From positions 10,247 to 74,246 of the forward strand of contig JBAZWO010000005.1 in NCBI GenBank assembly GCA_041660305.1: a stretch of DNA of 64,000 bases, in the 5' to 3' direction. This document shows, piece after piece, positions 1-64,000 of the stretch. Every line of letters begins with the position of its first letter. Position 1 is the stretch's first letter. The stretch is from Patescibacteria group bacterium. Lineage in GTDB: Bacteria > Patescibacteriota > Patescibacteriia > UBA9570. Below the pieces are notes generated by a model, which did no database searches, was not told the DNA's origin, and saw only the letters and a list, made by a program, of their open reading frames with translations. The position numbers were made by a program, and so were the translations under genes.

Positions 1-375
1 TACTGGTTTAAGCATGGCGTAAGCTAACATTACCATAATACCACTGCCAACCATGTGCACAAAATTATCATAGCGAAAAATATTAGGCAGTAAATAAAAA
101 TCATACAGGTGTACAGTGCCAATATAATAATTTCCACCCAGCATATGTAACAAACCTAATAATGATAAAGAAATAAGTACGATGGGGTAAAAATGCAGGC
201 GTTTGTTGATGAATAAAATAACGCCAATAGATAAAGCCATCACGGCCGTGTAATACACAAATTCCACGTTGCCGCGTACTAAAGCGTTAATCGCGAAAAT
301 ACTTACATAAAACAAGGTAAAATATACGATAAATTTTTCTAATTTTTGCGTGCGCGGCGATAAAGGTTTAGTCAT
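1..375 (-). CDS. Integral membrane protein, N-terminal part (gene runs off window start)
   Basis: Not in ORF track. Reverse-strand ATG at 373-375 overlaps the stop of 372..1226 (ATGA). Open to position 1. Translation MTKPLSPRTQKLEKFIVYFTLFYVSIFAINALVRG... is a series of hydrophobic helices. Confidence 0.5.
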   Translation of the reverse strand, partial: MTKPLSPRTQKLEKFIVYFTLFYVSIFAINALVRGNVEFVYYTAVMALSIGVILFINKRLHFYPIVLISLSLLGLLHMLGGNYYIGTVHLYDFYLLPNIFRYDNFVHMVGSGIMVMLAYAMLKPV

Positions 376-1226
376 GGTTTTACGATAATAATTACTTTCT
401 GGCCATTATTAACATCACCATTATTCCAATCATGTGCCGCTTTGTAAAGAGTCTCATATTTATATTGATAGTTAGCGCCGCGTTTAGTGCCCGGATCGTT
501 GGTGATTATTTTGGTAGCGGTGTAGCCTTTAATAACCAACATATGATACACCGGTCCGGGCGCGGTGTAATAAGGGTTGCCAATTTGGCGGCCGGCGGCG
601 GGTAAAATAACCGGATAACCTTGAGCGAGGGCTTGTTTTATATCGTCTAACGTAAAATCATAAATTAATTCTGTTTTAAAACCGTAAAATTGTTCCAGCG
701 ATTTAGCGGTTTCTGCCGCCGTCATATCAATCGGATACTTTAAATCATTAGCATTATAATTCACCAATTCCAAAATAGCTTTATCGGCATCACTAGCGCC
801 ATTAATAGAACGATTTTGTAAAAATCGAGCGCTCATTAGCATGCTAGCTTCCTCACAGGCTTCTTGATACGGCAAATTCCAATTCGCATACGGTGCTTGC
901 ACGGTAAACGGCACGGCTAAATTAATTGAATCGGGGATAGACATATTCACGTTTATCTCAGATGTAGAGACGCGCTGCAGCGCGTCTCTACTGGCGTCGT
1001 TCACATTTTGGTTTGTATTAACATTTTCATTATTAGAAACAGTATTAGTATTAATATCTTGAAACGACTGTACAGATATTTCCGGCGGTACCGGTTCTTG
1101 ATCTTTTTGATTATACCAATCGCGTAATGTGCTACGATTTAGATAAGCTAATCCAGCACAAATTATTAATAAAATAATAATTACCAAAATAATTTTACGT
1201 AACTTTTTATTTAGGCGTTGTACCAT
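372..1226 (-). CDS. Membrane-anchored C39-like (papain-fold) peptidase family protein
   Basis: N-terminal TM helix IILVIIILLIICAGLAYL. Block VPFTVQAPYANWNLPYQEACEEASMLM resembles C39-like peptidase domains. Carries an in-frame GTAG palindrome (peptide ALQRVSTSE). Confidence 0.5.
   Translation of the reverse strand: MVQRLNKKLRKIILVIIILLIICAGLAYLNRSTLRDWYNQKDQEPVPPEISVQSFQDINTNTVSNNENVNTNQNVNDASRDALQRVSTSEINVNMSIPDSINLAVPFTVQAPYANWNLPYQEACEEASMLMSARFLQNRSINGASDADKAILELVNYNANDLKYPIDMTAAETAKSLEQFYGFKTELIYDFTLDDIKQALAQGYPVILPAAGRQIGNPYYTAPGPVYHMLVIKGYTATKIITNDPGTKRGANYQYKYETLYKAAHDWNNGDVNNGQKVIIIVKP
964..991. repeat. REP-like GTAG palindrome, copy 1 (intragenic)
   Basis: GTAGAGACGCGCTGCAGCGCGTCTCTAC, a perfect 28-nt palindrome inside CDS 372..1226; reading frame stays open. 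Confidence 0.85.
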
Positions 1227-2763
1227 AGTTTTTTGGCCATATTTTTTGTTTAATAATACTAGTTAAACTGGTTATTTCTGGCATGCGTAATAATAACGCC
1301 AAACCTAAATAGGTAACTGTTCCTACCATAACACCAATTCCCAAAGTGAACAACGTGCGTAAATGCAATTGATACACGCCCCAAATAGTTAAACTCATTA
1401 GGCCGCTAGCCAGCAAGCTTTTAGCAAAAGTAATTAATACAGTTTTATCTTGGCCGTATATTTTTTTACGTTTTAGCCAATAAAATAATAATACCACTTG
1501 AGTTAGCGCGGTTAACACAAAGCCGAGCGCCAAACCGGTTACGCCGATATATTTAGAAGCAATCCAGCAGGTAATAATATTAACCAGCATGGCTATTACG
1601 GCAATAATAACCGGTGCAACAGTGTTATGGCGCGCGTAAAATGCCCGCGCTAAAATGTGTAGCAAGCTTTCCAAGGGAATAGATATAGCGAACATGGTTA
1701 AAGTGATGCTGGTGGCCAGCACAGCCTCTTGGCTAAACGCGCCAGTACCAAGCAGGGTACCAATTAATGGTTGGGCTAACGCAATCATGGCTAAGCTAGC
1801 CGGTACGGTAAAAAAAATAATTTGGCGCATAGTCCAGTGTAATTTTTGTTGATATTCGATATTATTTTTATCGGCATAAGCTGTACTTAATACTGGAAAC
1901 GCGGCTGAAGCCAAAGCAATACCGAATAAGCTAACGGGCAAGCTTTGAAAATTACGCGCCAAGTTAAACACGGTAATACTGCCGCTGGTTAACAGCGAGC
2001 CGAACGCGTTATAAATCCACAAGTTAGCTTGCACGGTTAACAAACCAATAATTCTAGGTAGCATTAATTTAACGGTTTGGATAATAGCGGGGTCATGCCA
2101 ATCGGTTAACCACTGCCAGCGCCAACCGGTTTTAATTAATTCAATCAACCGAACGATCATGTGCAAACCAGCTCCAGCAATTACACCAGCTACTACACCT
2201 ATAATACCAAACCGTGGCGCTAAAAAAATAATACCCAGTACAATGCCCACGTTATAAAGCAGGGGAGAAATGGCATAGCTGACAAAACGTTGTAAACCTT
2301 GGAGTGTACTGCCAAATATAGTACTAATACTAAATAGTAACGGAGATAATAACATTAGGCGCGTAGTTTGAATTAATAACAAGCGTTGTTCAGCGTTAAA
2401 TCCCGGCGCTACCAAGTGCGTTAGTTGTGGCATAAATAACCAAGCTAATAATACTGCCGCCAACATTAACAAGCTTAATAAGTTCATTAATTTATTTACC
2501 ACGCGCCAACTAGCTTCCTTCCCTTGTTGTTGCCACAACTGCGTGAATACTGGAATAAATGCCGTGGTTAACGCGGCCGCTAATAAATTAATAATAATAT
2601 CCGGAATAATAAACGATGAATTAAACACATCCAAATCGGTGCCCGCGCCAAATTGGCCGGCTAATAAGCGATCGCGCCATAAACCTAAAATATAACTTAG
2701 CAAAGAAGCCATTCCTAAAATTCCAGCATTAATACCGAGTGAACGTTTGGTAATAACAGACAT
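1207..2763 (-). CDS. murJ: Lipid II flippase MurJ/MviN
   Basis: N-terminus LGMASLLSYILGLWRDRLLAGQFGAGTDLDVFNSSFIIPD plus about 14 TM helices, typical of MurJ. ATG at 2763 (MSVITKRSLG) preferred over the track start at 2805. Confidence 0.9.
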   Translation of the reverse strand: MSVITKRSLGINAGILGMASLLSYILGLWRDRLLAGQFGAGTDLDVFNSSFIIPDIIINLLAAALTTAFIPVFTQLWQQQGKEASWRVVNKLMNLLSLLMLAAVLLAWLFMPQLTHLVAPGFNAEQRLLLIQTTRLMLLSPLLFSISTIFGSTLQGLQRFVSYAISPLLYNVGIVLGIIFLAPRFGIIGVVAGVIAGAGLHMIVRLIELIKTGWRWQWLTDWHDPAIIQTVKLMLPRIIGLLTVQANLWIYNAFGSLLTSGSITVFNLARNFQSLPVSLFGIALASAAFPVLSTAYADKNNIEYQQKLHWTMRQIIFFTVPASLAMIALAQPLIGTLLGTGAFSQEAVLATSITLTMFAISIPLESLLHILARAFYARHNTVAPVIIAVIAMLVNIITCWIASKYIGVTGLALGFVLTALTQVVLLFYWLKRKKIYGQDKTVLITFAKSLLASGLMSLTIWGVYQLHLRTLFTLGIGVMVGTVTYLGLALLLRMPEITSLTSIIKQKIWPKNYGTTPK

Positions 2764-3078
2764 ATAATATAGTGGTATTGTAGAAGATAAGTGGGGGAAT
2801 GGCAAAAATTTTTCAATTTGACATATTTTTTAGCTGTGCTATTATTACCTCATAATACATCGAAGGGTATTCAAAAAATGAGTGCCCTTCATTTTTTTAT
2901 CGCTAAAATATCTTTTAGATTAATCAGATCAATAAAATTAACGCCAACAAGTTTTTTGATTTCTCGAGCAGTTCTTTTACCATGAGCAATGATTTTAACT
3001 AATTTATGATTAGCTAATAAATATGCCATTAATATTTTTTGTACCATAAATAATATTAGCGGCATCGACGAATACTTG

Positions 3079-3122
3079 AATCACAGATAATTCTGATAAA
3101 TTTCTGATGGCACAGATAATGC
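3079..3122. repeat. CACAGAT-type dispersed repeat, degenerate copy
   Basis: aatcacagataattctgataaatttctgatggcacagataat resembles the copies at 6367-6410 and 54844-54885. Confidence 0.5.
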
Positions 3123-3167
3123 AAATTAAATTAAGTAAAATTATCAGTATTCTTAGTGATCTTAAAT

Positions 3168-3196
3168 TTGATGTTATTAAAAAAATCTAGTATAAT
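3168..3196 (+). promoter_or_regulatory. Sigma70-type promoter giving a leaderless HEPN mRNA
   Basis: TTGATG, 17 nt, TATAAT. The -10 box ends 6 nt before the ATG at 3203 and there is no SD. Confidence 0.5.
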
Positions 3197-3202
3197 AAAC
3201 GC

Positions 3203-3613
3203 ATGATGAATACTAAACAAACACAAGACAGCATTGATTATTGGCGCAAAACTGCAGAGCATGATTATGATACTATGTGCGTTTTGTTTAAAACTAAACG
3301 CTATTCAGATTGTTTGTTTTTTGGACATATTATTTTAGAAAAGATTCTTAAAGCTCATGTAGTAAAAACTACTGGTCAGCAACCGCCTTATATTCATAAT
3401 CTTACTAAATTACATGAAGTGGCCGAGCTTAATTTAAACGAAAAACAGCTGGATTTTTTAGATGCAGTAAACGATTTTAATATTAGGGCTCGTTATCCGG
3501 AGCATAAATTAAAATTTTATCAACAATGTACTCTAAAATACACCCAGCCTTATTTTAAAAAAATCACAGAGTTATATCATGAATTATGTCAAAAATTGAA
3601 GCCAAAAAAATAG
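3203..3613 (+). CDS. HEPN domain protein (toxin of a HEPN/MNT pair)
   Basis: All-helical 136 aa with an R-x4-H type motif in NIRARYPEH. Overlaps the cognate minimal nucleotidyltransferase gene. Confidence 0.75.
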   Translation: MMNTKQTQDSIDYWRKTAEHDYDTMCVLFKTKRYSDCLFFGHIILEKILKAHVVKTTGQQPPYIHNLTKLHEVAELNLNEKQLDFLDAVNDFNIRARYPEHKLKFYQQCTLKYTQPYFKKITELYHELCQKLKPKK

Positions 3614-3900
3614 TCATTCAATATGCTCAGGCATTGCAAGCAGCCGATTATTCTTTTAGTGCTATTTATTTATTTGGTTCGCAAGTTAAAGGCACGGCCA
3701 ACAGTTGGAGTGATATTGATGTAGCTGTAGTATCAAATCGTTTACAACGTAATTATGATGCTAATCGTTTTGCTTTATGGAAAATAAGGCGGCAAGTTAA
3801 TCTTAACATAGAACCGCATGGTTTTACGGTTAAAGATTTTGCCAATAATGCTAATCCTATGGCTTATGAGATTCGTAAAACTGGTATTAGAGTAGTGTAA
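3586..3900 (+). CDS. Minimal nucleotidyltransferase (MNT antitoxin)
   Basis: Pol-beta NTase signature YLFGSQVKGTANSWSDIDVAVV. 28-nt overlap with the HEPN gene. Confidence 0.8.
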   Translation: MSKIEAKKIVIQYAQALQAADYSFSAIYLFGSQVKGTANSWSDIDVAVVSNRLQRNYDANRFALWKIRRQVNLNIEPHGFTVKDFANNANPMAYEIRKTGIRVV

Positions 3901-3954
3901 TTTTTTAGAGGATCAATTTGACAAATATTTAAAAATAACCTAGTCTGATAATAG

Positions 3955-4005
3955 ATCCTCGGCCGAAGCTCGCGAGAGCGACTTCAACCTGGCGGAGGAT
4001 TTTTT
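3955..4005 (+). terminator. Hairpin plus T5 terminator after the HEPN/MNT operon
   Basis: ATCCTCGGCC ... GGCGGAGGAT (one mismatch; inner TCGC-gaga-GCGA hairpin) followed by TTTTT. Confidence 0.45.
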
Positions 4006-4007
4006 GT

Positions 4008-4634
4008 TTATTCAAACATCTTTCCAATCCAGGAATCATCTCTATCGCTATTCCAATGTTTTGGGTTATTTAAAATGTAATTACGCACATTGTTTAATTC
4101 CGGTTCGTTACGGATAACATGATCGTAAAATCGGGATTGCCATTTAAAATCGTAATATTTTCTTTTTCGACATTCTCTGGTAACCATGCCTTTGAATTGA
4201 TTGATCATTGAACCTAATGAATGCGGTTGCCATTCTATATGATGACGCGGATTATGTGGACGTGGTCCCGTAGAGACGCCCTGCCAGGGCGTCTCTACCG
4301 TTTCATTGCAATGCGTTTCTACATTATTATGTTTCCCAATACATATTAAATGATCATGATTTTTGTTAATAATCAAAATCCCATGCACATGATCCGGCAT
4401 CACAATAAATTGATCCAATGTTACATATGGTCGTAATAATGCCGTACGATACCATTCATTATAAATAATTTTCCCAATGTTATTCACGCACATGATATTA
4501 TTTTTAATATATCCAAAACAGGCAAAACGTTTTTTGGCACAAATGGTAACAAAATACCTGCCAGATTTGGTATAATTATAATTTGGCAAACGCGTAGACA
4601 AAACGCGATATTTATCCAAAAATAAATCAAACAT
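4008..4634 (-). CDS. REP-associated tyrosine transposase (RAYT, IS200/Y1 HUH family)
   Basis: HUH motif MPDHVHGILII and C-terminal catalytic-Tyr region VRNYILNNPKHW. Single gene without IS ends. Contains GTAG palindrome copy 2 in frame (VETPWQGVST). Confidence 0.8.
   Translation of the reverse strand: MFDLFLDKYRVLSTRLPNYNYTKSGRYFVTICAKKRFACFGYIKNNIMCVNNIGKIIYNEWYRTALLRPYVTLDQFIVMPDHVHGILIINKNHDHLICIGKHNNVETHCNETVETPWQGVSTGPRPHNPRHHIEWQPHSLGSMINQFKGMVTRECRKRKYYDFKWQSRFYDHVIRNEPELNNVRNYILNNPKHWNSDRDDSWIGKMFE
4270..4298. repeat. REP-like GTAG palindrome, copy 2 (inside the RAYT gene)
   Basis: GTAGAGACGCCCTG-C-CAGGGCGTCTCTAC, 14-bp arms. Confidence 0.85.
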
Positions 4635-4706
4635 AAAAAGCGCTTATTAATAAAAATAGTGAGCGCTCAATAATTTAAATCTAGCAAATTTTATTAAGTT
4701 GGTCAA
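4635..4706 (-). promoter_or_regulatory. RAYT promoter plus conserved leader with TGAGCGCTCA palindrome
   Basis: Reverse strand: TTGACC (4706-4701), 17 nt, TAGATT (4683-4678), then TTATTGAGCGCTCACTAT (palindrome 4660-4669). The same leader occurs upstream of dprA. Confidence 0.45.
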
Positions 4707-4773
4707 AATAGCCATTTTTTTGCCCATGTTCATAACTAATACCTAATATTAGGTAAATGTTAATATTGTGTAC

Positions 4774-4801
4774 TTGACAAATAATAAAAAAGTGGTATAA
4801 T
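4774..4801 (+). promoter_or_regulatory. Near-consensus sigma70 promoter with extended -10
   Basis: TTGACA, 16 nt, TGgTATAAT. Confidence 0.6.
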
Positions 4802-4987
4802 GTTGGCACATTTGAAATGAAGTAACTGAAGGAAGTCTTGTTCATTACAACTAAATTTGGCAGGAAGTAGTAATACTGTGGGTGTTTTGCACACGGAATA
4901 AAAACGCATGATATATCCATATCATCGTGCTGTTTCACTCCGGGTGCATTAACCTTTCCGCAAATCCGCGGAAATGCACCCACCAAC

Positions 4988-5022
4988 AGTCGTTCAGCTG
5001 TGGCAAGCTGACGACTTTTTTT
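4988..5022 (+). terminator. Intrinsic terminator inside the 5' leader (attenuator or riboswitch expression platform)
   Basis: AGTCGTTCAGCT-gtggca-AGCTGACGACT followed by T7. It ends 5 nt before the SD AAAGGAG (5027-5033) of the 5040 CDS. Confidence 0.6.
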
Positions 5023-5039
5023 CAAGAAAGGAGCTTATA

Positions 5040-6185
5040 ATGAAGCTCAACGCCAATTCGATCGTTCGTGGTTTTTTCATGTCGCTGACTTTCCTTGCTT
5101 TGGCGGGGAATGAATCATGTCCTGGAGCCGATTCCGACATGGATGGCTATCAGGACGACGGAAATGGCGGAACTGACTGCGATGACGAGAACGCCTCTGT
5201 CTACCCTGGCGCCGTCGAGCTGTGTGATGGGCTGGACAATGACTGTGATTGGCAGGTGGATGAGGGGGTGGAATTGATCACTTTATATCCCGATGCCGAT
5301 GGCGACGGGTTTGGTGACATGTACACCACATGGACAGAGGAAGCCTGTGCCGTCCTCACCGGCTATGTCGCGGATCACACTGACTGCGATGACGCGGATG
5401 CCACCAGCTATCCCGGCGCTCCGGAGCTATGTGACGTGCTGGACAATGACTGCGACGGTTGGACCGACGAGCCGTCGGACAATGATGGCGACGGGTATAC
5501 TGGTAGCTGTAGCGGAAGCGGAGAGGACTGCAATGATGCAGATGCAGCGGTCAATCCGGAAGCGATCGAAACCTGCAATGGGGTAGACGATAACTGTGAC
5601 GGCTGGGTTGACTATGGAGTGATCGGCTACATGGATGCTGATCATGACGGGTATGGGGACGGCGATCCTATCCCGTCCGCAGTGAATTGCGGAAAACCGT
5701 TTACAGGAACCGGAAATTTCGTTTTTGTCGCGGGCGACTGCGATGACGAGTATCCTCACAGCTATCCTGGTGCCGCCGAGTTCGCCGATGGCAAGGACAA
5801 CGACTGTGATGGAGCGGTGGACGAAGACATGGACGTCGCGGACAACGACAACGACGGGCTTTCCGAAGCCCAGGGCGACTGTGTCGATACCAACTCGGCT
5901 GTTAATCCTGACGCGCAGGAAAGTTGTTACACCTATTTGGTGGATGATGATTGCGATGGTCGGGTTGATGTTGTTGATGTCTACGAAGACTTCGACAGTG
6001 ATCGCTGGGGTGGCCGGCCGCGCGGGTCAGTGGAATGCGAATACAGGTACACCGTCATATACCCTCTGGCCTCGGGGATACCTGGTGGCGACTGCAACGA
6101 CAACAACGCGGCTATCAATCCCGCGGCCACCGAAGTTGCCGATGGCAAGGACAACGACTGCGACGGCCTGATTGACGAGGAGTGA
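5040..6185 (+). CDS. Secreted Cys/Asp-rich repeat protein (MopE-type putative metal-binding motif repeats)
   Basis: Signal peptide MKLNANSIVRGFFMSLTFLALAG. Six units of DCDD-x5-PGA-x-E-x-CDG-x-DNDCDG-x-x-DE alternate with DxDxDG loops. Strong SD. 62% G+C in line 5401-5460. ATG 5040 preferred over track start 4974. Confidence 0.75.
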   Translation: MKLNANSIVRGFFMSLTFLALAGNESCPGADSDMDGYQDDGNGGTDCDDENASVYPGAVELCDGLDNDCDWQVDEGVELITLYPDADGDGFGDMYTTWTEEACAVLTGYVADHTDCDDADATSYPGAPELCDVLDNDCDGWTDEPSDNDGDGYTGSCSGSGEDCNDADAAVNPEAIETCNGVDDNCDGWVDYGVIGYMDADHDGYGDGDPIPSAVNCGKPFTGTGNFVFVAGDCDDEYPHSYPGAAEFADGKDNDCDGAVDEDMDVADNDNDGLSEAQGDCVDTNSAVNPDAQESCYTYLVDDDCDGRVDVVDVYEDFDSDRWGGRPRGSVECEYRYTVIYPLASGIPGGDCNDNNAAINPAATEVADGKDNDCDGLIDEE

Positions 6186-6366
6186 TTTTTTCCTGCCAAA
6201 TTTTCCGCTCTTTTTTCTTTATGGATGACCAATCTGCCGGCCTCAAGCCTGCGGAGCGGTTTCCAAATCTCGCCTCATGTACCTACCTTCTCGCGTAGCT
6301 CTACATCAGGCATTCTCAATATTCATCTTTTTTAAGCAAAGGTGAGTAGTGAGAATGAAAAAATAG

Positions 6367-6410
6367 AATCACAGATTACGCAGATAAAATTCATGATGTC
6401 ACAGATAAAT
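6367..6410. repeat. CACAGAT-type dispersed repeat
   Basis: aatcacagattacgcagataaaattcatgatgtcacagataaat, nearly identical to 54844-54885. Confidence 0.7.
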
Positions 6411-6587
6411 TAAATTAGTTAAATTTAATTAAATTTGTATTTATCTGCCTGCCCGCCGTACTCCGATTTAGGAGGCAGGCGGGTGTTATCAGCATTTAAT
6501 CAGTGACATCTGTGTTTCAATTGATTGACCTAGCTGATTGGAAATGTTACGATGCCTAAACTAATTAATCATTAATTTTTTATATTT

Positions 6588-6971
6588 ATGCAGCAAACGG
6601 ATCGCGATCCAAGCAATGCTGAATTATTATTAGCAATTCAAGGTTTTGCCAATAATAACGAGCAACGCTTGCAAAAAATTGAAACGGCTGTAGTGTTTCT
6701 TCAGGGTTTTGCTAATTATGTTCAAACGAACATGGTTACTAAAACAGAATTTAATGAGGTAAAGCAAGATGTAGAATCACTAAAACAAAAAGCAGACAAT
6801 ACAACCACTATTTTAGATGGTATTGCTAAGAATGTCAGTACTATTCAACAAGATCATGTAGCATCTATTGCTTGGCTCCAACGGCATGACGAAAATTTTA
6901 AAGCTCACGATAAAATTATCGGGCATAATTGTAATTTTGAACTAGCCGTTGGTTTATCGCAGGGAGTTTGA
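6588..6971 (+). CDS. Hypothetical coiled-coil protein
   Basis: 127-aa ORF of host-like composition. TTGACC, 17 nt, TACGAT promoter about 50 nt upstream. No recognisable domain. Confidence 0.4.
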   Translation: MQQTDRDPSNAELLLAIQGFANNNEQRLQKIETAVVFLQGFANYVQTNMVTKTEFNEVKQDVESLKQKADNTTTILDGIAKNVSTIQQDHVASIAWLQRHDENFKAHDKIIGHNCNFELAVGLSQGV

Positions 6972-7002
6972 GAATTGCCTTCACTGCCCATAATACGCTA
7001 AG

Positions 7003-8814
7003 ATGGAGGCGATGAACACGGCGGTAGAACAAATTAAACAGCGCTTGGATATTGTGGAATTACTCCAGGAATATTTGCGTTTAACAAAGGCGGGCACGAA
7101 CTGGAAGGCGAACTGCCCATTTCATCATGAAAAAACGCCTTCGTTTGTAGTAAGCCCCGATAAGCAAATTTGGCACTGTTTTGGCTGTGGTAAAGGGGGC
7201 GATGCGTTTACTTTTATTCAGGAAATGGAAGGAGTGGAATTTCCGGAAGCTTTGCGTTCACTAGCGCAACGCGCCAATATTACATTAGAGCAATACAAAC
7301 CAGAAGAACAAAATCATAAAACAGTATTATTGGATATTGTAAAACAAAGCCAGCTATTTTTTTCTAAAACGTTGCAGGAAGATTCGGCGGCTAAAATAGC
7401 GCGCGATTATTTACAGCAACGCGTTGTGTTACCGGCTACGCAGCAGCAATTTGGGCTAGGCTACAGTTTTAACGATTGGCGCAAATTATATCAGCACCTA
7501 CAACAAGTTGGTTATAAAGAAAATGATTTGGTAGCGGCCGGCCTGATTATTCAGGCGGAAGACAAACAATCGTACTACGATCGGTTCCGTGGCCGCTTAA
7601 TGTTTCCCATTTTCGATCATCATGGGGTAATGGTTGGTTTTACGGCACGGGTGCTAGAAGCGGATGCTACCGGCGGAAAATATGTTAATTCACCGCAATC
7701 TATTTTGTACGATAAATCTAGAATTATTTACGGTTTAAATTTTGCTAAGCAGATTATTAAAAAAGTAAACGCCACCATTGTAGTAGAGGGGAACATGGAT
7801 GTGATTACGGCGCATCAAGCGGGTTTTACGAACACGGTAGCCGTTTCTGGCACGGCATTTACCGAAGCACAAATTCAATTATTAAAACGCTATTCGCCTA
7901 ATTTGTTGCTAGCGTTCGATATGGATAAAGCCGGCTTGCAGGCGGCACAGCGTAGTATTGCCGTGGCGTTAAAATATGATATGAACGTAAAAGTAATTCA
8001 GTTGCCACCAGAATTTAAAGATCCAGATGAATGTATTAAAAAAGATCCGGCAATTTTTAGAACGGCCATTCGCGAAGCCAAGCATGTGCTTGATTTTTTC
8101 TTTGTCAGTATTACCAAACCATTAGATTTAACCCAAGCCGATCATAAAAAAAAGGCCGTGCAACAATTAATTCCGGTGTTGCGCATTATTAACGATCCGG
8201 TAGAGCGATCTCATTATGTGCAAAAGTTGGCTAATTTAGTGCAGGTAGATGAAACAATTATTCAAACTAAATTAAATACGGTAACAACAAAAAAACTAGC
8301 TAACACTAATTCAACAACAGCTAATACTATAGTGCCTGCCCAAGCGCTAGTTTTGCCAAAAAATCGTTCCGGCTTATTAGCCCAGCAAGTGCTAGCCATT
8401 ATTATTAGCCAGCCGGGCACTTGGGAATACGCCGTGCAATATTTACAGCCAGAATTTATTCAAGAGGCCAACTGGCAAGAGGTTTACAAACAAATGCTTA
8501 TTTATTATAATAACACCGGTGAATTTAATCTCACAGCTTATTTAACGGTTTATCCGCACCAGGCGGAGTTATTGCACTCCCTGGAGTTGTTGTATGCAGA
8601 TTTAACGGCTATTGCCGCGCCAGATGCAGTACAGCGAGAATTAATTCAAGGTATTAACGAGTTGCACAAACTAGATATTAAGCGGCGCTCACAACAGTTG
8701 GAGTGGCAATTAAAACAAGCCGAACAAGAACACGATACTGATTTGATTAATCAATTAATTAATACAGTTACTAATTTAAATAACGAACGTAGCCAGTTAT
8801 CTAAAGCACATTAG
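7003..8814 (+). CDS. dnaG: DNA primase DnaG
   Basis: CHC2 zinc finger CPFHHEKTPSFVVSPDKQIWHCFGCGKGGD and TOPRIM region VVEGNMDVI...FDMDKAG. Confidence 0.95.
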   Translation: MEAMNTAVEQIKQRLDIVELLQEYLRLTKAGTNWKANCPFHHEKTPSFVVSPDKQIWHCFGCGKGGDAFTFIQEMEGVEFPEALRSLAQRANITLEQYKPEEQNHKTVLLDIVKQSQLFFSKTLQEDSAAKIARDYLQQRVVLPATQQQFGLGYSFNDWRKLYQHLQQVGYKENDLVAAGLIIQAEDKQSYYDRFRGRLMFPIFDHHGVMVGFTARVLEADATGGKYVNSPQSILYDKSRIIYGLNFAKQIIKKVNATIVVEGNMDVITAHQAGFTNTVAVSGTAFTEAQIQLLKRYSPNLLLAFDMDKAGLQAAQRSIAVALKYDMNVKVIQLPPEFKDPDECIKKDPAIFRTAIREAKHVLDFFFVSITKPLDLTQADHKKKAVQQLIPVLRIINDPVERSHYVQKLANLVQVDETIIQTKLNTVTTKKLANTNSTTANTIVPAQALVLPKNRSGLLAQQVLAIIISQPGTWEYAVQYLQPEFIQEANWQEVYKQMLIYYNNTGEFNLTAYLTVYPHQAELLHSLELLYADLTAIAAPDAVQRELIQGINELHKLDIKRRSQQLEWQLKQAEQEHDTDLINQLINTVTNLNNERSQLSKAH

Positions 8815-8823
8815 CCTAGCCGT

Positions 8824-10125
8824 ATGCCCACTAAAAAACAGATCATGAAAAAAAAGACCAAGCCAGTAAAAGCAACCAAAACCAGCTCTGCTAAAAAAGC
8901 TACCAAACTGGCCAGTAAAAAACATCTGGCCAAGCCAAAAAGCGTTACAGCAGTTCATGTAAAAACAAAAGCGCCAATAGTAGCGAAACATATTCCGGCT
9001 TTAGTGCGCGAATTGCCAGAAAATTATATTAAAACTATTTTTCCGCAATTAGAAGCGGAGCGCTTAATTAAAAAAGGTGCTTCACGTAATTTTTTAACCG
9101 AAACTGAATTAATTTATATATTTGCTAACTTAGAAGATTATATTACTGATTTTGAGCAATGGTTGTTGCAGGTGGAAAAACGGGGTATTCAAATTGTAGA
9201 AACCGATGGTGGTATTCTAGGCTTAGATTTAAAAAAAGCCGGCATTTATGATGCTAATAAAGAAAAAGCCGGCAAAGCGGCCATGGATTTATCCGATATT
9301 TCCAGCGATTCCATTCAAATGTATTTGCGGGAAATTGGTAAAGTGCCGTTGTTAAACACCGAAGAGGAAGTGCGTTTAGCTAAATTAAAAGAAGCCGGTA
9401 ATTTAGAAGCCAAGCGCAAATTATTAGAAGCTAACTTGCGCTTAGTAGTTAGTATTGCCAAAAAATTTACTGGGCGTTCCTTATCATTATTAGATTTAAT
9501 TCAAGAGGGCAATATTGGGTTGCATCGGGCTGTAGAAAAATTTGATTATCGCAAAGGCTATAAATTTTCTACTTATGCCACTTGGTGGATTCGGCAAGCT
9601 ATTACCAGGTCATTAGCCGATCAATCGCGCACCATTCGTATTCCGGTGCACATGGTGGAAACTATTAATAAGTTTCAGCAAATTGAACGGGCTTTAGTGC
9701 AGATTTTAGGCCGTGAACCATTGCCGGAAGAAATTGCCGCCGAAATGGGCGAAGAAATCGGCAAGGTACTGAATATTATAAAAATTTCTCAAGAAACAGT
9801 TTCCCTAGAAACTTCGGTAGGAGATGATGAATCGGAAGATTCCACTTTAGGTGATTTTATTGAAGATCAAAAAACCATGTCGCCCGATCGCTCGGCTTCG
9901 TTGCAACTACTAAAAGATCATGTGATTGATATTATTAAAGATTTGCCACCACGCGAACAGAAAATTTTAGAAATGCGTTTTGGCTTAGTGGATGGGGTAG
10001 CCCATACTTTAGAAGAAGTTGGTCAAGAGTTTGGGGTAACTCGTGAACGGATTCGACAAATTGAAGCCAAGGCCTTAGATAAAATTCAGCAGCATGTGGG
10101 CATGAGAAAATTAAGGGATTATTAA
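8824..10125 (+). CDS. rpoD: RNA polymerase primary sigma factor (sigma-70 family)
   Basis: Region 2 [30 protein letters not shown] and region 4 [24 protein letters not shown]. Lys-rich N-terminal extension. Confidence 0.95.
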
Positions 10126-10128
10126 CAA

Positions 10129-10195
10129 CCTACCTCATCCCCGCCCTTCGGGCACCCCTTCTCCTCTGAGGAGAAGGGGAAGGGGGGTTGAGGTC
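10129..10195. repeat. G+C-rich nested-hairpin element (CCTCTCC/GGAGAGG family)
   Basis: cctacctcatcccc...cttctcctctgaggagaagg...ggggttgaggtcc, immediately after the rpoD stop. Confidence 0.8.
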
Positions 10196-10203
10196 CGAAT
10201 TGT

Positions 10204-11739
10204 ATGGCAATAATTAAACGTAAAATTTACTCTTTAAGTGGTCTAGCCTTACCGCCAGAAGCCACGGCTTATGGTTTAGCGCGCTACAGCCGATCAGCCG
10301 CCCCGGCTAAAGACACGTTCACTGAAATGTCTGAAAAAATTCTGAAAGGCAGTGAAGCCATGAAGAAATTTTTTGAAGTGTTTTATTTTCAGTATGGGCA
10401 TGCTTCAATTGCCGATTTGGCACATGTAGCCATGGCGCTAGAAAATATTTCTATGGTGGCGGCTATTGAAGTAGTAGACGAGCCGGTATGGGATGGGCAA
10501 GAACGCTCTACTCGTTACCAGAAATTTTCTTTAGAAGGGGTACACATTCCTACAGTAATTAAACATAAGCCGCAATTATTAAAATCGTTTCAAACAGCCA
10601 TTAAATACCAAATGGCAGAATACGAAACCCAATATAAAGAATTGCTTGAAGCCGTGCGCGTTGCTAATCCGTTACCAAATAACTATCCGGAAGGAGCTTA
10701 CAAAGCGGCCACACGCGCTCGGGCATTTGATATGACTAGATACATGTTACCACTCGGTTCGTATACCAGTGTTGGCCAAATTACTTCTGGCCGCACGTTG
10801 GAAAAAATGATTTCCCGGTTATTATCAAATGAATACAGCGAAGTACGCGAAGTAGCCGCGGATTTAAAAACTGCCTGCAATACCCCCAGCTTTAATCCGT
10901 TTACTAAAGAAATAAATACGTTATTAAAAGATATAACGAACGTTTCTACCAACGTGAAACGTTTAAAACGCATTTTAAAAACCACTGCACCAGTACCATC
11001 TTTAGTAAAATATACGGCTCCAATTAAATATTTAATTGAAACGAAAAAAGATTTACAGCAAGTAGCGCGAGAATATTTGAAAATTAAAAACATTGATTCC
11101 AGTAACGATGTAGTAGTCTATCAAAATCAAGAGCCATTGGTAGAGGCTGTTACCACATTATTATACGGCGTAACTCATTATTCTTACGGCCAAATTTCTC
11201 AACAAGTGAATAGTTGGAACCGTAAAAAATTGGCGGAAGTGTATGAAGTTGGCACCAAACGGCGCACCCGGCACGATGAATTATCTCGGGCACTTGATAC
11301 CCACAGCTTAACCTTTGATATTTTAATGGACATTGGCTCGTTTCGTGATATGCACCGTCACCGTCGCACGGTACAAGTGCGCCAAGATTATACTTATGAA
11401 CATGGCTATACCTGGCACCCGGAAATAGAACGGTACGGTAACTTGTATCCGTATCAAGTAGCTATGGATGCTATTTGTGCCACTGGTAAAAAACTAGACA
11501 AAATTAACCATGAAGCCGGGGTATACGCTATGCCGCTGGGTTGTAAAAATAGATTTTTGTTAAAAATGGGCTGGAATGAGCTGGATTATATTGGCAAATT
11601 ACGCACCGGCAAAGGCCGGCACTTATCCTATTGGAATATTGCTCTACGCATGGTAGAAGAAGCCAGTAAGCTTTGCCCAGAACGTACTAAACATATTCCT
11701 ACTACGCCGTTAGAACAGGATAGCGTTTATGAACGATAG
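10204..11739 (+). CDS. thyX: FAD-dependent thymidylate synthase ThyX, long (about 500 aa) form
   Basis: YGHASIADLAHV and the ThyX motif region FRDMHRHRRTVQ. About twice the length of minimal ThyX. Confidence 0.75.
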   Translation: MAIIKRKIYSLSGLALPPEATAYGLARYSRSAAPAKDTFTEMSEKILKGSEAMKKFFEVFYFQYGHASIADLAHVAMALENISMVAAIEVVDEPVWDGQERSTRYQKFSLEGVHIPTVIKHKPQLLKSFQTAIKYQMAEYETQYKELLEAVRVANPLPNNYPEGAYKAATRARAFDMTRYMLPLGSYTSVGQITSGRTLEKMISRLLSNEYSEVREVAADLKTACNTPSFNPFTKEINTLLKDITNVSTNVKRLKRILKTTAPVPSLVKYTAPIKYLIETKKDLQQVAREYLKIKNIDSSNDVVVYQNQEPLVEAVTTLLYGVTHYSYGQISQQVNSWNRKKLAEVYEVGTKRRTRHDELSRALDTHSLTFDILMDIGSFRDMHRHRRTVQVRQDYTYEHGYTWHPEIERYGNLYPYQVAMDAICATGKKLDKINHEAGVYAMPLGCKNRFLLKMGWNELDYIGKLRTGKGRHLSYWNIALRMVEEASKLCPERTKHIPTTPLEQDSVYER

Positions 11740-11806
11740 CCCCCTAACCCCCTAAAGGGGGAATTATTCCCTCCCGCCTTTAGGAGGGAGGGGTAGGGAG
11801 GGAGGC
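11739..11806. repeat. G+C-rich nested-hairpin element
   Basis: ccccctaaccccctaaaggggg ... ccctcccgcctttaggagggagggg, between convergent thyX and dus. Supplies the dus C-terminus (ASLPTPPS). Confidence 0.8.
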
Positions 11807-12817
11807 CTGTATTTCTCGTATAATTATCTCAACTTCTTCTAACGTATTCACCCTTACCAACTGTGCTCTATAATGTGCGGCATTAGGAATACCGCGAATG
11901 TACCAGCTTAAAATTTTTCTAATTTCATTGAAGGGATTGTAATTGGATTTTTTCTTTCTCTTTTTTTGTAGGAATCTTTTTTGTGGGAACGCGATATATC
12001 GCGTTCGTACGGATTGTTCCAATAATCGCGCATGTTCCAGCATAGTATTTAAAATTTCATCTTGTGTTGGTACATGGTAGATGCCAGTTTGCAGATAATC
12101 TTTAATTTGTTTTATTAACCAGGGTTTGCCAAAACTGCCTCTGGCTACCGCGATACCATCGCAACCAGTATAATCTAGGGTGGCTTTAGCGGCTTCGGGA
12201 GTGTGGCCGTTACCGGAGGCAATCACTAAAAAGGGAACTAGTGATTTAGCTTCTTTAATGCAATCTAAATCTGCCTGGCCTTCGTAAGGTTTTTCAAATG
12301 GGCGGCCGTGAATGGTAATAGCACTGAGTGGTAACTCGGAAATTACGTTACAAAAATCTCTTACGTGAGTAGTTTTGTAGCTTTTTCTAGTTTTTACAGA
12401 TACTGGAAATTCAGAACCAACGGCGGCAAGTACCGCTTGAATAATTTCTTTGCATAATCCCAAATCGCGCAACAAGCTACAGCCGCCGCCGCTTCTAGCC
12501 ACTTTCGGCGCCGGGCAACCAAAATTAATATCAACTCCGTCAAAACCTAATTGTTTAATGTGTTTAGCCGCTGCAAAAAAATAATCCGGTTTGGAACCAA
12601 ATAACTGCGCGATAATAGGGTGTTCATTAGCATCATAATCTAGTAGGCGAGCGGTTTTGCCTGTAGGGCAATGGTGAATGGCATCAATGGAAACAAATTC
12701 CGGAAACAGAATATCCGAAGCAAACCGTTTCATTATTAAACGATACGGTTTATCGGTTACGCCGCTCATCGGCGCCAGGTAAATGAGTGGTTTTGGTAAT
12801 TGTGTCCAAGGGTTCAT
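11780..12817 (-). CDS. dus: tRNA-dihydrouridine synthase
   Basis: LAPMSGVTDKPYRLIMKRF and INFGCPAPKVARSGGGCSLL (catalytic Cys loop). Confidence 0.9.
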   Translation of the reverse strand: MNPWTQLPKPLIYLAPMSGVTDKPYRLIMKRFASDILFPEFVSIDAIHHCPTGKTARLLDYDANEHPIIAQLFGSKPDYFFAAAKHIKQLGFDGVDINFGCPAPKVARSGGGCSLLRDLGLCKEIIQAVLAAVGSEFPVSVKTRKSYKTTHVRDFCNVISELPLSAITIHGRPFEKPYEGQADLDCIKEAKSLVPFLVIASGNGHTPEAAKATLDYTGCDGIAVARGSFGKPWLIKQIKDYLQTGIYHVPTQDEILNTMLEHARLLEQSVRTRYIAFPQKRFLQKKRKKKSNYNPFNEIRKILSWYIRGIPNAAHYRAQLVRVNTLEEVEIIIREIQASLPTPPS

Positions 12818-12822
12818 AATGG

Positions 12823-12922
12823 CCTACCTCACCCCCTACCCCCCTCTCCTCTGAGGAGAGGGGGAATAATGCGAACTTAATTCTCCCTTCTCCTTAGAGG
12901 AGAAGGGTTGGGGATGAGGTAG
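12823..12922. repeat. G+C-rich nested-hairpin element (double unit)
   Basis: cctacctcaccccctacccccctctcctctgaggagaggggg ... ctcccttctccttagaggagaagggttggggatgaggtag. Read through as the cysS C-terminal tail. Confidence 0.85.
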
Positions 12923-14311
12923 TATTTTTGGTCCATTAAGTGTATCTTCTATTTGATAACCCTTACTTTCAATTTTTCTTCGTAACATATCCGCTACCTC
13001 CCATTGTTTGGCGTCCCGTGCAATTTCGCGTTCTTCTACTAGTTGAGTAATTTCCGGCGGCACATTAGCGGCGGCACTAATCGCTTCGTGATAATAACCT
13101 TCTAAATGTAAACCTAATATTTTATCCATGGCAAATAACGTAGCTAATTTTTTTCCGCTATCTAAATGTGAGTGCAACATATTCCACATAACAGCCAACG
13201 CTTTGGGAGTATCTAAATCGTTATTTACTGCCATGGTAAAGCGTTCCATGGTTTCCGTATCAATTTCGGTAGCTTCATCGTATTCATAATCCACAATCAT
13301 GGCGCGTAAATTATTTAATGCGTTACTAGCGCCTGTTAATGCTTCGAACGTAAAATTTAATTTAGCGCGGTAATGCGCACCTAAACAAAAATAGCGATAG
13401 GCGAGCGGGTCATAACCTTTTTCTTTTAACAGGCTTATCGTTAAAAAATTGCCCTTGGATTTTCCCATGCGTTCAGCGTTGGTAAGCAAAAATTCACCAT
13501 GTAACCAATAATTAACCGTTACATGATGTAACGCACCTTCATTTTGGGCAATTTCATTAGTATGGTGTACTGGAACATGATCAATTCCACCGCAGTGAAT
13601 ATCAAAATGCTCGCCTAAGTATTTAATACTCATGGCCGAACATTCAATGTGCCAGCCAGGAAAACCTGTTTCCCACGGTGATTCCCATTCCATCAGCCGT
13701 TTAGGCTGCCCTGAGCTTGTCGAAGGGCTAAATTTCCATAAGGCAAAATCGGTAGCGTGTTTTTTTTCGCCGGTCTCAATGCGAGCACCGGCTTGCAAAC
13801 ATTTAATATCAAGTTTTGCTAGTTTACCGTAATCAGATAATTTACTAGTATCAAAATAAATCCCGTCACTAGTTTTATACGTAAAACCGTTTTGTTCTAG
13901 TTTTTTTATTAAATCAATTTGTTCTTTAATATGATCGGTAGCTTTGCACCAAATAGTCGGCGGCTGAATATTCAAATCGTGCAAATCTTGTTGGAACGCT
14001 TCCGTATAAAATTTAGCAATATCCCAAACTGATTTTTTTTCACGTTGAGCGCCTTGTTCCATTTTATCTTCGCCGCTATCGGCATCGTCAGTTAAGTGGC
14101 CAACATCGGTAATGTTCATAACATGGTTAACTGTATAACCAGCTAGTTCCAAAGTGCGCTTTAAAACATCTTCAAATAAATATGTGCGCAAATTTCCAAT
14201 ATGAGCATAATGATAAACCGTTGGCCCGCAAGTATATAAACCCACTTTATGTTCGTGGAGCGGTTTAAATAATTCCTTCTTACGAGTTAGAGTGTTGAAG
14301 AGATATAACAT
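12836..14311 (-). CDS. cysS: Cysteine--tRNA ligase
   Basis: HIGN ([12 protein letters not shown]), KMSKS variant RMGKSKGN, and PGWHIECS. The last roughly 27 aa are repeat-derived. Contains a 21-nt in-frame palindromic insert. Confidence 0.95.
13708..13728. repeat. 21-nt palindromic insert inside cysS
   Basis: GCCCTgagcttgtcgaAGGGC encodes STSSGQP between the conserved DFALWK and WESPW blocks. Confidence 0.6.
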
Positions 14312-14333
14312 AGTAATATTTTACACTATTTCT

Positions 14334-14356
14334 CGTGGATAAACCAGTTATCCACA
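14334..14356. promoter_or_regulatory. Inverted pair of DnaA-box-like 9-mers upstream of cysS
   Basis: CGTGGATAA-accag-TTATCCACA. The second half is the perfect E. coli-type DnaA box. Confidence 0.3.
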
Positions 14357-14384
14357 GATCTAGCCAAAAATATGATAAATCTAT

Positions 14385-14412
14385 TTGACGTTTTTTTTGA
14401 GCCAGTTATAAT
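14385..14412 (+). promoter_or_regulatory. Sigma70-type promoter of an orphan small transcript
   Basis: TTGACG, 16 nt, TATAAT. Confidence 0.5.
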
Positions 14413-14418
14413 GGCCAC

Positions 14419-14604
14419 AAAGCAAAGTTATGAATCACTCCCAAGCTCACAATTTTAGCCTCGTATCCGTGTTAAAACACACCCCACGTTGTTTTGTTAT
14501 TAATTATTATACACAACGCGGATTGAGACTAAACCCTGCCCACTAGCCTAAGTTAACCTGAAAACCAAAACAAGTCCCAATCCGCCAAACTAGGCGGATT
14601 TTTT
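14419..14604 (+). ncRNA. Candidate small RNA of about 185 nt, unknown family
   Basis: Bounded by the promoter above and the intrinsic terminator AATCCGCC-aaacta-GGCGGATT plus T4-5 (14579-14604). Only a 38-codon SD-less ORF inside. Confidence 0.35.
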
Positions 14605-14657
14605 CTACCTCTCCCTCTGTCCCTCCCCTATTAGGGGAGGGATGAAGGGTGGGGTAG
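14605..14657. repeat. G+C-rich nested-hairpin element
   Basis: ctacctctccctctgtccctcccctattaggggagggatgaagggtggggtag. Confidence 0.8.
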
Positions 14658-14740
14658 AACACTCCTCAACTAGCTCTTTACAACTAGGTAACGTAAGCAC
14701 TCACGTTTTTAAGCTTCGTTTTAATGTATTAAAACATGAA

Positions 14741-14828
14741 GCCGGGAATGGAAAAGATATTATCAACCGGTAGAGACGCCCCGCCGGGGCGTCTCTACAA
14801 AAACTATAATATCTGTTCCATTCCCGGC
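14741..14828. repeat. 88-nt composite hairpin tipped by REP-like GTAG palindrome copy 3 (14770-14798)
   Basis: GCCGGGAATGGAA / TTCCATTCCCGGC (13 bp), GATATTAT / ATAATATC (8 bp), then GTAGAGACGCCCCG-C-CGGGGCGTCTCTAC. Confidence 0.85.
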
Positions 14829-14888
14829 TCGTGGTATGAGCTGAGACTCCCCAGGCCGCCTCTGCGGCCGCTGTTAGAGGTGGTTAGT

Positions 14889-15104
14889 ATGCCAGGATTT
14901 GAACGAAGTACAGAAGCAAGGGCACGGAAGCTAGAGGATGTTTTTCCATGGAGGTCCAGCCAGATAGAGGGACTCCTGGACAGCTGCTCATCCGACGAGC
15001 AGTTAGTACGTGCTCTGGACAAGATCCAGGAAGAAGAGGACAGCGGGGCTCAAGAAAAGGGTGGGAGGGATCTTCGTCGCAGAAGCGATGAAGCTAGGCT
15101 GTAA
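14889..15104 (+). CDS. Small acidic hypothetical protein S1 (71 aa), G+C-rich, SD-led
   Basis: SD GAGGTGG (14877-14883) 5 nt before the ATG. 57% G+C in line 14941-15000. No homology recognised. Track ORF start 14736 lies inside the hairpin and is rejected. Confidence 0.35.
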   Translation: MPGFERSTEARARKLEDVFPWRSSQIEGLLDSCSSDEQLVRALDKIQEEEDSGAQEKGGRDLRRRSDEARL

Positions 15105-15209
15105 TAGGCCAGGAGGATGTGGAGGCAGGCTCCATGTGTGATGAGTGGTCGCAAGACTGTTCAACGCTGGGTATCCCGTCTTCATCTTTTCGCTTACGTT
15201 ACCCACCTT

Positions 15210-15240
15210 CTTCTGTTGATAATACACTTATCAACAGAAG
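15210..15240. other. Perfect 13-bp hairpin made of two DnaA-box-like half sites
   Basis: CTTCTGTTGATAA-tacac-TTATCAACAGAAG. Confidence 0.7.
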
Positions 15241-15380
15241 CTCGGTGGAGCAATTTGACACTTTTTTTACAAGCAGTACAATACTTTCACATGCAACATA
15301 CCCGCGTAATCATTAGCAACATTATTATTAGCCACCTGGTGGTTAGGTAGTTGTTGCACGCGAAATCTTGCAGCACTCTA

Positions 15381-15407
15381 GCCACCTTACCGGTGGCGTT
15401 TTTGTTT
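15381..15407 (+). terminator. Intrinsic terminator
   Basis: GCCACC-ttacc-GGTGGC followed by GTTTTTGTTT. Confidence 0.5.
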
Positions 15408-15424
15408 ATACAGGCTCTTTACAA

Positions 15425-15568
15425 TTCACCACTCTCGCTGTGTGTTGATTTGACCCTTCCCCCTGACCCCCTTCCCTGCAAGGCAGGGGGAAAATTAATT
15501 AATTATTCCCTCCCTCTTGCAGGAGGGAGGGTTAGGGTGGAAGGTCACTACACAGCGAGAGTGGTGAA
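15425..15568. repeat. 144-nt composite hairpin: 19-bp perfect outer inverted repeat around a G+C-rich nested-hairpin element
   Basis: TTCACCACTCTCGCTGTGT (15425-15443) pairs with ACACAGCGAGAGTGGTGAA (15550-15568). The interior matches the CCTCCC/GGGAGG family. Confidence 0.85.
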
Positions 15569-15595
15569 AAAAACGTTATCTTTTAGGAGGTCTCT

Positions 15596-15793
15596 ATGGA
15601 CACGGATTTGCAAAAAAAAATTAACGAATTATCTGGTAATTTTTTTGAGCTGAGGACTATGTCCTCAGCGTGTCTTCATGGTATTTCGCATGACGATGCT
15701 CGGTATACACCGAGCTATCGTGAATGTGCTGTAGCGGTAAAGGAGCTTAGGCTACAACTCGAAGCGCAGTCGATGGCCGATTGCCCCCTATAA
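15596..15793 (+). CDS. Small hypothetical protein S2 (65 aa), SD-led
   Basis: AGGAGG (15585-15590) 5 nt before the ATG. Followed by an 8-bp-closed hairpin, CAGGCACG...CGTGCCTG (15818-15856). No homology recognised. Confidence 0.45.
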   Translation: MDTDLQKKINELSGNFFELRTMSSACLHGISHDDARYTPSYRECAVAVKELRLQLEAQSMADCPL

Positions 15794-16003
15794 GGAGTCC
15801 GCTCGTTTTTTCGGAGACAGGCACGGGTATGATTTCACAATCATTACTCGTGCCTGCTCTCCACCCTCTTCTATTTCTTAACCAATTAGGCTAAATATTA
15901 CGTTATCATACTTTTCAACTGGCTTCATTTTTAATAATAATATAAAAGGAAAAGTAAGTTTTTGTTCTTTTCAAAATTAGCATCGATCTTTACATTATAT
16001 TCT

Positions 16004-16071
16004 CAGAGATTCGGGGTAAGAAAATAAGTTTATCATGCTTGATTAATTTATTTTGCTACCCCTAATCTCTG
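16004..16071. other. 68-nt hairpin upstream of S3
   Basis: CAGAGATTCGGGGTA pairs with TACCCCTAATCTCTG: 15-bp arms with one mismatch and a 38-nt AT-rich loop. Confidence 0.75.
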
Positions 16072-16122
16072 GAATTCACTAGAGAAGGGGTGATAATCTC
16101 CCGCATAGATAGGAGGCTAGAT

Positions 16123-16326
16123 ATGTGGGGAGGAAAAGATTTTTTGAAAAGCATTTCGGAAGAGGAAAGGGCCGTGCGGTATAATCGCACGGCCACGACC
16201 TCGGCCACGACCTCGGCCACGACCTCGGCCACGACCTCGGCCACGACCTCGGCCACGACCTCGGCCACGACCTCGGCCAAATCCGTTCCGGTGATCCCGT
16301 TGAGGGATCGATACCCAGGGATTTAG
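16123..16326 (+). CDS. Small repeat protein S3 (67 aa) with (ATTS)x7 core
   Basis: AGGAGG (16111-16116) 6 nt before the ATG. MWGGKDFLKSISEEERAVRYNRT-(ATTS)7-AKSVPVIPLRDRYPGI. A strong terminator follows. ATG 16123 preferred over GTG 16090. Confidence 0.5.
   Translation: MWGGKDFLKSISEEERAVRYNRTATTSATTSATTSATTSATTSATTSATTSAKSVPVIPLRDRYPGI
16191..16279. repeat. Perfect tandem repeat, 12 bp x 7.4
   Basis: GGCCACGACCTC repeated seven times without any mismatch, plus GGCCA. Preceded by the 9-bp hairpin GGCCGTGCG-gtataat-CGCACGGCC (16170-16194). Confidence 0.95.
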
Positions 16327-16329
16327 TTA

Positions 16330-16377
16330 GAGGACGAGTAGTTCGCTTAACGCGATGCTACTCGTCCTCATTTTTTT
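16330..16377 (+). terminator. Strong intrinsic terminator
   Basis: GAGGACGAGTAG ... CTACTCGTCCTC (12 bp), then A and T7. Confidence 0.8.
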
Positions 16378-16466
16378 AAAAAAAATAAACAGCACCATTT
16401 TTGGCCAAATACAGGTAATTATGTTAATCTTATAAATAATCAATTATTAATAAAAGCATTAATTTT

Positions 16467-16507
16467 CCCCCTCTCCTTTGAGGAGAGGGGGCTAGGGGGT
16501 GAGGTAG
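16467..16507. repeat. G+C-rich nested-hairpin element
   Basis: ccccctctcctttgaggagagggggctagggggtgaggtag. It abuts the ATG at 16509. Confidence 0.8.
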
Positions 16508-16508
16508 T

Positions 16509-19133
16509 ATGACCACAACACAATCATTTAAAAAATTACAACAACAATTACAGCGCCAATCTTATTTAGTGGCGGAGCATACGCAGCGAGCTCGTACCAT
16601 GATTATTTTGCCAGGTTTTTCATTGGATCCTCAGGAAATTGCTAAGTTAAAAGGCGCAGAATATTACGAAGAGCGGCTGCTTTATTTTATTGGGTATTTA
16701 CGAGATCCACAAACTAAGATTATTTTTGTAAGTTCTCGGCAAATTGATCCGGTAATTTTAGATTATTATTTTGATTTGTTTAGCAGTAATAAATCAGAGC
16801 GTAACAGCATGAAACAACATTGGCAGCATGTGTATGTGGGCAACGCCAAAACGCACCGGACGTTAACCGAAAAAGTATTACGGTCTCAGCGCTTATGTAA
16901 CCAAATTTTGCAACATATTACCGATAAAAAACTAGCCGTGATTCGGTGTTTTAATGTATCAGCTTCAGAAAAAGCACTGGCCGTAAAATTAAATATTCCA
17001 CTATTTGCTTCCGATCCAGATTTATTGGTATTGGGTTCAAAATCTGGTAGCCGAGCCATTTTTAAACAAGCTAAATTAGCTATACCAGTCGGCCGTGAAA
17101 ATATCTATAATTTTAATCAATTAATTTTGGCTATACAAAATATTAAAAAACAATATGCCAAAACTGAACAAGTTGTTTTAAAATATAATTATAGTTTTTC
17201 TGGAGTAGGCAATGCCATGTTAACAGTAAAAAAATGGCCGCGCGGCCAAGTAGCCACCGAGCAGTATATTAAAAAACATTTACGACCAAATGATAACACT
17301 GAAACGATTACAAATTATTTGGCCAAGTTTTTTCAGCTCGGCGGTATTGTAGAAGCTTGGTTAATAGGCGATGAAGTATTATCGCCTAGTGTACAAGTGC
17401 TGGTGTTGCCAAATAAAACCGTGGAATTGGTTTCAACTCACGAGCAAATTTTAGACGCAGTTACTAAACAGTTATATTTAGGAGCGCGTTTTCCAGCGCG
17501 TGATATTGTACACGCTGAAATATTGCGCCAGGCTAAGTTAATTGGCCAGCAAATGGCCAAACAAGAGGTGATTGGGCCATTTGGTATAGATTTTATTGCG
17601 GTAGAACAACATAAGCGGTGGCGGGCATTTCCAGTGGAAATTAATTTACGCAAAGGCGGTACCACGCATCCATTTCGAACAGTGCAGTTATTAAGTAATG
17701 GTCGGCAAGATGCTACCGGGCAATTATGTGATAAGCAAAAACAGCCGATTTATTATTGTGCGTATGATAATATTGTGTCTAATCAGTATAAAAAATTAGA
17801 GCCAGAACAATTAATTAAGTTAGTGCAGCATAGTGGCTTAGCCTACGATCCAGCTACCAATGTGGGAGTAACCTTGCATTTATTGGGGCCGTTAAAAAAA
17901 TATGGTAAATTTGGCGCTATTTGTATTGCGCACACAGCCACATCGGCTGAGCAGTTATTTTTGTTATTAAAACGAGCGGTGGATCGTTATGTGTTAGATC
18001 AATCAGTTTTAGAACAACAAACCAAAGTGGCTACGCTTTCTAAAGTAAATACTAATCGGCTAATTAAAAATTTTATTGAACTAGCTAAAATCGCTAGTCC
18101 ATCCGGTGAAGAACGGGTAATGGCCGAACGGATGCGCGAGCTATTAGTCCAAGCTGGGGCTAAGGTGCGCATCGATCAACGCGAAAACGTGATTGCTAAA
18201 ATAGATGGCACGGGAGCTTTTAGTGAGGCGGATCCTATTTTAATTTCCGCGCATTTAGATACCATTCATCCGGGTGTAAACATTCAACCGGTAGTGCGGG
18301 GTGATGTAATTATGAGTGACGGTACCACTATTTTAGGTGCTGATGATAAAGTAGCGCTCGCGTATATTGTAGAATTATTAAGAATTTTACAGGAACAAAA
18401 AATTACGCATCGACCGATAGAAATAATTTGTTCAGTGTGTGAAGAGCAATTTGCCCAAGGGGTAAAAGAGGTTGATTTTTCAAAAATAAAGGCACCGGTA
18501 GCGATTGTGTTAGATGGTGCTAGAATTGGTGAAATTGATGTATCTAGCCCATATATTGCCGATATTGTGGTGGAGGTAATTGGCAAAGCAGCCCATTCTG
18601 GTGTAGAGCCAGAGCGTGGAATTAGCGCCATTCAAATAGCGGCGCTAGCCATAGCAAAAATGAAATTAGGCAAAGTAGATGCCAGAACTACAGCTAATAT
18701 TGGTATTATTACCGGTGGAAAAAATCGTAACGTAATACCACCACAGGTTATTTTGGAAGGAGAAGTACGTGGTTTTTTAAAACAGCGTTTAGAAGAACAG
18801 CTAGAACACATGGAAAAAATGTTGCGCGATGCGGCGGAACATTTTGGTGGATTGTTATCGTTGCAAAACAAGCTTATTTTAGAAGGGTATCAAATTTCAG
18901 AACACGATCCAGATTTGTTGCGTCTAATGATGCTCATGAAACAAGTGCATATTCCAGCTAGATTACGGCAAACTAATGGCGCTTCAGATGCTAATATTAT
19001 GATGACGCGAGGTATTAAAGCGTTTGACATTGGTATTGGTGTACATCATCCTCATACTATCGAAGAACATGTGTATATTGCGGACATGGTAAAAATGGTA
19101 GAGCTGTTATTATTGCTGGTGACAAAAAAATAA
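16509..19133 (+). CDS. Fusion protein: N-terminal ATP-grasp-type carboxylate-amine/peptide ligase and C-terminal M20 (PepT-like) metallopeptidase
   Basis: The N-terminal ~500 aa (ILPGFSLDPQEIAKLKGAEYYEERLLYFIGYLRDPQTKIIFVSSRQIDPVILDYY) resembles, from memory, PGM1-related ATP-grasp ligases. The C-terminal ~370 aa carries SAHLDTIHPG, GADDKVALAYIVELL and HHPHTIEEHV, typical of M20 peptidases. Confidence 0.6.
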   Translation: MTTTQSFKKLQQQLQRQSYLVAEHTQRARTMIILPGFSLDPQEIAKLKGAEYYEERLLYFIGYLRDPQTKIIFVSSRQIDPVILDYYFDLFSSNKSERNSMKQHWQHVYVGNAKTHRTLTEKVLRSQRLCNQILQHITDKKLAVIRCFNVSASEKALAVKLNIPLFASDPDLLVLGSKSGSRAIFKQAKLAIPVGRENIYNFNQLILAIQNIKKQYAKTEQVVLKYNYSFSGVGNAMLTVKKWPRGQVATEQYIKKHLRPNDNTETITNYLAKFFQLGGIVEAWLIGDEVLSPSVQVLVLPNKTVELVSTHEQILDAVTKQLYLGARFPARDIVHAEILRQAKLIGQQMAKQEVIGPFGIDFIAVEQHKRWRAFPVEINLRKGGTTHPFRTVQLLSNGRQDATGQLCDKQKQPIYYCAYDNIVSNQYKKLEPEQLIKLVQHSGLAYDPATNVGVTLHLLGPLKKYGKFGAICIAHTATSAEQLFLLLKRAVDRYVLDQSVLEQQTKVATLSKVNTNRLIKNFIELAKIASPSGEERVMAERMRELLVQAGAKVRIDQRENVIAKIDGTGAFSEADPILISAHLDTIHPGVNIQPVVRGDVIMSDGTTILGADDKVALAYIVELLRILQEQKITHRPIEIICSVCEEQFAQGVKEVDFSKIKAPVAIVLDGARIGEIDVSSPYIADIVVEVIGKAAHSGVEPERGISAIQIAALAIAKMKLGKVDARTTANIGIITGGKNRNVIPPQVILEGEVRGFLKQRLEEQLEHMEKMLRDAAEHFGGLLSLQNKLILEGYQISEHDPDLLRLMMLMKQVHIPARLRQTNGASDANIMMTRGIKAFDIGIGVHHPHTIEEHVYIADMVKMVELLLLLVTKK

Positions 19134-19300
19134 TTGTGCTATAATGCTAGTAGCTCTATTATCTACGCTTAACCACTTTCGACAAGCCATTTTTCCCCGG
19201 GAGCTTTAATTACTGTGTGCCGTGGCATCCAGTTGCGAGCACCCACTTAATTTTAAGAGGGGAGTGGGTTACGACGTGGAGTGTAGAGCTAACTAATACC

Positions 19301-19326
19301 CCCTTTCTTTTTAAGAAAGGGATTTT
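19301..19326 (+). terminator. Intrinsic terminator (after 16509 CDS, or attenuator before fdx)
   Basis: CCCTTTCTT-ttt-AAGAAAGGG followed by ATTTT. Confidence 0.5.
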
Positions 19327-19375
19327 AGTGTAAGATGTATTAGTTAATTAAGTTGCTAATTTAATTTTATTGTTT

Positions 19376-19654
19376 ATGCCTAAAGTTACGTATTTATCCG
19401 ATAACAAAACGGTAGAAGTAGCTGTTGGAAAATCACTTAAAGAAATTGCCCATGAAAATGATTTATCCATTCCGTTTGGTTGTGAAAATGGCATTTGTGG
19501 AACGTGTATGGTTACGGTTAAGTCTGGTGCCGAAAATCTTTCACCAATCACCGAGCAAGAAAAAGAAACGTTGCAAACATTAGGTGGCAACGCTAATCAG
19601 CGTTTAACTTGCCAATGTAAAGTATTGGGCGATGTAACTTTCGATTTGGAATAA
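19376..19654 (+). CDS. fdx: [2Fe-2S] ferredoxin
   Basis: Cys cluster GCENGICGTCMV ... LTCQC. ATG 19376 preferred over TTG 19370. Confidence 0.8.
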   Translation: MPKVTYLSDNKTVEVAVGKSLKEIAHENDLSIPFGCENGICGTCMVTVKSGAENLSPITEQEKETLQTLGGNANQRLTCQCKVLGDVTFDLE

Positions 19655-19666
19655 GCAACCCCAACC

Positions 19667-20308
19667 ATGTTATTTCAATTACTGAATATTAATCCGTTAC
19701 TGATATTACCGTGGTTATTAGCGGTTATATTAGCCATTGGTTGGCACGAATTTGCACACGCGTTGGCCGCTTATTGGCAAGGTGATGATACAGCGCAGGC
19801 GTCTGGCCGGCTAACCATGAATCCATTGGCACATATCGATTGGCTAGGCTTGGTGTTGCTAGTTTTTATTGGATTTGGTTGGGGAAAACCAACGCCGTTT
19901 AATCCATATAATTTAAAATATAAAAAATGGGGCAGTGCTCTAGTAAGTGTGGCTGGACCGTTATCTAATTTAATCATGGTAGTGATAGCGTTAACGGCTT
20001 ATAAAATATTAGGTTTTTATGATATTATTAATTGGTTACAGGCCGGTAATTTATTAGAAATATTTTTAATGTTTGTGGTACAGTTAAATGTAATGTTATT
20101 TGTGTTTAATTTAATTCCTGTGCCGCCATTAGACGGATCTAAAATTTTATATACGTTTTTAGGCGCCAAACATCAGGCTACTATTCTAAAATTAGAGTTT
20201 TATGGACCCTGGATTTTATTAGGTATTTTATTAGTTGGGGAAAAGGCATTAAGCGCTATTATTGCACATATTTTAGTATTATTATACACTTTATTTGGTT
20301 TAATTTAA
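19667..20308 (+). CDS. Site-2 protease family (M50) membrane metalloprotease
   Basis: HEFAHALAA (HExxH) in a TM helix, downstream NLIPVPPLDGSK, multiple TM segments. Confidence 0.8.
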   Translation: MLFQLLNINPLLILPWLLAVILAIGWHEFAHALAAYWQGDDTAQASGRLTMNPLAHIDWLGLVLLVFIGFGWGKPTPFNPYNLKYKKWGSALVSVAGPLSNLIMVVIALTAYKILGFYDIINWLQAGNLLEIFLMFVVQLNVMLFVFNLIPVPPLDGSKILYTFLGAKHQATILKLEFYGPWILLGILLVGEKALSAIIAHILVLLYTLFGLI

Positions 20309-20327
20309 GCTTTAAATAATCTAAGTA

Positions 20328-20355
20328 TTGACACATTTTCTTAATTTGCTATAGT
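20328..20355 (+). promoter_or_regulatory. rpsL promoter (near-leaderless)
   Basis: TTGACA, 16 nt, TATAGT. The -10 box ends 11 nt before the ATG and there is no SD. Confidence 0.5.
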
Positions 20356-20366
20356 AAGCACCACTT

Positions 20367-20795
20367 ATGCCAACAATTCAACAGTTAATTCGAAAACCAC
20401 GCCGGAAAGTTTCTACTAAATCTAAAGTTCCAGCATTACTAACCAATTTTAATGCTTTAAAGCGTCGGCGCAAAGCCATGGCTAAAGGTAACCCATTAAA
20501 GCGTGGTGTATGCACTAAGGTAACTACTACTACTCCAAAAAAACCAAACTCAGCGTTGCGGAAAATTGCTCGGGTTCGTTTATCCAATGGTATGGAAGTT
20601 ACCGCTTATATTCCCGGTGAAGGCCATAATTTACAAGAACACTCCATTGTATTAATTCGGGGTGGTAGAGTACATGATTTGCCTGGTGTGCGTTATCATA
20701 TTGTACGCGGTGTATACGATACCGCCGGAGTAGAGGGGCGCAAAGTCGGCCGTTCAGTATACGGAGTTAAAAAAGATAAATCAGCTAAGAAATAA
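20367..20795 (+). CDS. rpsL: 30S ribosomal protein S12
   Basis: [14 protein letters not shown] ... [18 protein letters not shown]. Confidence 0.97.
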
Positions 20796-20797
20796 TT

Positions 20798-21271
20798 ATG
20801 AGAGGAAAACAAGCTAAAAAGCGTTCTATAGCGCCAGATCCACAATACAATAGCACCGCCGTGGCTAAATTTATTAATTATATTATGCACGGTGGTAAAA
20901 AAACCGTTGCGCAAAAAGTAGTGTACGGGGCTTTTGCTGTAATTGAGAAAAAAAATGGTGACAAAGGCGAAAAAGGGGTAGATGTATTTGATAAAGCTAT
21001 TCGTAATGTATCTCCATTAGTGGAAGTAAAAGCTCGCCGCATTGGTGGCGCCAATTATCAAGTGCCAATTGAAGTAAGAGGTGAACGTCGATTTAATTTA
21101 GCCTCTCGTTGGATTATTGGCGCGGCGCGGTCTCGTAAAGGCAAACCAATGGCGGAAAAGTTAGCGCAGGAGTTAATGGATGCTGCTCAAGAACAAGGTG
21201 ATGCCATTAAAAAGAAGCAAGACGTGCACCGCATGGCCGAATCCAACCGTGCTTTTGCGCATTTCGCTTAA
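20798..21271 (+). CDS. rpsG: 30S ribosomal protein S7
   Basis: DPQYNSTAVAKFINYIMHGGKKTVAQKVVY ... ANYQVPIEVRGERR. Confidence 0.97.
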   Translation: MRGKQAKKRSIAPDPQYNSTAVAKFINYIMHGGKKTVAQKVVYGAFAVIEKKNGDKGEKGVDVFDKAIRNVSPLVEVKARRIGGANYQVPIEVRGERRFNLASRWIIGAARSRKGKPMAEKLAQELMDAAQEQGDAIKKKQDVHRMAESNRAFAHFA

Positions 21272-21278
21272 ATAACAA

Positions 21279-21373
21279 CTTACCTCACCCCCTAGCCCCC
21301 TCTCCTCAAAGGAGAGGGGGAATTTTAATTTCTCCCTTCTCCTGTTTAGGAGAAGGGTCGGGGATGAGGTAGG
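21279..21373. repeat. G+C-rich nested-hairpin element (double unit)
   Basis: cttacctcaccccctagccccctctcctcaaaggagaggggg ... ctcccttctcctgtttaggagaagggtcggggatgaggtagg. Confidence 0.85.
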
Positions 21374-21444
21374 CATTTTGTTATTATGAAAATTACATGA
21401 AAAGTAATTTGGTGAATATTTTTAATTATTGTAAAATATAATAT

Positions 21445-22749
21445 ATGACTACAACAACAAAACAAACCATTCTTACTATTATCATTAGTTTAGTATCCAG
21501 TATATTAGTTAGTGGATTGCTCATTGGCGGGTTAGTATCAGCAATGCTATTAAAGCCAGATTTAGTAGCTTCATTGTTGAATAAATCAGGTAAAACCAGT
21601 GTTACAGAACAAACTACAAATAACAATACAACAAATTTAAGTAATCTAGCTTCGCAACAAGAAGCCATAGTAGTAGATGTGGTAAAAAAAACCAATCCAG
21701 CGGTAGTATCGATTATTGCTACACAAGACGTGCCAAAATTTGAGCCTTTATTAGAGCGTAATTATCGCTCACCATTACAGGATTTATTTGGCATTGATCC
21801 ATTTTTTGGCCAACAATATGATACAAAAGATGATACACAAACACCAAATACAAATAACAATACTAATACAGAACAGCAAGAAATTGGTGGTGGTTCAGGG
21901 TTTATCGTATCAGCCGATGGCTATATTGTTACTAATAAACACGTAGTGGATATTGCTAGCGATGCTGATTTTACGGTGTATACCAGTGATAAACAAAAGT
22001 ATCCGGCCAAAGTGGTGGCACGTGATCCTAGTAATGATATTGCCGTATTAAAAATTGAAACTACTAATTTACCGTTTTTAACCTTCGGTAATTCGGAACA
22101 GTTACAGGTTGGGCAAAGTGTTATTGCGATTGGTAACCCGTTATTAGAATTTAACAATTCAGTATCCGTTGGAGTAATTTCTGGTTTAGCGCGTTCTATT
22201 GAAGCCGGTGATAGCATGGGACAGACTACCGAACAATTAGAAAACGTAATTCAAACGGATGCGGCTATTAATCAAGGTAATTCCGGTGGGCCGCTACTGA
22301 ATTTAAAAGGGGAGGTGATTGGTATGAATTCGGCGGTAGCTGGTTCGCAAACAGCACAAAATATTGGGTTTGCCTTACCAGCTAATTTAATCAGTTCAGT
22401 TGTAGATTCGGTAAAAACCACCGGCACTATCGAGCGACCATATTTAGGGGTGCGTTATCTAGAAATTAACGATAGTGTGCAAGAAAAAAATCAGCTCAGC
22501 GTTAATTATGGAGTATTAGTAACTAGTTCAGCTAATGATGAATTAGCAGTGATTCCTGGTTCACCGGCTGATAAAGCCGGTATCCAAACCAATGATATTA
22601 TTTTAGAAATAGATGGTAAAAAATTAGATGAAAATACATCATTATCCTCATATATTAGCCAAAAAAACATTAGTGATAAAGTTACATTAAAAATCTTACA
22701 CAAAGGTGAGGAGAAAGATATTGAGGTAACGCTGGAAAAACGCCCATAG
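21445..22749 (+). CDS. htrA: HtrA/DegP-family serine protease with PDZ domain
   Basis: N-terminal TM helix, catalytic TDAAINQGNSGGPLLNLKGEVIGMNSA, C-terminal PDZ (GSPADKAGIQTNDIILEIDG). Confidence 0.9.
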   Translation: MTTTTKQTILTIIISLVSSILVSGLLIGGLVSAMLLKPDLVASLLNKSGKTSVTEQTTNNNTTNLSNLASQQEAIVVDVVKKTNPAVVSIIATQDVPKFEPLLERNYRSPLQDLFGIDPFFGQQYDTKDDTQTPNTNNNTNTEQQEIGGGSGFIVSADGYIVTNKHVVDIASDADFTVYTSDKQKYPAKVVARDPSNDIAVLKIETTNLPFLTFGNSEQLQVGQSVIAIGNPLLEFNNSVSVGVISGLARSIEAGDSMGQTTEQLENVIQTDAAINQGNSGGPLLNLKGEVIGMNSAVAGSQTAQNIGFALPANLISSVVDSVKTTGTIERPYLGVRYLEINDSVQEKNQLSVNYGVLVTSSANDELAVIPGSPADKAGIQTNDIILEIDGKKLDENTSLSSYISQKNISDKVTLKILHKGEEKDIEVTLEKRP

Positions 22750-22840
22750 TTTATTAATAGTTTTCCACATGATATTCCAAAAAATCCAATAATAGTGTAT
22801 AGTATTAACGAATCTACTTAATTATCTAACATATTTTGTT

Positions 22841-23125
22841 ATGGCCAAACCAATGACAAAGAGTCAGTTTCTAGCTTTATTAGCAGAAAAAACTGGTTTA
22901 AGTAAGAAAGAAGTAACTACGATGTGGGATGTACTCGTAGCTGCTGTGTACAAACACACGAAAGAAGACGGTGAAGTAACTTTACCAGGTGTTGGTAAAT
23001 TACAGAAAAAACATCGCGCTGCTCGTCAAGGACGCAATCCTGCTACTGGCGAAACCATTCAAATCCCAGCCAAAACAGTGTTAAAATTCCGTGTTTCCAA
23101 AGCCGCCAAAGACGCTATTCTCTAA
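22841..23125 (+). CDS. hup: HU/IHF-family DNA-binding protein
   Basis: 94 aa with GVGKLQKKHRAARQGRNPATGETIQIPAKTVLKFRVSK. Confidence 0.9.
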   Translation: MAKPMTKSQFLALLAEKTGLSKKEVTTMWDVLVAAVYKHTKEDGEVTLPGVGKLQKKHRAARQGRNPATGETIQIPAKTVLKFRVSKAAKDAIL

Positions 23126-23147
23126 AAGTTTTAGTGAATAAAAGAAC

Positions 23148-23184
23148 AAATCCTCTCTCTAGCATTTGCTGGGGCGAGGATTTT
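23148..23184 (+). terminator. Putative hup terminator
   Basis: AAATCCTC ... GAGGATTT stem with a T-rich tail. Confidence 0.4.
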
Positions 23185-23203
23185 GTGTTATAGATTATGC
23201 CAT

Positions 23204-23566
23204 ATGGCCATTAAACCACTAATAACATTAAGTAGTTTGTTAATTACAGTAAGCCTGTTAGGCGTTAGTTGTTTTAAAACACCTGTGGCTATTAAGATAC
23301 TTACACCAGCCGCTACAGATACTTGGATAGCCGGTGAACAAGGAGTAATTAAATGGTTCGGTGCTAACCAAGCCGCTTTGTTTTTGCACGATGCTGCCGG
23401 CACAACCGTAGCTACTATTCCTAATACTATTTACAATCTTAGCAATACCGTAGCCTTAAACTATCAAATACCAGCTAATCTAAAATCAGGCACCTACCAA
23501 TGGTGTGTTACTCCAACTGGCAGTATTCAGCAATACTGTGGAGCTAATTTTAAGATAGTAAACTAA
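23204..23566 (+). CDS. Small secreted hypothetical protein
   Basis: Signal-like MAIKPLITLSSLLITVSLLGVSCF. ATG 23204 preferred. Confidence 0.45.
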   Translation: MAIKPLITLSSLLITVSLLGVSCFKTPVAIKILTPAATDTWIAGEQGVIKWFGANQAALFLHDAAGTTVATIPNTIYNLSNTVALNYQIPANLKSGTYQWCVTPTGSIQQYCGANFKIVN

Positions 23567-23571
23567 TACAT

Positions 23572-23668
23572 AACCCACCGGCTTACCTGCCCGCCGTACT
23601 CCGTCTAAGGAGGCAGGCGGGAAGCCGGGGGTTAATATTACTAACCCCTGGGTTTATCCCAGTGGGTT
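23572..23668. repeat. AACCC(C/A)CCGG...GGGTT hairpin family, composite copy
   Basis: aacccaccggctt-acctgcccgccgtactccgtctaaggaggcaggcggg-aagccgggggtt plus aacccctgggtttatcccagtgggtt. Confidence 0.8.
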
Positions 23669-23676
23669 TTGAGGTA

Positions 23677-24420
23677 CTAATTTGAATTTGTATTGGTATT
23701 AGTATCAACTTCGCCTACGGTAACTTCTCCAGAGCCGTTTTCTGGCAGATCAAACATCACGTTAGCGGTTTTGATAAGCTGGGCGTCTACGCTCTGTTTT
23801 TGGCAAGCACTCAAGCTGTTATAAGCTTCATTTACGGTAATTAATGGGCCAGCAGAAGTATAACGTACCTCTTTTAATTTTACGCTGCTGGGCACGGCAT
23901 TAGAATAACCAGTTTCTTCAGCTTTTGGCCCATGCATATCTTCCAGCATAATTTGGCCATAAGGATCAGCTTCGTTAGGGGTAAGCTCTCGTTTTACCGC
24001 TGCGACTTCACCACAATCGGCACCGGTAGGCTGAAAATATAGCGAAACAGTTTTCATGTTACTATTAGTGTTTGAATTGTTGTTCGTATTACTATCTGGC
24101 TCCACTAAGCCAGTATCTGTATTAGTGTTTTTATTGCTGTTGTTAGTATTATCGTTAGCGTTAGAATTAGTGTTAGTATTAGCGGTATTAATATTACCGT
24201 TTACATTAGCAATATTCGTTAAATTAGTATTGGCTAAATTACTATTATTTAGCGTAGCGCTGTTAGTTTGGTTAATTAAATTGGTGTTAGTAGTATCAGT
24301 TGGTGTAGCTGGGTTAATGAGTAAATACACAAACCAGCCGATTAAACCAACTAAAACAGCCACTACTAGGGCTAAAATGCCATAAAGCACTTTAAGTTGA
24401 GATGAGTTTGTTTGGTTCAT
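23677..24420 (-). CDS. Membrane-anchored GerMN-domain-like protein with Asn/Thr-rich linker
   Basis: TM helix, long N/T low-complexity linker, C-terminal VSLYFQP...CGEVAAVKREL pattern resembling GerMN. Confidence 0.45.
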   Translation of the reverse strand: MNQTNSSQLKVLYGILALVVAVLVGLIGWFVYLLINPATPTDTTNTNLINQTNSATLNNSNLANTNLTNIANVNGNINTANTNTNSNANDNTNNSNKNTNTDTGLVEPDSNTNNNSNTNSNMKTVSLYFQPTGADCGEVAAVKRELTPNEADPYGQIMLEDMHGPKAEETGYSNAVPSSVKLKEVRYTSAGPLITVNEAYNSLSACQKQSVDAQLIKTANVMFDLPENGSGEVTVGEVDTNTNTNSN

Positions 24421-24536
24421 ATACGCCTAGTATATCATATTCTACATTGACAAGCTATGATGATCTTGTAACATAAAGAATACTTTTAGAATACTCTAAA
24501 ACATTCAATAATTAATTATTTAAAATACAGCTTATT

Positions 24537-24986
24537 ATGTTTCAACGTTTCATTGGTGGTGGGCTAATACTGGTTATCAGTATAATTCTTTTTAGTGGTT
24601 GTGGTACAAGCACTAATAACACTAATAATATTAGTAACAGTACAGAAAGTAATAATAGTAATGTTAATGTAAACAGCGCAACTATTTCGGTTCAAGTGGT
24701 TTTATCAGATGGCGATAATCAATCTAGTTATTCGGTTTTAGTAAAACCAGCTAGTAGTGTGGATAGTGTAATGCAACAGGTCAGTAAAGAATATCAATTT
24801 AGTTATCGTACTCAAGAAAGTACTAGTGCCGGAAAATATGTAGAAGAAATTAACGGCCAGGCGTCTGATACCGCGGCAAATAAATTTTGGTTGTATGATA
24901 TTAATGGTACGCCAGCTACTACTGGTGTAGCTGATACTATAGTAAAAGCAAACGACGTAATTACTTGGAAATACCAAGCGTTTTAA
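24537..24986 (+). CDS. DUF4430-like secreted protein
   Basis: Lipoprotein-like signal ILFSGCGT. C-terminal GKYVEEINGQ...NKFWLYDINGTPATTGVADTIVKANDVITWKY. Confidence 0.5.
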   Translation: MFQRFIGGGLILVISIILFSGCGTSTNNTNNISNSTESNNSNVNVNSATISVQVVLSDGDNQSSYSVLVKPASSVDSVMQQVSKEYQFSYRTQESTSAGKYVEEINGQASDTAANKFWLYDINGTPATTGVADTIVKANDVITWKYQAF

Positions 24987-25015
24987 TATTAAATTATTAA
25001 TTATTTTTTAAATTT

Positions 25016-25594
25016 ATGAACCACATTATAAAAGACTTTTCACATTTAATTGGAAACTTACCAGGCTTTTCCAGCAAACTAGTAGAAGCGCATTTAGGTT
25101 TATATGCCGGCTATGTAAAAAAGCTCAATGAAATTGAGGAGAAATTAAAAACCGCTGATCCAAAAGATAGTAATTATAGTTACGGCACGTTTTCAGAACT
25201 AAAGCGCCGTGAAGCGGTGGCTTTTAATGGAGCTTATTTGCACCAGCTTTATTTTGAGAATCTTACCACCAAGCCTACGATCATTACTCCAGAATTAACC
25301 CAGCAGTTAACCGCTGCCTTTGGTTCTTACGAGGCTTTTTTGGACAATCTAAAAGGTTCGGCCACGTCTACACCGGGTTGGGTGGTGCTTACTAAAAACA
25401 AGATCGATGGCTTATTGCACACTTATTTGGTATATGAGCATCATGTAAACATTCCTGTGCATAACGAAATTATTCTAGCACTCGATTGCTGGGAACACGC
25501 CTTTGCGCTAGATTATGGCACCGATAAACCCACTTACGTAAATAGCTTTATTAAAGCCATTAATTGGAACGTAGTAACACAGCGGGCTAAATAA
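25016..25594 (+). CDS. Fe/Mn superoxide dismutase family protein
   Basis: C-terminal ligand motif LDCWEHAFALDYG and NGAYLHQLYF. The N-terminal His pair is atypical. Confidence 0.75.
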   Translation: MNHIIKDFSHLIGNLPGFSSKLVEAHLGLYAGYVKKLNEIEEKLKTADPKDSNYSYGTFSELKRREAVAFNGAYLHQLYFENLTTKPTIITPELTQQLTAAFGSYEAFLDNLKGSATSTPGWVVLTKNKIDGLLHTYLVYEHHVNIPVHNEIILALDCWEHAFALDYGTDKPTYVNSFIKAINWNVVTQRAK

Positions 25595-25614
25595 ATATCA
25601 ACGTAATTATATAG

Positions 25615-25700
25615 TGGTGCCGGGGGAGGGAATCGAACCCTCACGGAGAAACTCCGCACGATTTTGAGTCGTGTGCGTCTACCAATTCCGCCACTCCGGC
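25615..25700 (-). tRNA. tRNA-Leu (anticodon CAA), CCA encoded
   Basis: Reverse complement GCCGGAGTGGCGGAATTGGTAGACGCACACGACTCAAAATCGTGCGGAGTTTCTCCGTGAGGGTTCGATTCCCTCCCCCGGCACCA. Cloverleaf with long variable arm and anticodon loop CT-CAA-AA. Confidence 0.9.
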
Positions 25701-25862
25701 CTACGTCCCGAATAACTCGGGACTCCGGCCGACAAGCCGGCCTTTTGACCAGTTATTATCGGCTGATGTGTAATTGATAATAAATATAATTAAGGAAGAT
25801 GTCAAACATACAGTGATTCTAGCATTTGAATATCAGCTTTTAATACTGTATACTACTCCAAT

Positions 25863-26618
25863 ATGGCCAAAGTGTATGCGTTTGTGAATCAGAAAGGAGG
25901 AGTTGGTAAAACTACTTCGGCGATTAATGTAGCTAGTTTTTTGGCCTTAGATGGTTTTCGAGTTTTGTTAGTGGATAGTGATCCACAGGCTAATTCTACT
26001 AGTGGCATTGGTATTGATCCACGTAAATTGGAAAAAGGCGTGTACGATGTAATTATTGGGCAACAAGCCATGGCGGATACGTTATTTCAATCGCCGGTGG
26101 AGCGTTTACATATTGTACCGGCTACTATTGCCTTGGCTGGCGCTTCGGTGGAATTAGTGAACGTAGAGCGCCGCGAGTATCGGCTACAACAAGCCATTCA
26201 AACTGTGTTGCCGTATTACGATTATATTATTATCGATTGCCCACCGTCATTGGAATTATTAACTGTAAATGCGTTAGTAGCTACGCATGAAGTGATTATA
26301 CCCGTGCAATGCGAGTATTATGCGCTAGAAGGTTTAACTCAATTACTTAATACCATTAAGCTTATTCAAGAAAATTTACACCCTAAATTAACGGTAAAAG
26401 GTGTAGTATTAACCATGTTTGATAAACGTAATAAACTTTCCCAAGAAATTGTGAATGAAATTAAGAAAAATTTGCCGCATAAAATTTTTAATACCATTAT
26501 TCCACGTAATGTAAAATTAGCTGAAGCGCCTTCGTATGGAAAACCGATTGTATTTTATGATAGCTGGTCTAAAGGCAGCCGAGCTTATCGGCAATTAACC
26601 GATGAAATCAAACAATAA
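25863..26618 (+). CDS. parA: Chromosome partitioning ATPase ParA/Soj
   Basis: Deviant Walker A NQKGGVGKTT; adjacent to parB. Confidence 0.93.
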   Translation: MAKVYAFVNQKGGVGKTTSAINVASFLALDGFRVLLVDSDPQANSTSGIGIDPRKLEKGVYDVIIGQQAMADTLFQSPVERLHIVPATIALAGASVELVNVERREYRLQQAIQTVLPYYDYIIIDCPPSLELLTVNALVATHEVIIPVQCEYYALEGLTQLLNTIKLIQENLHPKLTVKGVVLTMFDKRNKLSQEIVNEIKKNLPHKIFNTIIPRNVKLAEAPSYGKPIVFYDSWSKGSRAYRQLTDEIKQ

Positions 26619-26657
26619 AATTAAATAAAATAATATAAACGTGTTATAATATAAAAT

Positions 26658-27569
26658 ATGGCATTAGGTAGAGGACTAGCATCATTAATCCCATCAAAAT
26701 CTGCTAAGCAACCAGCGGATCATTCGGCTGTGCAAATAACCAAACCGGATTCAGACGTAGTCGGTTTGGAGGTAAAACAAATCCCAGTAGCGCATATTAT
26801 TGCCAATCCTTATCAACCACGTAAGCAATTTTCGCACCATGAGCTAGAAGATTTAATCGGTTCTATTAAACAGCATGGTATTTTACAGCCGTTGTTGGTA
26901 GTGAACAGTGAGCAGGAAACTGGTAAGTATCAATTAATTGCTGGTGAACGACGTTGGCGCGCGGCGCGTATTGCCGGATTAACTACCGTGCCAGTAATAG
27001 TGCGAGCAGCTAAAGAGCTAGAGCAATTAGAGCTAGCTCTAATTGAAAATATTCAACGAGCTGAATTATCACCGATAGAAAAAGCTAAAGGTTACAAACA
27101 ATTAATGGATGAATTTAGTTTGAATCAAGAAGAGGGGGCGCGTAAATTAGGCATTTCGCGTTCTACGTTTGCTAATACAGCTCGGTTATTGGAATTACCA
27201 GAAGAAATTCAACAAGCATTAATAGACAAAACAATTACTGAGGGACACGCCAAAATATTATTAGGGTTACCTTCTGCGGTTGAACAAAGTAAACATTTTA
27301 AACATATTGTAGCCGAACGCTGGTCGGTTCGTACTCTGGAGTTAGCGGTTCATGGCAAAACCAAACATCAGCATGTAGTAAGACATGTAAATGTTGGTTT
27401 ACCGCCGCATGTGCATGCTTGGCAAAATGTTTTAGCGCTGGACTTAGCCACTAAAGTAAAAATTAAATCCAAAGCTACCGGTGGAGTAATTGAAATACAT
27501 TATTATTCTGCTGAAGAATTAGGGCAGTTGGTGAAGAAAATTACTAAATTTTCTGCCGCAGCAAACTAA
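26658..27569 (+). CDS. parB: Chromosome partitioning protein ParB/Spo0J
   Basis: ParB box LIAGERRWRAARIAG and HTH GARKLGISRSTFANTARLL. Confidence 0.93.
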   Translation: MALGRGLASLIPSKSAKQPADHSAVQITKPDSDVVGLEVKQIPVAHIIANPYQPRKQFSHHELEDLIGSIKQHGILQPLLVVNSEQETGKYQLIAGERRWRAARIAGLTTVPVIVRAAKELEQLELALIENIQRAELSPIEKAKGYKQLMDEFSLNQEEGARKLGISRSTFANTARLLELPEEIQQALIDKTITEGHAKILLGLPSAVEQSKHFKHIVAERWSVRTLELAVHGKTKHQHVVRHVNVGLPPHVHAWQNVLALDLATKVKIKSKATGGVIEIHYYSAEELGQLVKKITKFSAAAN

Positions 27570-29013
27570 GCCTATCCTGAAACCGTTTACGATTTAGAGT
27601 ATTATGAATGTGACGTTTAGCGCTGCTGGTTTTTACAAAGTTCATCCAATCTGGATTAGGTAGTTTACGGTTTTTATCAATCATGATTTCTACTACATCA
27701 CCTGATTTTAACATAGTATCTAATGTAGTAAGTTGGCCATTTATTTTAGCACCGGTGCATTTATTACCTAAATCGGTATGAATATGATAAGCAAAATCAA
27801 TTGGCGTAGCGTCTTCTGGTAGATCAATTACATCTCCTTCCGGTGTAAAAATAAAAATGCGATTTTGAAACACGTCGATTTTTAACGATTCTAAGTATTG
27901 CGTGCTGTCACGAATTTCTTTTTGTAATTTAGCTAGCTGGTTAATCCAGGCCAAATGTTCCGGTAATTTTTTACTATGCACACCTTCTTTGTAATGCCAA
28001 TGGGCGGCGATACCGTATTCAGCGGCTTCGTGCATTTCCGGGGTGCGAATTTGAATTTCGGCGATATCGTGGTTAGGAGTGAAGACAGTGGTATGTAATG
28101 ATTGGTAGCCGTTTGGTTTGGGCTGGGCAATATAATCCTTAATCCGGCCTTTTAATGGGGTGCATTTAGTATGAACAATGCCAAGCGTTTCGTAACAACG
28201 AGAGATATTTTGCACAATAACACGCAGAGCAATTAAATCATAAATTTTACTTACATCACGATCGTGGCGCAATAATTTTTTATATAAACTAAATAAGCGT
28301 TTGGCACGACCATGCACAGAAATGTAGGGGATGTTATGATCTTGTAATAATTTTTCTATGTTGGTTTTTAATTCCACCATGGTTTTTTCTTTTTGATGCA
28401 ACGTTACATCGATGGTTTCCATTAACCATTTATATTCTTTAGGATAAACATAAGGGAAAGCCAAATCTTCCAATTGGCCTTTTAAATCACCCATACCTAA
28501 GCGGTTAGCAATCGGTGCGTAAATTTCTAGTGATTCTAAAGCGATTCTATACTGTTTATCTAGTGGTAACACTGACAATGTTTCTAAATTATGAATACGA
28601 TCGGCCAGTTTAATCATAATTACGCGAATGTCTTTGGCCATGGCCATGAACATTTTGCGCAGATTTTCAATGTAGCGCTCAATACCGCGATATTTTAATT
28701 TAGTTAACTTAGTAATGCCTTCTACTAAAAACGCGATTTCTGAACCAAAGTCTTTTTTAATATCCTTCAAAGTAAAGCTAGTATCTTCTGGTACATCGTG
28801 TAATAAGCCGGCGGCAATAGTAGCATCATCTAACCGTAATTGAGCTAGCTTGTAAGCCGTGGCCTTAGGGTGCTCAAAATAAGCCTCGCCCGATTTACGC
28901 ATCTGCCCTTCATGCGCAATTTCCGCGTAATCATAAACCCGGCTCAACAAATCCATGTTAGCATCGGGGTTCTGTTCTTTAATAAAATCCATCAACTCCT
29001 GCTTTTTCATCAC
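27544..29013 (-). CDS. rel: Bifunctional (p)ppGpp synthetase/hydrolase, Rel/SpoT homologue
   Basis: HD hydrolase (GLLHDVPEDT), RelA_SpoT synthetase (GYQSLHTTV), TGS domain. The 3' end overlaps parB by 26 nt. Confidence 0.9.
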   Translation of the reverse strand: MMKKQELMDFIKEQNPDANMDLLSRVYDYAEIAHEGQMRKSGEAYFEHPKATAYKLAQLRLDDATIAAGLLHDVPEDTSFTLKDIKKDFGSEIAFLVEGITKLTKLKYRGIERYIENLRKMFMAMAKDIRVIMIKLADRIHNLETLSVLPLDKQYRIALESLEIYAPIANRLGMGDLKGQLEDLAFPYVYPKEYKWLMETIDVTLHQKEKTMVELKTNIEKLLQDHNIPYISVHGRAKRLFSLYKKLLRHDRDVSKIYDLIALRVIVQNISRCYETLGIVHTKCTPLKGRIKDYIAQPKPNGYQSLHTTVFTPNHDIAEIQIRTPEMHEAAEYGIAAHWHYKEGVHSKKLPEHLAWINQLAKLQKEIRDSTQYLESLKIDVFQNRIFIFTPEGDVIDLPEDATPIDFAYHIHTDLGNKCTGAKINGQLTTLDTMLKSGDVVEIMIDKNRKLPNPDWMNFVKTSSAKRHIHNTLNRKRFQDRLSLLRQKI

Positions 29014-29082
29014 TTCAGCATACTGAATTTAACTAGAAAATTCAAGTTTATGGACGTGAATCTCGATATTCGCTACCTGATT

Positions 29083-29169
29083 GTTAACCCACCGGTACCA
29101 GCCTCGCCGGCTAGGCGGGTAAAACCGGGGGTTAACATCACTAACACCCGGGTTTATCCCGGTGTGTTA
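29083..29169. repeat. AACCC...GGGTT hairpin family, composite copy
   Basis: ttaacccaccggtaccagcctcgccggctaggcgggtaaaaccgggggttaa plus aacacccgggtttatcccggtgtgtt. Confidence 0.8.
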
Positions 29170-29251
29170 GTATCGGAATTCCGTTTATGGACAAAATCAT
29201 AAAAATATGCTAATATGCAAAAAGATTAATTTTTAAATAAACAAATTTTTT

Positions 29252-29524
29252 ATGAGTGAAGTAAATGAAAGAAAAACACCAGAACAATATAAAGCAGAGA
29301 ATTTTCAACAAGACTTAGATTCTTATAATACTGAGTTAGCAGGTAGGGCGCTAGAAAAAAATGTTAGTACTATTGTTATTATTAAAGAACAGTCACAAGC
29401 TAATAAGGATAGAGGAGAAGTACTAAGATTACAAAAAAACGGAGCGTATTTAAACGAAACAGAATTTATGGCAGATGCACTAGGTTTAACAGCTGCTAAG
29501 ATGAGAGCAACACAAGAGCTTTAG
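29252..29524 (+). CDS. Hypothetical protein (90 aa)
   Basis: Host-like composition; no domain recognised. Confidence 0.35.
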   Translation: MSEVNERKTPEQYKAENFQQDLDSYNTELAGRALEKNVSTIVIIKEQSQANKDRGEVLRLQKNGAYLNETEFMADALGLTAAKMRATQEL

Positions 29525-29526
29525 AT

Positions 29527-32151
29527 TTACTTCAATTTTTTCTCAACTAACGTAATAGCTTCAGCTAGCGTAAGGCTTTGTGGGTCGGTACCTTTGGGTA
29601 CACTAACGTTCTTTTTTCCGACTTTAAGATAATGTCCATATTTACCAGTGCAGAGCTGGATTTTATCTTTGGTAGCTGGATATTCACCGATAATTTTTAA
29701 GACACTGCTTTTAGAGCGGTTACCGCGGCCTAATTTTGGCGTGTCTAAGAAGGTGCAGGCTTGTTCAAAAGTTAGCTCTAATAAATTATAATCTTTATTT
29801 AGGCTTCTAGTTTCAATGCCACAGCGAATATACGGACCGAATCTACCGTTATCGGCCACAATATTTTCGCCTGATTTTGGATACACGCCAATCACTTTAG
29901 GCAAATTCAATAACTGTAAAGCAGTTTCCAATGTAACGTCAGCTGGTTTCATGCCGCGCAGTAACCCTTTCATTTTCGGTTTAATTATTTTTGGTTTTTT
30001 GGTTTTTTTTGTTGACTTTTTTTTCTCAGGAGAATCCTGCGTAGTCTCGGTATCGCGAGACGAAGCAGATCCTAATTGTACATACGGCCCAAAGCGTCCT
30101 TCCAAAACGTACACAGCTTTGCCGGTAACCGGATCTTTGCCTAGTTCAGTTGGACCGGCTTGATGTTTTTCAATAAACTCCAAAGCGGCAGCAACGGTTA
30201 ATTCATCGGGCGGAAGATCGGTAGGAATGCTGGCGGTTTTGGATTCTTCACCATTAGTAATATGTTCTACAAATGGTCCAAATCTACCAACCCGCACGTT
30301 CACGGCTTTGTCATCAGGCGCGGTACCGATTGGAATAGTACATACTTGGCGAGGGTCGATTTCGGTTTTTACTAATTCATGTAAACCGGGTAACTCTGGC
30401 AAATCACCAAAATAAAATTGTTGTAAATAAGGCAAGTGTTTTTTCGTGCCGGCAGCAATAGCATCCAAATCTTCTTCCATACTGGCCGTGTATTTGGCGT
30501 CTACCAAATTACTAAAATGACTGCGTAATAAATTAGTCACTGCAAAGGCAACGAATCTTGGAATTAACGCGCCGTGTTCTTTGTGAATATAGCCACGGCG
30601 TTGAATAGTATCAATAATGGTGGCGTAAGTACTAGGGCGACCAATACCTTTTGTTTCTAATTCTTTCACTAAAGCAGCTTCGGTAAAGCGTGCCGGTGGT
30701 TGGGTAGTATGAGGATTAGCTGATAATGTAGTAGCGATTACGGTATCGTTAGTGTTTAAATTCGGTAACGTTTTATCACGTTCACTTAAATCGGCTTCCG
30801 GATCATCGGAGCCTTCTACGTAAACGCGTAAATAACCGGGGAATTTAATCACGCGGCCGCTAGCTTGAAACAGCGCCTTGCTTTGTTCTAACTTTACGGT
30901 AGTTTGTAACATTTGGGCATCGGCCATTTGCGAGGCAATGGTGCGTTTCCAAATTAATTCGTATAACCGGAGTTGATCACTGTCTAAATTGTTTTTTAAT
31001 TCTTCTGGAGTGGCCATGCTAGTACCAGCCGGACGAATGGCCTCGTGCGCTTCTTGGGCTAACTTATTTTTGCTTTTGTAGATACGAGGGGAGGCCGGTA
31101 CATAATCGGCACCGTATAATTGTTCAATGCGTGCGCGAGCAGCCGATATGGCTTGTTGCGATAACTGAATGGAATCGGTACGCATGTAGGTAATCATACC
31201 TTGTTCGTATAAGCGCTGGGCTAGACGCATGGTTTGGCTGGCCGATAAACCTAATTTACGGCCAGCTTCTTGTTGTAAGGTACTGGTAATAAACGGAGCA
31301 TAAGGCCGAGAGGTAATGGGTTTTTGTTGAACATCGGTAACTTGCCAGGAACTGTGTTGCCATTGTTTAACTAATTCAGCGGCATTGGTTTCGTTTAATA
31401 CGGTTACTTTATCTGCCAAATGATTTAATAACTTTCCCGTAGCACTATCAAAATCTTTACCGGCAGCAATTTTTTTGCTAGCATTACTAACCAGTCTAGC
31501 TTCAAATGTTTCATTAGTGGCAGTGGTAAACGTACCAAGTACATCATAATAATTACTGGTATGAAAATTGATGCGCTGTTGTTCGCGTTCCACAATTAAG
31601 CTGACGGCGGCGCTTTGTACGCGGCCAGCCGATAATTTTGGCGCCACTTTTCTCCATAATACAGGGGATACCTCGTAGCCGTATAATCTATCTAAAATGC
31701 GTCGCGTTTCTTGAGCTTCTACTAAGTGCATATCTAATTCGCGCGGGTTTTCTAACGCAGCCGTAATAGCTTCTTTAGTAATTTCATGAAATACCATGCG
31801 GTAAACCGGTATAGTTGGTTTTAACACCTCCAATAAATGCCAGCTAATCGCTTCTCCTTCACGGTCTTCGTCGCTCGCTAGATACAGAGCGTCTGCGTCT
31901 TTTAATAGTTGTTTTAGTTTAGCGACCTGCTTTTTTTTATCATTCGGAATTACATAGAGGGGAGCAAAGTTTTCTGTAACATTTACTCCTAGACGCGCCC
32001 AGCTATTTTTTTTGTAGGCCGCTGGAATATCTTCAGCCGATTGCGGTAAATCGCGAATATGACCAAAACTAGATTCTACCGCATAGTCTTTAGGTAAAAA
32101 TCGTTTTATGGTTTTAGCTTTAGTTGGGCTTTCTACAATAACTAATTTCAT
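29527..32151 (-). CDS. topA: DNA topoisomerase I
   Basis: TOPRIM start MKLVIVESPTKAKTIKRFL, catalytic region MITYMRTDS, C-terminal repeats GRFGPY. Confidence 0.97.
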   Translation of the reverse strand: MKLVIVESPTKAKTIKRFLPKDYAVESSFGHIRDLPQSAEDIPAAYKKNSWARLGVNVTENFAPLYVIPNDKKKQVAKLKQLLKDADALYLASDEDREGEAISWHLLEVLKPTIPVYRMVFHEITKEAITAALENPRELDMHLVEAQETRRILDRLYGYEVSPVLWRKVAPKLSAGRVQSAAVSLIVEREQQRINFHTSNYYDVLGTFTTATNETFEARLVSNASKKIAAGKDFDSATGKLLNHLADKVTVLNETNAAELVKQWQHSSWQVTDVQQKPITSRPYAPFITSTLQQEAGRKLGLSASQTMRLAQRLYEQGMITYMRTDSIQLSQQAISAARARIEQLYGADYVPASPRIYKSKNKLAQEAHEAIRPAGTSMATPEELKNNLDSDQLRLYELIWKRTIASQMADAQMLQTTVKLEQSKALFQASGRVIKFPGYLRVYVEGSDDPEADLSERDKTLPNLNTNDTVIATTLSANPHTTQPPARFTEAALVKELETKGIGRPSTYATIIDTIQRRGYIHKEHGALIPRFVAFAVTNLLRSHFSNLVDAKYTASMEEDLDAIAAGTKKHLPYLQQFYFGDLPELPGLHELVKTEIDPRQVCTIPIGTAPDDKAVNVRVGRFGPFVEHITNGEESKTASIPTDLPPDELTVAAALEFIEKHQAGPTELGKDPVTGKAVYVLEGRFGPYVQLGSASSRDTETTQDSPEKKKSTKKTKKPKIIKPKMKGLLRGMKPADVTLETALQLLNLPKVIGVYPKSGENIVADNGRFGPYIRCGIETRSLNKDYNLLELTFEQACTFLDTPKLGRGNRSKSSVLKIIGEYPATKDKIQLCTGKYGHYLKVGKKNVSVPKGTDPQSLTLAEAITLVEKKLK

Positions 32152-33010
32152 AAGTGTAATCCATGTTTCTTCGTACTATTCCTTGTATTTCCAAATCTGT
32201 CAAGTTTTCGGCAACCTGTTCGGCCGAAAACGGCAGTATATCAGCTAGTTGTTCTGCACTTAATGGCGTGGCTTCTAGCTCATGAATAATACGTTGTTGA
32301 TTAGAGGATAAAGTAGTAGGCAAGGCAAATGGCAGTGTGCCGGAATTAAGCGTGGCTAAATTTAATTCTTCTAAAATATCAGGCGCTTGTTCTACTAATT
32401 TAGCCCCTTGTTTAATAAGTTGGTGCGTGCCGGCCGATCGAGTACTAAACACCGAGCCAGGTACGGCAAATACTTCCCGGTTCATTTCCAGGGCATAGCG
32501 TGCCGTGCCTAATGCCCCAGATTTTAAGCGCGCTTCTATTACCAATGTGCCTAAACTAATGCCAGCGATAATGCGGTTTCGGGCTGGAAAATAATAGCGG
32601 CGCGCTACCGTGTTTGGCGGATATTCAGAAATAAGCAGGCCGTTATTATCTATGATACGTTTGGCTAATTGCTGGTGTTCACTAGGAAAAATATAGCGCG
32701 ATGCCAAACCATTGGCTAACACGGCAATGGTATAACCACCTGAATCGAGTGCGGTACGATGGGCAATCGCGTCAATACCCGTGGCTAAACCGCTCACAAT
32801 TACTAAGCCGGCCGGTACTAAACCACTCACTAATTGTTCACAACTAGTCTGGCCGTAATTAGTCATATTTCGGCTACCTACCACAGCCACGCTTGGTTGA
32901 TTAAGCAGGGCTATATTGCCTAAGGCGTATAATTGTTCTGGTACTTGAGCAATGGATTTTAATAATAATGGAAACGCCGCTTCATTAGGCGTTAGTTGAA
33001 TAATGTTCAT
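32120..33010 (-). CDS. dprA: DNA-processing protein DprA
   Basis: VAVVGSRNMTNYG ... VIVSGLATGIDAIAHR ... RNRIIAG. Overlaps topA. Confidence 0.9.
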   Translation of the reverse strand: MNIIQLTPNEAAFPLLLKSIAQVPEQLYALGNIALLNQPSVAVVGSRNMTNYGQTSCEQLVSGLVPAGLVIVSGLATGIDAIAHRTALDSGGYTIAVLANGLASRYIFPSEHQQLAKRIIDNNGLLISEYPPNTVARRYYFPARNRIIAGISLGTLVIEARLKSGALGTARYALEMNREVFAVPGSVFSTRSAGTHQLIKQGAKLVEQAPDILEELNLATLNSGTLPFALPTTLSSNQQRIIHELEATPLSAEQLADILPFSAEQVAENLTDLEIQGIVRRNMDYTYEISYCRKPN

Positions 33011-33089
33011 GAAATAAAAAACGCTACTAAATTAAAAGATAGTGAGCGCTCAATAAAACTAGTATAGCAGTTTTGCGGATTGTAGGCAA
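33011..33089 (-). promoter_or_regulatory. dprA-topA promoter plus conserved leader with TGAGCGCTCA palindrome
   Basis: Reverse strand: TTGCCT (33089-33084), 17 nt, TATACT (33066-33061), then TTATTGAGCGCTCACTAT (palindrome 33042-33051). It overlaps the divergent mscS promoter (TTGCGG, 17 nt, TATAGT; 33073-33101). Confidence 0.45.
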
Positions 33090-33108
33090 ATTTGCTATAG
33101 TTTAGCTT

Positions 33109-33870
33109 ATGAATTGGAGGTTAATAATTATTGCTGGCAGTACGTTGCTGTTGTACTATGTGTTCAGCTTTTTTGGTAAGCGTGCTTGGATAACGTTTTT
33201 ATCTAAAGAGCAGAGCGTGTTAACTAGAGCAACCAAAGTGGCCGGTGATTTTACGCAGCGTATTGAAACCATTAGCTCGGTATTAAACAAAACCGTTAAA
33301 ACAGTAATTATATTAATTGGCGCGGCCATGATTTTATCGGAAATAGGTATTAATATTGGCCCTATTTTGGCTGGTGCTGGCATTGTGGGGGTGGCCTTGG
33401 GTTTTGGTGCGCAATCTTTAGTGAAAGATATTTTAGGGGGCGTGTTTGTGATTACAGAACATCAATATGTAAAAGGGGATGTGGTTAAATTGGGAGATGT
33501 TATAGGCACGGTTACGCACTTATCATTGCGAACAGCTGTGTTGCGTGATAGCGATGGGGTAGAGCACTTTGTGCCACATGGTTCGGTAACCCAAGTAGCA
33601 AATTATACTAAGCAATGGGTAAAAATTAATTTAATGGTACCGTTTAGTTGTAATAATTCTGTAGAACAAGTGCAACAAGTATTAACTGATGTTGTTAAAC
33701 AATTTTCTATAACACCACTAACAGTATTAGGTATTGAACGATTTGAAGATAATAAAATGATTTTTCATATTGATGGGGAAGTGCGCGCGGCCGAACAATG
33801 GCGTGTGCTGCGCGAATTACGTTGGCGCATTAAATTAGCCTGTGAACAAAATAAATTAATTCTAGCCTAA
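33109..33870 (+). CDS. Small-conductance mechanosensitive channel (MscS family)
   Basis: Pore helix GPILAGAGIVGVALGFGAQSLVKDILGG followed by a beta-domain. Confidence 0.85.
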   Translation: MNWRLIIIAGSTLLLYYVFSFFGKRAWITFLSKEQSVLTRATKVAGDFTQRIETISSVLNKTVKTVIILIGAAMILSEIGINIGPILAGAGIVGVALGFGAQSLVKDILGGVFVITEHQYVKGDVVKLGDVIGTVTHLSLRTAVLRDSDGVEHFVPHGSVTQVANYTKQWVKINLMVPFSCNNSVEQVQQVLTDVVKQFSITPLTVLGIERFEDNKMIFHIDGEVRAAEQWRVLRELRWRIKLACEQNKLILA

Positions 33871-34892
33871 TGACCGAGCAAGACGGTACACTTTCAAAAA
33901 TTACCGTTGGGTTAATAGCTATTGTAGCGTTAGCCGCAGTGTTGTTGCGTTGGTTGTATCCCATGAACCAGACAACTACTAATCTAGCGGCTACGCTTAC
34001 GCCACAACCTTTAACAGGTACCGTATTAACACCAGCTCATACCAATCAGTTAACGGCCGCATTTCAGCCAGCTTTATTATTAAGTGAACAAGCTACTGGT
34101 TTAGTGGTGCAAAACCAAGCTAATTTGGAATGGCGTGCTGCTAATCAGCCGGCGCAATCATTAGTGCAGCAACTGAATTTACCACAGCAGGTTATGCAGG
34201 CGCCTTGGTTATTTAGTAATGCCGAGCAACGTGTTGTAATATTACGGCGCCAAGCCGAGCAGCAACAATATTATCAAGTAATGATCTTTTCCAGCACCTG
34301 GCAGTCGCAACAGCAATTTAATTTACCAGCGGTAACACAACAACCAAGTCAGGTAGACATGGCGTTAATTAATAATAATTTATTAATTGCGGAACAAACC
34401 AATAACGCAATAACGTTAAGTAAAGTGAACCTGCAAGGTCAGTTGCAGAATCAGGTAATGATGAAAAAACAATTATTAAATTTAGGTCAGCTTATTAGAG
34501 TTATCAATAATGCCGATAGTTCAGTATTTGTTTTTTCACAGGTTAATAACCAGTTATTTATTACCAAAATTAATACAGATAATTTAGAGCAAGTATTACA
34601 AGTAAAGATTAAGTTGCCAGATAGCACCTTACAGATTACCGATATTACTAAACTGAATAATTATTTTGTCTGTTTAGCCCAACTAGCTAACACTCCCAAC
34701 AGCTGGATGTTATTACCATTCAGCACCGATTTCCAAAATTATTTTACACCTGTCTCGCTTAAACAAATTAACGCTTCTGCAACTACTCAACCACGCTTAT
34801 ACAGCGCCGCCAAAAGCTTAGCCGTTATTTACTCCGGTGCCGCGCCAACAGAGTATCATGTGGATACGTATTTGACAGAGAGTTTATTTTGA
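33870..34892 (+). CDS. Gln-rich membrane-anchored hypothetical protein
   Basis: One TM helix (ITVGLIAIVALAAVLL), Q-rich. Start overlaps the mscS stop. Confidence 0.45.
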   Translation: MTEQDGTLSKITVGLIAIVALAAVLLRWLYPMNQTTTNLAATLTPQPLTGTVLTPAHTNQLTAAFQPALLLSEQATGLVVQNQANLEWRAANQPAQSLVQQLNLPQQVMQAPWLFSNAEQRVVILRRQAEQQQYYQVMIFSSTWQSQQQFNLPAVTQQPSQVDMALINNNLLIAEQTNNAITLSKVNLQGQLQNQVMMKKQLLNLGQLIRVINNADSSVFVFSQVNNQLFITKINTDNLEQVLQVKIKLPDSTLQITDITKLNNYFVCLAQLANTPNSWMLLPFSTDFQNYFTPVSLKQINASATTQPRLYSAAKSLAVIYSGAAPTEYHVDTYLTESLF

Positions 34893-34956
34893 TATATTAT
34901 TATCTCAGATGGTAAGTCAGATGATCAATTAAGGATCGCTCGAATCCCGAGCAAAA

Positions 34957-34992
34957 AAATAAATGGCCAAATTATTGGTCATTTATTTTTTT
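34957..34992 (+). terminator. Intrinsic terminator
   Basis: AAATAAATGGCCAA-atta-TTGGTCATTTATTT (14 bp including one G-T pair) running into a T-run. Confidence 0.6.
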
Positions 34993-35006
34993 AAAAAATA
35001 AATATC

Positions 35007-35115
35007 CGTATCTAACAGGGTGGACACGAGGGGCGAAATCGGGCGGTCCCGACATCTGACTTACCATTTAGATGCTTGGGGTTCAACTCCCCTTCGCTCC
35101 ACCCTGTTAGATACG
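35007..35115. repeat. 18-bp perfect inverted repeat bracketing the tmRNA-like element
   Basis: CGTATCTAACAGGGTGGA (35007-35024) pairs with TCCACCCTGTTAGATACG (35098-35115). Confidence 0.9.
35030..35103 (+). ncRNA. tmRNA-like RNA with only the tRNA-like domain (mini-ssrA, or ssrA deletion remnant)
   Basis: The acceptor GGGGCGA/TCGCTCC includes a G3:U70 pair. GGTCCCGACA matches the GGAUUCGACN box at the tmRNA 5' end. T-arm GGGG-TTCAACT-CCCC, then discriminator A and CC. The middle is only a 7-bp stem with the 8-nt loop CTTACCAT. Confidence 0.5.
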
Positions 35116-35147
35116 CATGATAATAAATAAAATTAATTTATAATTTT

Positions 35148-35318
35148 ATGATTAAAACAGCATTAAATTTGCTAAAAAATACGCATAAGAAAATCTTAAA
35201 AACAACCACAACTGATCATTCTGGAAAAGCTACTTTGTTAGCGTTAAGCAAAATGAACATTACTGGTGGTCCAAAAGATTTGTCGCAAAATCTGGATAAA
35301 TATTTATATAAAAATTAG
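35148..35318 (+). CDS. Putative VapB-like antitoxin (56 aa)
   Basis: Below the ORF-track cutoff. Ends 3 nt before the PIN gene. MIKTALNLLKNTHKKILKTTTTDHSGKATLLALSKMNITGGPKDLSQNLDKYLYKN. Confidence 0.4.
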   Translation: MIKTALNLLKNTHKKILKTTTTDHSGKATLLALSKMNITGGPKDLSQNLDKYLYKN

Positions 35319-35321
35319 GCT

Positions 35322-35729
35322 ATGAAAGTATTTATTGATGCCGATGCTTTAATTGCTATTATGAAGCATGACGACATAAATCATGATAAGGCGTTCAAGT
35401 GTTTGGAAAAGTTAGTGCAGCAAGAGGTTATTTTTTTAACCTCTAATTATGTGTTTGCTGAAGTGGTTACAGTATTGAGTCAGCGCGTTAGCCAAGCTAG
35501 TGCTAAACAATTTATCAACATCATGCGTTCAACAGATTCACCTTTTATTGTTCGTTGGGTTGATGAAATTATAGCAGATGAAGCGGTGACTATTTTTGAA
35601 CAACAAACATCTAAAAATGTTAGTTTTGTAGATTGTGTAAATATGGCGTTGGTAAAAATAGACAACATTGATCAAATTTTTAGCTTTGATTCGGTGTATA
35701 AAAAAAATAAATTTGTGATGGTTGGATAA
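35322..35729 (+). CDS. PIN-domain ribonuclease (VapC-like toxin)
   Basis: MKVFIDADALIAI (first acidic residue), later FVDCVN acidic positions; 135 aa. Confidence 0.75.
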   Translation: MKVFIDADALIAIMKHDDINHDKAFKCLEKLVQQEVIFLTSNYVFAEVVTVLSQRVSQASAKQFINIMRSTDSPFIVRWVDEIIADEAVTIFEQQTSKNVSFVDCVNMALVKIDNIDQIFSFDSVYKKNKFVMVG

Positions 35730-35778
35730 CTGCGTTTCAACCACCGACAAATTGTCGATAATTGAAATTAGTCATGGT

Positions 35779-36642
35779 TCAATCTTTAGCATAACGATTT
35801 ATTTCGGAATTAAGAAATATTTCAATGTGTTGGATAAAGTCTTCGTTTAGTGTGGTTCCATAATGAGCAGCTTTTTGTTTACATAACTTAATCAGGAGTT
35901 TTATACAAATCGCATAACTTGTTGCGATATTAAAATTACCAGACAGTGGAAATATTTTATCCAGTAGTTCGTTTTCATTATTGCTCAGTTTTTTGTACAA
36001 GGCAGATGATTCCTTGGCGGAAATTTTTTTCTGCAAAGTATTTTCTTTCCAGCCAAAATATTTTTCATATAGTAAAACCATTACGATATCACTGATTCCT
36101 TTCCAGCGTCTGTACATATCGCGATCTTTTCTAAAAAGACATTTCGTAAAACGTGGCACAGAAAATAAAATATCAGCCAGCTGATTTTTCACGCTATTTT
36201 CTTTAATTATTTTTAGTTTAGAATTAGTTTTAGTAGAAGGTTGAGCATTTTTGTAAACAGTGATAAAAGGACCGAATCCAGCAGATATTTTGGTTGCGAT
36301 ATTATCAGTGATCGAAAAATCTATTTTTTGATAAGATGAAAAATCTTTTAGCATAATCATCTGGGACAGATTGTTTTCAGTGCTATCAAGCAGATGTAAT
36401 CCAATTACTGGAGAAATAGCATTGAATATTTGCAAATATTTTGCTTGGGTTTTTGCTAAATCATTTGAACAGACGATCATATCAATATCAGAGTACTCGT
36501 CGGATTTGTTATCAACTTCCTTTCCGAAGAAAAAAATTGAAAAAATTTCCGCTTCTTTGGCAAACGAATCGATAACAAGATTTCTTAATTCTTCACGTGT
36601 TTTAAATTTTTGCATGTTAATTTTAGTAAAATCATTATCCAC
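35779..36642 (-). CDS. Nucleotidyltransferase-domain protein (KNTase/ANT(6)/Lnu-like architecture)
   Basis: Pol-beta NTase motif FFFGKEVDNKSDEYSDIDMIVCSN plus a ~200-aa helical C-terminal domain. Confidence 0.5.
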   Translation of the reverse strand: MDNDFTKINMQKFKTREELRNLVIDSFAKEAEIFSIFFFGKEVDNKSDEYSDIDMIVCSNDLAKTQAKYLQIFNAISPVIGLHLLDSTENNLSQMIMLKDFSSYQKIDFSITDNIATKISAGFGPFITVYKNAQPSTKTNSKLKIIKENSVKNQLADILFSVPRFTKCLFRKDRDMYRRWKGISDIVMVLLYEKYFGWKENTLQKKISAKESSALYKKLSNNENELLDKIFPLSGNFNIATSYAICIKLLIKLCKQKAAHYGTTLNEDFIQHIEIFLNSEINRYAKD

Positions 36643-36643
36643 A

Positions 36644-37477
36644 TTACTGGCTTATGGTTGTTTTCTTTGCCAGATAATTGGTTTTAGAAACTATAGGCCG
36701 TTTCAGTTCTTTTTCGAGAGCCTTTCTAGCATTACCGGCTACTCGGCCGCCTCTGTTGGCATCTTGTTTTAATTTTGGGACGCCTTTAGATTGTTCTTGA
36801 CGATGAATTTCAGTAGTAGATTTTTCTCCCAGCATGGTAAAAATCAATTCAAAATCATCCATATGATCTCGTAGATTTTCTCGTTTTAGGCTTTTAAGTT
36901 TTTTATATTCATTTGGTGTTACGCCAAACGTAGCTTTAGATATTTCAGCGGTCAAAATTTCATAATCTTTTTCTTCTTGAGCACCTCGTTGTTGCCATTC
37001 ATTCGTTAATTCTTCACGAATCGCAATGCCGCGTATTCTTTTTTCTATCCAAGCATCGCTATAGCCTTTGGCTTTATATAAAGCCCGGGTACGTTTAGTA
37101 GATAATTCAGGATCTTCTATTTCCTGTACTCGTTCATAACCAACTTTGGCTAGCCAGCGTTTAAATGGTTCCGCTTTTGGAGAAGGAATGGATTGAATAA
37201 TTCGAAAAATACCTTCGGTATTGGCACAATCGGTTAAATATTTTTTACCATCTAAACTAACTAATTTCAGTTGTCGACAAATTGTCGATAACTGAATTTT
37301 TTCCTCTTCATTTACTCGAATTTTCATTTTATACCAATAATCATTAGCATTTATACTGTTTGTTAGTGCTTCAATCACATCTACTACCGAAAACCACCAT
37401 TCGTTCTGAAATAGGGTTTTACGGATAGTTTTGCCTTTAAATATGGCAAGATGTGTAACTTGGCTAATATTAGGCAT
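36644..37477 (-). CDS. Bro-N-domain (phage antirepressor-like) DNA-binding protein
   Basis: N-terminal FKGKTIRKTLFQNEWWFSVVDVIEALT. C-terminal WIEKRIRGIAIREELTNEW...ENLRDHMDDFELIF pattern, common in BRO-family proteins. Confidence 0.6.
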   Translation of the reverse strand: MPNISQVTHLAIFKGKTIRKTLFQNEWWFSVVDVIEALTNSINANDYWYKMKIRVNEEEKIQLSTICRQLKLVSLDGKKYLTDCANTEGIFRIIQSIPSPKAEPFKRWLAKVGYERVQEIEDPELSTKRTRALYKAKGYSDAWIEKRIRGIAIREELTNEWQQRGAQEEKDYEILTAEISKATFGVTPNEYKKLKSLKRENLRDHMDDFELIFTMLGEKSTTEIHRQEQSKGVPKLKQDANRGGRVAGNARKALEKELKRPIVSKTNYLAKKTTISQ

Positions 37478-37626
37478 AGTGTTTTTTTTATGTTACCTAA
37501 CCATGATTTTACCGGCCTTTTTTGAAAAGGCTACAGAAAAAGCATGATCGTGTTAATTAGTGAGGTTATTTTAGCAGTACAAAACAAAATGAACAATTAC
37601 GCTTACACGCTGAGTGATTTAAATTT

Positions 37627-37902
37627 TCAATTAAAATTAGTATTGGCAAGACGATTCAAATATGATTCCGCATCTTTTAAATTATCAAAATTTTCAACTT
37701 CATAATCAATACCATCTCTCTCATTTTGCATTCTCTTTCTTTGAGTGTTAACAACAGAATAAGAATTTTCTCTATATTTTACTATATTAAACCAATGTCC
37801 TTCTTTTTCTATAAACTTTGTTTTGATAATTTGGTGCATATTAAATTTTATTTCACTAGTGCATATACGAACCTTAGTATTGTCCAATCCAGTAATGAGC
37901 AT
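37627..37902 (-). CDS. Hypothetical protein (91 aa)
   Basis: ORF only; very AT-rich. Confidence 0.3.
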   Translation of the reverse strand: MLITGLDNTKVRICTSEIKFNMHQIIKTKFIEKEGHWFNIVKYRENSYSVVNTQRKRMQNERDGIDYEVENFDNLKDAESYLNRLANTNFN

Positions 37903-38030
37903 GAACTAAGGAGTCATTCTAGGAGTGGTATTCTGATTAATTAAGTAAAGGGAGCGTAAGTTGCAAATTAACTTCAAATTTTGTAAATATGCTTAGTAAG
38001 TTGAACGCTTTTATAGTATGGCTAATATAT

Positions 38031-38095
38031 CAAAAATAATCAATCATTTCACGGTACTCTAGATATTAACCCCCGGGTTTATCCCGGTGGGTTAA
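38031..38095. repeat. 65-bp direct repeat, left copy (includes an AACCCCCGGG hairpin)
   Basis: caaaaataatcaatcatttcacggtactctagatattaacccccgggtttatcccggtgggtta differs at 3 positions from 39234-39298. A second partial hairpin lies at 38117-38140. Confidence 0.9.
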
Positions 38096-38156
38096 TTAAG
38101 GCAACTATTAGACAAAGGCAGGTTTATGCCGGTGGGTTAAATAAGGTAGTTATTGA

Positions 38157-38717
38157 TTAGACAAATTTAAGAACTTCATAATCTCTGATTAAAATGGTTT
38201 GTTGAGTAGTGTAGGTTAATCCTTTATTGGGTTGATTTTCAAAACCAATATAAATGCAATTAACGTGTCTTTTTTTAATTTCTTGTACGGCAGGTTGTAA
38301 ATCAGAATCGGAGCTAGCTAATAAAATATTTTTTACTACTTGGTCACAAGCAAAACTAACCATATCAACAGCAATTTTTACATCAACACCTTTTTCTTTA
38401 AAAACTAATGCACCATTTTCCATGTGCCCACGTACTCGGCCACTAAGAGTTACTGAAAAACCAGTTTTTTCTAAGTGAGTTTTTAGTAAACGTTGTTCTT
38501 CAATTAGTTGTTTAGATTTATTTTTAGTTCTCGGATCTTCTTTGATTTTGGCAAAGTAAAAAATCTTATGATCAATGTGTAAATCTGATAATATAGCTTG
38601 AAATAGACTGTTGAAGTTGTAAGTATGCCATGTTGGACGAGATTTTTTATGGGTTTTAAAAACAGCTGCAATTTTAGCTTTGAAATTTTCTCCATCAATT
38701 AATAAAACAGTTTTCAT
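38157..38717 (-). CDS. NYN-domain (LabA-like) putative RNase
   Basis: MKTVLLIDGENF ... LASSDSDLQPAVQEIKK. ATG 38717 preferred. Confidence 0.7.
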   Translation of the reverse strand: MKTVLLIDGENFKAKIAAVFKTHKKSRPTWHTYNFNSLFQAILSDLHIDHKIFYFAKIKEDPRTKNKSKQLIEEQRLLKTHLEKTGFSVTLSGRVRGHMENGALVFKEKGVDVKIAVDMVSFACDQVVKNILLASSDSDLQPAVQEIKKRHVNCIYIGFENQPNKGLTYTTQQTILIRDYEVLKFV

Positions 38718-38743
38718 TCGTAACATTATATAATAATTTAACT

Positions 38744-38776
38744 AAAAACCCCAGCGGACCTTTCGGCTGGCTGGGG
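38744..38776 (-). terminator. Intrinsic terminator after the CMD gene
   Basis: Reverse strand: CCCCAGC-cagccgaaaggtcc-GCTGGGG followed by TTTTT. Confidence 0.65.
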
Positions 38777-38841
38777 CGTTTATAAAGGCATTATCGCTTA
38801 TTTTTTATGTAAAGTCAAGCGTTTTTGTGGATAACTAAAAT

Positions 38842-39180
38842 TTAATCAATAATTTTAAGTTCTTTTAAAATACTGAAGGCATATCTAGCATTGGGATAGG
38901 TAATTGAGCCACCACCAATAACACCAATTTTTATTGCCTCTATCATTTCATCTTTATTGACGCCAGTACTTATACATCCCTGAATATGATACAAAATGCA
39001 TTCATCACATTTTGATAATACTGAAATGGCCAAGCCCATTAATTCTTTATATTTTTTTGGAATAGCTCCTGAACTGTAGGTTTTATCATCAAGATTGCCA
39101 AATTCTTTAAAAAAATCATCATTATTTTCCATTAAATTGTTTAATATTTTTCTTTGTTGGTTCAAGTTATTGATATCCAT
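38842..39180 (-). CDS. Carboxymuconolactone decarboxylase/AhpD-like family protein
   Basis: 112 aa with LSKCDECILYHIQGCISTGVNKDEMIEAIKIGVIGGGS. Confidence 0.7.
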   Translation of the reverse strand: MDINNLNQQRKILNNLMENNDDFFKEFGNLDDKTYSSGAIPKKYKELMGLAISVLSKCDECILYHIQGCISTGVNKDEMIEAIKIGVIGGGSITYPNARYAFSILKELKIID

Positions 39181-39233
39181 AATATAAAATTAAAAATAAA
39201 TTATATATCACGCTTTTATTATCCCTAATCCAC

Positions 39234-39298
39234 CAAAAATAATCAATCATTTTACAGTATTCTAGATATTAACCCCCGGGTTTATCCCGGTGGGTTAT
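39234..39298. repeat. 65-bp direct repeat, right copy
   Basis: caaaaataatcaatcattttacagtattctagatattaacccccgggtttatcccggtgggtta. Confidence 0.9.
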
Positions 39299-39387
39299 CA
39301 AAAGGAAGTCTGTTCAAGCTGGTAGATTATCAAACTAAGCTGTATTTATCAGTGCGGTCAGCATTTTATCAGAGTATTATCAGTGAT

Positions 39388-39540
39388 TCAATTCGTTGCC
39401 TCCCTCAATTGTTGCACGGCATATGGTATTAATCGTTTAGTTTTTTTATGTTTGGCAATTAAGCGATTGAGTTGGGCTTTGGAAATATGAGTCACTCGCT
39501 TAATATAACTTCGCACGATACTTCGGTCTTTCTTTTTCTT
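39388..39540 (-). pseudogene. Start-less fragment resembling the N-terminal HTH of a DDE integrase/transposase
   Basis: Reverse frame KKKKDRSIVRSYIKRVTHISKAQLNRLIAKHKKTKRLIPYAVQQLREATN* lies directly after a TAA with no ATG. The resemblance to transposase HTH regions is from memory only. Confidence 0.3.
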
Positions 39541-39575
39541 TTAACGATGGTTAAATAAACATTTTACTATATTTA

Positions 39576-39604
39576 TTGCAAAAAACATAAAATTTTGTTA
39601 TAAT
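39576..39604 (+). promoter_or_regulatory. Promoter of the glycan locus
   Basis: TTGCAA, 17 nt, TGtTATAAT (extended -10). Confidence 0.55.
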
Positions 39605-39641
39605 ATAAGTTAATTACAACTATATTTTTTTGTTTAATATC

Positions 39642-40310
39642 ATGAACAATGGGCGAAATTTAACTGATTTTAAGATTAAAGAAGATGGGTATTATTCGCA
39701 ATTTCGTTCGGAAATGTTAGCGTTTATGCCTAGTAATACCAAAACATTACTTGATATAGGTTGTAGCGAGGGGTTGTTTGGTGCGGCTGCTAAAGAGCAA
39801 TTGAATGTTAACACAGTGTGGGGTGTTGATATCGACGAACAATCATGTAGCCAGGCGCGTCAGCACTTGGATAATGTTTTATGTGGCGACATCACTCAAT
39901 TAATAAGCAAATTACCAGAGGCTTATTTTGATTGTATTTCTTGTAACGATATTTTAGAACATTTAGTGGATCCGTTTACATTATTACTTAAACTCAAGAA
40001 AAAATTGAGTCCGCAAGGAGTAATTATTTGTTCAGTGCCGAACGTGCGTTATTTTTTTATCTTGAAAGAATTATTATTACATAAGCAGTGGCGTTATACA
40101 GATGCGGGCATTTTAGATAAAACGCATTTGCGTTTTTTTACCAAGAACAGTTTAAAAAATATGTTTGAAACATTAGGTTATTCGGTATTAACCATACAAG
40201 GGATTAATCCTATTACACCCTGGAAGTTTATTTGGTTAAAATTATTATCATTTGGCTATCTAGCTGATACACAATATTTACAATTTGCTTGTGTGGCCAA
40301 ACCAATATGA
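39642..40310 (+). CDS. Class I SAM-dependent methyltransferase
   Basis: Motif I LLDIGCSEGLFG. ATG 39642 preferred over TTG 39630. Confidence 0.8.
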   Translation: MNNGRNLTDFKIKEDGYYSQFRSEMLAFMPSNTKTLLDIGCSEGLFGAAAKEQLNVNTVWGVDIDEQSCSQARQHLDNVLCGDITQLISKLPEAYFDCISCNDILEHLVDPFTLLLKLKKKLSPQGVIICSVPNVRYFFILKELLLHKQWRYTDAGILDKTHLRFFTKNSLKNMFETLGYSVLTIQGINPITPWKFIWLKLLSFGYLADTQYLQFACVAKPI

Positions 40311-41758
40311 GCGTTGCTACATCTAAAACATCTACGATTGTTTATTTCATCATGGCAGCTTTTTATTTAAGTGTTTTTATTTTAGCTAATACGGTTATTG
40401 GTTTTAATATTTATTTGTATTTATTTTGTTTAGTGGGAGCTGGAGTGTTTATTTATCTCAAACCAGTAGTGGGTTTGTATTTAATTGTATTTTTAACCAT
40501 GATCTTTGAACGGTTTTTTACGCTTACTCCAATTATCGTTAATCGCGCAACCTATAAATTTTATCCACTGGATTTATTATTATTAATCACGTTAGCTATT
40601 GTGTTTATTAAAAAACCATTAGCGGCGCGTTGGTTACCGCTGTATCAAGCTAATAAAAAACTATTTTGGAGTTTGGGCATATTTTTTTTAATATTATTAG
40701 CTAATCTAATACGCGCAGTAGTAGTGCAGGGAGATTTAGATAACGCTATTAGTGTAGTGAAGAATTATATGTTTTATAGTTTGGTTTATTTAATTACTAT
40801 TCAGCTTATTAATACGGCTACGCGCTATCAAGAATTATTGCAAGTTATGCTTCTGGCTACGCTGGTTATTTTAGTGATTTTTTTGTTCGGTTTAATTACT
40901 GGCCAAGGAGTGCTAACACAATTCATTCCGTTGTCAACTTATGGTACGCGTTATCTAGGAGGTAGCCATAGTTTTTATATTACGATTATTATTATATTGC
41001 TGTTTAGTCATTTAGTTTACGAACAACGCATGGTAAAAAGTTGGCCATTATTTTTACATGGTTTAGTATTATTATTTTGTTTATTAGCACTAGTATTATC
41101 ATTATTACGTCATTTATGGCTAGGAGTATTTTTAGGGCTGTTTTTTATGGCGTTAGTTTATCCAGTTAAGCAAAAAATAAAACTAGGAAAAATTTTAGGC
41201 ACGGTAGCCTTAGTAGCGTTATTAGGTTTTGGCAGTTTAGTGGTAGTAAATAAATGGCAACAAGCCACTGGTTTAGCTACTAGCGATGTATTAAGTAGTT
41301 TAACCATTCGCGCTCAATCCATTATACAGTTTAATTTTACCGATGAAAGCGCGGTGTGGCGTACGGAAAGTTGGAAAGCGGCACTCCAAATTTGGACAAA
41401 ACAGCCAGTGTTTGGCCTAGGTATTGTAAATAAAATAACGGTTGAATTATTTGGTTGGCAAAGTGAAATTTTACCGCGCGATTTACACAACGATTTTGTG
41501 GCCATATTATTACAAACTGGTATCATCGGGTTGCTGGCTTGGTGGTGGTTTATTCTGGAGATTAGCAAATGGTTTGTACAGCAGTTTCGTCAGGTTTCTA
41601 TTAGTGAAAAAAAACAGTTAATTGAAATTACGGCCATCATAGGGTTGTTTTTATTTAGTGCTAATTTTGGTACGTATTTTGATATTAATTTATTAGTAAT
41701 TTTTTTCTGGTTATTTTTAGGCTTACAACATAATTACTCAAGTATTACCAAAGCTTAA
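40307..41758 (+). CDS. O-antigen ligase/Wzy-like polymerase family membrane protein
   Basis: At least 10 TM helices and the loop RDLHNDFVAILLQTGIIGLLAW. ATGA overlap with the upstream stop. Confidence 0.7.
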   Translation: MSVATSKTSTIVYFIMAAFYLSVFILANTVIGFNIYLYLFCLVGAGVFIYLKPVVGLYLIVFLTMIFERFFTLTPIIVNRATYKFYPLDLLLLITLAIVFIKKPLAARWLPLYQANKKLFWSLGIFFLILLANLIRAVVVQGDLDNAISVVKNYMFYSLVYLITIQLINTATRYQELLQVMLLATLVILVIFLFGLITGQGVLTQFIPLSTYGTRYLGGSHSFYITIIIILLFSHLVYEQRMVKSWPLFLHGLVLLFCLLALVLSLLRHLWLGVFLGLFFMALVYPVKQKIKLGKILGTVALVALLGFGSLVVVNKWQQATGLATSDVLSSLTIRAQSIIQFNFTDESAVWRTESWKAALQIWTKQPVFGLGIVNKITVELFGWQSEILPRDLHNDFVAILLQTGIIGLLAWWWFILEISKWFVQQFRQVSISEKKQLIEITAIIGLFLFSANFGTYFDINLLVIFFWLFLGLQHNYSSITKA

Positions 41759-41797
41759 TTAATTGTAGATTTGTTAAAAACATGTCATAATTTTATT

Positions 41798-42646
41798 ATG
41801 TTAAAACAGTGGTTTTTTTATGGCCTTGGCTTAGCTGTTTTATTGATTAATAAAATTAGATACAGTTTATTAGGTTATCAAAGACCGCGTGATTTTCCAA
41901 GCACAGCTATTAATCAGGCAATTACCTACGATGTTTCGGTGGTAAATAATTGGTTAAACACTTTAACAGAGTATGCTGGTGTTGGTGTAGTTAATAAAAC
42001 AGTATTAGAACTTGGGCCAGGGGCAGATTTAGGCGTAGCATTAATTCTTTTAAGCAAAGGCTCTAAAAAATATAGTGCCGTGGACGTTAATAATTTAAAT
42101 AAAAATGTGCCAGCAATATTTTATGAAAAATTATTAGCTCAGCTAGGCAAACCAGAATTAAGCAGTGCGTTACAAAATAAAAATAAAATTAATTATATTT
42201 GGGATAGTAATTTTAATTTAGCACAATTATCTAGCACAGATTGTGATATTGTTGTTAGTCAAGCGGCTTTTGAGCATTTTACTAATCCTGAACAAGCTTT
42301 AACACATTTAAGCCGGGTGGTGAAATCCGGAGCAATGTTAATTGCTGAAATTGATTTGCAAACACATACCCGTTGGTTGCGTACGCAAGATCCATTAAAT
42401 ATTTATCGTTATTCAGAAACTGTATATAAATGGGGTTATTTTTCTGGTTTACCTAACCGGGTACGTCCGTTAGCTTATGAAAAAGTTTTAGAGCAAAACG
42501 GTTGGACAAACATACGTGTAATACCGAAAAATACAACTAACCAAGCCGAGCTACAGCGTTATCAAGCTTTGTTAGCTAAGCCATTTCGTAATAAAGCCGC
42601 ACAAATGGAAATATTAAGTTTTGTTTTGTGTGCTACTAAAAAATAG
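41798..42646 (+). CDS. SAM-dependent methyltransferase
   Basis: VLELGPGADLGVALILL motif I. ATG 41798 preferred. Confidence 0.65.
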   Translation: MLKQWFFYGLGLAVLLINKIRYSLLGYQRPRDFPSTAINQAITYDVSVVNNWLNTLTEYAGVGVVNKTVLELGPGADLGVALILLSKGSKKYSAVDVNNLNKNVPAIFYEKLLAQLGKPELSSALQNKNKINYIWDSNFNLAQLSSTDCDIVVSQAAFEHFTNPEQALTHLSRVVKSGAMLIAEIDLQTHTRWLRTQDPLNIYRYSETVYKWGYFSGLPNRVRPLAYEKVLEQNGWTNIRVIPKNTTNQAELQRYQALLAKPFRNKAAQMEILSFVLCATKK

Positions 42647-42664
42647 CTAAGGCTAAATTATTCT

Positions 42665-43408
42665 ATGATTTCTGTTATTATAGTTAGCTACAACACCAAG
42701 GATTTTTTACAGAAATGTTTAGAATCGTTACAAAAACAGCAACAAGTTGATTATGAAATAATGGTGGTGGATAATAATTCTTCTGATAATTCTGTTGCTA
42801 TGGTACGGGCTAATTTTCCCCAGGTTAAATTAATCGCTAATATGAATAATGGCGGCTTTGCTAAAGCAGTTAATCAAGGTATTCAGCAAGCGGTAGGTGA
42901 TTACATATTGTTAGTTAATCCAGATATGATTGTGCCGCCAGAGGCTTTGTTTAACATGCAAACCATTTTACAACAGCAGGCTGACATTGCCTTATTAGGC
43001 GCTAGGTTAACGTATCCTAATGGCCAGACGCAAGCTTCCGTGGGCAATTTTCCGGCTTGGCTACCAAACTTAGCTACCAAACTAAAATTAAGTAAAATAT
43101 TCCATTATGGGCGATATTATAAACCAAGCTATAATAAACTAACTAAAGTAGATTGGGTTTCAGGTGGGTTTCTTATGTTCAGTAAAAAATTAATTGATAA
43201 AATTGGTTGGTGGGATGAAAAATATTTTCTGTATTTAGAAGACGTTGATTTTTGTAAACGAGCTGCTCAAGCTGGTTTGGCCGCGGCTTTTACACCGGCA
43301 GTAAGTGTATTACATTATCATATGCAGTCTACCAAGAAAAAACCACAGTTAGCTAATGAGGCAGAAAAAAACAGTCAGGCTTATTACCGTTTGAAGTATA
43401 AAACATGA
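42665..43408 (+). CDS. Glycosyltransferase family 2
   Basis: ISVIIVSYNTKDFLQKCLESL ... MVVDNNSSDNS. Confidence 0.85.
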   Translation: MISVIIVSYNTKDFLQKCLESLQKQQQVDYEIMVVDNNSSDNSVAMVRANFPQVKLIANMNNGGFAKAVNQGIQQAVGDYILLVNPDMIVPPEALFNMQTILQQQADIALLGARLTYPNGQTQASVGNFPAWLPNLATKLKLSKIFHYGRYYKPSYNKLTKVDWVSGGFLMFSKKLIDKIGWWDEKYFLYLEDVDFCKRAAQAGLAAAFTPAVSVLHYHMQSTKKKPQLANEAEKNSQAYYRLKYKT

Positions 43409-44586
43409 AAATATTAAATATCAATAAATATTATTACATCAAGGGAGGAGCGGAGCGTTATTATTTTGCTTTAACTGAGTTGTTAATGGAACACGGTCAT
43501 CAGGTGATACCTTTTTCTCAAAAACATGATAATAATATGGTCACGGCTTATGCTGATTATTTTCCAGAAACAAAATATCGTTTTTTTTCATCGCCAGCAG
43601 TGGCTGCTAAACTAGAGCAGTTAATTAAAAAAGAGCAACCAGATATTGCTCACGTGCATTTACTGTATCATCATTTAACGCCAGCGGTTTTAACAGTGTT
43701 AAAACGTTATCGTATTCCAGTGGTCATGACGGTGCATGATTATAAATTAATCTGCCCAAATTATTTGTTGTTTACCCAAGGCAAACCATGTATACGTTGT
43801 AAACGTTATAATTATTATCAATGTGTCATCCATCGTTGTATCAAAAATTCATATGCCAAATCAAGTCTGGTGGCACTGGAAATGTATTGGCATAAATTTT
43901 GGAAAAGTTATGAAAATAACATTAATGTGTTTATCGTGCCATCTGAATTTGTCAAGAATAAATTAATAGAATTTGGTTTACCAGCTAATAAAATAAAGCA
44001 GATTGCTCATTTTATAGATTTAAACAATAAACAGCCAGTGTACCAGCCGGGTGAGTATTTACTGTATTTTGGTAGGTTGTCTGCAGAGAAAGGGGTTGAC
44101 AAAATACTAGAAGTTCTTTATAATAGCGCGTTGAGAATAAAGTTTAAAATTGCTGGTAACGGGCCATATTTGCCAGTTTTACAAAAACTGGTTAAACAAT
44201 ATTCTCTACAAAACCAAGTGGAATTTTTAGGTCACCTTGATACTAATCAATTGCAGCAGGCTATTCAACAGGCGCGCTTAACCATCGTACCATCTATGGT
44301 TTGGGAAACATTTGGTTTAGCAGCACTAGAATCGTTTGCTTACGGGAAAACAGCCTTAGTGAGTGGTCAAGGAGGTTTGGCCGAGGTGGTGATACATAAT
44401 CAAACGGGAATTATTTATCAGCCGAGTCAATTAGCGGAAGAACTTAATAACATTTGGGTAGATGAAAAAAAGATAATTTCTTTAGGGAAAAATGCTAGGC
44501 TATATGTGGAAAAAAATTATAACAAACAACAGCACTATGAGAAGGTTATGTCTGTGTATCATGCTTTGCTGCGGGTTAATTCCTAA
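43405..44586 (+). CDS. Glycosyltransferase family 4 (GT-B)
   Basis: C-terminal WETFGLAALESFAYGKTALVSGQGGLAEVV. Confidence 0.85.
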   Translation: MKILNINKYYYIKGGAERYYFALTELLMEHGHQVIPFSQKHDNNMVTAYADYFPETKYRFFSSPAVAAKLEQLIKKEQPDIAHVHLLYHHLTPAVLTVLKRYRIPVVMTVHDYKLICPNYLLFTQGKPCIRCKRYNYYQCVIHRCIKNSYAKSSLVALEMYWHKFWKSYENNINVFIVPSEFVKNKLIEFGLPANKIKQIAHFIDLNNKQPVYQPGEYLLYFGRLSAEKGVDKILEVLYNSALRIKFKIAGNGPYLPVLQKLVKQYSLQNQVEFLGHLDTNQLQQAIQQARLTIVPSMVWETFGLAALESFAYGKTALVSGQGGLAEVVIHNQTGIIYQPSQLAEELNNIWVDEKKIISLGKNARLYVEKNYNKQQHYEKVMSVYHALLRVNS

Positions 44587-46558
44587 AGCGCCAAGTTTAG
44601 CGGTTAGTGATCAAGTGGTTAATTTGTCTGATATTAATTATCCACGTTTAGCCAATCTTTATTTAAAAGCCCCCATTACAGATGCTGAAGTAGAACAGTT
44701 GGCTAAGTGGGATGTGTTGGTTTTTGGTATGCAACTACAAGACAGTTCAGCTGAACAAATAAGAGCGCTTCGCAAACTTAATCCAGATGTAATAATTTTA
44801 GCTTATGTAGCAGCTCAAGAATTTCCGGTTAGCCGGCTTGATGAGATTGAAAGCCAGAGCGGTCCATGGCATAAATTATACAGTGGTATTCAACCGGAGT
44901 GGTGGCTATATACATCAACCGGTGAAAGATTTTCCTCTTGGCCAGGAAATTATTCATTGAACATGGCTTCTGCTTGGAATACCTATCTACCAACTTTTAT
45001 GCAAAATGAAGTAATGTCCACTGGTCTGTGGGACGGTATTTATTATGATAATGTTTGGGAAACGGTTTCTTGGGTTGGAAATGGAGATATGGACATGAAT
45101 CGAGATGGTGTGCAAGATAGTGTTACCAGTTTAGACGAAGCTTGGTATAACGGCATGGTGACTATGTTAAAAACATCTCGTCAATTAGTTGGAAAAAATA
45201 AATTTTTGCTTGGCAACGGCGGCAGTGGATATAAGAAATATTTAAATGGTAGAATGTTTGAAAGTTTTCCAAATGTTTGGTTAGGAGCATGGGATAATAA
45301 TTTTGAGCTTTATAATGATTTTCAAAATAAAGGTTATGTACCGGCGTTAATCATGATTAATGGAGATACTAATAATAGTGGCAATGACAAAGATTATCAG
45401 GATATGCGTTTTGCAATTACTAGTACATTATTAAATGATGGGTTTTTTAGTTATGATTGGGGAACGAACGATCATTCTCAGCTCTGGTGGTACGATGAAT
45501 ACGATGCTGCCTTAGGCCAGTCACAGGAACGAGCTTATAATATACTGGATAAAGCTAATCCAACCAAAATTCAAGCGGGCGTGTGGCGGCGCAACTTCGA
45601 GCGGGGAATTGTATTATTAAATTCCACCGACAAAGAGCAAAAAGTTTTATTAGAAGATGGCTTCGAGAAGATATTAGGCACACAAGATACTAATACGAAT
45701 AATGGCAAGGTGGTTGGTAGTGTAACTATTCCCGCTCATGATGGTATTATTTTGCGTGGTCGTATTACTCAAGTGGTAAACGCGCCGTTCGTAAACGGTA
45801 CTTATGCCAAAGTGTTCGATGGTGCCGGCAACATTAAGCGTAATAGTTTTTTTTCGTATAATTCTAATTACGTGGGCAGTACTACCATTCAAAAAATACC
45901 GGATGCGAATATTACGGTAGTGAGTGATAATACCTATATTACCGTATATAAAAACAATAAACAGATTGCACGGTTTGCACCATATGGCACCAAATATAAT
46001 AGTGGTGTAAATATCGCTGTTGGGCAGTTGTCTCTTAAAAATAAAAAATATAATATTGTAGTAGGAGCGCAACGGGGCACTCAACCGGTAAAGCTATTTT
46101 CACTGAAAGGTAAACCATTAAATAAAGGTAGTTATCCGTTTGGCAATAGTTTTTCGGGTGGTATTAACGTAGCCATTGGTAATGTGCAACGTAAAACCAA
46201 AGCAGCCGAAATTATTGTGGCGCCGGCTAGTAATTACGCACCAGAAGTACGTATCCTTACCAAAAAAATGAAATTATTATCTAAAAAAATCATGGCCTAT
46301 AATGCTTCGATGCGTTCTGGTATTAGCGTAGCGGCGGGGGATGTAGATAATAACGGCAAAGTGGAAATTATCACCGTGCCTGGTACAGGTGGCGTGCCGT
46401 ATGTTAAAGTATTTAATAGCCGTGGTAAATTATTACGGCCAGGTTATTATGCCTTCAGTAAATCCGATCGCAGCGGCAGCAAAGTAACGGCCAGCGATAT
46501 TGATGGTGATAATGTGGCCGATGTAGTAGTTATGTCGTTTAATATTTTTAATCAATGA
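44537..46558 (+). CDS. Secreted glycoside-hydrolase-like (GHL-type TIM barrel) protein with C-terminal FG-GAP-like repeats
   Basis: Signal MRRLCLCIMLCCGLIPKAPSLA. The N-terminal half resembles hypothetical glycosyl hydrolase families. C-terminal GDVDNNGKVEII and SDIDGDNVADVVV. Confidence 0.5.
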   Translation: MRRLCLCIMLCCGLIPKAPSLAVSDQVVNLSDINYPRLANLYLKAPITDAEVEQLAKWDVLVFGMQLQDSSAEQIRALRKLNPDVIILAYVAAQEFPVSRLDEIESQSGPWHKLYSGIQPEWWLYTSTGERFSSWPGNYSLNMASAWNTYLPTFMQNEVMSTGLWDGIYYDNVWETVSWVGNGDMDMNRDGVQDSVTSLDEAWYNGMVTMLKTSRQLVGKNKFLLGNGGSGYKKYLNGRMFESFPNVWLGAWDNNFELYNDFQNKGYVPALIMINGDTNNSGNDKDYQDMRFAITSTLLNDGFFSYDWGTNDHSQLWWYDEYDAALGQSQERAYNILDKANPTKIQAGVWRRNFERGIVLLNSTDKEQKVLLEDGFEKILGTQDTNTNNGKVVGSVTIPAHDGIILRGRITQVVNAPFVNGTYAKVFDGAGNIKRNSFFSYNSNYVGSTTIQKIPDANITVVSDNTYITVYKNNKQIARFAPYGTKYNSGVNIAVGQLSLKNKKYNIVVGAQRGTQPVKLFSLKGKPLNKGSYPFGNSFSGGINVAIGNVQRKTKAAEIIVAPASNYAPEVRILTKKMKLLSKKIMAYNASMRSGISVAAGDVDNNGKVEIITVPGTGGVPYVKVFNSRGKLLRPGYYAFSKSDRSGSKVTASDIDGDNVADVVVMSFNIFNQ

Positions 46559-46663
46559 GCTACCTCTCCCCCTAACCCCCTCTCCTAATAGGAGAGGGGG
46601 AATAATCTAATTGCATTACTCCCTTTCCCCTGGTTAGGGGAAAGGGCTGGGGATAGAGGTAGG
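46559..46663. repeat. G+C-rich nested-hairpin element (double unit)
   Basis: ctacctctccccctaaccccctctcctaataggagaggggg ... ctccctttcccctggttaggggaaagggctggggatagaggtagg. Confidence 0.85.
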
Positions 46664-46695
46664 ACGTTTAGGGGGCTAGGAATCGAGATCGAAAT

Positions 46696-48405
46696 ATGAC
46701 TTTTTTTCATCACACAAAGCGAATCTCAAAACATGTTGGTAAAAAAACCGTGCATTTTTTGTTTCCATATGTGTGGCATTATGTAACCGATACGTACAAA
46801 GATAAACTACATCATTTAATAATAGATTCATTATTATCATTAGTGTTATTGTGTGTGATAATTATAAATTTGGTGTTAGGGTATCAGTTTTATGTGTTCA
46901 TGATTCCACCAGAGGTAACGGTTACGTTGCAGGCGCCAGCCGCTACGTTAAGTGGCGCGCCGGTTACCGTTACGCTTAATTATCAAAATGTTACCAAGCC
47001 CATAAATCAGTTAACGTTTAATTTACAGGCGCCAGCCGGGTTTGTTATAGATGTAAAACAACCGGTGGTAGTGCAACAATTAGCAGCCCAACAAGTAGGG
47101 GAATTGCCTTATACGGGAACGCTTACCGGAACCGTTGGGGATAGTGAGAGCTTTTTAGTTATTTATCAATATCAATATTTTGGCCGAACGTATTATGGTT
47201 TTGCCAGAGCAAGCACTAAATTAGCTGGCTCTAATTTTGAAGTGGTAGCACAGGCGCCAGACACCATTCTTTATAACGAACCAGTGGATTGGAAAGTAGA
47301 TTATACCAATAGTTCTGATTGGCCGCGCTATGATACTTGTTTGCAACTTACTTTTCCGAATACATTTAATATTGAATCTAGCACCAAAAAGATTAATCAG
47401 AAAAAACGGATTCGTCTAAAACATATTCCAGCGCGCGGTAGTGGTTCCATTACTATTCATGGTAATTTTAAACATACCATTGGTGAAGGCGAACAGTTAC
47501 TAGATGTAGTAGCTCTAGATAACTGTAATGATGGCGATTACAAACAAGTGGCTCTAACTAATCCGGTTACAGTATTAACGCCTCGGTTTACGTTAACTAC
47601 CGGTGGTACCGGAGTGGTAAACGTTGGTCAGGCGGCTCGTTATGTAAATACGTATAAAAATACCGGTGATGCTACGTTAACCAACGTAACTATTATTACT
47701 AAGTTAACTAATTTTGTTGGACATTATAGCAGCATTGTAGCTAGTGATGGAAAAGTATCTGGCGATATCATTACTTGGGTAGATCCTAGTATTGCTCCAG
47801 GAGAAACACATCAGCGTAGTTTTACGGTTTATACGAACCCTAATCTGCGTAAAAAAAATGTAGCCATGTCTTATACTAGTTCAGCTACAGCTATGATCGA
47901 TGATGTTGGGGTAGCTACTTATGTGCCAGCGGTAAGTTACAATATTAAATTTAATTCTACACTTAATTTTACGGCTAGTTATCGTTATTCTAGCACTACC
48001 GGTGAGCAGTTTGGTTATGGGCCATATCCTTTAGAAGCCGATAATATTACGGCACTGCGGGTGTTTTGGGAAATTAAAGATTTTACCAACGATTTAACGA
48101 ATGTTACTATTCAAGCTACGTTGCCCGGCCAAGTGGAATGGACAGGGTTATCATCCGTTACGTCTGGTTCTGATATTTCTTATAATCCAGCTACGCGAGT
48201 AGTTACTTGGCATACTAGCCGTGTACCTAGTTTTTCCACGGCGCAAGGGGCTAGTTTTGAAGTCCGGATCCGGCCAAACTCAGCCCAAATCGGCAAAATT
48301 ATTAATATTACCAACGAAACCAGCTTTTCAGCGCGTGATGGTTTTACAGCCACCCTGCTAAAACGACAGGTAGGGGCGTTGAGAGTAAGGGATAAAATTA
48401 GATAG
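46696..48405 (+). CDS. Membrane-anchored surface protein with DUF11-like Ig-fold repeats
   Basis: TM helix near the N-terminus. Repeats such as YVNTYKNTGDATLTNVTIITKL. Confidence 0.5.
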   Translation: MTFFHHTKRISKHVGKKTVHFLFPYVWHYVTDTYKDKLHHLIIDSLLSLVLLCVIIINLVLGYQFYVFMIPPEVTVTLQAPAATLSGAPVTVTLNYQNVTKPINQLTFNLQAPAGFVIDVKQPVVVQQLAAQQVGELPYTGTLTGTVGDSESFLVIYQYQYFGRTYYGFARASTKLAGSNFEVVAQAPDTILYNEPVDWKVDYTNSSDWPRYDTCLQLTFPNTFNIESSTKKINQKKRIRLKHIPARGSGSITIHGNFKHTIGEGEQLLDVVALDNCNDGDYKQVALTNPVTVLTPRFTLTTGGTGVVNVGQAARYVNTYKNTGDATLTNVTIITKLTNFVGHYSSIVASDGKVSGDIITWVDPSIAPGETHQRSFTVYTNPNLRKKNVAMSYTSSATAMIDDVGVATYVPAVSYNIKFNSTLNFTASYRYSSTTGEQFGYGPYPLEADNITALRVFWEIKDFTNDLTNVTIQATLPGQVEWTGLSSVTSGSDISYNPATRVVTWHTSRVPSFSTAQGASFEVRIRPNSAQIGKIINITNETSFSARDGFTATLLKRQVGALRVRDKIR

Positions 48406-48408
48406 GAA

Positions 48409-48492
48409 CCTACCTCTCCCTCTTTCCCTCCCCTATTAGGGGAGGGATGTCCGCCTGCCTGCCGGACAGGCAGGAAGGACAGGGATAGGTAG
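48409..48492. repeat. G+C-rich nested-hairpin element
   Basis: cctacctctccctctttccctcccctattaggggaggg ... ccgcctgcctgccggacaggcaggaagg ... agggataggtag. Confidence 0.85.
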
Positions 48493-48579
48493 TATTTTTT
48501 AGCTAAAATAAGCTATTTTTTTTGTTTTAGGCGGATTTGGTATTGACAAAAACCAAAATCTGTGATAAGGTGCGCGGTT

Positions 48580-49770
48580 ATGAAAATAGCAATGATTGGT
48601 CAAAAAGGCATTCCGGTAACTCAAGGTGGAGGCGTGGAAAAACACGTTCAAGAGTTAGCGCTGCGTTTGGCAAATACACATGAAATATTGGTATATACTC
48701 GCCCAGCTTATACCGCTAAAACACTAGCTCATTATCATAATGTTCGTTTGATTAGCTTACCTACTATTAATACCAAGCATTTTGATGCTATTACCCATAC
48801 ATTTATTTCTATTATTCATGCTACGTTAAAGGCCAAAGTAGATGTTGTGCATATTCATTCGGTAGGGCCGGCGTTATTAGCTTGGTTGCCTAGAATACTA
48901 CACCCGAAAACTCGGGTAGTAGTAACTTTTCACTCCATGGATCGCCAACATCAAAAATGGGGTTGGTTGGCTCGAGTAATGCTACATTTAGGTGAATATA
49001 TGGCCATGAAGTTTGCTCATGAAGTAATTACTGTATCTAAAGCGTTGCAATCTTATACTTATGAATCGTATCGTAAAATTACTACGTATATTCCTAACGG
49101 TATCTCGGAAACTACACATCAACCAGCTAAATTAATTACTAGTCAATTTGGTTTACATCCGGAGCAATATATTTTATCAGTGTCTCGTTTAGTGCGGCAC
49201 AAGGGCATTCATCACTTAATTAATGCTTATGAACAATTGTCTACGGATAAAAAATTAGTGATTGTAGGCGGTAGTGCTCATACCGATAATTATGTAAAAG
49301 AATTACGAGTATTAGCTAAACAGAATTACAATATTATTTTCACTGGCAATCAAATGGGCGCTATTTTGGAAGAGTTATTTTCTAACGCATATTTGTATGT
49401 GTTACCATCTGAATCTGAAGGCTTATCATTAGCTTTATTGGAAGCTGCGGCTTATGGTAAAGCCGTGTTAGCAGCTGATATTCCAGCGAATGAAGACATT
49501 CTAAAATATTGTGGAGTAAGTTTTAAAAATGCCAATATAGCCGATTTGAAACAGCAATTAACTTATTTATTAGCTAATCCAAATAAGGTTAAACAGTTAG
49601 GAGCACAAGCCCAACAACATGTGTTAGAAAATTATCACTGGAAAGATATTGTAGCGCAAACTAATATAATTTATCGCAAAGTATATCAAACAATTAAGCA
49701 GCCAGCTTTAGAATTGTTTCAACCCACCGGCTTAAAGCCGGGGGTTTCCATCCAAAAAACTGTCAGCTAA
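48580..49770 (+). CDS. Glycosyltransferase family 4
   Basis: MKIAMIGQKGIP ... SESEGLSLALLEAAAYGKAVLAADIPAN. The C-terminal FQPTGLKPGVS is repeat-derived. Confidence 0.85.
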   Translation: MKIAMIGQKGIPVTQGGGVEKHVQELALRLANTHEILVYTRPAYTAKTLAHYHNVRLISLPTINTKHFDAITHTFISIIHATLKAKVDVVHIHSVGPALLAWLPRILHPKTRVVVTFHSMDRQHQKWGWLARVMLHLGEYMAMKFAHEVITVSKALQSYTYESYRKITTYIPNGISETTHQPAKLITSQFGLHPEQYILSVSRLVRHKGIHHLINAYEQLSTDKKLVIVGGSAHTDNYVKELRVLAKQNYNIIFTGNQMGAILEELFSNAYLYVLPSESEGLSLALLEAAAYGKAVLAADIPANEDILKYCGVSFKNANIADLKQQLTYLLANPNKVKQLGAQAQQHVLENYHWKDIVAQTNIIYRKVYQTIKQPALELFQPTGLKPGVSIQKTVS

Positions 49771-49824
49771 CCCCTGGGTTTACCCGCCTAGCCGGCGAGG
49801 CTGGTCCCAGTGGGTTAGCTGACA
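49721..49824. repeat. AACCC...GGGTT hairpin family, composite copy
   Basis: aacccaccggcttaaagccgggggtt plus ctgtcagctaacccctgggtttacccgcctagccggcgaggctggtcccagtgggttagctgacag. Confidence 0.8.
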
Positions 49825-49851
49825 GAGCTGATTATATAGTATACTGTGTAC

Positions 49852-50562
49852 ATGACCCAGCTTTCTATTGTGATACCGGCTTATAACGAAGAACGGCGTA
49901 TTAGACCAATGTTAACGGATTATTTAGCTTTTTTTCAATCAGCTGACGTGGAGTTAATAGTAGTATTAAATGGTTGTACTGATCGGACTTTAGAGATTGT
50001 ACAAGAATTTCAAAAACAATATCCTACTAAATTACGGTATTTAAATTTAGAGCAGGCTCTGGGTAAAGGTGGCGCTGTTAAAGCTGGCCTGTTAGCCGCC
50101 ACAGGCAATTGGCGTGGTTTTGTAGATGCGGATGCGTCTACTGCTCCGGCCGAACTTAATCGGTTGTGGCAGTTATTAAAGCCAAGCCATTACGATGGAG
50201 TAATTGCTTCACGGTGGTTGCCGGGAGCCCAAGTGTGGCGTAGTTCATGGTTACGTAAATTTGCCAGTTGGTTATTTGTCTGGTTAGTGCGGCGGCGTTT
50301 TCATATGCCGTTTTTTGATACGCAATGTGGCGCTAAAATATTTACCACAACATTAGTAGAAGCCATTATGCCAAATTTATCCGTTATCAATATGGCGTTT
50401 GATGTAGAATTGCTCTATAATGCAACTAAGCAGGGATATCGGTTTTTGGAAGTACCAACGGTATGGGTAGATAAAACTAGCTCCACATTATTTCGGTCAC
50501 CGTTTGGTTTTATTAAAAATAGCTATCAAATTTTTAAAACAATATTAACCATTAAACGTTAA
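49852..50562 (+). CDS. GT2 polyprenol-phosphate glycosyltransferase (DPG/DPM-synthase-like)
   Basis: LSIVIPAYNEERRI ... FVDADAS ... FDTQCGAKIF. Confidence 0.8.
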   Translation: MTQLSIVIPAYNEERRIRPMLTDYLAFFQSADVELIVVLNGCTDRTLEIVQEFQKQYPTKLRYLNLEQALGKGGAVKAGLLAATGNWRGFVDADASTAPAELNRLWQLLKPSHYDGVIASRWLPGAQVWRSSWLRKFASWLFVWLVRRRFHMPFFDTQCGAKIFTTTLVEAIMPNLSVINMAFDVELLYNATKQGYRFLEVPTVWVDKTSSTLFRSPFGFIKNSYQIFKTILTIKR

Positions 50563-50577
50563 CAACAAGTATTATTT

Positions 50578-51603
50578 ATGGCCCGGACAACTATCTTTGA
50601 TAAAAAAAATGTATTAGTTATTGGGGGAGCTGGGTTTATTGGCTCGCATTTGTGTGATGAGCTAGTAAAACACAATAAAGTAATTTGTATTGATAATTTT
50701 ATTTCCGGACAAGTGCAAAATATTGAACATTTATTAGGTAATCCTAATTTTGTGTTTATTAAGCACGATGCCAATGAAGCGTTTGATTTAACGCAATTTA
50801 TTGAACTAGAAAATTTTCAGGTGCAATTTCAAGGCGTGCAAGAAATTTACAATTTAGCTTCACCTACTAGTAAGCATGATTATGAAAAAAACATGTTTAC
50901 TACATTGTTGGCGAATTCATATTGTGTACGTAATACCATAGAAATTGCGCGGCAGTATCAGGCAAAATATTTATTTGCGTCATCTTCGGCTGTATATGGT
51001 AATTTATTGGAAGGGCAGACGTTGTTTGCGGAAGATTATTGGGGTTTTGTGGATCATGTGGGGCCACGCAGTTGTTATAACGAAGGTAAGCGGTTTGCGG
51101 AAAGTTTTGTGTTTAGTTTTGGTAAACAATTTAATTTAGATGTAAAGGTGACGCGGATTTTTAATACTTATGGGCCGCGGATGGCCTTTAACAGTGGGCG
51201 CATGTTACCAGATTTTATCTTAGCGGCTTCTGAAGGCCGAGATTTATTAATCTATGGTGATGGTTCGGAAATTGATACGTATTGTTATGTAAAAGATGTG
51301 GTAGACGGGTTATTAAAATTAATGAGTTATAAAATTGCCGGGCCGGTAAATTTAGGTAGTCCGGAACAATGTAAAATGGTGGATATTGCCCAAAAAGTAA
51401 TTCAGTATACTGACTCTCGCTCGCAAATTAAATTTACCAATGAAATACCAGATTTAAATAAACCGGGTGTAGCGGATATTCGCAAAGCTAAACAGCGTAT
51501 TGGTTGGTTTCCAGTGGTGGCCTTAGATACTGGCTTAAAACAAACGGTAGCGGATATGTTAGGCAGTAGGGTGTTGACGTATGCCAGTGTGAACGCGGAT
51601 TGA
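50578..51603 (+). CDS. uxs: UDP-glucuronate decarboxylase (UDP-xylose synthase)-like SDR
   Basis: VLVIGGAGFIGSHLCDELV and CYNEGKRFAES (the YxxxK region typical of UXS). Confidence 0.75.
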   Translation: MARTTIFDKKNVLVIGGAGFIGSHLCDELVKHNKVICIDNFISGQVQNIEHLLGNPNFVFIKHDANEAFDLTQFIELENFQVQFQGVQEIYNLASPTSKHDYEKNMFTTLLANSYCVRNTIEIARQYQAKYLFASSSAVYGNLLEGQTLFAEDYWGFVDHVGPRSCYNEGKRFAESFVFSFGKQFNLDVKVTRIFNTYGPRMAFNSGRMLPDFILAASEGRDLLIYGDGSEIDTYCYVKDVVDGLLKLMSYKIAGPVNLGSPEQCKMVDIAQKVIQYTDSRSQIKFTNEIPDLNKPGVADIRKAKQRIGWFPVVALDTGLKQTVADMLGSRVLTYASVNAD

Positions 51604-51638
51604 CATTTTCCTTCTACTTCAGTACAATTCTTATCATT

Positions 51639-52934
51639 ATGGCATTAAATATCATCGTAGTAGGCACTGGTTATGTAGGGCTGGTAACTGGAGCTTGTTT
51701 GGCGGATGCCGGGCACAATATTACTTGTGTAGACATTGATCAGACTAAAATTAAGCGTTTACAAGATGGTAATATTCCCATTTTTGAGCCTGGTTTGGAG
51801 CAAATTGTAAAACATAATGTAGAAGCTAAACGGTTAACATTTACTACCGATTTAATTTCGGCACTACCAAAGGCCGAGGTGATATTTATTGCGGTAGGTA
51901 CGCCGGCGTTACCGGATGGCCGAGCTAATTTAGAATATGTGTATACGGCCGCTGAAACGATTGGGCAACATCTGAATCATTATGTGGTGGTGGTAGATAA
52001 ATCTACAGTGCCAGTAGGGACAGCATTGGCAGTGGAGCAAATTATTAAAAAGAATTACACCGGTGAATTTGCTGTAGCATCTTGTCCGGAATTTTTACGG
52101 GAAGGTAACGCGGTAGATGATTTTTTTGCACCAGATCGCATTGTAATTGGCGTACGAAACCAACGGGCGGCCGATGTGTTATTGGAAGTGTTCAAACCGA
52201 TTCAAGGGCAGAAGTTGGTAACGGCGATTGAATCGGCTGAATTAATTAAATACGCCTCCAACGCTTTTTTGGCCACTAAAATTTCGTTTATTAATGAGAT
52301 TGCCCAAATTTGTGAACGCACCGGTGCCGATATTGAAGAAGTATCCTATGGTGTAGGTTTGGATCGTAGAATTGGCCCTAATTTTTTGAAAGCCGGAATT
52401 GGTTGGGGGGGCTCTTGTTTTCCTAAGGATGTAGTAGCCTTGGATCAAATGGCCGGCGATGGTGGCTATGATTTTAAATTATTAAAAGGAGTAATTTCTG
52501 TAAACCAGGAACAACGAGCTCATTTTGTGAATAAAATTAAAAATCATTTTAATAATAATTTACAACGCCAAACACTTGCTGTACTTGGTTTAGCGTTTAA
52601 AGATAATACCGATGATATTCGTGAATCCGCGGCCATAGATATTGTACAGCAATTAGTGACAGCTGGTGCCATAGTGAATGTATTTGATTACAAAGCCTTG
52701 ACTAATAGTAAAATGGTATTAAAAAATACAGTTAAATATTGTACTAGTCCCGAAGAAGCGGTTAAAGGAGCTCAAGCGGTGTTAGTGTTAACTGAATGGA
52801 AAGAATTTAAAGCGCTAGATTGGCGAACGTTAAAACAAACATTAGCACAGCCGGTAATATTTGATGGACGTAATTTATTAAAACCAGCTACGATGTGCGA
52901 GTTAGGTTTTGATTATCATTCCATTGGGCGTTAG
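51639..52934 (+). CDS. ugd: UDP-glucose 6-dehydrogenase
   Basis: IIVVGTGYVGLVTG and catalytic GWGGSCFPKD. ATG 51639 preferred. Confidence 0.92.
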   Translation: MALNIIVVGTGYVGLVTGACLADAGHNITCVDIDQTKIKRLQDGNIPIFEPGLEQIVKHNVEAKRLTFTTDLISALPKAEVIFIAVGTPALPDGRANLEYVYTAAETIGQHLNHYVVVVDKSTVPVGTALAVEQIIKKNYTGEFAVASCPEFLREGNAVDDFFAPDRIVIGVRNQRAADVLLEVFKPIQGQKLVTAIESAELIKYASNAFLATKISFINEIAQICERTGADIEEVSYGVGLDRRIGPNFLKAGIGWGGSCFPKDVVALDQMAGDGGYDFKLLKGVISVNQEQRAHFVNKIKNHFNNNLQRQTLAVLGLAFKDNTDDIRESAAIDIVQQLVTAGAIVNVFDYKALTNSKMVLKNTVKYCTSPEEAVKGAQAVLVLTEWKEFKALDWRTLKQTLAQPVIFDGRNLLKPATMCELGFDYHSIGR

Positions 52935-52944
52935 CCGGTAACCT

Positions 52945-53916
52945 ATGAAATTAATTGTCACTATTCCGTGTTATAACGAAGAGCAAAATATTGCAGCAGT
53001 AATTAAAGAAATTCCGCGTAATATTATTGGTGTTGATCAAGTAGAGGTATTAATCATTAACGATGGCTCTACAGATAATACAGTAATTACCGCCAAACAA
53101 GCCGGAGCGGATTATATTATTTCTCATAAACGCAATATTGGTTTAGCGCGGTCGTTTCAACAAGCCTTGTGGGAAGCTGTTAGTAGAGGAGCTGATATTA
53201 TTGTTAATACCGATGGTGATAATCACTACGATCAATCTAAAATTAGCGAGCTGATTCAGCCGATTTTACAACAACAAGCCGATATTGTAATTGGTTCACG
53301 CCAAGATTTGCAAACTAAAAATCGCTGGCTAAATCGCTTTGGCAGTTTTGTAATGACAAAATGGGCCGGCTTGCCAAAATATGATGTATCTACCGGTTTT
53401 CGAGCTTATAATAAAGAAGCTGCCTTGCGCTTAGGAGTGTATTCTACGCATACTTATGTGCACACTACGTTATTATCCGCTCAAGATATTGGTTTAACCA
53501 CTGTGGAATTACAGATTGCGGATCGGCCAGTAGAGCGGCCATCACGGTTAATTAAAAATGTACCACAGCATATTTGGCTGGCTGGTTGGAATATTGTACG
53601 CAATATTATTATTTTTCATCCATTACGGTTTTTTGGCTCGATTGGTATTTTTTTAGCGCTGGCTGGTGCATTACCGGTGTTACGGTTTTTCTATTTTTAT
53701 TTTATTACTGGCGATGGTAATGGTCATTTACAATCTTTGATTATCGGTACTATGTTGGTGTTGTTAGGGTATATTAATTTAGTATTGGGTTTATTAGGCT
53801 CATCCATTGGCTGGCACCGTAAAGTAACGGAAGAAACGTTGTATCGAGTTAAGAAAATGGAACTTGCGCTACCTCACCCCCAACCCCTCTCCTCAAAGGA
53901 GAGGGGAGGAATTTAG
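52945..53916 (+). CDS. Glycosyltransferase family 2 with C-terminal TM helices
   Basis: IVTIPCYNEEQNI ... NTDGDNHYD. The C-terminal LPHPQPLSSKERGGI is repeat-derived. Confidence 0.85.
   Translation: MKLIVTIPCYNEEQNIAAVIKEIPRNIIGVDQVEVLIINDGSTDNTVITAKQAGADYIISHKRNIGLARSFQQALWEAVSRGADIIVNTDGDNHYDQSKISELIQPILQQQADIVIGSRQDLQTKNRWLNRFGSFVMTKWAGLPKYDVSTGFRAYNKEAALRLGVYSTHTYVHTTLLSAQDIGLTTVELQIADRPVERPSRLIKNVPQHIWLAGWNIVRNIIIFHPLRFFGSIGIFLALAGALPVLRFFYFYFITGDGNGHLQSLIIGTMLVLLGYINLVLGLLGSSIGWHRKVTEETLYRVKKMELALPHPQPLSSKERGGI
53869..53910. repeat. G+C-rich nested-hairpin element
   Basis: ctacctcacccccaacccctctcctcaaaggagaggggagg, translated as the C-terminus of 52945..53916. Confidence 0.8.
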
Positions 53917-53925
53917 CATTGATTT

Positions 53926-54975
53926 ATGCGTATTTTGTTTATTACCAGAAAATACCCACCAAGCATTGGGGGAATGGAGCGGTATAGCGCAGATTTTTAT
54001 GTTACGTTTAAAGATCAGTGTACATTGTTAGCGTTAAAAAAACGTGCACAAGTTAATTTAATTTGGTGGTTGCCGTATGCTTTAATTAAAGGGATATGGT
54101 TGGCACGCAATGTAGAAGTGATCCATTTAGGCGATGGGGTATTGGCCTGGTTAGGAGTTTTACTACATTGGTTTACCGGCAAACCAATTTCTATTACATT
54201 ACACGGTTTAGATGTTACTTATAAAAAATATGGTTATCAGAAATTAATCTGGTCAGCGTTAAAACAATATCAGGCGATAATTTGTGTGAGCGAATATACC
54301 AGACATTTTGTAGAGACGCATTGCAATGCGTCTCTACAAAATATACACGTAATACCAAACGGTGTTCCGTTAAACAATTTGGTGGCACCTAAAACATTTA
54401 GCGCTCATGAAAAAACCAATCAAATCACCTTATTAACCGTAGGGCGCTTAGTACCACGTAAAGGCGTAGCTTGGTTTATTGAACAGGTATTTGTGCATTT
54501 AGATAAACAATATCATTATGTAATAATTGGTTCTGGTGTAGAATATAATTCTATTCAAGAAATAATTACACAAAAAAAATTAGGTGAACGCGTCCAGTTA
54601 TTAGGACGGGTAAATGATGAGGTTCTGCATGATTGTTATGCTCAAGCTGATCTGTTAATTATGCCAAATATTAAAGTGGATAATAATCCGGAAGGGTTCG
54701 GTATTGTAGCCTTGGAAGCAGGTGCTTGTGGCTTGCCAGTGCTAGCAGCTGACCTAGAAGGAATTAGAGCTGCCGTGATTGACGGACAGACCGGTTTTTT
54801 GGTAAAATCAGGCAGTCCTGAGGCTTGGAAACAGGCTATTGAAACACAGATTACACAGATAAAATTCATGATGTCACAGATGAATGAAAAATCAATAAAG
54901 CAGGCTGTGCAAGATAAATATTCTTGGGATGTTTTAAAGGAGCAATACCTTAACATATTTAATACGCTCATGTAA
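53926..54975 (+). CDS. Glycosyltransferase family 4
   Basis: MRILFITRKYPPSIGGMERY ... NPEGFGIVALEAGACGLPVLAADLEG. Carries two in-frame repeat inserts. Confidence 0.85.
   Translation: MRILFITRKYPPSIGGMERYSADFYVTFKDQCTLLALKKRAQVNLIWWLPYALIKGIWLARNVEVIHLGDGVLAWLGVLLHWFTGKPISITLHGLDVTYKKYGYQKLIWSALKQYQAIICVSEYTRHFVETHCNASLQNIHVIPNGVPLNNLVAPKTFSAHEKTNQITLLTVGRLVPRKGVAWFIEQVFVHLDKQYHYVIIGSGVEYNSIQEIITQKKLGERVQLLGRVNDEVLHDCYAQADLLIMPNIKVDNNPEGFGIVALEAGACGLPVLAADLEGIRAAVIDGQTGFLVKSGSPEAWKQAIETQITQIKFMMSQMNEKSIKQAVQDKYSWDVLKEQYLNIFNTLM
54310..54337. repeat. REP-like GTAG palindrome, copy 4 (intragenic)
   Basis: GTAGAGACGCATTGCAATGCGTCTCTAC, a perfect 28-nt palindrome encoding VETHCNASLQ. Confidence 0.85.
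54844..54885. repeat. CACAGAT-type dispersed repeat (intragenic)
   Basis: acacagattacacagataaaattcatgatgtcacagatgaat encodes TQITQIKFMMSQMN. Confidence 0.7.
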
Positions 54976-55027
54976 CCCACTGGGCTAAACCCAGGGGTTA
55001 CAACCCCCGGCTTTAGGCCGGTGGGTT
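54974..55027. repeat. AACCC...GGGTT hairpin family, double copy
   Basis: aacccactgggctaaacccaggggtt plus caacccccggctttaggccggtgggttg. Overlaps the GT4 stop codon. Confidence 0.8.
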
Positions 55028-55028
55028 G

Positions 55029-55280
55029 ATGAAAAGACGCCTTATGGCTCAACTTCAATTAAACGACAAATTATATGCGCAACTAGAAAACATTGTTAAA
55101 GACAGTAAAGAATTTAACGATGTAGCTAGTTATGTAAGTTATATTTTGGAGCAAGTAGTGCAAAAGAAATTACAGCAAGGCGCTACTACCAAAACGCCAA
55201 CTGATACTACCGGTAATTATTCCAAAGCTGATGAGGATAAAATTCGTGAGCGCTTAAAAAATTTAGGCTATCTGGATTAA
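55029..55280 (+). CDS. CopG/ribbon-helix-helix-like small regulator
   Basis: 84 aa with QLQLNDKLYAQLENIV (beta strand then helix) and a C-terminal RLKNLGYLD tail. Confidence 0.45.
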   Translation: MKRRLMAQLQLNDKLYAQLENIVKDSKEFNDVASYVSYILEQVVQKKLQQGATTKTPTDTTGNYSKADEDKIRERLKNLGYLD

Positions 55281-55290
55281 TTATAAAATT

Positions 55291-56439
55291 ATGAGCTTAC
55301 CGCCGCATGGCAATGTGTTAGTGAACAGAGTATTAACTGAACAAGATGCCCAGCGTTGGCGCGCTAAAATAAATACGCTCCAGCAAATTGTTATTAATGA
55401 AGAATTAGTAAAAGATGTAAAAAATATCGCGCGCGGTGTGTATAGTCCGCTGACTGGTTTTATGGGGCAGGCGGATTTTGAGCGTGTGGTTCAAGAAATG
55501 AAATTAGCCGATGGTACGGTTTGGCCAATTCCGTTTGTACTAGACGTAGAAAAAAGTACCGCTAATAACATTACCATTGGTGAACCAGTAGCACTGATGA
55601 ATGAAGCGAAGGAACCGGTAGCTATATTAACCGTGCGTGATAAATATATGTTTACTGCTAGCACAGTAGCGGAACATGTGTTTGCCACGAATGATTCGGC
55701 ACATCCTGGTGTAGCCATGATTTATGCCATGAAGCCATGTTTGTTAGGTGGTGAAATTGAATTAATTGATAATACTAAAGAACCGTTTAACGACATGAAT
55801 TTGGATCCGCAAGAAACCAGGTTATTATTTAAAGCCAAAGGCTGGCATACGGTAGTTGGTTTTCAAACCAGGAACGCTCCGCATCGAGCGCATGAGTATT
55901 TACAACGTATTGGTTTAGAGGTTACGGACGGTTTATTTATTAATCCGGTAATTGGTAAAAAGAAAACCGGTGATTTTACGGATGAGGCGATTTTAAAATC
56001 GTATCAATATATGGTTACTAAAGTGTTTCCACGTAATCGGGCAGTACTATCTATTTTACCGTTACAAATGCGTTATGCCGGCCCACGTGAAGCGGTGTTA
56101 CACGCGATTATTCGGAAAAACTTTGGTTGCACGCATTTTATTGTGGGGCGCGATCATGCCGGCGTAGGCAAGTATTATGGTACGTATGCCGGCCAAGAAA
56201 TTTTTGATACGCTGCCCGATTTAGGCATTACCATTTTAAAACTGGAAAACAGTTTTTTCTGTAAGCAATGCGAAACAGTAGCCACGGCTAAAACTTGTGC
56301 GCATAATGATGAGCAACGAACCGGACCATCCGGTACATTGATTCGCAAAATGTTACAGGCTGGTGAAACAGTGCCACCAGAAATTATGCGGCCAGAGATC
56401 TCAAAACTATTAATTGAACACGGTAATATTTTTGTTTAG
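55291..56439 (+). CDS. sat: Sulfate adenylyltransferase (ATP sulfurylase)
   Basis: GFQTRNAPHRAHEYL and HFIVGRDHAGVG. Confidence 0.93.
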   Translation: MSLPPHGNVLVNRVLTEQDAQRWRAKINTLQQIVINEELVKDVKNIARGVYSPLTGFMGQADFERVVQEMKLADGTVWPIPFVLDVEKSTANNITIGEPVALMNEAKEPVAILTVRDKYMFTASTVAEHVFATNDSAHPGVAMIYAMKPCLLGGEIELIDNTKEPFNDMNLDPQETRLLFKAKGWHTVVGFQTRNAPHRAHEYLQRIGLEVTDGLFINPVIGKKKTGDFTDEAILKSYQYMVTKVFPRNRAVLSILPLQMRYAGPREAVLHAIIRKNFGCTHFIVGRDHAGVGKYYGTYAGQEIFDTLPDLGITILKLENSFFCKQCETVATAKTCAHNDEQRTGPSGTLIRKMLQAGETVPPEIMRPEISKLLIEHGNIFV

Positions 56440-56475
56440 GCTCGTGAGGACACTCACCCTCTTTATTTTTTAATT

Positions 56476-57477
56476 ATGGCAATATTTTCCAATTTGCAAG
56501 TCAATTTAAAAAAAGGAGTAATTATTCATCATTGGGATACTGATGGTTTGGTATCCGCGGCGTTATTATTAAATTATTTTCAACAGCAGTATCCTGAAAA
56601 AAAAGTAGAGTTATTTACACCGGTATTTGGTAACTATTATTTAACAACAGAACAATACGATTATCTACAGCAGCAAGGTTATCAATTTGTAATTACTTGC
56701 GATATTAATTTTCCCGCAGAAACGATTACACAATTAGCCAAATTATTTCCCGAACAGATATATGTAATTGATCATCACCGGAAAACAGATTATTCTGGAG
56801 CACAGTATTTTCATGAGAACATTCCAGCTTGCGCGGCGTTAATTACTAAATTATTAAATTTATCTAATAATTTATTAATGGTGTTAGGTTTGGTGGGGGA
56901 TAAAGAAGAACTTATTCAGGCAGACAAAATTTATTATCCCATAGTGCAAGAAGTAATGGCTGATTATAATTTAACATTTACTCAATTATTAGAGTTACGC
57001 CGTTTAATTGATAGTAATTATATTACCAATGATTATGTCGGTATGTTAGAAACGATTGCGTTATTACAAACTGATCCACTAAGCTTACTAAATGACGTGC
57101 GGTTACAGGAGCATCTGGTAACCATTAATGCTGAAATACAACATTTAATCAATAAATCAGTGGAGCAGCTTAGCGCGAAAGTAAAATTATTAGTAGTGGA
57201 TACCCAGTTACAAGTATTGTCACAAGTTACCCGCCATTTATCACGGCAGTATCCAGCTGATATTATATTTACTTATCAAGTTACCGCTGCACAGGTGAAT
57301 TGTTATGTGCGGCGCAGGAATTCAACCGTAGCTGTGAGTAGTTTAATTGATTGGGCGCATGATTTAAATTTAAATGCGGGCGGCAAGCCAGAAGTAGTTG
57401 GCATTATTGTGCCATTAGCGCACTGGGCTACCATACTACCAAAATTACAAGCTAAATTATTAACCTTAACAGCCTAA
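56476..57477 (+). CDS. DHH-family phosphoesterase (NrnA-like; candidate pAp phosphatase)
   Basis: IIHHWDTDGLVSAALL (DxD) and YVIDHHRK (DHH). Located between sat and cysC. Confidence 0.6.
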   Translation: MAIFSNLQVNLKKGVIIHHWDTDGLVSAALLLNYFQQQYPEKKVELFTPVFGNYYLTTEQYDYLQQQGYQFVITCDINFPAETITQLAKLFPEQIYVIDHHRKTDYSGAQYFHENIPACAALITKLLNLSNNLLMVLGLVGDKEELIQADKIYYPIVQEVMADYNLTFTQLLELRRLIDSNYITNDYVGMLETIALLQTDPLSLLNDVRLQEHLVTINAEIQHLINKSVEQLSAKVKLLVVDTQLQVLSQVTRHLSRQYPADIIFTYQVTAAQVNCYVRRRNSTVAVSSLIDWAHDLNLNAGGKPEVVGIIVPLAHWATILPKLQAKLLTLTA

Positions 57478-57486
57478 CTATATAGT

Positions 57487-58101
57487 ATGATTACACAACC
57501 AGCTACCAATATTACTTGGCATCATGGTAGAATTACGCGACAGAATCGCGAACAATTATTAAAACAAACGGCCCAAGTGTTGTGGTTCACTGGCTTATCT
57601 GGTTCAGGGAAATCAACTTTATCTGTAGCTCTTGAAGAACGGTTATTTGCTGAAGGTAAATTAGTGTATCGATTGGATGGTGATAATATTCGCCATGGGT
57701 TAAATAAAAATTTAGGGTTTTCTCCGCCAGAGCGCACTGAAAACATTCGGAGAATTGGTGAAGTAGCTAAATTATTTGTAGATAGCGGCGTAATCGTATT
57801 AACCGCGTTTGTATCGCCGTATCAAGCCGATCGTGATTTAGTGCGCGCATTATTTGCGTCGGGCGAATTTATTGAAATCTATACCAAGTGTTCATTAGCT
57901 GGTTGTGAACAACGTGATACGAAAGGCTTGTATGCTAAAGCCAAAGCCGGACAAATAAAAGACTTTACCGGTATTTCTGCACCTTATGAAGCGCCAGAGC
58001 ATTCGGAAATAGTGATTGATACAGAAAAATTATCAATTAATGAATCAGTTGATCTGATTATTAAACAGCTAGGCTCGTCAGAGACTCACCCTCAAGCATG
58101 A
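57487..58101 (+). CDS. cysC: Adenylylsulfate (APS) kinase
   Basis: [32 protein letters not shown]. Confidence 0.93.
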
Positions 58102-59849
58102 AAAAAAACCAGTCTAACAAACCTCTTGTTCAACTTAACCCCCGGGTTTATCCCGGTGGGTTAAGTAAAAGGTGGCTAATTTTTGATATTAGTGTTGTTC
58201 TATTATTAAGTATTATTTTCGGCTGGCTGTATGGCAGCGCGCATGCTTGGGGAGCGTGGAGTGATGATGCGCCGGGCTACATTTATACGGCTGGGCAGTT
58301 TTTTAAACACGAGCCATTAGTAACACAGAGTTCGTTAGTACAAAGTGCACTAACGTTTTTTGGTAATGAACCTTGGGCGCGGTTAGCGGCTCCTACGCAT
58401 CATGAAATTATCTCACCCAGTGGTTGGATAGCATCTCGTTATCCCATTGGTTTAGGGGCGTTAATGTATCTAGCGGGGCTTATTAGCGGCTTGATGGATT
58501 CATTTTATGTGGTAGTACCAGCCTTGGCCGTGTTAGCCATAATATTTACTTATTTATTAAGTATAAAATTATTTTTAGTATCACCAATTTATCAACGCCT
58601 AATTGGTTTAATAGCAGCAGTTACGTTAGGATTTACAGAATTATATTCAAGTTACGCGGTATCGCAACCCATGCGTGAAATTCCAGCGTTAACATTTTTT
58701 TTATTAGCTTTACTACTGATTGTTTATACATTACAAGCTAAGCTAAATAAATATTTAAGTAGTATAATATTATTGTTAGCGGGCGCTAGTTATGGTTATA
58801 GTATAAATATTCGTGAAACTTTTTTTATATTATTCCCGGTTATTATTTTGTTGTTATATTATTTTAAACCAGCTTGGCAGCAAATTAAAAAACCATTACT
58901 AATCTTATGTCTTGGCATAGTTGTAGCTGGATTATTATCAATCTGGAATTCTGGCTGGATTACGTTGTATAAAGAAAAATTTAAAGCCAAAGATATTACC
59001 AGTGTAGCCATTACTTCTAATTTTGATCATATTGAATCTTTAAGCGTACAAAATTTATATGACAACGAAGGTAAGTATAAGCGTGGAGTGGGAGGAGTAT
59101 TACAATATATTGATGTGTTGCAAACGGAATTCGCGTTTTGGCCATTATTTTTGTTCATGGCGGTAATTGGTTTACTAGTCTTGTGGAACAAACAACGTAA
59201 ATTAGCGTACCTGTTTATTAGTTGGTTTGGGTTAATCTTTTTATTATTTAGCGCTTGGATTAATCCGTATGCGCGTTATATTTTGCCATTATTTCCGGTA
59301 GTAACATTGTTGGCCGGGTATGGTGTGGTAATTAGTTTAATTTGGCTAAAAGAAAAATTAAAATTAACGCACTGGATGTATGTTGGTGTTATTGTGTTAA
59401 TGATTGGTTCGTTATTTATTACGTTACAGCCGTTAATATTAGCTAGAATACAGCATGTACAGAATCAAGCACTAGTAAATAAAGCTATATCTAAGCAAGA
59501 TTTGCAAACATTGAAACAATTAGGCGTAGCAATTAAACAAGATACACCAAACAATAAACCGCCGTTATTATTAATGATCGGCGATTGGCAATCAGGCATA
59601 GCTGAAATGATTATGACACACGATTCGTTGCCGGTGATTCGTTATCCGCGAAAAGCAGCGGAGCAGCCGCCAGTAAACAACATGGTTGGTTGGTTAACAC
59701 AATTAAGTGAACAATACCAGCTTTATTTATGGTATGATGATTCGGCCAGCAATACAGAGCAGCAATTACGGGCACAGTTAACATTAGAAGAGTTAACACA
59801 ATATGATTTTAGTTTTCAGCAGAAAGTTGTAATTTACAAAATAAAATAA
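58098..59849 (+). CDS. GT-C fold (ArnT/PMT-like) membrane glycosyltransferase
   Basis: About 12 TM helices with a C-terminal soluble domain. N-terminal residues [11 protein letters not shown] come from an AACCCCCGGG hairpin element. Confidence 0.45.
58135..58164. repeat. AACCCCCGGG hairpin element (intragenic)
   Basis: ttaacccccgggtttatcccggtgggttaa lies inside codons 13-23 of 58098..59849. Confidence 0.8.
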
Positions 59850-59854
59850 TTTTT

Positions 59855-60598
59855 ATGTCTTTACCTAGTCATCCAAACGACGTAGTTCAGTATCAACAGC
59901 CACATGATAGTGTGTTTAGCCGGTTAATTTATCGCAAGATTTCTAAATATTTAACGTATTACATGTTAAAATATATTCCTGGTATTGCGGCGCCAGATGT
60001 GACGATTATTTCGTTTGTAGTGGGTTTGGTAGGTGTAGTGGGGTTAATGTATCCAAACTGGTGGGCACGCATATTGGCGTTTGTGTTTATTCAGTTATCG
60101 TTTGCGTTTGATTGTTCCGATGGAGAAATTGCCCGTATGACCGGGCGGGGGAGTAAATTTGGGATTTGGTTTGATAGTATTTCCGATCGCACCAAAGAAA
60201 TATTATGGTTTTTAGCGATTAGTATACAAATTTATCGCTTTGCCCCAATGGCCAATTGGCCGGCTGGGAAAAGTTGGCAAGCGTTGTTTACCGGCCAACT
60301 TGGCCATAATCCCTGGATTATTTACTTAGCCTTATTAACCGGCGTGAGCGTGTTACTAGTGGCCTATTTACGCGAGGCCAAAAAGAGTATCTTTTTAGAA
60401 CAACGTAAGCCGGAGGTTGTTTTAAAATATGGGTTACATATTGGTACTGTAGACGTGATTATCTTTTTATTATCCTTTGGTGCGTTATTACATTTAGAAT
60501 ATTATGTGCTGTGGATTATTTTGTTACCAACCCCGTTACTACTCATTAAACAAATAGTAAGCACGTATCGACAGTCGGAGAAGCCGAAAAGAGTTTAA
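59855..60598 (+). CDS. CDP-alcohol phosphatidyltransferase family protein
   Basis: Motif DCSDGEIARMTGRGSKFGIWFDSISDR (D-G-x2-A-R-x8-G-x3-D-x3-D). Confidence 0.85.
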   Translation: MSLPSHPNDVVQYQQPHDSVFSRLIYRKISKYLTYYMLKYIPGIAAPDVTIISFVVGLVGVVGLMYPNWWARILAFVFIQLSFAFDCSDGEIARMTGRGSKFGIWFDSISDRTKEILWFLAISIQIYRFAPMANWPAGKSWQALFTGQLGHNPWIIYLALLTGVSVLLVAYLREAKKSIFLEQRKPEVVLKYGLHIGTVDVIIFLLSFGALLHLEYYVLWIILLPTPLLLIKQIVSTYRQSEKPKRV

Positions 60599-61620
60599 GT
60601 GAATAGTAATAATATAATGTAAATAAAAATAATTAGCATGAACCATGGCAGTTGTTCATTGATAATTTTTTTTATAAATCGTTTGCGATAATAATTCAAT
60701 AATACCAAACTGGAACTGAACAACAACAAAACTACTAAAGTGAGCTCTCCATAAATTATTACAGTTTGTGAACAGTTATAGTTGTGTAATAGTGCTCTAA
60801 TAGAACAAATTAAACCACTTAGTATAGAACGTGGTAAAATAAATAATTTAACATGATAAAAATATAAAATATAGCTAACAATAACATATATTAAACAACT
60901 GCTGCCAAGGTAAGTTGTTGGTAACATAGAATCATTTTTTATTTTTAATAAATGTTTTTCTTCTTGTTTAATAAGGCCTATAACTAACCAAATACATAGT
61001 CCCATGATGATTATTATAAACATGGGAATAATTAGTTCAGTTACTAATACTAAATTCCATGGTTTTATAATCTGCCAGTGATCAAAATAGGCGTTTAGTA
61101 ATATTTTACCGATAGTACGAAGTGTTAAGAGGCTCGGTAAACCTAATATTGATACATAAATAATTAAGCGCTGTTTTGATTGGTGCAGCCATTGATATAA
61201 ACTCGGTAACACCAACAGAAAAAATAACAAAAAGATTACAGCAGTTATTGGTATTGCTAACCACGAAATTGTAAATAAAGGATATTTTGGATTATCTCCT
61301 ATAGTATTGCCGGCTACTATACTAATAATGATTGGTAAAAATTTAAATATTACAGTTGTAAAAAGAGTAATTAATATTAACGTAATAATATTAATGTAGG
61401 GAGATTGTTGTTTTAACATAGTGTTGTATTCACGAGCAATTACTTTCGGATCGCCTAGTGTTTGAATAGCTTGTTGCGTGGCTTGTTCCGGTTGTATTCC
61501 TTCCCAGGCTAAATCTAAAACAGCATCTTCAATATGAGCGGCTAATTCTTCTTGCAGGCGTTCACTATATTTAGAATGATTAAGATTACGAGATAATGTT
61601 TCAAAAAAGGTAGATTTCAT
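60595..61620 (-). CDS. Polytopic membrane protein co-transcribed with PadR
   Basis: Soluble N-terminal ~70 aa (HIEDAVLDL...GDPKVIAREY), then about 7 TM helices. 4-nt overlap with padR. Confidence 0.45.
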   Translation of the reverse strand: MKSTFFETLSRNLNHSKYSERLQEELAAHIEDAVLDLAWEGIQPEQATQQAIQTLGDPKVIAREYNTMLKQQSPYINIITLILITLFTTVIFKFLPIIISIVAGNTIGDNPKYPLFTISWLAIPITAVIFLLFFLLVLPSLYQWLHQSKQRLIIYVSILGLPSLLTLRTIGKILLNAYFDHWQIIKPWNLVLVTELIIPMFIIIIMGLCIWLVIGLIKQEEKHLLKIKNDSMLPTTYLGSSCLIYVIVSYILYFYHVKLFILPRSILSGLICSIRALLHNYNCSQTVIIYGELTLVVLLLFSSSLVLLNYYRKRFIKKIINEQLPWFMLIIFIYIILLLFT

Positions 61621-61952
61621 ATAGCTAAATGCAATACTTGTTTTATGCCTTTTAGCAAAATGCCTAATTCAGTAGTACGTTCTAGTAATAATTTTTTACC
61701 TTTATTAGTAATGTGATAATAGCGGCGATCTTTACCATTTGGAGCTGGTTTAACTTGACTAGTTACTAAGTTCTTAAATTCTAAGCGATACAGCAGAGGA
61801 TAGAGCGTGCCTTCTTGTAGTTCAAAAATATTTTGACTGGTTTGAGCAATGGCTCTGGTTAGTTGATAGCCATAAGCCTCACCGTGCTCGTGTAATGTTT
61901 GTAGTACAATAATTTCGGCTACGCCTTTTATGATTTCTTTAGAGAATTGCAT
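61617..61952 (-). CDS. PadR-family transcriptional regulator
   Basis: GYQLTRAIAQTSQNIFELQEGTLYPLLYRLEFKNLV. Confidence 0.88.
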   Translation of the reverse strand: MQFSKEIIKGVAEIIVLQTLHEHGEAYGYQLTRAIAQTSQNIFELQEGTLYPLLYRLEFKNLVTSQVKPAPNGKDRRYYHITNKGKKLLLERTTELGILLKGIKQVLHLAI

Positions 61953-62067
61953 ATAAAATAAGTAATTGGTAATTAGTAGTTAGTTGCTATATACTATTTA
62001 CCACATAGTATAAAACAAAACAAGTAACCTTATGCACAGGTTAGGTTGAAGCTATAATTATAGAGCA

Positions 62068-62646
62068 CTATTTGCTCTTATTTAATTGATTTATGTCGTC
62101 AATTGTAAAGCCTAAATCCTTAAAAATAAGATTACGTAGGTAAATAGCGCCAACAAATAATACTTCATCCATATTGGCTCCAACGGAAAAGGCGCCGTTT
62201 TTTAATTGATCGGTTAATTCTGGAAAATGTTTAAGCAGATTTTGCATAACGTCATTAATCGCTTGTTCGGTATCATACGCATTAGTTAAATGCTGATCTT
62301 TTATCAGTTGCAATAATTGACCTTGATGTTGTTCTACGATTTCTTTAATCCCGCTTTCATGCAAAATAGTTTTACCGCGTTCATTTAGTTGACGTGGTGA
62401 ACCAACTGGAGCCAACTGGTCTTGCCATAAAGTGTCTACACGATCTTCCAAAATAACAAAACGGGCTTCTAAAGCGGCAAAACGCTCCCGCACATTTTTT
62501 AAATCCGGTTTTACCTCTTCATCCAGGGTTTTTTTAATGCCACGCACTTCGTTGCGCAATGAACCCCAGGCCATGCCTAAACCAATTAAAATAACAGCTA
62601 CTCCGAGCAGTGATTGTAGAGCGTTAATTTCAATATTGGCTAGCAT
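62068..62646 (-). CDS. Hypothetical membrane-anchored coiled-coil protein
   Basis: One N-terminal TM helix, then a coiled coil. No domain recognised. Confidence 0.4.
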   Translation of the reverse strand: MLANIEINALQSLLGVAVILIGLGMAWGSLRNEVRGIKKTLDEEVKPDLKNVRERFAALEARFVILEDRVDTLWQDQLAPVGSPRQLNERGKTILHESGIKEIVEQHQGQLLQLIKDQHLTNAYDTEQAINDVMQNLLKHFPELTDQLKNGAFSVGANMDEVLFVGAIYLRNLIFKDLGFTIDDINQLNKSK

Positions 62647-62680
62647 ATTTAAATTATATGATTTTTATTTATTTTGTCAA

Positions 62681-63007
62681 TTATAGCAAAAATAACTTTT
62701 TTATGACCCGTTGAACATCATATAAATCTTTTTTTGTTATATTACCCAGCGTTCCAATAATTGTAGATTTTTCTTTGGTATATATTTTATGAATTCGCGC
62801 TATGGATGGAAATAGTAACTTGGCTTTTTTCCAATCAGTTAAATTAACGTCGTATGAACTAGTACGAATTTTACTAGTAATAACTGCAAGAATGCAATCG
62901 TTGTCACCAGTGTCAACTAACACAAGAGCTGGTCGTTGTTTGGCGCCATCATCACCGGTAAAAGGAAACGAAGTTAACACTACGTCGCCGCAACTAAAAG
63001 TTTTCAT
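62681..63007 (-). CDS. PemK/MazF-family toxin
   Basis: GDVVLTSFPFTGDDGAKQRPALVL; 108 aa. Confidence 0.75.
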   Translation of the reverse strand: MKTFSCGDVVLTSFPFTGDDGAKQRPALVLVDTGDNDCILAVITSKIRTSSYDVNLTDWKKAKLLFPSIARIHKIYTKEKSTIIGTLGNITKKDLYDVQRVIKKLFLL

Positions 63008-63273
63008 AGTTGTATTGTATTGTAGGCAGCGTCTTTATCATTGTATTGCGAGAGCATAGCTTTAGAACCGGCTTGCTCCCAGGCTTCAGCTTCTGTGTGT
63101 TTTGTGTGACGCTCTCTAACTTCAATAGGTTTAATTAGTACCCCGTTTGCCGTATCAAGTGTTACGGACATAAAATCACCAATGTTTACTCGCAGAGCTT
63201 TGCGAATTAGTGCTGGGATAGTAACTTGATAATTTCCGGTAACACGAACCATGGACATTGCATTTTCTTTCAT
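63004..63273 (-). CDS. AbrB/MazE/SpoVT-family antitoxin
   Basis: VTGNYQVTIPALIRKALRVNIGDFMSV. 4-nt overlap with the toxin gene. Confidence 0.75.
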   Translation of the reverse strand: MKENAMSMVRVTGNYQVTIPALIRKALRVNIGDFMSVTLDTANGVLIKPIEVRERHTKHTEAEAWEQAGSKAMLSQYNDKDAAYNTIQL

Positions 63274-63318
63274 ATAAATATAATATATTACTAATCTAGT
63301 ATATTCATAATATATAAA

Positions 63319-64000
63319 TTAAATGTTAATGTCAACTCTCACCAACCCTCTTACTGAATTACAAATATAAACTTTATCAGCTTCTTTTAAGTCTTGTTTA
63401 GTAAGGATTTTTTCGGTAACGTTGTGAGTGTTCATGAAATAAGCGCGGTAGATGCCAGGCAATAAGCCACAGGCAACCGGGGGAGTAAAATATTTATTAT
63501 TTTTTTTGATAATAATATTATGAATAGATCCTTCAGTGATTTCATTATTTTTATTACAAAATAACACATCAGTATAACCTAGCTTAGAATATTTTTTATA
63601 CTCTTTATTATATAAAGCCCGGTTGGTAGTTTTATGATATAAAAATATATTTGTTGGGTCGGTTTTATGTTTGGAAAAAATAACCTTGCCAATTGGTTTT
63701 TGTTTGGTAGAGACGTTGCATGCAACGTCTCTACCGGTAATCGTTACATGACCTGTTTGATCTAATAATATTCTTATTTTATATGGTTGGTTCTTGGATA
63801 AATGCCGTTTGGCATATTGGTGTAATTGTTTTTTTAAAGCCGGTAAAGAAAATTGATAAGAAAAATATTTAGCGGAATTTTTTAAACGCTGTAAGTGTTC
63901 ATTTAATAACCCATAATCATTTTTCCATAAGATAGTTTCAATTAATTGAAATGGTTTTTGGGTGTGTGTTAAAAATTTCGCTTTTAACAAGCATTCTTGA
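63319..64000 (-). CDS. Class IV aminotransferase fold protein (aminodeoxychorismate lyase-like); 5' end may lie beyond the window
   Basis: EITEGSIHNIIIKKNNKYFTPPVACGLLPGIYRAYF. The frame stays open upstream of TTG 63990 to the window edge. Carries GTAG palindrome copy 5. Confidence 0.65.
   Translation of the reverse strand, partial: QECLLKAKFLTHTQKPFQLIETILWKNDYGLLNEHLQRLKNSAKYFSYQFSLPALKKQLHQYAKRHLSKNQPYKIRILLDQTGHVTITGRDVACNVSTKQKPIGKVIFSKHKTDPTNIFLYHKTTNRALYNKEYKKYSKLGYTDVLFCNKNNEITEGSIHNIIIKKNNKYFTPPVACGLLPGIYRAYFMNTHNVTEKILTKQDLKEADKVYICNSVRGLVRVDINI
63707..63734. repeat. REP-like GTAG palindrome, copy 5 (intragenic)
   Basis: GTAGAGACGTTGCATGCAACGTCTCTAC, a perfect 28-nt palindrome encoding DVACNVST on the reverse strand. 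Confidence 0.85.

Follow-up and report, generated by a model that had tools for sequence, protein, structure and literature searches.

What kind of element is a short open reading frame (ORF) whose core is a mismatch-free tandem repeat, is it translated, and does it have anything to do with the enzyme gene that follows it? These questions are raised by W-B, a small ORF in the window (the whole stretch of 64 kb of DNA that was analyzed), which precedes the gene for an ATP-grasp ligase/peptidase fusion enzyme. A preliminary description of the locus regarded W-B as a possible hypervariable Thr/Ser-rich peptide that is a substrate for O-glycosylation or esterification, or as a RiPP-like precursor with a leader and a repeated core. 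Here, the repeat array and its copy number, the expression signals, the predicted RNA structure, the surrounding gap, the downstream enzyme and the corresponding loci of relatives were analyzed, and the possible explanations were weighed against each other.

Features of the W-B locus

The following features were assigned to W-B and its immediate surroundings:

16092..16097, plus strand: possible −10 element GATAAT, read from the sequence
16100..16128, plus strand: predicted SD/AUG hairpin, with the Shine-Dalgarno (SD) sequence in the apical loop and the AUG in the 3′ stem
16112..16117, plus strand: Shine-Dalgarno sequence AGGAGG, 6 nt 5′ of the W-B ATG
16123..16326, plus strand: small ORF W-B, 67 aa, ATG start, TAG stop; MWGGKDFLKSISEEERAVRYNRT(ATTS)7AKSVPVIPLRDRYPGI
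16170..16194, plus strand: 9-bp G+C hairpin, GGCCGTGCG-gtataat-CGCACGGCC; nine perfect pairs, eight of them G-C
16190..16279, plus strand: perfect 12-nt tandem array of 7.5 copies, reading (ATTS)7 in the ORF frame
16279..16324, plus strand: composite hairpin at the 3′ end of W-B, predicted from folds; outer AAAUCC/GGGAUUU, inner GAUCCC/GGGAUC
16330..16377, plus strand: intrinsic terminator with a 12-bp perfect stem, a 16-nt loop region and a T7 run

The tandem array and its copy number

By exact search of the 64-kb window, seven head-to-tail copies of GGCCACGACCTC with 0 mismatches were located at 16191-16274, and TRF extended the array to 16190-16279 (period 12, 7.5 copies, 100% matches), where its score of 180 was far ahead of the 61 reached by the runner-up array in the window. 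Both searches agree with the seven perfect copies of the preliminary description. Outside 16191-16274 no copy of the unit was present in the window even when one mismatch was tolerated; its chance expectation in the window is 0.04, and seven copies were reached by 0 of 100 shuffles. A 6-nt direct repeat, CGGCCA, lies at both borders of the array. The head-to-tail arrangement, the 100% identity and the frame-preserving period of 12 inside ORF 16123-16326 are those of a coding VNTR, and because the unit amounts to four codons, gain or loss of units alters the length of the peptide and leaves the frame intact, as had been proposed before. All six frames of the repeat are free of stop codons, so that the open frame by itself is weak evidence for W-B; the weight for this ORF rests instead on the arrangement of SD, ATG and terminator. 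The repeat was not found in viral contigs. A dispersed MITE or REP element was ruled out, as the parts of W-B have no second copy elsewhere in the window. Taken alone, the repeat is an ordinary object, namely an in-frame minisatellite of recent origin, housed in an orphan micro-ORF.

Copy number was compared across assemblies. In the ENA contig L001 the array comprises 2.5 units versus 7.5 in the window, the other 12.6 kb being 100% identical, and the resulting length difference of 60 nt is in frame. Two Logan contigs from other samples both end exactly 30 nt into the array; such a break is expected at k = 31 if the array is longer than k, which implies at least 3.5 units (at least 42 nt) in those two samples. 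A 30-nt array of 2.5 copies is the exact product of de Bruijn collapse at k = 21-29, and the 90-nt array of the window is also compatible with de Bruijn collapse, at k = 79-90. Since both lengths fit assembly collapse, true variation in the copy number of the W-B array is suggested, not proven. A scan of JGI metagenomes with the hairpin and the first unit as query gave 0 matches.

Coding signals and annotation of W-B

The signals that support translation lie on the plus strand, in line with the earlier preference for this strand: AGGAGG is found 6 nt before the ATG, and a terminator follows the stop codon. The competing minus-strand (AEVV)n ORF (16062-16280) was rejected, as it starts with TTG, lacks an SD sequence and has a codon score of −0.20. 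Scored with the codon usage of the genome, the W-B frame has a log-odds value of 0.25, the highest of the six frames, compared with 0.38±0.155 for true genes and −0.14±0.13 for shadow frames (95th percentile 0.079). The core reads ...RYNRT(ATTS)7AKSVP... in context, the Thr (14), Ser (8) and Ala (8) codons of the ORF follow a row pattern, and the codons of the repeat are common, not rare, in the genome. The signals for transcription initiation are less clear: the −35 sequence of the candidate promoter is weak (cTGgaA, 17-nt spacer), and GATAAT at 16092-16097 scored below the threshold in a promoter scan.

W-B and a second small ORF of the same gap, W-A, appear to be unannotated in the NCBI MAG, since the NCBI accessions of cysS, a 122-aa hypothetical protein and the fusion enzyme are consecutive; neither ORF has a gene call on ENA contig L001. 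The Logan gene caller, on the other hand, predicted the 5′ fragment of W-B on contigs L015 and L016, in each case where the contig ends, and it predicted W-A as well. W-B is not present in the protein collection, and the homology search returned a single match, to an unrelated low-complexity protein (E = 4.3). W-B was also not found in the three closest relatives, none of which has a tandem repeat at that place. Being without homologues, W-B offers no evolutionary test of coding and, on the RNA level, no covariation support for a structured RNA.

Its relation to other small ORFs was assessed individually. A common "RY" motif at the hairpin had prompted the idea that W-B is a paralogue of W-A or of the ORF upstream of the L005 fusion gene, which was rejected: Smith-Waterman comparison of the proteins against shuffles gave p values of 0.39 and 0.03, respectively, and comparisons of the DNA with W-A, L005 and L009 gave p>0.1. 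Significant similarity was found to no other small ORF upstream of fusion genes either. The sequence at 15806-15835, just 3′ of W-A, matches the L005 sequence immediately 5′ of the fusion gene of that relative, so that the W-B module of about 580 nt looks like a lineage-specific insertion. The AlphaFold single-sequence model of W-B is one long helix and is uninformative for the repeat. A phage or defense origin was considered as well and found no support, as W-A, W-B and eight small ORFs of relatives have no PHROG or Pfam match.

RNA structure and the terminator

Hairpins cover most of the non-repeat codons of W-B, while the repeat is predicted to be essentially unpaired. The hairpin at 16170-16194 had been described as abutting the first repeat unit; its nine perfect pairs stand, but its 3′ arm shares 4 nt with that unit and thus overlaps it. 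It occurs once in the window and is a member of neither dispersed palindrome family. The hairpin enclosing the SD sequence and the start codon (16100-16128) was predicted for 16095-16380, in the MFE as well as the centroid structure, and again when 16100-16357 was folded, and the composite hairpin at 16279-16324 ends at the stop codon of W-B. Only 3 nt past this stop codon begins the terminator, whose stem (16330-16341/16358-16369) consists of 12 perfect pairs with −29.6 kcal/mol, which substantiates the strong terminator claimed previously. The fold z-scores were −6.45 for 16095-16380 and −7.78 for 15995-16380, with 0 shuffles as good.

A known RNA family was found neither at the W-B locus nor in the upstream gaps of the relatives: Rfam 15 returned for 14200-16600 only sub-threshold look-alikes of hairpins and terminators, with no other match at gathering score or E≤5, and no family for the gaps of the relatives. 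A classical antiterminator was also not found, as the best duplex with the 5′ arm of the terminator reached −9.3 kcal/mol versus −29.6 kcal/mol for the terminator itself; folds cut before the 3′ arm of the terminator contained only a 4+3-bp helix.

The gap upstream of the fusion gene and Shine-Dalgarno usage in the window

The surroundings of W-B are exceptional within the window, and two further features are needed to describe them:

14312..16508, plus strand: G+C-elevated, hairpin-dense gap of 2.2 kb between cysS and the fusion gene
15596..15793, plus strand: small ORF W-A, 65 aa, with AGGAGG 5 nt 5′ of the ATG

The window is densely coding, and 14312-16508 is its only large gap. It contains W-A, W-B, candidate sRNA genes and palindromic elements; its G+C fraction is 0.45 compared with 0.38 for the window, and 8 of the 25 perfect G+C-containing hairpins of the window sit in this 3.4% of the sequence. 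The sRNA-like gene at 15255-15405 is conserved, being about 90% identical to L009, and another segment of the gap has a fold z-score of −8.0. W-A, in turn, is kept at the protein level in the relative L005, where the fusion enzyme shares 61% identity with that of the window: against the 71-aa ORF located 5′ of the L005 fusion gene it reached a Smith-Waterman score of 66 versus 21.9±4.2 in shuffles. Further members of the W-A family were not found in searches of 5.8 billion and 1.84 billion proteins.

AGGAGG occurs 10 times in the 64 kb, in no case 5′ of an ORF of at least 100 aa, and even GGAGG precedes at most one ORF of that size in the window. The regions upstream of the long genes are mostly AT-rich and their starts look leaderless. 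The host, a Patescibacteria MAG, is Shine-Dalgarno-poor, and the ideal SD sequence of W-B is anomalous for this genome. Apart from W-A and W-B, no intergenic ORF of the 64 kb has AGGAGG 5-6 nt before an ATG; in the shuffled gap the combination of SD, ATG and an ORF of at least 50 codons is expected 0.01 times, and two such cases were observed in the gap of the window.

The downstream fusion enzyme

16509..19133, plus strand: BesA-like ATP-grasp ligase/PepT-like M20 peptidase fusion, assigned by Pfam domains and PDB matches

The fusion gene starts at 16509, and the measured distance of 182 nt agrees with the approximately 180 nt given before. The domains identified with Pfam were IQCH-like ATP-grasp, PGM1_C (33.8 bits) and M20 peptidase. 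Residues 28-479 align over the full length with BesA, the L-propargylglycine--L-glutamate ligase (PDB 8YI6, E 9e-33), and for residues 513-871 the match is peptidase T (3GB0, E 1e-59). In the phmmer search of PDB sequences only BesA was found for the ligase half, the PGM1 chain not being matched even at E≤10. The product is named M20/M25/M40 family metallo-hydrolase by NCBI, which calls relatives of the enzyme "PGM1-related". BesA joins a free amino acid to the γ-carboxylate of glutamate (bioRxiv 10.1101/2025.10.10.681649), and PGM1 ligates a ribosomal peptide (PMC8939145). The match profile of the fusion enzyme points to small-molecule chemistry, and the idea of a RiPP is weakened, because the characterized relatives, BesA and peptidase T, act on amino acids or short peptides. 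The gene lies in a conserved housekeeping synteny with Fer2, an M50 peptidase, rpsL and rpsG, and the order fusion gene, Fer2, M50 peptidase and rpsL recurs among relatives. In distant relatives it is found among genes of aromatic amino-acid and aminotransferase functions (PDT, PDH, chorismate mutase). In L004 and L009, which are among the closest relatives, a terminator likewise lies upstream of the fusion gene, at a distance of 110-150 nt.

SD-led micro-ORFs upstream of fusion genes in relatives

Full-length homologues of the fusion enzyme were 45-61% identical and came from uncultured bacteria, several of which are labelled Patescibacteria; among species-representative genomes a single relative was found. 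Matches of a second JGI scan were dominated by stand-alone M20 peptidases. The loci of nine relatives were used for comparison, and in all loci the fusion gene is preceded by a G+C-elevated gap of 0.4-3.4 kb. The upstream gaps of these nine loci were searched for an SD-like motif followed 4-9 nt downstream by an ATG that opens a frame of 50 codons or more. The plus strand yielded 14 such arrangements, compared with 0.15 expected from dinucleotide shuffles, and the minus strand 1. Owing to this strand-specific excess, the SD-led small ORFs look translated as a class, and the excess is the strongest evidence both for translation of the class and for its positional tie to the fusion gene.

The members of the class, seen in the nine relatives, are 50-132 aa long, start with ATG and are co-oriented with the fusion gene. 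They do not constitute one family. Internal paralogue pairs occur in L006 and L010, with L014 as a further case of a pair; the L005 ORF is the only one to which W-A has significant similarity, and the rest of the class is unrelated apart from the internal pairs. Neither a leader nor a C-terminal motif is common to the small ORFs, and codon runs are absent from the other members. A distant member, the L010 ORF starting at 1953, contains an in-frame degenerate 27-nt repeat that is Thr/Pro-rich. The co-occurrence with the ligase gene, which had been suggested earlier as a check, thus holds for SD-led small ORFs as a class but not for ATTS-repeat ORFs, since W-B is absent from the closest relatives and has no homologue.

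Discussion

At a probability that we put a little below even, W-B may be regarded as a lineage-specific translated micro-gene with an in-frame, slippage-prone minisatellite. It would form a self-contained expression module consisting of a weak promoter region, a strong SD sequence, an ATG, an ORF of 67 codons and an intrinsic terminator, and its product, judged by these signals, would most likely be a small hydrophilic peptide rich in Thr, Ser and Ala. The core may be a young coding minisatellite that presumably arose by slippage, and the CGGCCA direct repeats together with the adjoining stable hairpin would provide a setting that favors replication slippage. W-B belongs to a class of SD-led orphan ORFs that, in this clade of Patescibacteria, always lie 5′ of the fusion gene and in the same orientation; SD sequences are otherwise hardly used in these genomes. 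The array shares with bacterial in-frame VNTRs, such as MLVA loci and surface or contingency proteins, the perfect units with a length that is a multiple of three, the short flanking direct repeats, the low-complexity Thr/Ser/Ala product and an apparent copy number that differs between otherwise identical sequences, a difference that assembly collapse could also produce in the case of W-B. Unlike the VNTR surface proteins, W-B is an orphan of 67 aa without signal peptide or anchor from an uncultured member of the Patescibacteria.

Two explanations dispense with a peptide altogether. The transcript could be a small, structured RNA without coding function, about 250-300 nt in length and with its 3′ end at the terminator, in which case the ORF and the SD-like motif would be incidental or functional as RNA and the repeat would serve as an unstructured variable spacer or as a platform with multiple binding sites. 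This is unlikely, although several observations are what one would expect from such an RNA: the low z-scores of both folded segments, which no shuffle equalled, the four strong hairpins that take up nearly all of the non-repeat sequence and place the AUG in a stem, the RNA- and hairpin-rich character of the surrounding 2.2 kb with the sRNA-like gene at 15255-15405 and the segment with z −8.0, and the missing calls for the ORF at NCBI and ENA. Islands of high G+C in an AT-rich genome are, moreover, a typical mark of structured RNAs. What speaks for translation instead is the strand-specific excess of SD, ATG and ORF (14 versus 1), which is hard to explain otherwise, together with the gene-like codon usage of the W-B frame; the Rfam matches did not go beyond terminator-like noise, and a repeat that is predicted to be essentially unpaired fits a structured RNA poorly. 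The order of tandem repeats, terminator and downstream gene recalls type III TA loci (ToxI), from which W-B differs in its 12-nt unit (not about 34-45 nt), in a neighbor that is not an endoribonuclease of the ToxN/AbiQ type and in the position of the array within an SD-led ORF. Unlikely to a slightly greater degree is neutrality, with a microsatellite that expanded by slippage in a decaying or junk region between genes and is flanked by coincidental signals. Its orphan status, the insertion of about 580 nt that sets this lineage apart from L005, a repeat that is open in all six frames and perfectly identical units indicating a very recent expansion would all suit neutral DNA; an ideally spaced perfect AGGAGG, an ATG and a terminator directly behind the stop codon are, by contrast, jointly improbable (two SD-led ORFs observed versus 0.01 expected), and genomes of Patescibacteria are compact, the gap being the only large one in 64 kb.

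The remaining explanations connect W-B with the fusion gene. W-B could be a cis-regulatory leader ORF, the Thr/Ser/Ala-codon-rich translation of which controls read-through of the terminator, in that a ribosome at the W-B stop codon occludes the 5′ arm of the terminator and expression of the fusion gene is thereby tied to the speed of translation or to tRNA charging. Like the attenuators thrL, pheL and pyrL, the locus has a short SD-led ORF with codon runs and a terminator 5′ of a metabolic gene; here the terminator is placed at the stop codon, 182 nt 5′ of an enzyme of amino-acid or peptide metabolism, and its counterparts 110-150 nt 5′ of the fusion gene in L004 and L009, a hairpin at the end of an ORF in L009, the 3′ arm of which might base-pair with the terminator's 5′ arm, and the PDT, PDH, chorismate mutase and aminotransferase genes around the fusion gene of relatives can be cited in favor of such control. 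The proposal is nevertheless decidedly unlikely. Unlike attenuators, W-B has no antiterminator helix (−9.3 versus −29.6 kcal/mol in the window), so that the logic would have to be ribosome occlusion, and with 67 codons it is three to four times longer than typical leaders; in addition, other members of the class lack codon runs, a link of the enzyme to Thr or Ser is not known, and the 140-nt AT-rich stretch and the palindromic element after the terminator could carry a promoter of the fusion gene itself. A broader coupling, in which an SD-dependent cassette of fast-evolving micro-ORFs including W-B would serve the fusion enzyme as substrates, carriers or translational sensors, is very unlikely on the present evidence. 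Highly unlikely is the narrower proposal that the enzyme has W-B as its ribosomally made substrate or partner peptide, either a RiPP-like precursor or a carrier like LysW, and the analysis gave no positive support for W-B as a substrate. A small protein, an ATP-grasp ligase and an M20 hydrolase correspond to the logic of LysW/LysX/LysK, and the small, hypervariable, SD-led and co-oriented ORFs 5′ of the fusion gene in nine relatives, their occurrence as paralogue pairs in some loci (L006, L010, L014) and the PGM1_C domain (33.8 bits) in the enzyme can be cited in favor of this proposal. The locus also resembles graspetides (plesiocin) and the pheganomycin PGM2/PGM1 system in having a non-repeated N-terminus, a repeated core and a strong RBS, and RiPP precursor systems in the hairpin and terminator that are followed by an ATP-grasp gene. 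On the other side, the ligase half resembles BesA and is neither of the MdnB/C kind nor demonstrably of the PGM1 kind, PGM1 itself not being matched, and the peptidase half is a tripeptidase. Graspetide precursors combine Thr, Ser or Lys donors with Asp or Glu acceptors, whereas (ATTS)7 is without acidic residues and the peptide has no C-terminal Glu; with no Asp or Glu for ester or amide cross-links, the earlier suggestion of esterification is not supported. Nor did the RiPP precursor with leader and repeated core find confirmation: graspetide precursors have a conserved leader, while W-B has no homologue or similar upstream ORF, the small ORFs lack a common leader or C-terminal motif, and the cores of the PGM1/PGM2 system are separated by proteolytic sites, while the repeat of W-B contains no basic or other cleavage motif. 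The precursor of that system is conserved beside its ligase; an orthologue of W-B beside orthologous ligases was not found, W-B is missing from the closest relatives, and the fusion gene lies in housekeeping synteny. With LysW/LysX/LysK and the γ-glutamyl "handle" of BesA the locus has in common the ATP-grasp ligase and the M20 hydrolase (here fused), the small proteins and, in relatives, genes of amino-acid biosynthesis and aminotransferases near the fusion gene. Unlike LysW, the small ORFs are not conserved and have neither a zinc ribbon nor an acidic C-terminal tail of the EDWGE type; W-B ends in ...DRYPGI without a Cys motif, and the ligase falls outside the LysX/RimK type. The intervening terminator, which the preliminary description had held against a link, carries less weight than was assumed, as a terminator alone does not exclude one; RiPP precursor genes often have leaky terminators behind them.

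The context of the micro-ORF cassette is of more interest than the repeat: an SD-poor genome keeps perfect SD sequences on a few small, G+C-rich orphan ORFs that, throughout a clade of uncultured Patescibacteria, always stand before one conserved ligase/peptidase gene, and such ORFs are mostly missed by standard annotation. If the copy number of W-B truly varies, the array would be a ready strain-typing marker for this lineage. If translated, the micro-ORFs would add to the small proteins of the candidate phyla radiation that have so far stayed hidden and would offer a handle on the coexistence of SD-dependent and SD-independent initiation. A functional coupling to the fusion enzyme, if true, would represent a peptide-ligase system of a new kind, or a new way of coupling the control of amino-acid or peptide metabolism to translation, in organisms whose translation otherwise starts without SD sequences.

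Candidate small RNA genes and structured elements upstream of the fusion gene

The G+C-elevated, hairpin-dense gap (14312..16508) between cysS and the ligase/peptidase fusion gene (16509..19133, +) contains the following elements:

14385-14607, second candidate small RNA (sRNA) gene
14736-15104, 'hypothetical protein' of 122 aa (NCBI annotation)
15255-15405, candidate sRNA gene; counterpart at 449-600 of L009, a relative's locus
15425-15568, long inverted repeat with 24-nt arms enclosing C-rich/G-rich palindromes; about 624-745 in L009

The candidate at 15255-15405 is ~115 nt long and has the promoter TTGACA-16-TACAAT and a terminator (GCCACC..GGTGGC, then a T run). Its identity to the L009 counterpart is ~90%, whereas that of the adjoining proteins is only 61%. 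The fold z-score was −3.5, and no matching Rfam family was found. At 14385-14607, a further candidate sRNA gene, a terminator (14579-14600) and its T run lie ~170 nt downstream of a strong promoter-like site (TTGACG-16-TATAAT, 11/12 matches), and the interval contains no ORF; the sole Rfam match was a weak Phe_leader look-alike (E 0.17).

The annotated 122-aa ORF had the least gene-like codon usage among all tested (−0.27), its start lies on a near-perfect 90-nt hairpin, and the segment 14730-15245 folds with a z-score of −8.0. The ORF is unlikely to encode a protein; a structured RNA or clustered palindromic elements may lie here instead.

The long inverted repeat is kept in two relatives' loci, L005 and L009, and its arms carry a compensatory change (CACCAC/GTGGTG in the window versus CATCAC/GTGATG in L009). 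In all three sequences an ORF led by a Shine-Dalgarno (SD) sequence lies directly downstream. In a further locus, L006, positions 2830-3990 hold a pair of paralogous small ORFs sharing the motif E(L/F)CR(K/R)Y(H/N)G; each is followed by a conserved ~90-nt element (..TTCACGTTGCCCACCTCTCC..), and ORF and element form a tandemly duplicated module 5′ of the fusion gene.

Dispersed palindromes

Two families of dispersed palindromes were identified in the window:

CCCCCTCTCC(T)..(A)GGAGAGGGGG: 11783, 12856, 14634, 15522, 16483, 21312, 46592, 48439
GTAGAGACGC..GCGTCTCTAC: 964, 4270, 14770, 54305, 63706

Most copies are located at gene ends, and the palindromes are sites where short-read contigs break. 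Some G-rich arms lie directly 5′ of start codons (10204, 12817(-), 16509) and may be the source of the SD-like GGTGAGG.

Other genes and translation initiation

At 20367-22749, the gene that comes after rpsL and rpsG encodes an HtrA/DegP-like protease and is not fusA; the S12 protein has an insertion close to its N-terminus. The G+C-rich 403-aa gene at 4974-6185 (G+C up to 0.61) is built from six repeats of the MopE type, which are putatively metal-binding (Pfam PF11617, E 9e-57). It has the SD AAGGAG, shared by few other long ORFs, and may therefore have been acquired horizontally. Across the window, most gene starts lack an SD (e.g. 26658, 33109, 21445, 24420(-), 25863) and many carry a TATAAT-like hexamer 6-10 nt 5′ of the ATG, which suggests that leaderless or SD-independent initiation is widespread in this Patescibacteria genome.

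What the first reader, a model, noticed from the sequence alone, without database searches (positions are those of the whole stretch)
34893..35115. tmRNA-like gene reduced to its tRNA-like domain, locked in an 18-bp perfect inverted repeat
Seen in 35030-35103:
- The 5' end GGGGCGA-AAUCGGGC-GGUCCCGACA parallels the E. coli/B. subtilis tmRNA 5' end GGGGNNN...GGAUUCGACN.
- The 3' end is UGGGG-UUCAACU-CCCCU-UCGCUCC-A-CC. The same T-loop, UUCAACU, and an ...CUCCACC end occur in E. coli tmRNA.
- The acceptor contains G3:U70, the alanine identity pair.
- Between the two halves a tmRNA normally has about 280 nt (pseudoknots plus tag ORF). Here there is only a 7-bp stem and the 8-nt loop CUUACCAU.

Seen around it:
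- The unit is bracketed by CGTATCTAACAGGGTGGA / TCCACCCTGTTAGATACG. This inverted repeat competes with the acceptor stem.
- The stem-loop strand CATCTGACTTACCAT (35053-35067) has a perfect 15-nt complement at 34909-34923, just after the upstream stop codon.
- A T-loop-like fragment, TCGAATCCCGAG, lies at 34937-34948.

Inference, three options:
1. A natural minimal tmRNA (jakobid mitochondria have TLD-only ssrA).
2. A deletion scar of ssrA at an island integration site.
3. An Ala-chargeable tRNA-like regulator or decoy. The 8-nt loop reads C-U-[UACC]-A-U, the geometry of quadruplet-decoding suppressor tRNAs.
Basis: partly seen in the sequence, partly recalled or inferred. Interest (0 to 1): 0.75.

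Follow-up and report, generated by a model that had tools for sequence, protein, structure and literature searches.

The report
tRNA-like RNA with dedicated antisense partner
The locus is not a broken tmRNA but a conserved pair of small RNA genes in ultra-small (CPR/Patescibacteria) bacteria: an alanine-type, oddly shaped tRNA-like RNA and, next to it, a small RNA whose 5' end is an exact, co-evolving antisense match to the tRNA-like RNA's anticodon arm, a combination I could not find described anywhere.

Summary
The tmRNA reading is not supported, and the "deletion scar" reading is refuted.

**The tRNA-like gene (35030-35103).** It belongs to a family with at least 14 copies in Patescibacteria, mostly Magasanikbacteria.
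- The fold is a covariation-supported non-canonical cloverleaf:
  - 8-bp acceptor stem and 4-bp T stem;
  - 5-bp D stem with a YGGY tetraloop;
  - 7-bp anticodon-like stem with an 8-nt loop NUURYCAN.
- G3:U70 and A73 are conserved.
- A conserved GGUGG leader pairs with the 3' CCACC. The window's 18-bp inverted repeat extends this pairing.

**The antisense small RNA (about 34905-34992).** It has its own TTGACA-17-TATTAT promoter and its own terminator.
- In every locus the sRNA 5' end is antisense to its own neighbour's D/anticodon arm.
- Cognate duplexes average -31.6 kcal/mol; non-cognate ones average -15.6. In 20,000 permutations, none reached the observed total.
- The duplexes hold 23 G·U pairs against 2 A·C mismatches.
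- The pairing persists when the sRNA gene lies downstream (L090) or on the opposite strand (L060).

**Best reading (inferred).** An RNA-only, toxin-antitoxin-like module. An Ala-chargeable tRNA with an 8-nt loop would frameshift or misdecode, and the antisense sRNA masks it. No description was found in Rfam or in the searched literature.

The parts
34872..34900 (+). Promoter of the antisense sRNA: TTGACA (34872-34877), 17-nt spacer, TATTAT (34895-34900). It lies inside the 3' end and stop codon of the 340-aa ORF.
   Evidence: scores it 11 of 12 consensus matches. The same TTGACA-N17-TATAAT-like arrangement sits 5-9 nt before the antisense box in the other loci.
34905..34992 (+). Antisense small RNA gene, about 85 nt. 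It has a free 5' seed, internal hairpins and a terminator. Its ends are inferred from the promoter and the terminator.
   Evidence: It is homologous to the sRNAs next to every family member (alignments A4 and A5). The cognate duplex is -28.3 kcal/mol and ranks first in both its row and its column.
34909..34923 (+). Antisense box: a perfect 15-nt complement of the 5' strand of the anticodon-like stem plus the loop (35053-35067). Pairing extends to about 34905-34927 when G·U pairs are allowed.
It is an imperfect antisense image of the acceptor 5' strand and D arm of the tRNA-like RNA, with C-to-U changes that keep G·U pairing.
   Evidence: cofold structure. It aligns with the CACGAAYYCUCGAG region of the other sRNAs.
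34953..34992 (+). sRNA terminator: an 18-bp A/U-rich hairpin followed by a U run.
   Evidence: inverted repeat I13, 94% complementary.
34999..35005 (+). Putative -10 element (TAAATAT) of the tRNA-like gene. Inferred.
   Evidence: The T19/A20/A22/T24 columns are conserved at the equivalent place in alignment A2. The consensus promoter scan did not call it.
35007..35024 (+). 5' arm of the 18-bp inverted repeat. This is the leader of the tRNA-like transcript and ends in the family-conserved GGUGGA (35019-35024).
   Evidence: GGTGG occurs in the leader in 10 of 10 family copies, against 3 of 80 ordinary tRNA-sized genes with the same 3' end.
35030..35103 (+). tRNA-like RNA.
- Acceptor stem: 35030-37 with 35093-100 (8 bp, G3:U70).
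- D stem: 35039-43 with 35048-52; D loop CGGU.
- Anticodon-like stem: 35053-59 with 35068-74.
- 8-nt loop CUUACCAU: 35060-67.
- T stem: 35078-81 with 35089-92; T loop UUCAACU.
- A73 at 35101, CC at 35102-03, then C instead of A76.
   Evidence: 95% of cells paired, 13 compensatory pairs; 90.3 bits to model R1.
35098..35115 (+). 3' arm of the inverted repeat. It overlaps the last 3 nt of the acceptor 3' strand plus ACC, and continues into the trailer.
   Evidence: The IR-closed precursor folds at -60 kcal/mol, against -31 for the cloverleaf with free flanks.

Best explanation
The region 34872-35115 holds two adjacent, independently transcribed small RNA genes that work as a pair.

**Gene 2: the tRNA-like RNA (35030-35103).**
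- It has a canonical elbow: GG in the D loop and a UUCAACU T loop.
- It has an alanine-type acceptor end: G3:U70 and A73.
- The rest of the body is non-canonical: an 8/4 acceptor/T branch, a tetraloop D arm, a long anticodon-like stem and an 8-nt loop.

**Gene 1: the antisense sRNA (about 34905-34992).** Its unstructured 5' end is antisense to about 20-25 nt of gene 2. The target runs from the anticodon-like loop through the 5' strand of that stem into the D arm.

**Shown here**
- The family exists and its fold is supported by covariation.
- The sRNA gene is conserved.
- The pairing is locus-specific and co-evolving.
- The pairing acts at the RNA level.

**Inferred mechanism**
1. RNase P and the CCA-adding enzyme mature the tRNA-like RNA. 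In this window, cleavage of the 18-bp leader-trailer helix, for example by RNase III, would come first.
2. AlaRS charges it, because AlaRS reads only the acceptor end.
3. On the ribosome, the 8-nt loop causes +1 frameshifting or Ala misincorporation, which is harmful.
4. The abundantly expressed sRNA nucleates on the exposed 8-nt loop, then unzips the anticodon and D arms into a long duplex. This inactivates the tRNA-like RNA and probably marks it for degradation.
5. The pair therefore behaves as an RNA-only toxin-antitoxin or addiction-type module. The leader pairing with the CCACC 3' end acts as an extra lock on the precursor.
For: **Family and fold**
- The genome scan found homologues in Magasanikbacteria, in MAGs labelled only 'Patescibacteria group', and in a Peribacteria MAG.
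- On 12 sequences, 95.4% of cells are paired and 13 pairs show compensatory changes. No shuffle in 500 reached these values, and slid controls gave 52-57% paired.
- Model R1 separates the family (72-102 bits) from ordinary tRNA-Ala (45 bits or less).
- G3:U70 is kept even in the divergent paralogue L134b, through compensatory changes at pairs 4:69 and 5:68.

**The antisense partner**
- Every family copy has a neighbouring antisense box of 9-18 nt in exact match, or 15 nt with one G·U in L073.
- Cognate duplexes run from -25.6 to -35.2 kcal/mol. The non-cognate mean is -15.6 (sd 3.8).
- Each cognate pair ranks first in both its row and its column, and no permutation in 20,000 reached the observed total.
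- The duplexes contain 213 Watson-Crick pairs, 23 G·U pairs and only 2 A·C mismatches.
- The partner gene lies downstream in L090 and on the opposite strand in L060.
- The sRNA scaffold is homologous across loci and has 7 compensatory pairs.
- The sRNA promoter matches 11 of 12 consensus positions.

**Toxin-antitoxin-like traits**
- L097 and L134 each carry two modules whose pairs are orthogonal to each other.
- No protein neighbour is conserved among the loci.
- The syntenic position is empty in three relatives.
- The module sits at the edge of a low-GC accessory region next to a PIN toxin gene. An AbiEii toxin gene lies nearby in L167.

**Precedent for toxicity**
- An E. coli tRNA-Ala scaffold given a one-base anticodon insertion 'effectively halts bacterial growth', and AlaRS ignores the anticodon loop (PMC9094753).
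- Expressing allo-tRNAs with mismatched identity arrests E. coli growth, and such genes lie near toxin-antitoxin loci (PMC5389517).

**Argument from the target site.** The sRNA targets only the D and anticodon arms. These matter for decoding, not for charging.
Against: - No expression, charging or toxicity data exist for any member.
- The organisms are uncultured, and the census rests on about 14 copies retrieved with one exact-pattern scan.
- The nearly invariant acceptor/T domain would fit a housekeeping role equally well.
- The stem is 7 bp where a canonical tRNA has 5, which may be incompatible with normal A-site decoding.
- The window copy lacks an encoded A76 and a terminator. Its IR-closed precursor is about 29 kcal/mol more stable than the cloverleaf, so this copy may be poorly matured or silenced.
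- Copy L097b has A3:U70, which would lose Ala identity.
- I could not check whether these genomes lack or retain a canonical tmRNA.
Confidence: 0.45

Rival explanations
1. A riboregulated special-purpose tRNA that is not a toxin. The Ala-charged RNA would serve a programmed recoding event (+1 or quadruplet decoding at specific sites). Alternatively it would donate alanine to a non-ribosomal acceptor such as a cell-wall cross-bridge or a lipid. The sRNA would tune its availability.
For: - The fold, the conserved G3:U70/A73/CCA and the invariant acceptor/T domain all fit.
- Some copies lie among housekeeping genes such as groES, enolase, rpsL and dinB.
- The 8-nt loop has anticodon-loop-like invariants: a U at the U33 position and a 3' CA.
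Against: - The 'anticodon' differs between close relatives (UACC, UAUC, UGCC, CGUC) while the Ala identity stays fixed. No single decoding assignment is therefore conserved.
- No Fem/MprF-type gene or any other protein neighbour is conserved.
- Tandem orthogonal paralogues and patchy, non-syntenic placement are unusual for a housekeeping adaptor.
- Blocking the anticodon arm would not stop a purely acceptor-end donor function.
Confidence: 0.3
2. The roles are reversed. The sRNA is the effector, regulating other targets, and the tRNA-like RNA is its stable sponge or decoy. In a variant, the tRNA-like RNA is a decoy for tRNA-targeting nucleases such as the neighbouring PIN/VapC.
For: - The two RNAs show strong, specific complementarity.
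- A PIN gene starts about 220 nt downstream in the window.
- tRNA-derived sponges of sRNAs are established in enterobacteria (own knowledge: 3'ETS-leuZ).
Against: - The sRNA seed varies freely between loci and tracks only its neighbour. A seed constrained by other cellular targets would not do that.
- No second match to the seed occurs in the 64-kb window.
- PIN genes are not conserved neighbours.
- Conservation of G3:U70, A73 and CCA is unexplained for a pure sponge.
Confidence: 0.12
3. A natural minimal tmRNA consisting of the tRNA-like domain only, acting with SmpB. In a variant, the upstream sRNA would be a detached mRNA-like piece.
For: - The acceptor end is of the Ala type.
- The T arm GGGGUUCAACUCCCC and the ...GCUCCACC end are identical to those of some genuine tmRNAs, for example in Colwelliaceae.
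- tmRNA genes are classic island-insertion sites, and an accessory region begins here.
Against: - The same T arm and 3' end also occur in ordinary tRNA-Ala genes.
- The D stem and anticodon-like arm, both supported by covariation, occupy the space SmpB fills in tmRNA.
- ARAGORN makes no tmRNA call above its junk level, and no Rfam tmRNA or mt-tmRNA hit is listed.
- L097 and L134 each carry two diverged copies.
- No smpB lies in any module locus, while smpB sits beside all 11 gammaproteobacterial tmRNAs caught by the same scan.
- The sRNAs have no conserved reading frame or stop codon.
Confidence: 0.05
4. A DNA-level feature: an ssrA/tRNA deletion scar, an att remnant, a MITE, an invertible segment, or an integron attC site. 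The inverted-repeat arms contain ATCTAAC and GTTAGAT, which match RYYYAAC and GTTRRRY.
For: - There is a perfect 18-bp inverted repeat and a 15-bp inverted match.
- The inverted-repeat arms match the attC core consensus (read directly from the sequence).
- The position is a synteny break.
Against: - There are no further copies in the window.
- No integrase or invertase was found among the ORFs annotated between 372 and 54975.
- The attC-like cores are absent from the other family members.
- The stem has no extrahelical bases.
- The G·U versus A·C asymmetry of 23:2 shows selection on RNA pairing.
- In L060 the two matching segments form a direct repeat at the DNA level, yet the transcripts are still antisense to each other.
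- Compensatory evolution is seen throughout the fold.
Confidence: 0.03

Closest known systems
allo-tRNAs, the non-canonical 8/4 and 9/3 tRNAs of Mukai et al. 2017 (PMC5389517)
   Same: - A 12-bp acceptor branch split 8/4.
- A long D stem closed by a tetraloop, as in tRNA-Sec.
- A lengthened anticodon stem.
- A subset carries G3:U70 and is charged with Ala.
- Highly variable anticodons, including UAU and GUC.
- Toxic when expressed.
- Often located near toxin-antitoxin loci, with some members suspected to be non-translational.
   Different: - No long variable arm here (3-4 nt).
- An 8-nt rather than a 7-nt loop.
- A discriminator A73 with a tRNA-Ala-like acceptor/T sequence.
- Found in Patescibacteria, not in the Clostridia, Proteobacteria and Acidobacteria reported for allo-tRNAs.
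- A conserved GGUGG leader.
- A dedicated antisense sRNA gene, which that paper does not report for allo-tRNAs.
+1 frameshift-suppressor / quadruplet-decoding tRNAs (sufD, sufB2, engineered qtRNAs; PMC9094753)
   Same: - An anticodon loop enlarged to 8 nt by one extra base.
- With an Ala scaffold, charging is independent of the loop.
- An Ala qtRNA was severely growth-inhibitory in E. coli.
   Different: - Those are mutants or engineered derivatives of canonical 7/5 tRNAs.
- This is a naturally conserved gene family with a remodelled body and a partner RNA.
Type I and type VIII toxin-antitoxin systems (hok/sok-type antisense control; RNA-RNA pairs such as SdsR/RyeA and CreT/CreA)
   Same: - Adjacent genes for a structured, presumably stable effector RNA and a strongly promoted antisense RNA.
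- Extended, specific complementarity between the two.
- Orthogonal paralogues within one genome.
- Accessory, patchy genomic placement.
- A 5'-3' end pairing in the effector precursor that recalls the inactive folded form of the hok mRNA.
   Different: - The target is not an mRNA and encodes no peptide, so it is not type I.
- The antisense gene is not cis-overlapping.
- No CRISPR effector is involved, so it is not CreTA.
- Toxicity is untested.
tmRNA tRNA-like domain, and the TLD-only mitochondrial ssrA of jakobids
   Same: - An Ala-type acceptor (G3:U70, A73).
- A T arm identical to that of some tmRNAs.
- Small size.
- No reading frame.
   Different: - It has a genuine D stem-loop and an anticodon-like arm.
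- It fails the tmRNA detectors.
- It is multi-copy in some genomes.
- It shows no smpB linkage.
- It has an antisense partner.

Membership tests
tmRNA (ssrA) | tRNA-like domain with an alanine acceptor end (G3:U70, A73, CCA) | tested here: met
   Read from the sequence. Conserved in 13 of 14 family copies. A76 is not encoded in the window copy.
tmRNA (ssrA) | mRNA-like domain: resume codon, tag reading frame and pseudoknots | tested here: not met
   Only 41 nt separate the 7-nt acceptor 5' strand from the T stem. ARAGORN finds no tmRNA until thresholds are dropped to 70%, where its calls have nonsense tags. The neighbouring sRNA has no conserved frame.
tmRNA (ssrA) | The tRNA-like domain lacks a D stem and an anticodon arm (SmpB fills that space) | tested here: not met
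   A 5-bp D stem (all 5 pairs compensatory) and a 7-bp anticodon-like stem (all 7 pairs compensatory).
tmRNA (ssrA) | Recognised by the tmRNA covariance models and ARAGORN | tested here: not met
   Searches list no tmRNA, alpha/beta/cyano-tmRNA or mt-tmRNA match at E <= 10. One hidden lower-scoring match from the same clan cannot be identified.
tmRNA (ssrA) | Single essential copy working with SmpB | tested here: inconclusive
   L097 and L134 each carry two copies. No smpB lies within any module locus. Whole genomes could not be scanned.
Canonical tRNA (Rfam RF00005) | 7/5 acceptor/T branch, 5-bp anticodon stem, 7-nt loop, score above the gathering threshold | tested here: not met
   The branch is 8/4, the stem 7 bp and the loop 8 nt. 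There is no RF00005 hit at gathering in the window or in 10 family loci. ARAGORN calls it only as 'tRNA-?' with a 4-base anticodon.
allo-tRNA (Mukai 2017) | 12-bp acceptor branch split 8/4 or 9/3 | tested here: met
   The 8th acceptor pair covaries (G-C in 11 sequences, A-U in the window) and the T stem is 4 bp.
allo-tRNA (Mukai 2017) | tRNA-Sec-like D arm (long stem plus tetraloop) | tested here: met
   A 5-6 bp stem with a YGGY tetraloop. tRNA-Sec is the best tRNA-clan Rfam hit.
allo-tRNA (Mukai 2017) | Long variable arm and a 7-nt anticodon loop | tested here: not met
   The variable region is 3-4 nt and the loop is 8 nt in all copies.
tRNA-Sec | UCA anticodon, long variable arm, Rfam score of at least 47 bits | tested here: not met
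   28.2 bits in the window and 35-38 bits in L097. There is no UCA anticodon and no variable arm.
Antisense-RNA toxin-antitoxin (type I / type VIII) | Adjacent effector gene and antisense RNA gene with specific extended complementarity | tested here: met
Antisense-RNA toxin-antitoxin (type I / type VIII) | The effector is toxic and the antisense RNA neutralises it | not testable with these tools
   Only precedent from engineered Ala qtRNAs and allo-tRNAs is available (PMC9094753, PMC5389517).
Antisense-RNA toxin-antitoxin (type I) | The toxin is a small protein encoded by the target mRNA | tested here: not met
   The target is a 74-nt cloverleaf with no ORF.
Integron attC site | R''/R' core sites RYYYAAC ... 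GTTRRRY at the base of an imperfect hairpin with extrahelical bases, in cassette arrays next to intI | tested here: not met
   The cores ATCTAAC and GTTAGAT are present. However, the 18-bp stem is perfect, there is no array and no second copy, no integrase was found among the annotated ORFs, and the cores are absent from the homologues.
MITE / dispersed repeat | Multiple copies in the genome, bounded by terminal inverted repeats | tested here: not met
   The 64-kb window holds a single copy. The homologues lack the long inverted repeat.

The most novel reading that the evidence does not exclude
This would be the first RNA-only toxin-antitoxin (addiction or abortive-infection) system in which the toxin is a genuine aminoacylatable tRNA. 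Cells would carry a naturally evolved, Ala-charged, 8-nt-loop frameshifting tRNA and keep it harmless with a co-evolving 'anti-tRNA' small RNA. That sRNA binds the anticodon loop and unzips the L-shape. The system appears widespread in one class of the ultra-small Patescibacteria.
Probability: 0.35. Interest if true: 0.92.

Novelty: new variant of a known kind. Interest (0 to 1): 0.8.

Why it matters
If the pairing is functional, three things follow.

- **A tRNA-shaped RNA under direct antisense control.** I found no such mode of regulation in Rfam 15 or in the searched literature.
- **Natural 8-nt-loop tRNAs under selection.** The family would be the first of its kind to be maintained by selection rather than arising as suppressor mutants. 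This bears on how cells tolerate or exploit quadruplet and +1 decoding. It also offers ready-made orthogonal tRNA/anti-tRNA switch pairs for synthetic biology. The 12 natural pairs here are already mutually orthogonal in silico.
- **A hidden class of RNA-only accessory modules.** Protein-centred searches for defence or toxin-antitoxin systems cannot see such modules in the reduced genomes of Patescibacteria.

There is also a practical point. Standard tRNA and tmRNA annotation pipelines skip or mislabel these genes.

Tried and rejected
- **D-arm-specific pattern scans.** Scanning viral and JGI metagenome contigs with GGGGCN6GGGN4CCC...GGTTCRANTCC gave only unrelated hits. The window's own contig is not in that collection.
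- **Synteny through TopA homologues.** In three relatives the homologue of the 340-aa gene abuts mfd, with no module there. This gave no comparative sequence for the RNA itself.
- **Homologues of the 340-aa neighbour.** Only the protein itself was found.
- **Conserved protein neighbours.** All-against-all BLAST of the flanking ORFs in 11 loci found none. Pfam annotation of the neighbours shows unrelated housekeeping and accessory genes.
- **smpB near the modules.** None was found.
- **Split-tmRNA idea, with the sRNA as the mRNA-like piece.** Rejected, because the sRNAs have no conserved frame or stop codon.
- **Integron attC, MITE or inverton.** Rejected.
- **C/D-box-guide idea.** Rejected. 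I saw no C or D boxes by eye in the sRNA alignment, and no search tool was run for them.
- **Phage, plasmid and viral-contig searches for the module.** Nothing relevant was found.
- **Literature searches.** Searches for a tRNA-like toxin with an RNA antitoxin, tRNA-like RNAs in Patescibacteria, and natural quadruplet tRNAs gave no description of this module.
Full report
**Observation.**
- The 74-nt unit lies at 35030-35103.
- The perfect 18-bp inverted repeat lies at 35007-35024 / 35098-35115 (chance expectation 0.05 matches).
- The perfect 15-nt reverse complement lies at 34909-34923 / 35053-35067 (chance expectation 0.04 matches).
- Two small corrections apply. TCGAATCCCGAG is at 34940-34951, and the 3' end reads ACC-C, so A76 is not encoded.
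- Standard detectors are silent: ARAGORN at default settings and Rfam at gathering thresholds report nothing here.
- ARAGORN at 90% thresholds calls a tRNA with a four-base anticodon 'tacc'.
- Relaxed Rfam gives Tymo_tRNA-like (30.9 bits) and tRNA-Sec (28.2 bits), and lists no tmRNA family.

**Organism and setting.**
- NCBI names the neighbouring protein as coming from a 'Patescibacteria group bacterium' MAG. The nearest TopA relatives are Candidatus Kerfeldbacteria.
- In three relatives, the homologue of the 340-aa gene that precedes the locus is directly convergent with mfd. My RNA model finds nothing in those loci.
- In the window, the locus sits where G+C drops from about 0.41 to about 0.32.
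- It is followed by a 56-aa ORF and a PIN gene, then a nucleotidyltransferase-like gene, Bro-N, NYN and CMD genes, and then a glycosyltransferase cluster.
- No integrase or smpB was found among the ORFs annotated between 372 and 54975.
- The module therefore lies at a synteny break, on the edge of accessory DNA.

**It is a family, not a scar.**
- One genome-collection scan with the T-arm/acceptor pattern returned 118 loci. Most are ordinary tRNA-Ala genes, and some are genuine tmRNA 3' ends.
- A distinct set are clear homologues of the window's RNA. They come from MAGs labelled as follows:
  - Magasanikbacteria: L066, L086, L090, L134, L145;
  - 'Patescibacteria group': L068, L131;
  - unclassified 'bacterium': L097;
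  - 'uncultured Gammaproteobacteria': L073, L167;
  - Peribacteria: L060, a more distant member.
- RNAalifold and explicit pair counting on 12 sequences give the following cloverleaf:
  - an 8-bp acceptor stem;
  - a 5-bp D stem with a YGGY tetraloop;
  - a 7-bp anticodon-like stem with an 8-nt loop NUURYCAN;
  - a 3-4-nt variable region;
  - a 4-bp T stem with the loop UUCAACU.
- In that fold 95.4% of cells are paired and 13 pairs show changes on both sides. No shuffle in 500 reached these values, and slid controls gave 52-57% paired.
- Covariance model R1 scores family members at 72-102 bits (the window copy at 90.3). Ordinary tRNA-Ala genes score 45 bits or less.
- R1 also revealed a second, diverged copy in L134. 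That copy keeps G3:U70 through compensatory changes at pairs 4:69 and 5:68.
- Family members have a conserved -10-like block (columns T19/A20/A22/T24 of alignment A2). Most also have an intrinsic terminator right after an encoded CCA.
- The leader carries an invariant GGUGG complementary to the 3' CCACC. It occurs in 10 of 10 family copies, against 3 of 80 other tRNA-sized genes with the same 3' end.
- The window's 18-bp inverted repeat is thus an extended version of a family trait.
- The window copy is the only one lacking both an encoded A76 and a terminator. Its IR-closed precursor is predicted at -60 kcal/mol, against -31 for the cloverleaf.

**The key new finding: a dedicated antisense partner.**
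- I searched each locus for matches to its own RNA. About 90-150 nt upstream on the same strand lies a box of 9-18 nt.
- The box is the exact reverse complement of that locus's own anticodon-like loop plus the 5' strand of the stem. In L073 it is 15 nt with one G·U.
- The box sits 5-9 nt downstream of a near-consensus TTGACA-N17-TATAAT promoter. In the window this is 34872-34900, matching 11 of 12 positions.
- The box is followed by a small hairpin, a conserved single-stranded CACGAAC... stretch and a terminator.
- Together these make a homologous sRNA of 67-88 nt (the window's, at about 88 nt, is the longest) with 7 compensatory pairs of its own.
- The window's '15-nt complement', its 'T-loop-like fragment' and the A/U-rich hairpin at 34953-34992 are the seed, the internal hairpin and the terminator of this sRNA.
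- Duplex energies between the first 30 nt of each sRNA and each tRNA-like RNA run from -25.6 to -35.2 kcal/mol for cognate pairs. The non-cognate mean is -15.6 (sd 3.8).
- Every cognate pair ranks first in both its row and its column. No permutation in 20,000 reached the observed total.
- Within the duplexes there are 213 Watson-Crick pairs, 23 G·U pairs and only 2 A·C mismatches. This asymmetry shows selection on pairing between these two transcripts, not on a DNA repeat.
- In L090 the sRNA gene lies downstream. In L060 it is on the opposite strand and divergent, so the DNA repeat is direct, yet the RNA is still antisense over 21 nt.
- The two modules within L097, and the two within L134, are mutually orthogonal.
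- Cofolding predicts a net gain of -2 to -19 kcal/mol after both RNAs are unfolded.
- The window sRNA is an imperfect antisense image of the whole 5' half of its partner.

**What it is not.**
- *tmRNA.* The body has a D stem-loop and an anticodon-like arm. tmRNA detectors fail. Copies can be duplicated. smpB is absent from all module loci, although it flanks all 11 gammaproteobacterial tmRNAs caught by the same scan.
- *Deletion scar, att remnant, MITE, inverton or attC site.* The inverted-repeat arms do contain ATCTAAC and GTTAGAT. However, compensatory evolution, single copy in the window, the absence of any recombinase, the G·U asymmetry and the L060 arrangement all argue against these readings.
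- *Known Rfam family.* None matches. One member (L097a) just reaches the Tymovirus TLS threshold at 40.7 bits, which only reflects general tRNA-likeness.

**How it most likely works (inferred).**
- The nearly invariant acceptor/T half carries the AlaRS identity set and a canonical elbow. Maturation and alanylation are therefore expected. This rests on established knowledge that AlaRS reads G3:U70 in the acceptor helix and ignores the anticodon, as also stated in PMC9094753.
- The variable half, the D and anticodon arms, is exactly what the sRNA targets. That half matters for decoding, not for charging. This argues that the activity being controlled takes place on the ribosome.
- The four-base 'anticodon' varies between relatives (UACC, UAUC, UGCC, CGUC) while the Ala identity stays fixed. 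A conserved decoding assignment is therefore unlikely. Generic harm through +1 frameshifting or misincorporation fits better.
- There is experimental precedent. An E. coli tRNA-Ala with a one-base anticodon insertion 'effectively halts bacterial growth' (PMC9094753). Allo-tRNAs with mismatched identity arrest growth and lie near toxin-antitoxin loci (PMC5389517).
- I therefore propose an RNA-only, toxin-antitoxin-like module:
  - a stable tRNA-like effector;
  - a strongly promoted antisense 'anti-tRNA' that nucleates on the 8-nt loop and unzips the L-shape;
  - a leader-to-CCACC pairing as an additional lock on the precursor. In this window, that lock is extended into an 18-bp processing stalk that RNase III could plausibly cleave.
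- The main rival is a regulated special-purpose tRNA, serving programmed recoding or non-ribosomal alanine donation. I cannot exclude it.

**Novelty.**
- The closest known kinds are the 8/4 allo-tRNAs, frameshift-suppressor or quadruplet tRNAs, and antisense-RNA toxin-antitoxin systems.
- The present module fails at least one defining feature of each. It has no long variable arm. It is a natural, remodelled family rather than a mutant. Its target is not an mRNA.
- Its combination of features did not turn up in Rfam 15 or in the searched literature.
- I rate it a new variant of known kinds, with a substantial chance of being something more.

Noticed in passing
window 38011-38094 and 39214-39297 (plus a partial copy at 38121-38154): An 84-nt direct repeat, 88% identical. 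Each copy contains the palindrome TAACCCCCGGGTTTATCCCGGTGGGTTA. The two copies flank the NYN and CMD genes.
   Followed up: no
window 35736-35772 and 37260-37296: A 37-nt inverted pair, 81% complementary, centred on the palindrome CGACAAATTGTCG. It brackets the nucleotidyltransferase-like and Bro-N genes and looks like operator sites.
   Followed up: no
L074, L093, L106, L109, L120, L133, L140, L153 (positions as): MAGs labelled as other phyla carry other short, non-canonical tRNA-like genes with the same Ala-type acceptor/T end (Dehalococcoidia, Proteobacteria, Syntrophales, Nitrospirales, Verrucomicrobia, Mycobacteriales). ARAGORN misses all of them. Several have loops that read as stop-codon anticodons (CUUCACA, CUCUACA, CUUUACA). 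They score 36-51 bits with R1. Apart from an 11-nt match 513 nt downstream in L133, none shows an obvious antisense partner.
   Followed up: partly
L009-L011, L013, L032, L033, L039, L040, L042, L046-L048, L055: A recurrent element of about 90 nt occurs in viral and metagenome contigs: GCGTTACC..GGGGC.GTC.AGGGTGAACCCAGC..GCAGGCACGTAGT.GC...GGTTCAAATCC.GCC. It is sometimes next to tRNA genes. It looks like a conserved structured RNA and is unrelated to the finding.
   Followed up: no
sRNAs of L066-L167 (alignment A4/A5), window 34940-34945: The conserved single-stranded CGAAC/CGAAU of the sRNAs is complementary to the T-loop GUUC of the partner RNA. In most loci the 5' strand of the sRNA terminator (AACUCCC) equals the 3' half of the partner's T arm. 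This may be a second contact, or a trace of common origin.
   Followed up: no
L097 1360-1448 (copy b): One family copy has A3:U70 instead of G3:U70 (GGAGCGAG...). It would lose alanine identity, yet it keeps its own cognate sRNA.
   Followed up: no
window 3203-3900: A HEPN and minimal-nucleotidyltransferase gene pair, which is a type II/VII toxin-antitoxin-like arrangement. Together with the PIN gene at 35322-35729, it shows that this small genome carries several toxin-type modules.
   Followed up: no
window 35117-35144: A promoter-like site, ATGATA-16-TATAAT, matching 10 of 12 positions. It lies directly after the 3' arm of the inverted repeat and before the 56-aa ORF and PIN operon. Because the tRNA-like gene has no terminator here, read-through into that operon is possible.
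   Followed up: no
L090 7072-7222: An AdoCbl riboswitch (53.7 bits) lies about 200 nt from the tRNA-like/sRNA module in a Magasanikbacteria MAG, next to a DUF4430 gene.
   Followed up: no
L073 and L167: Two module-bearing contigs are labelled 'uncultured Gammaproteobacteria' in their records. Their RNAs are nearly identical to the Magasanikbacteria ones. Either the bins are mislabelled or the module has moved between phyla.
   Followed up: no
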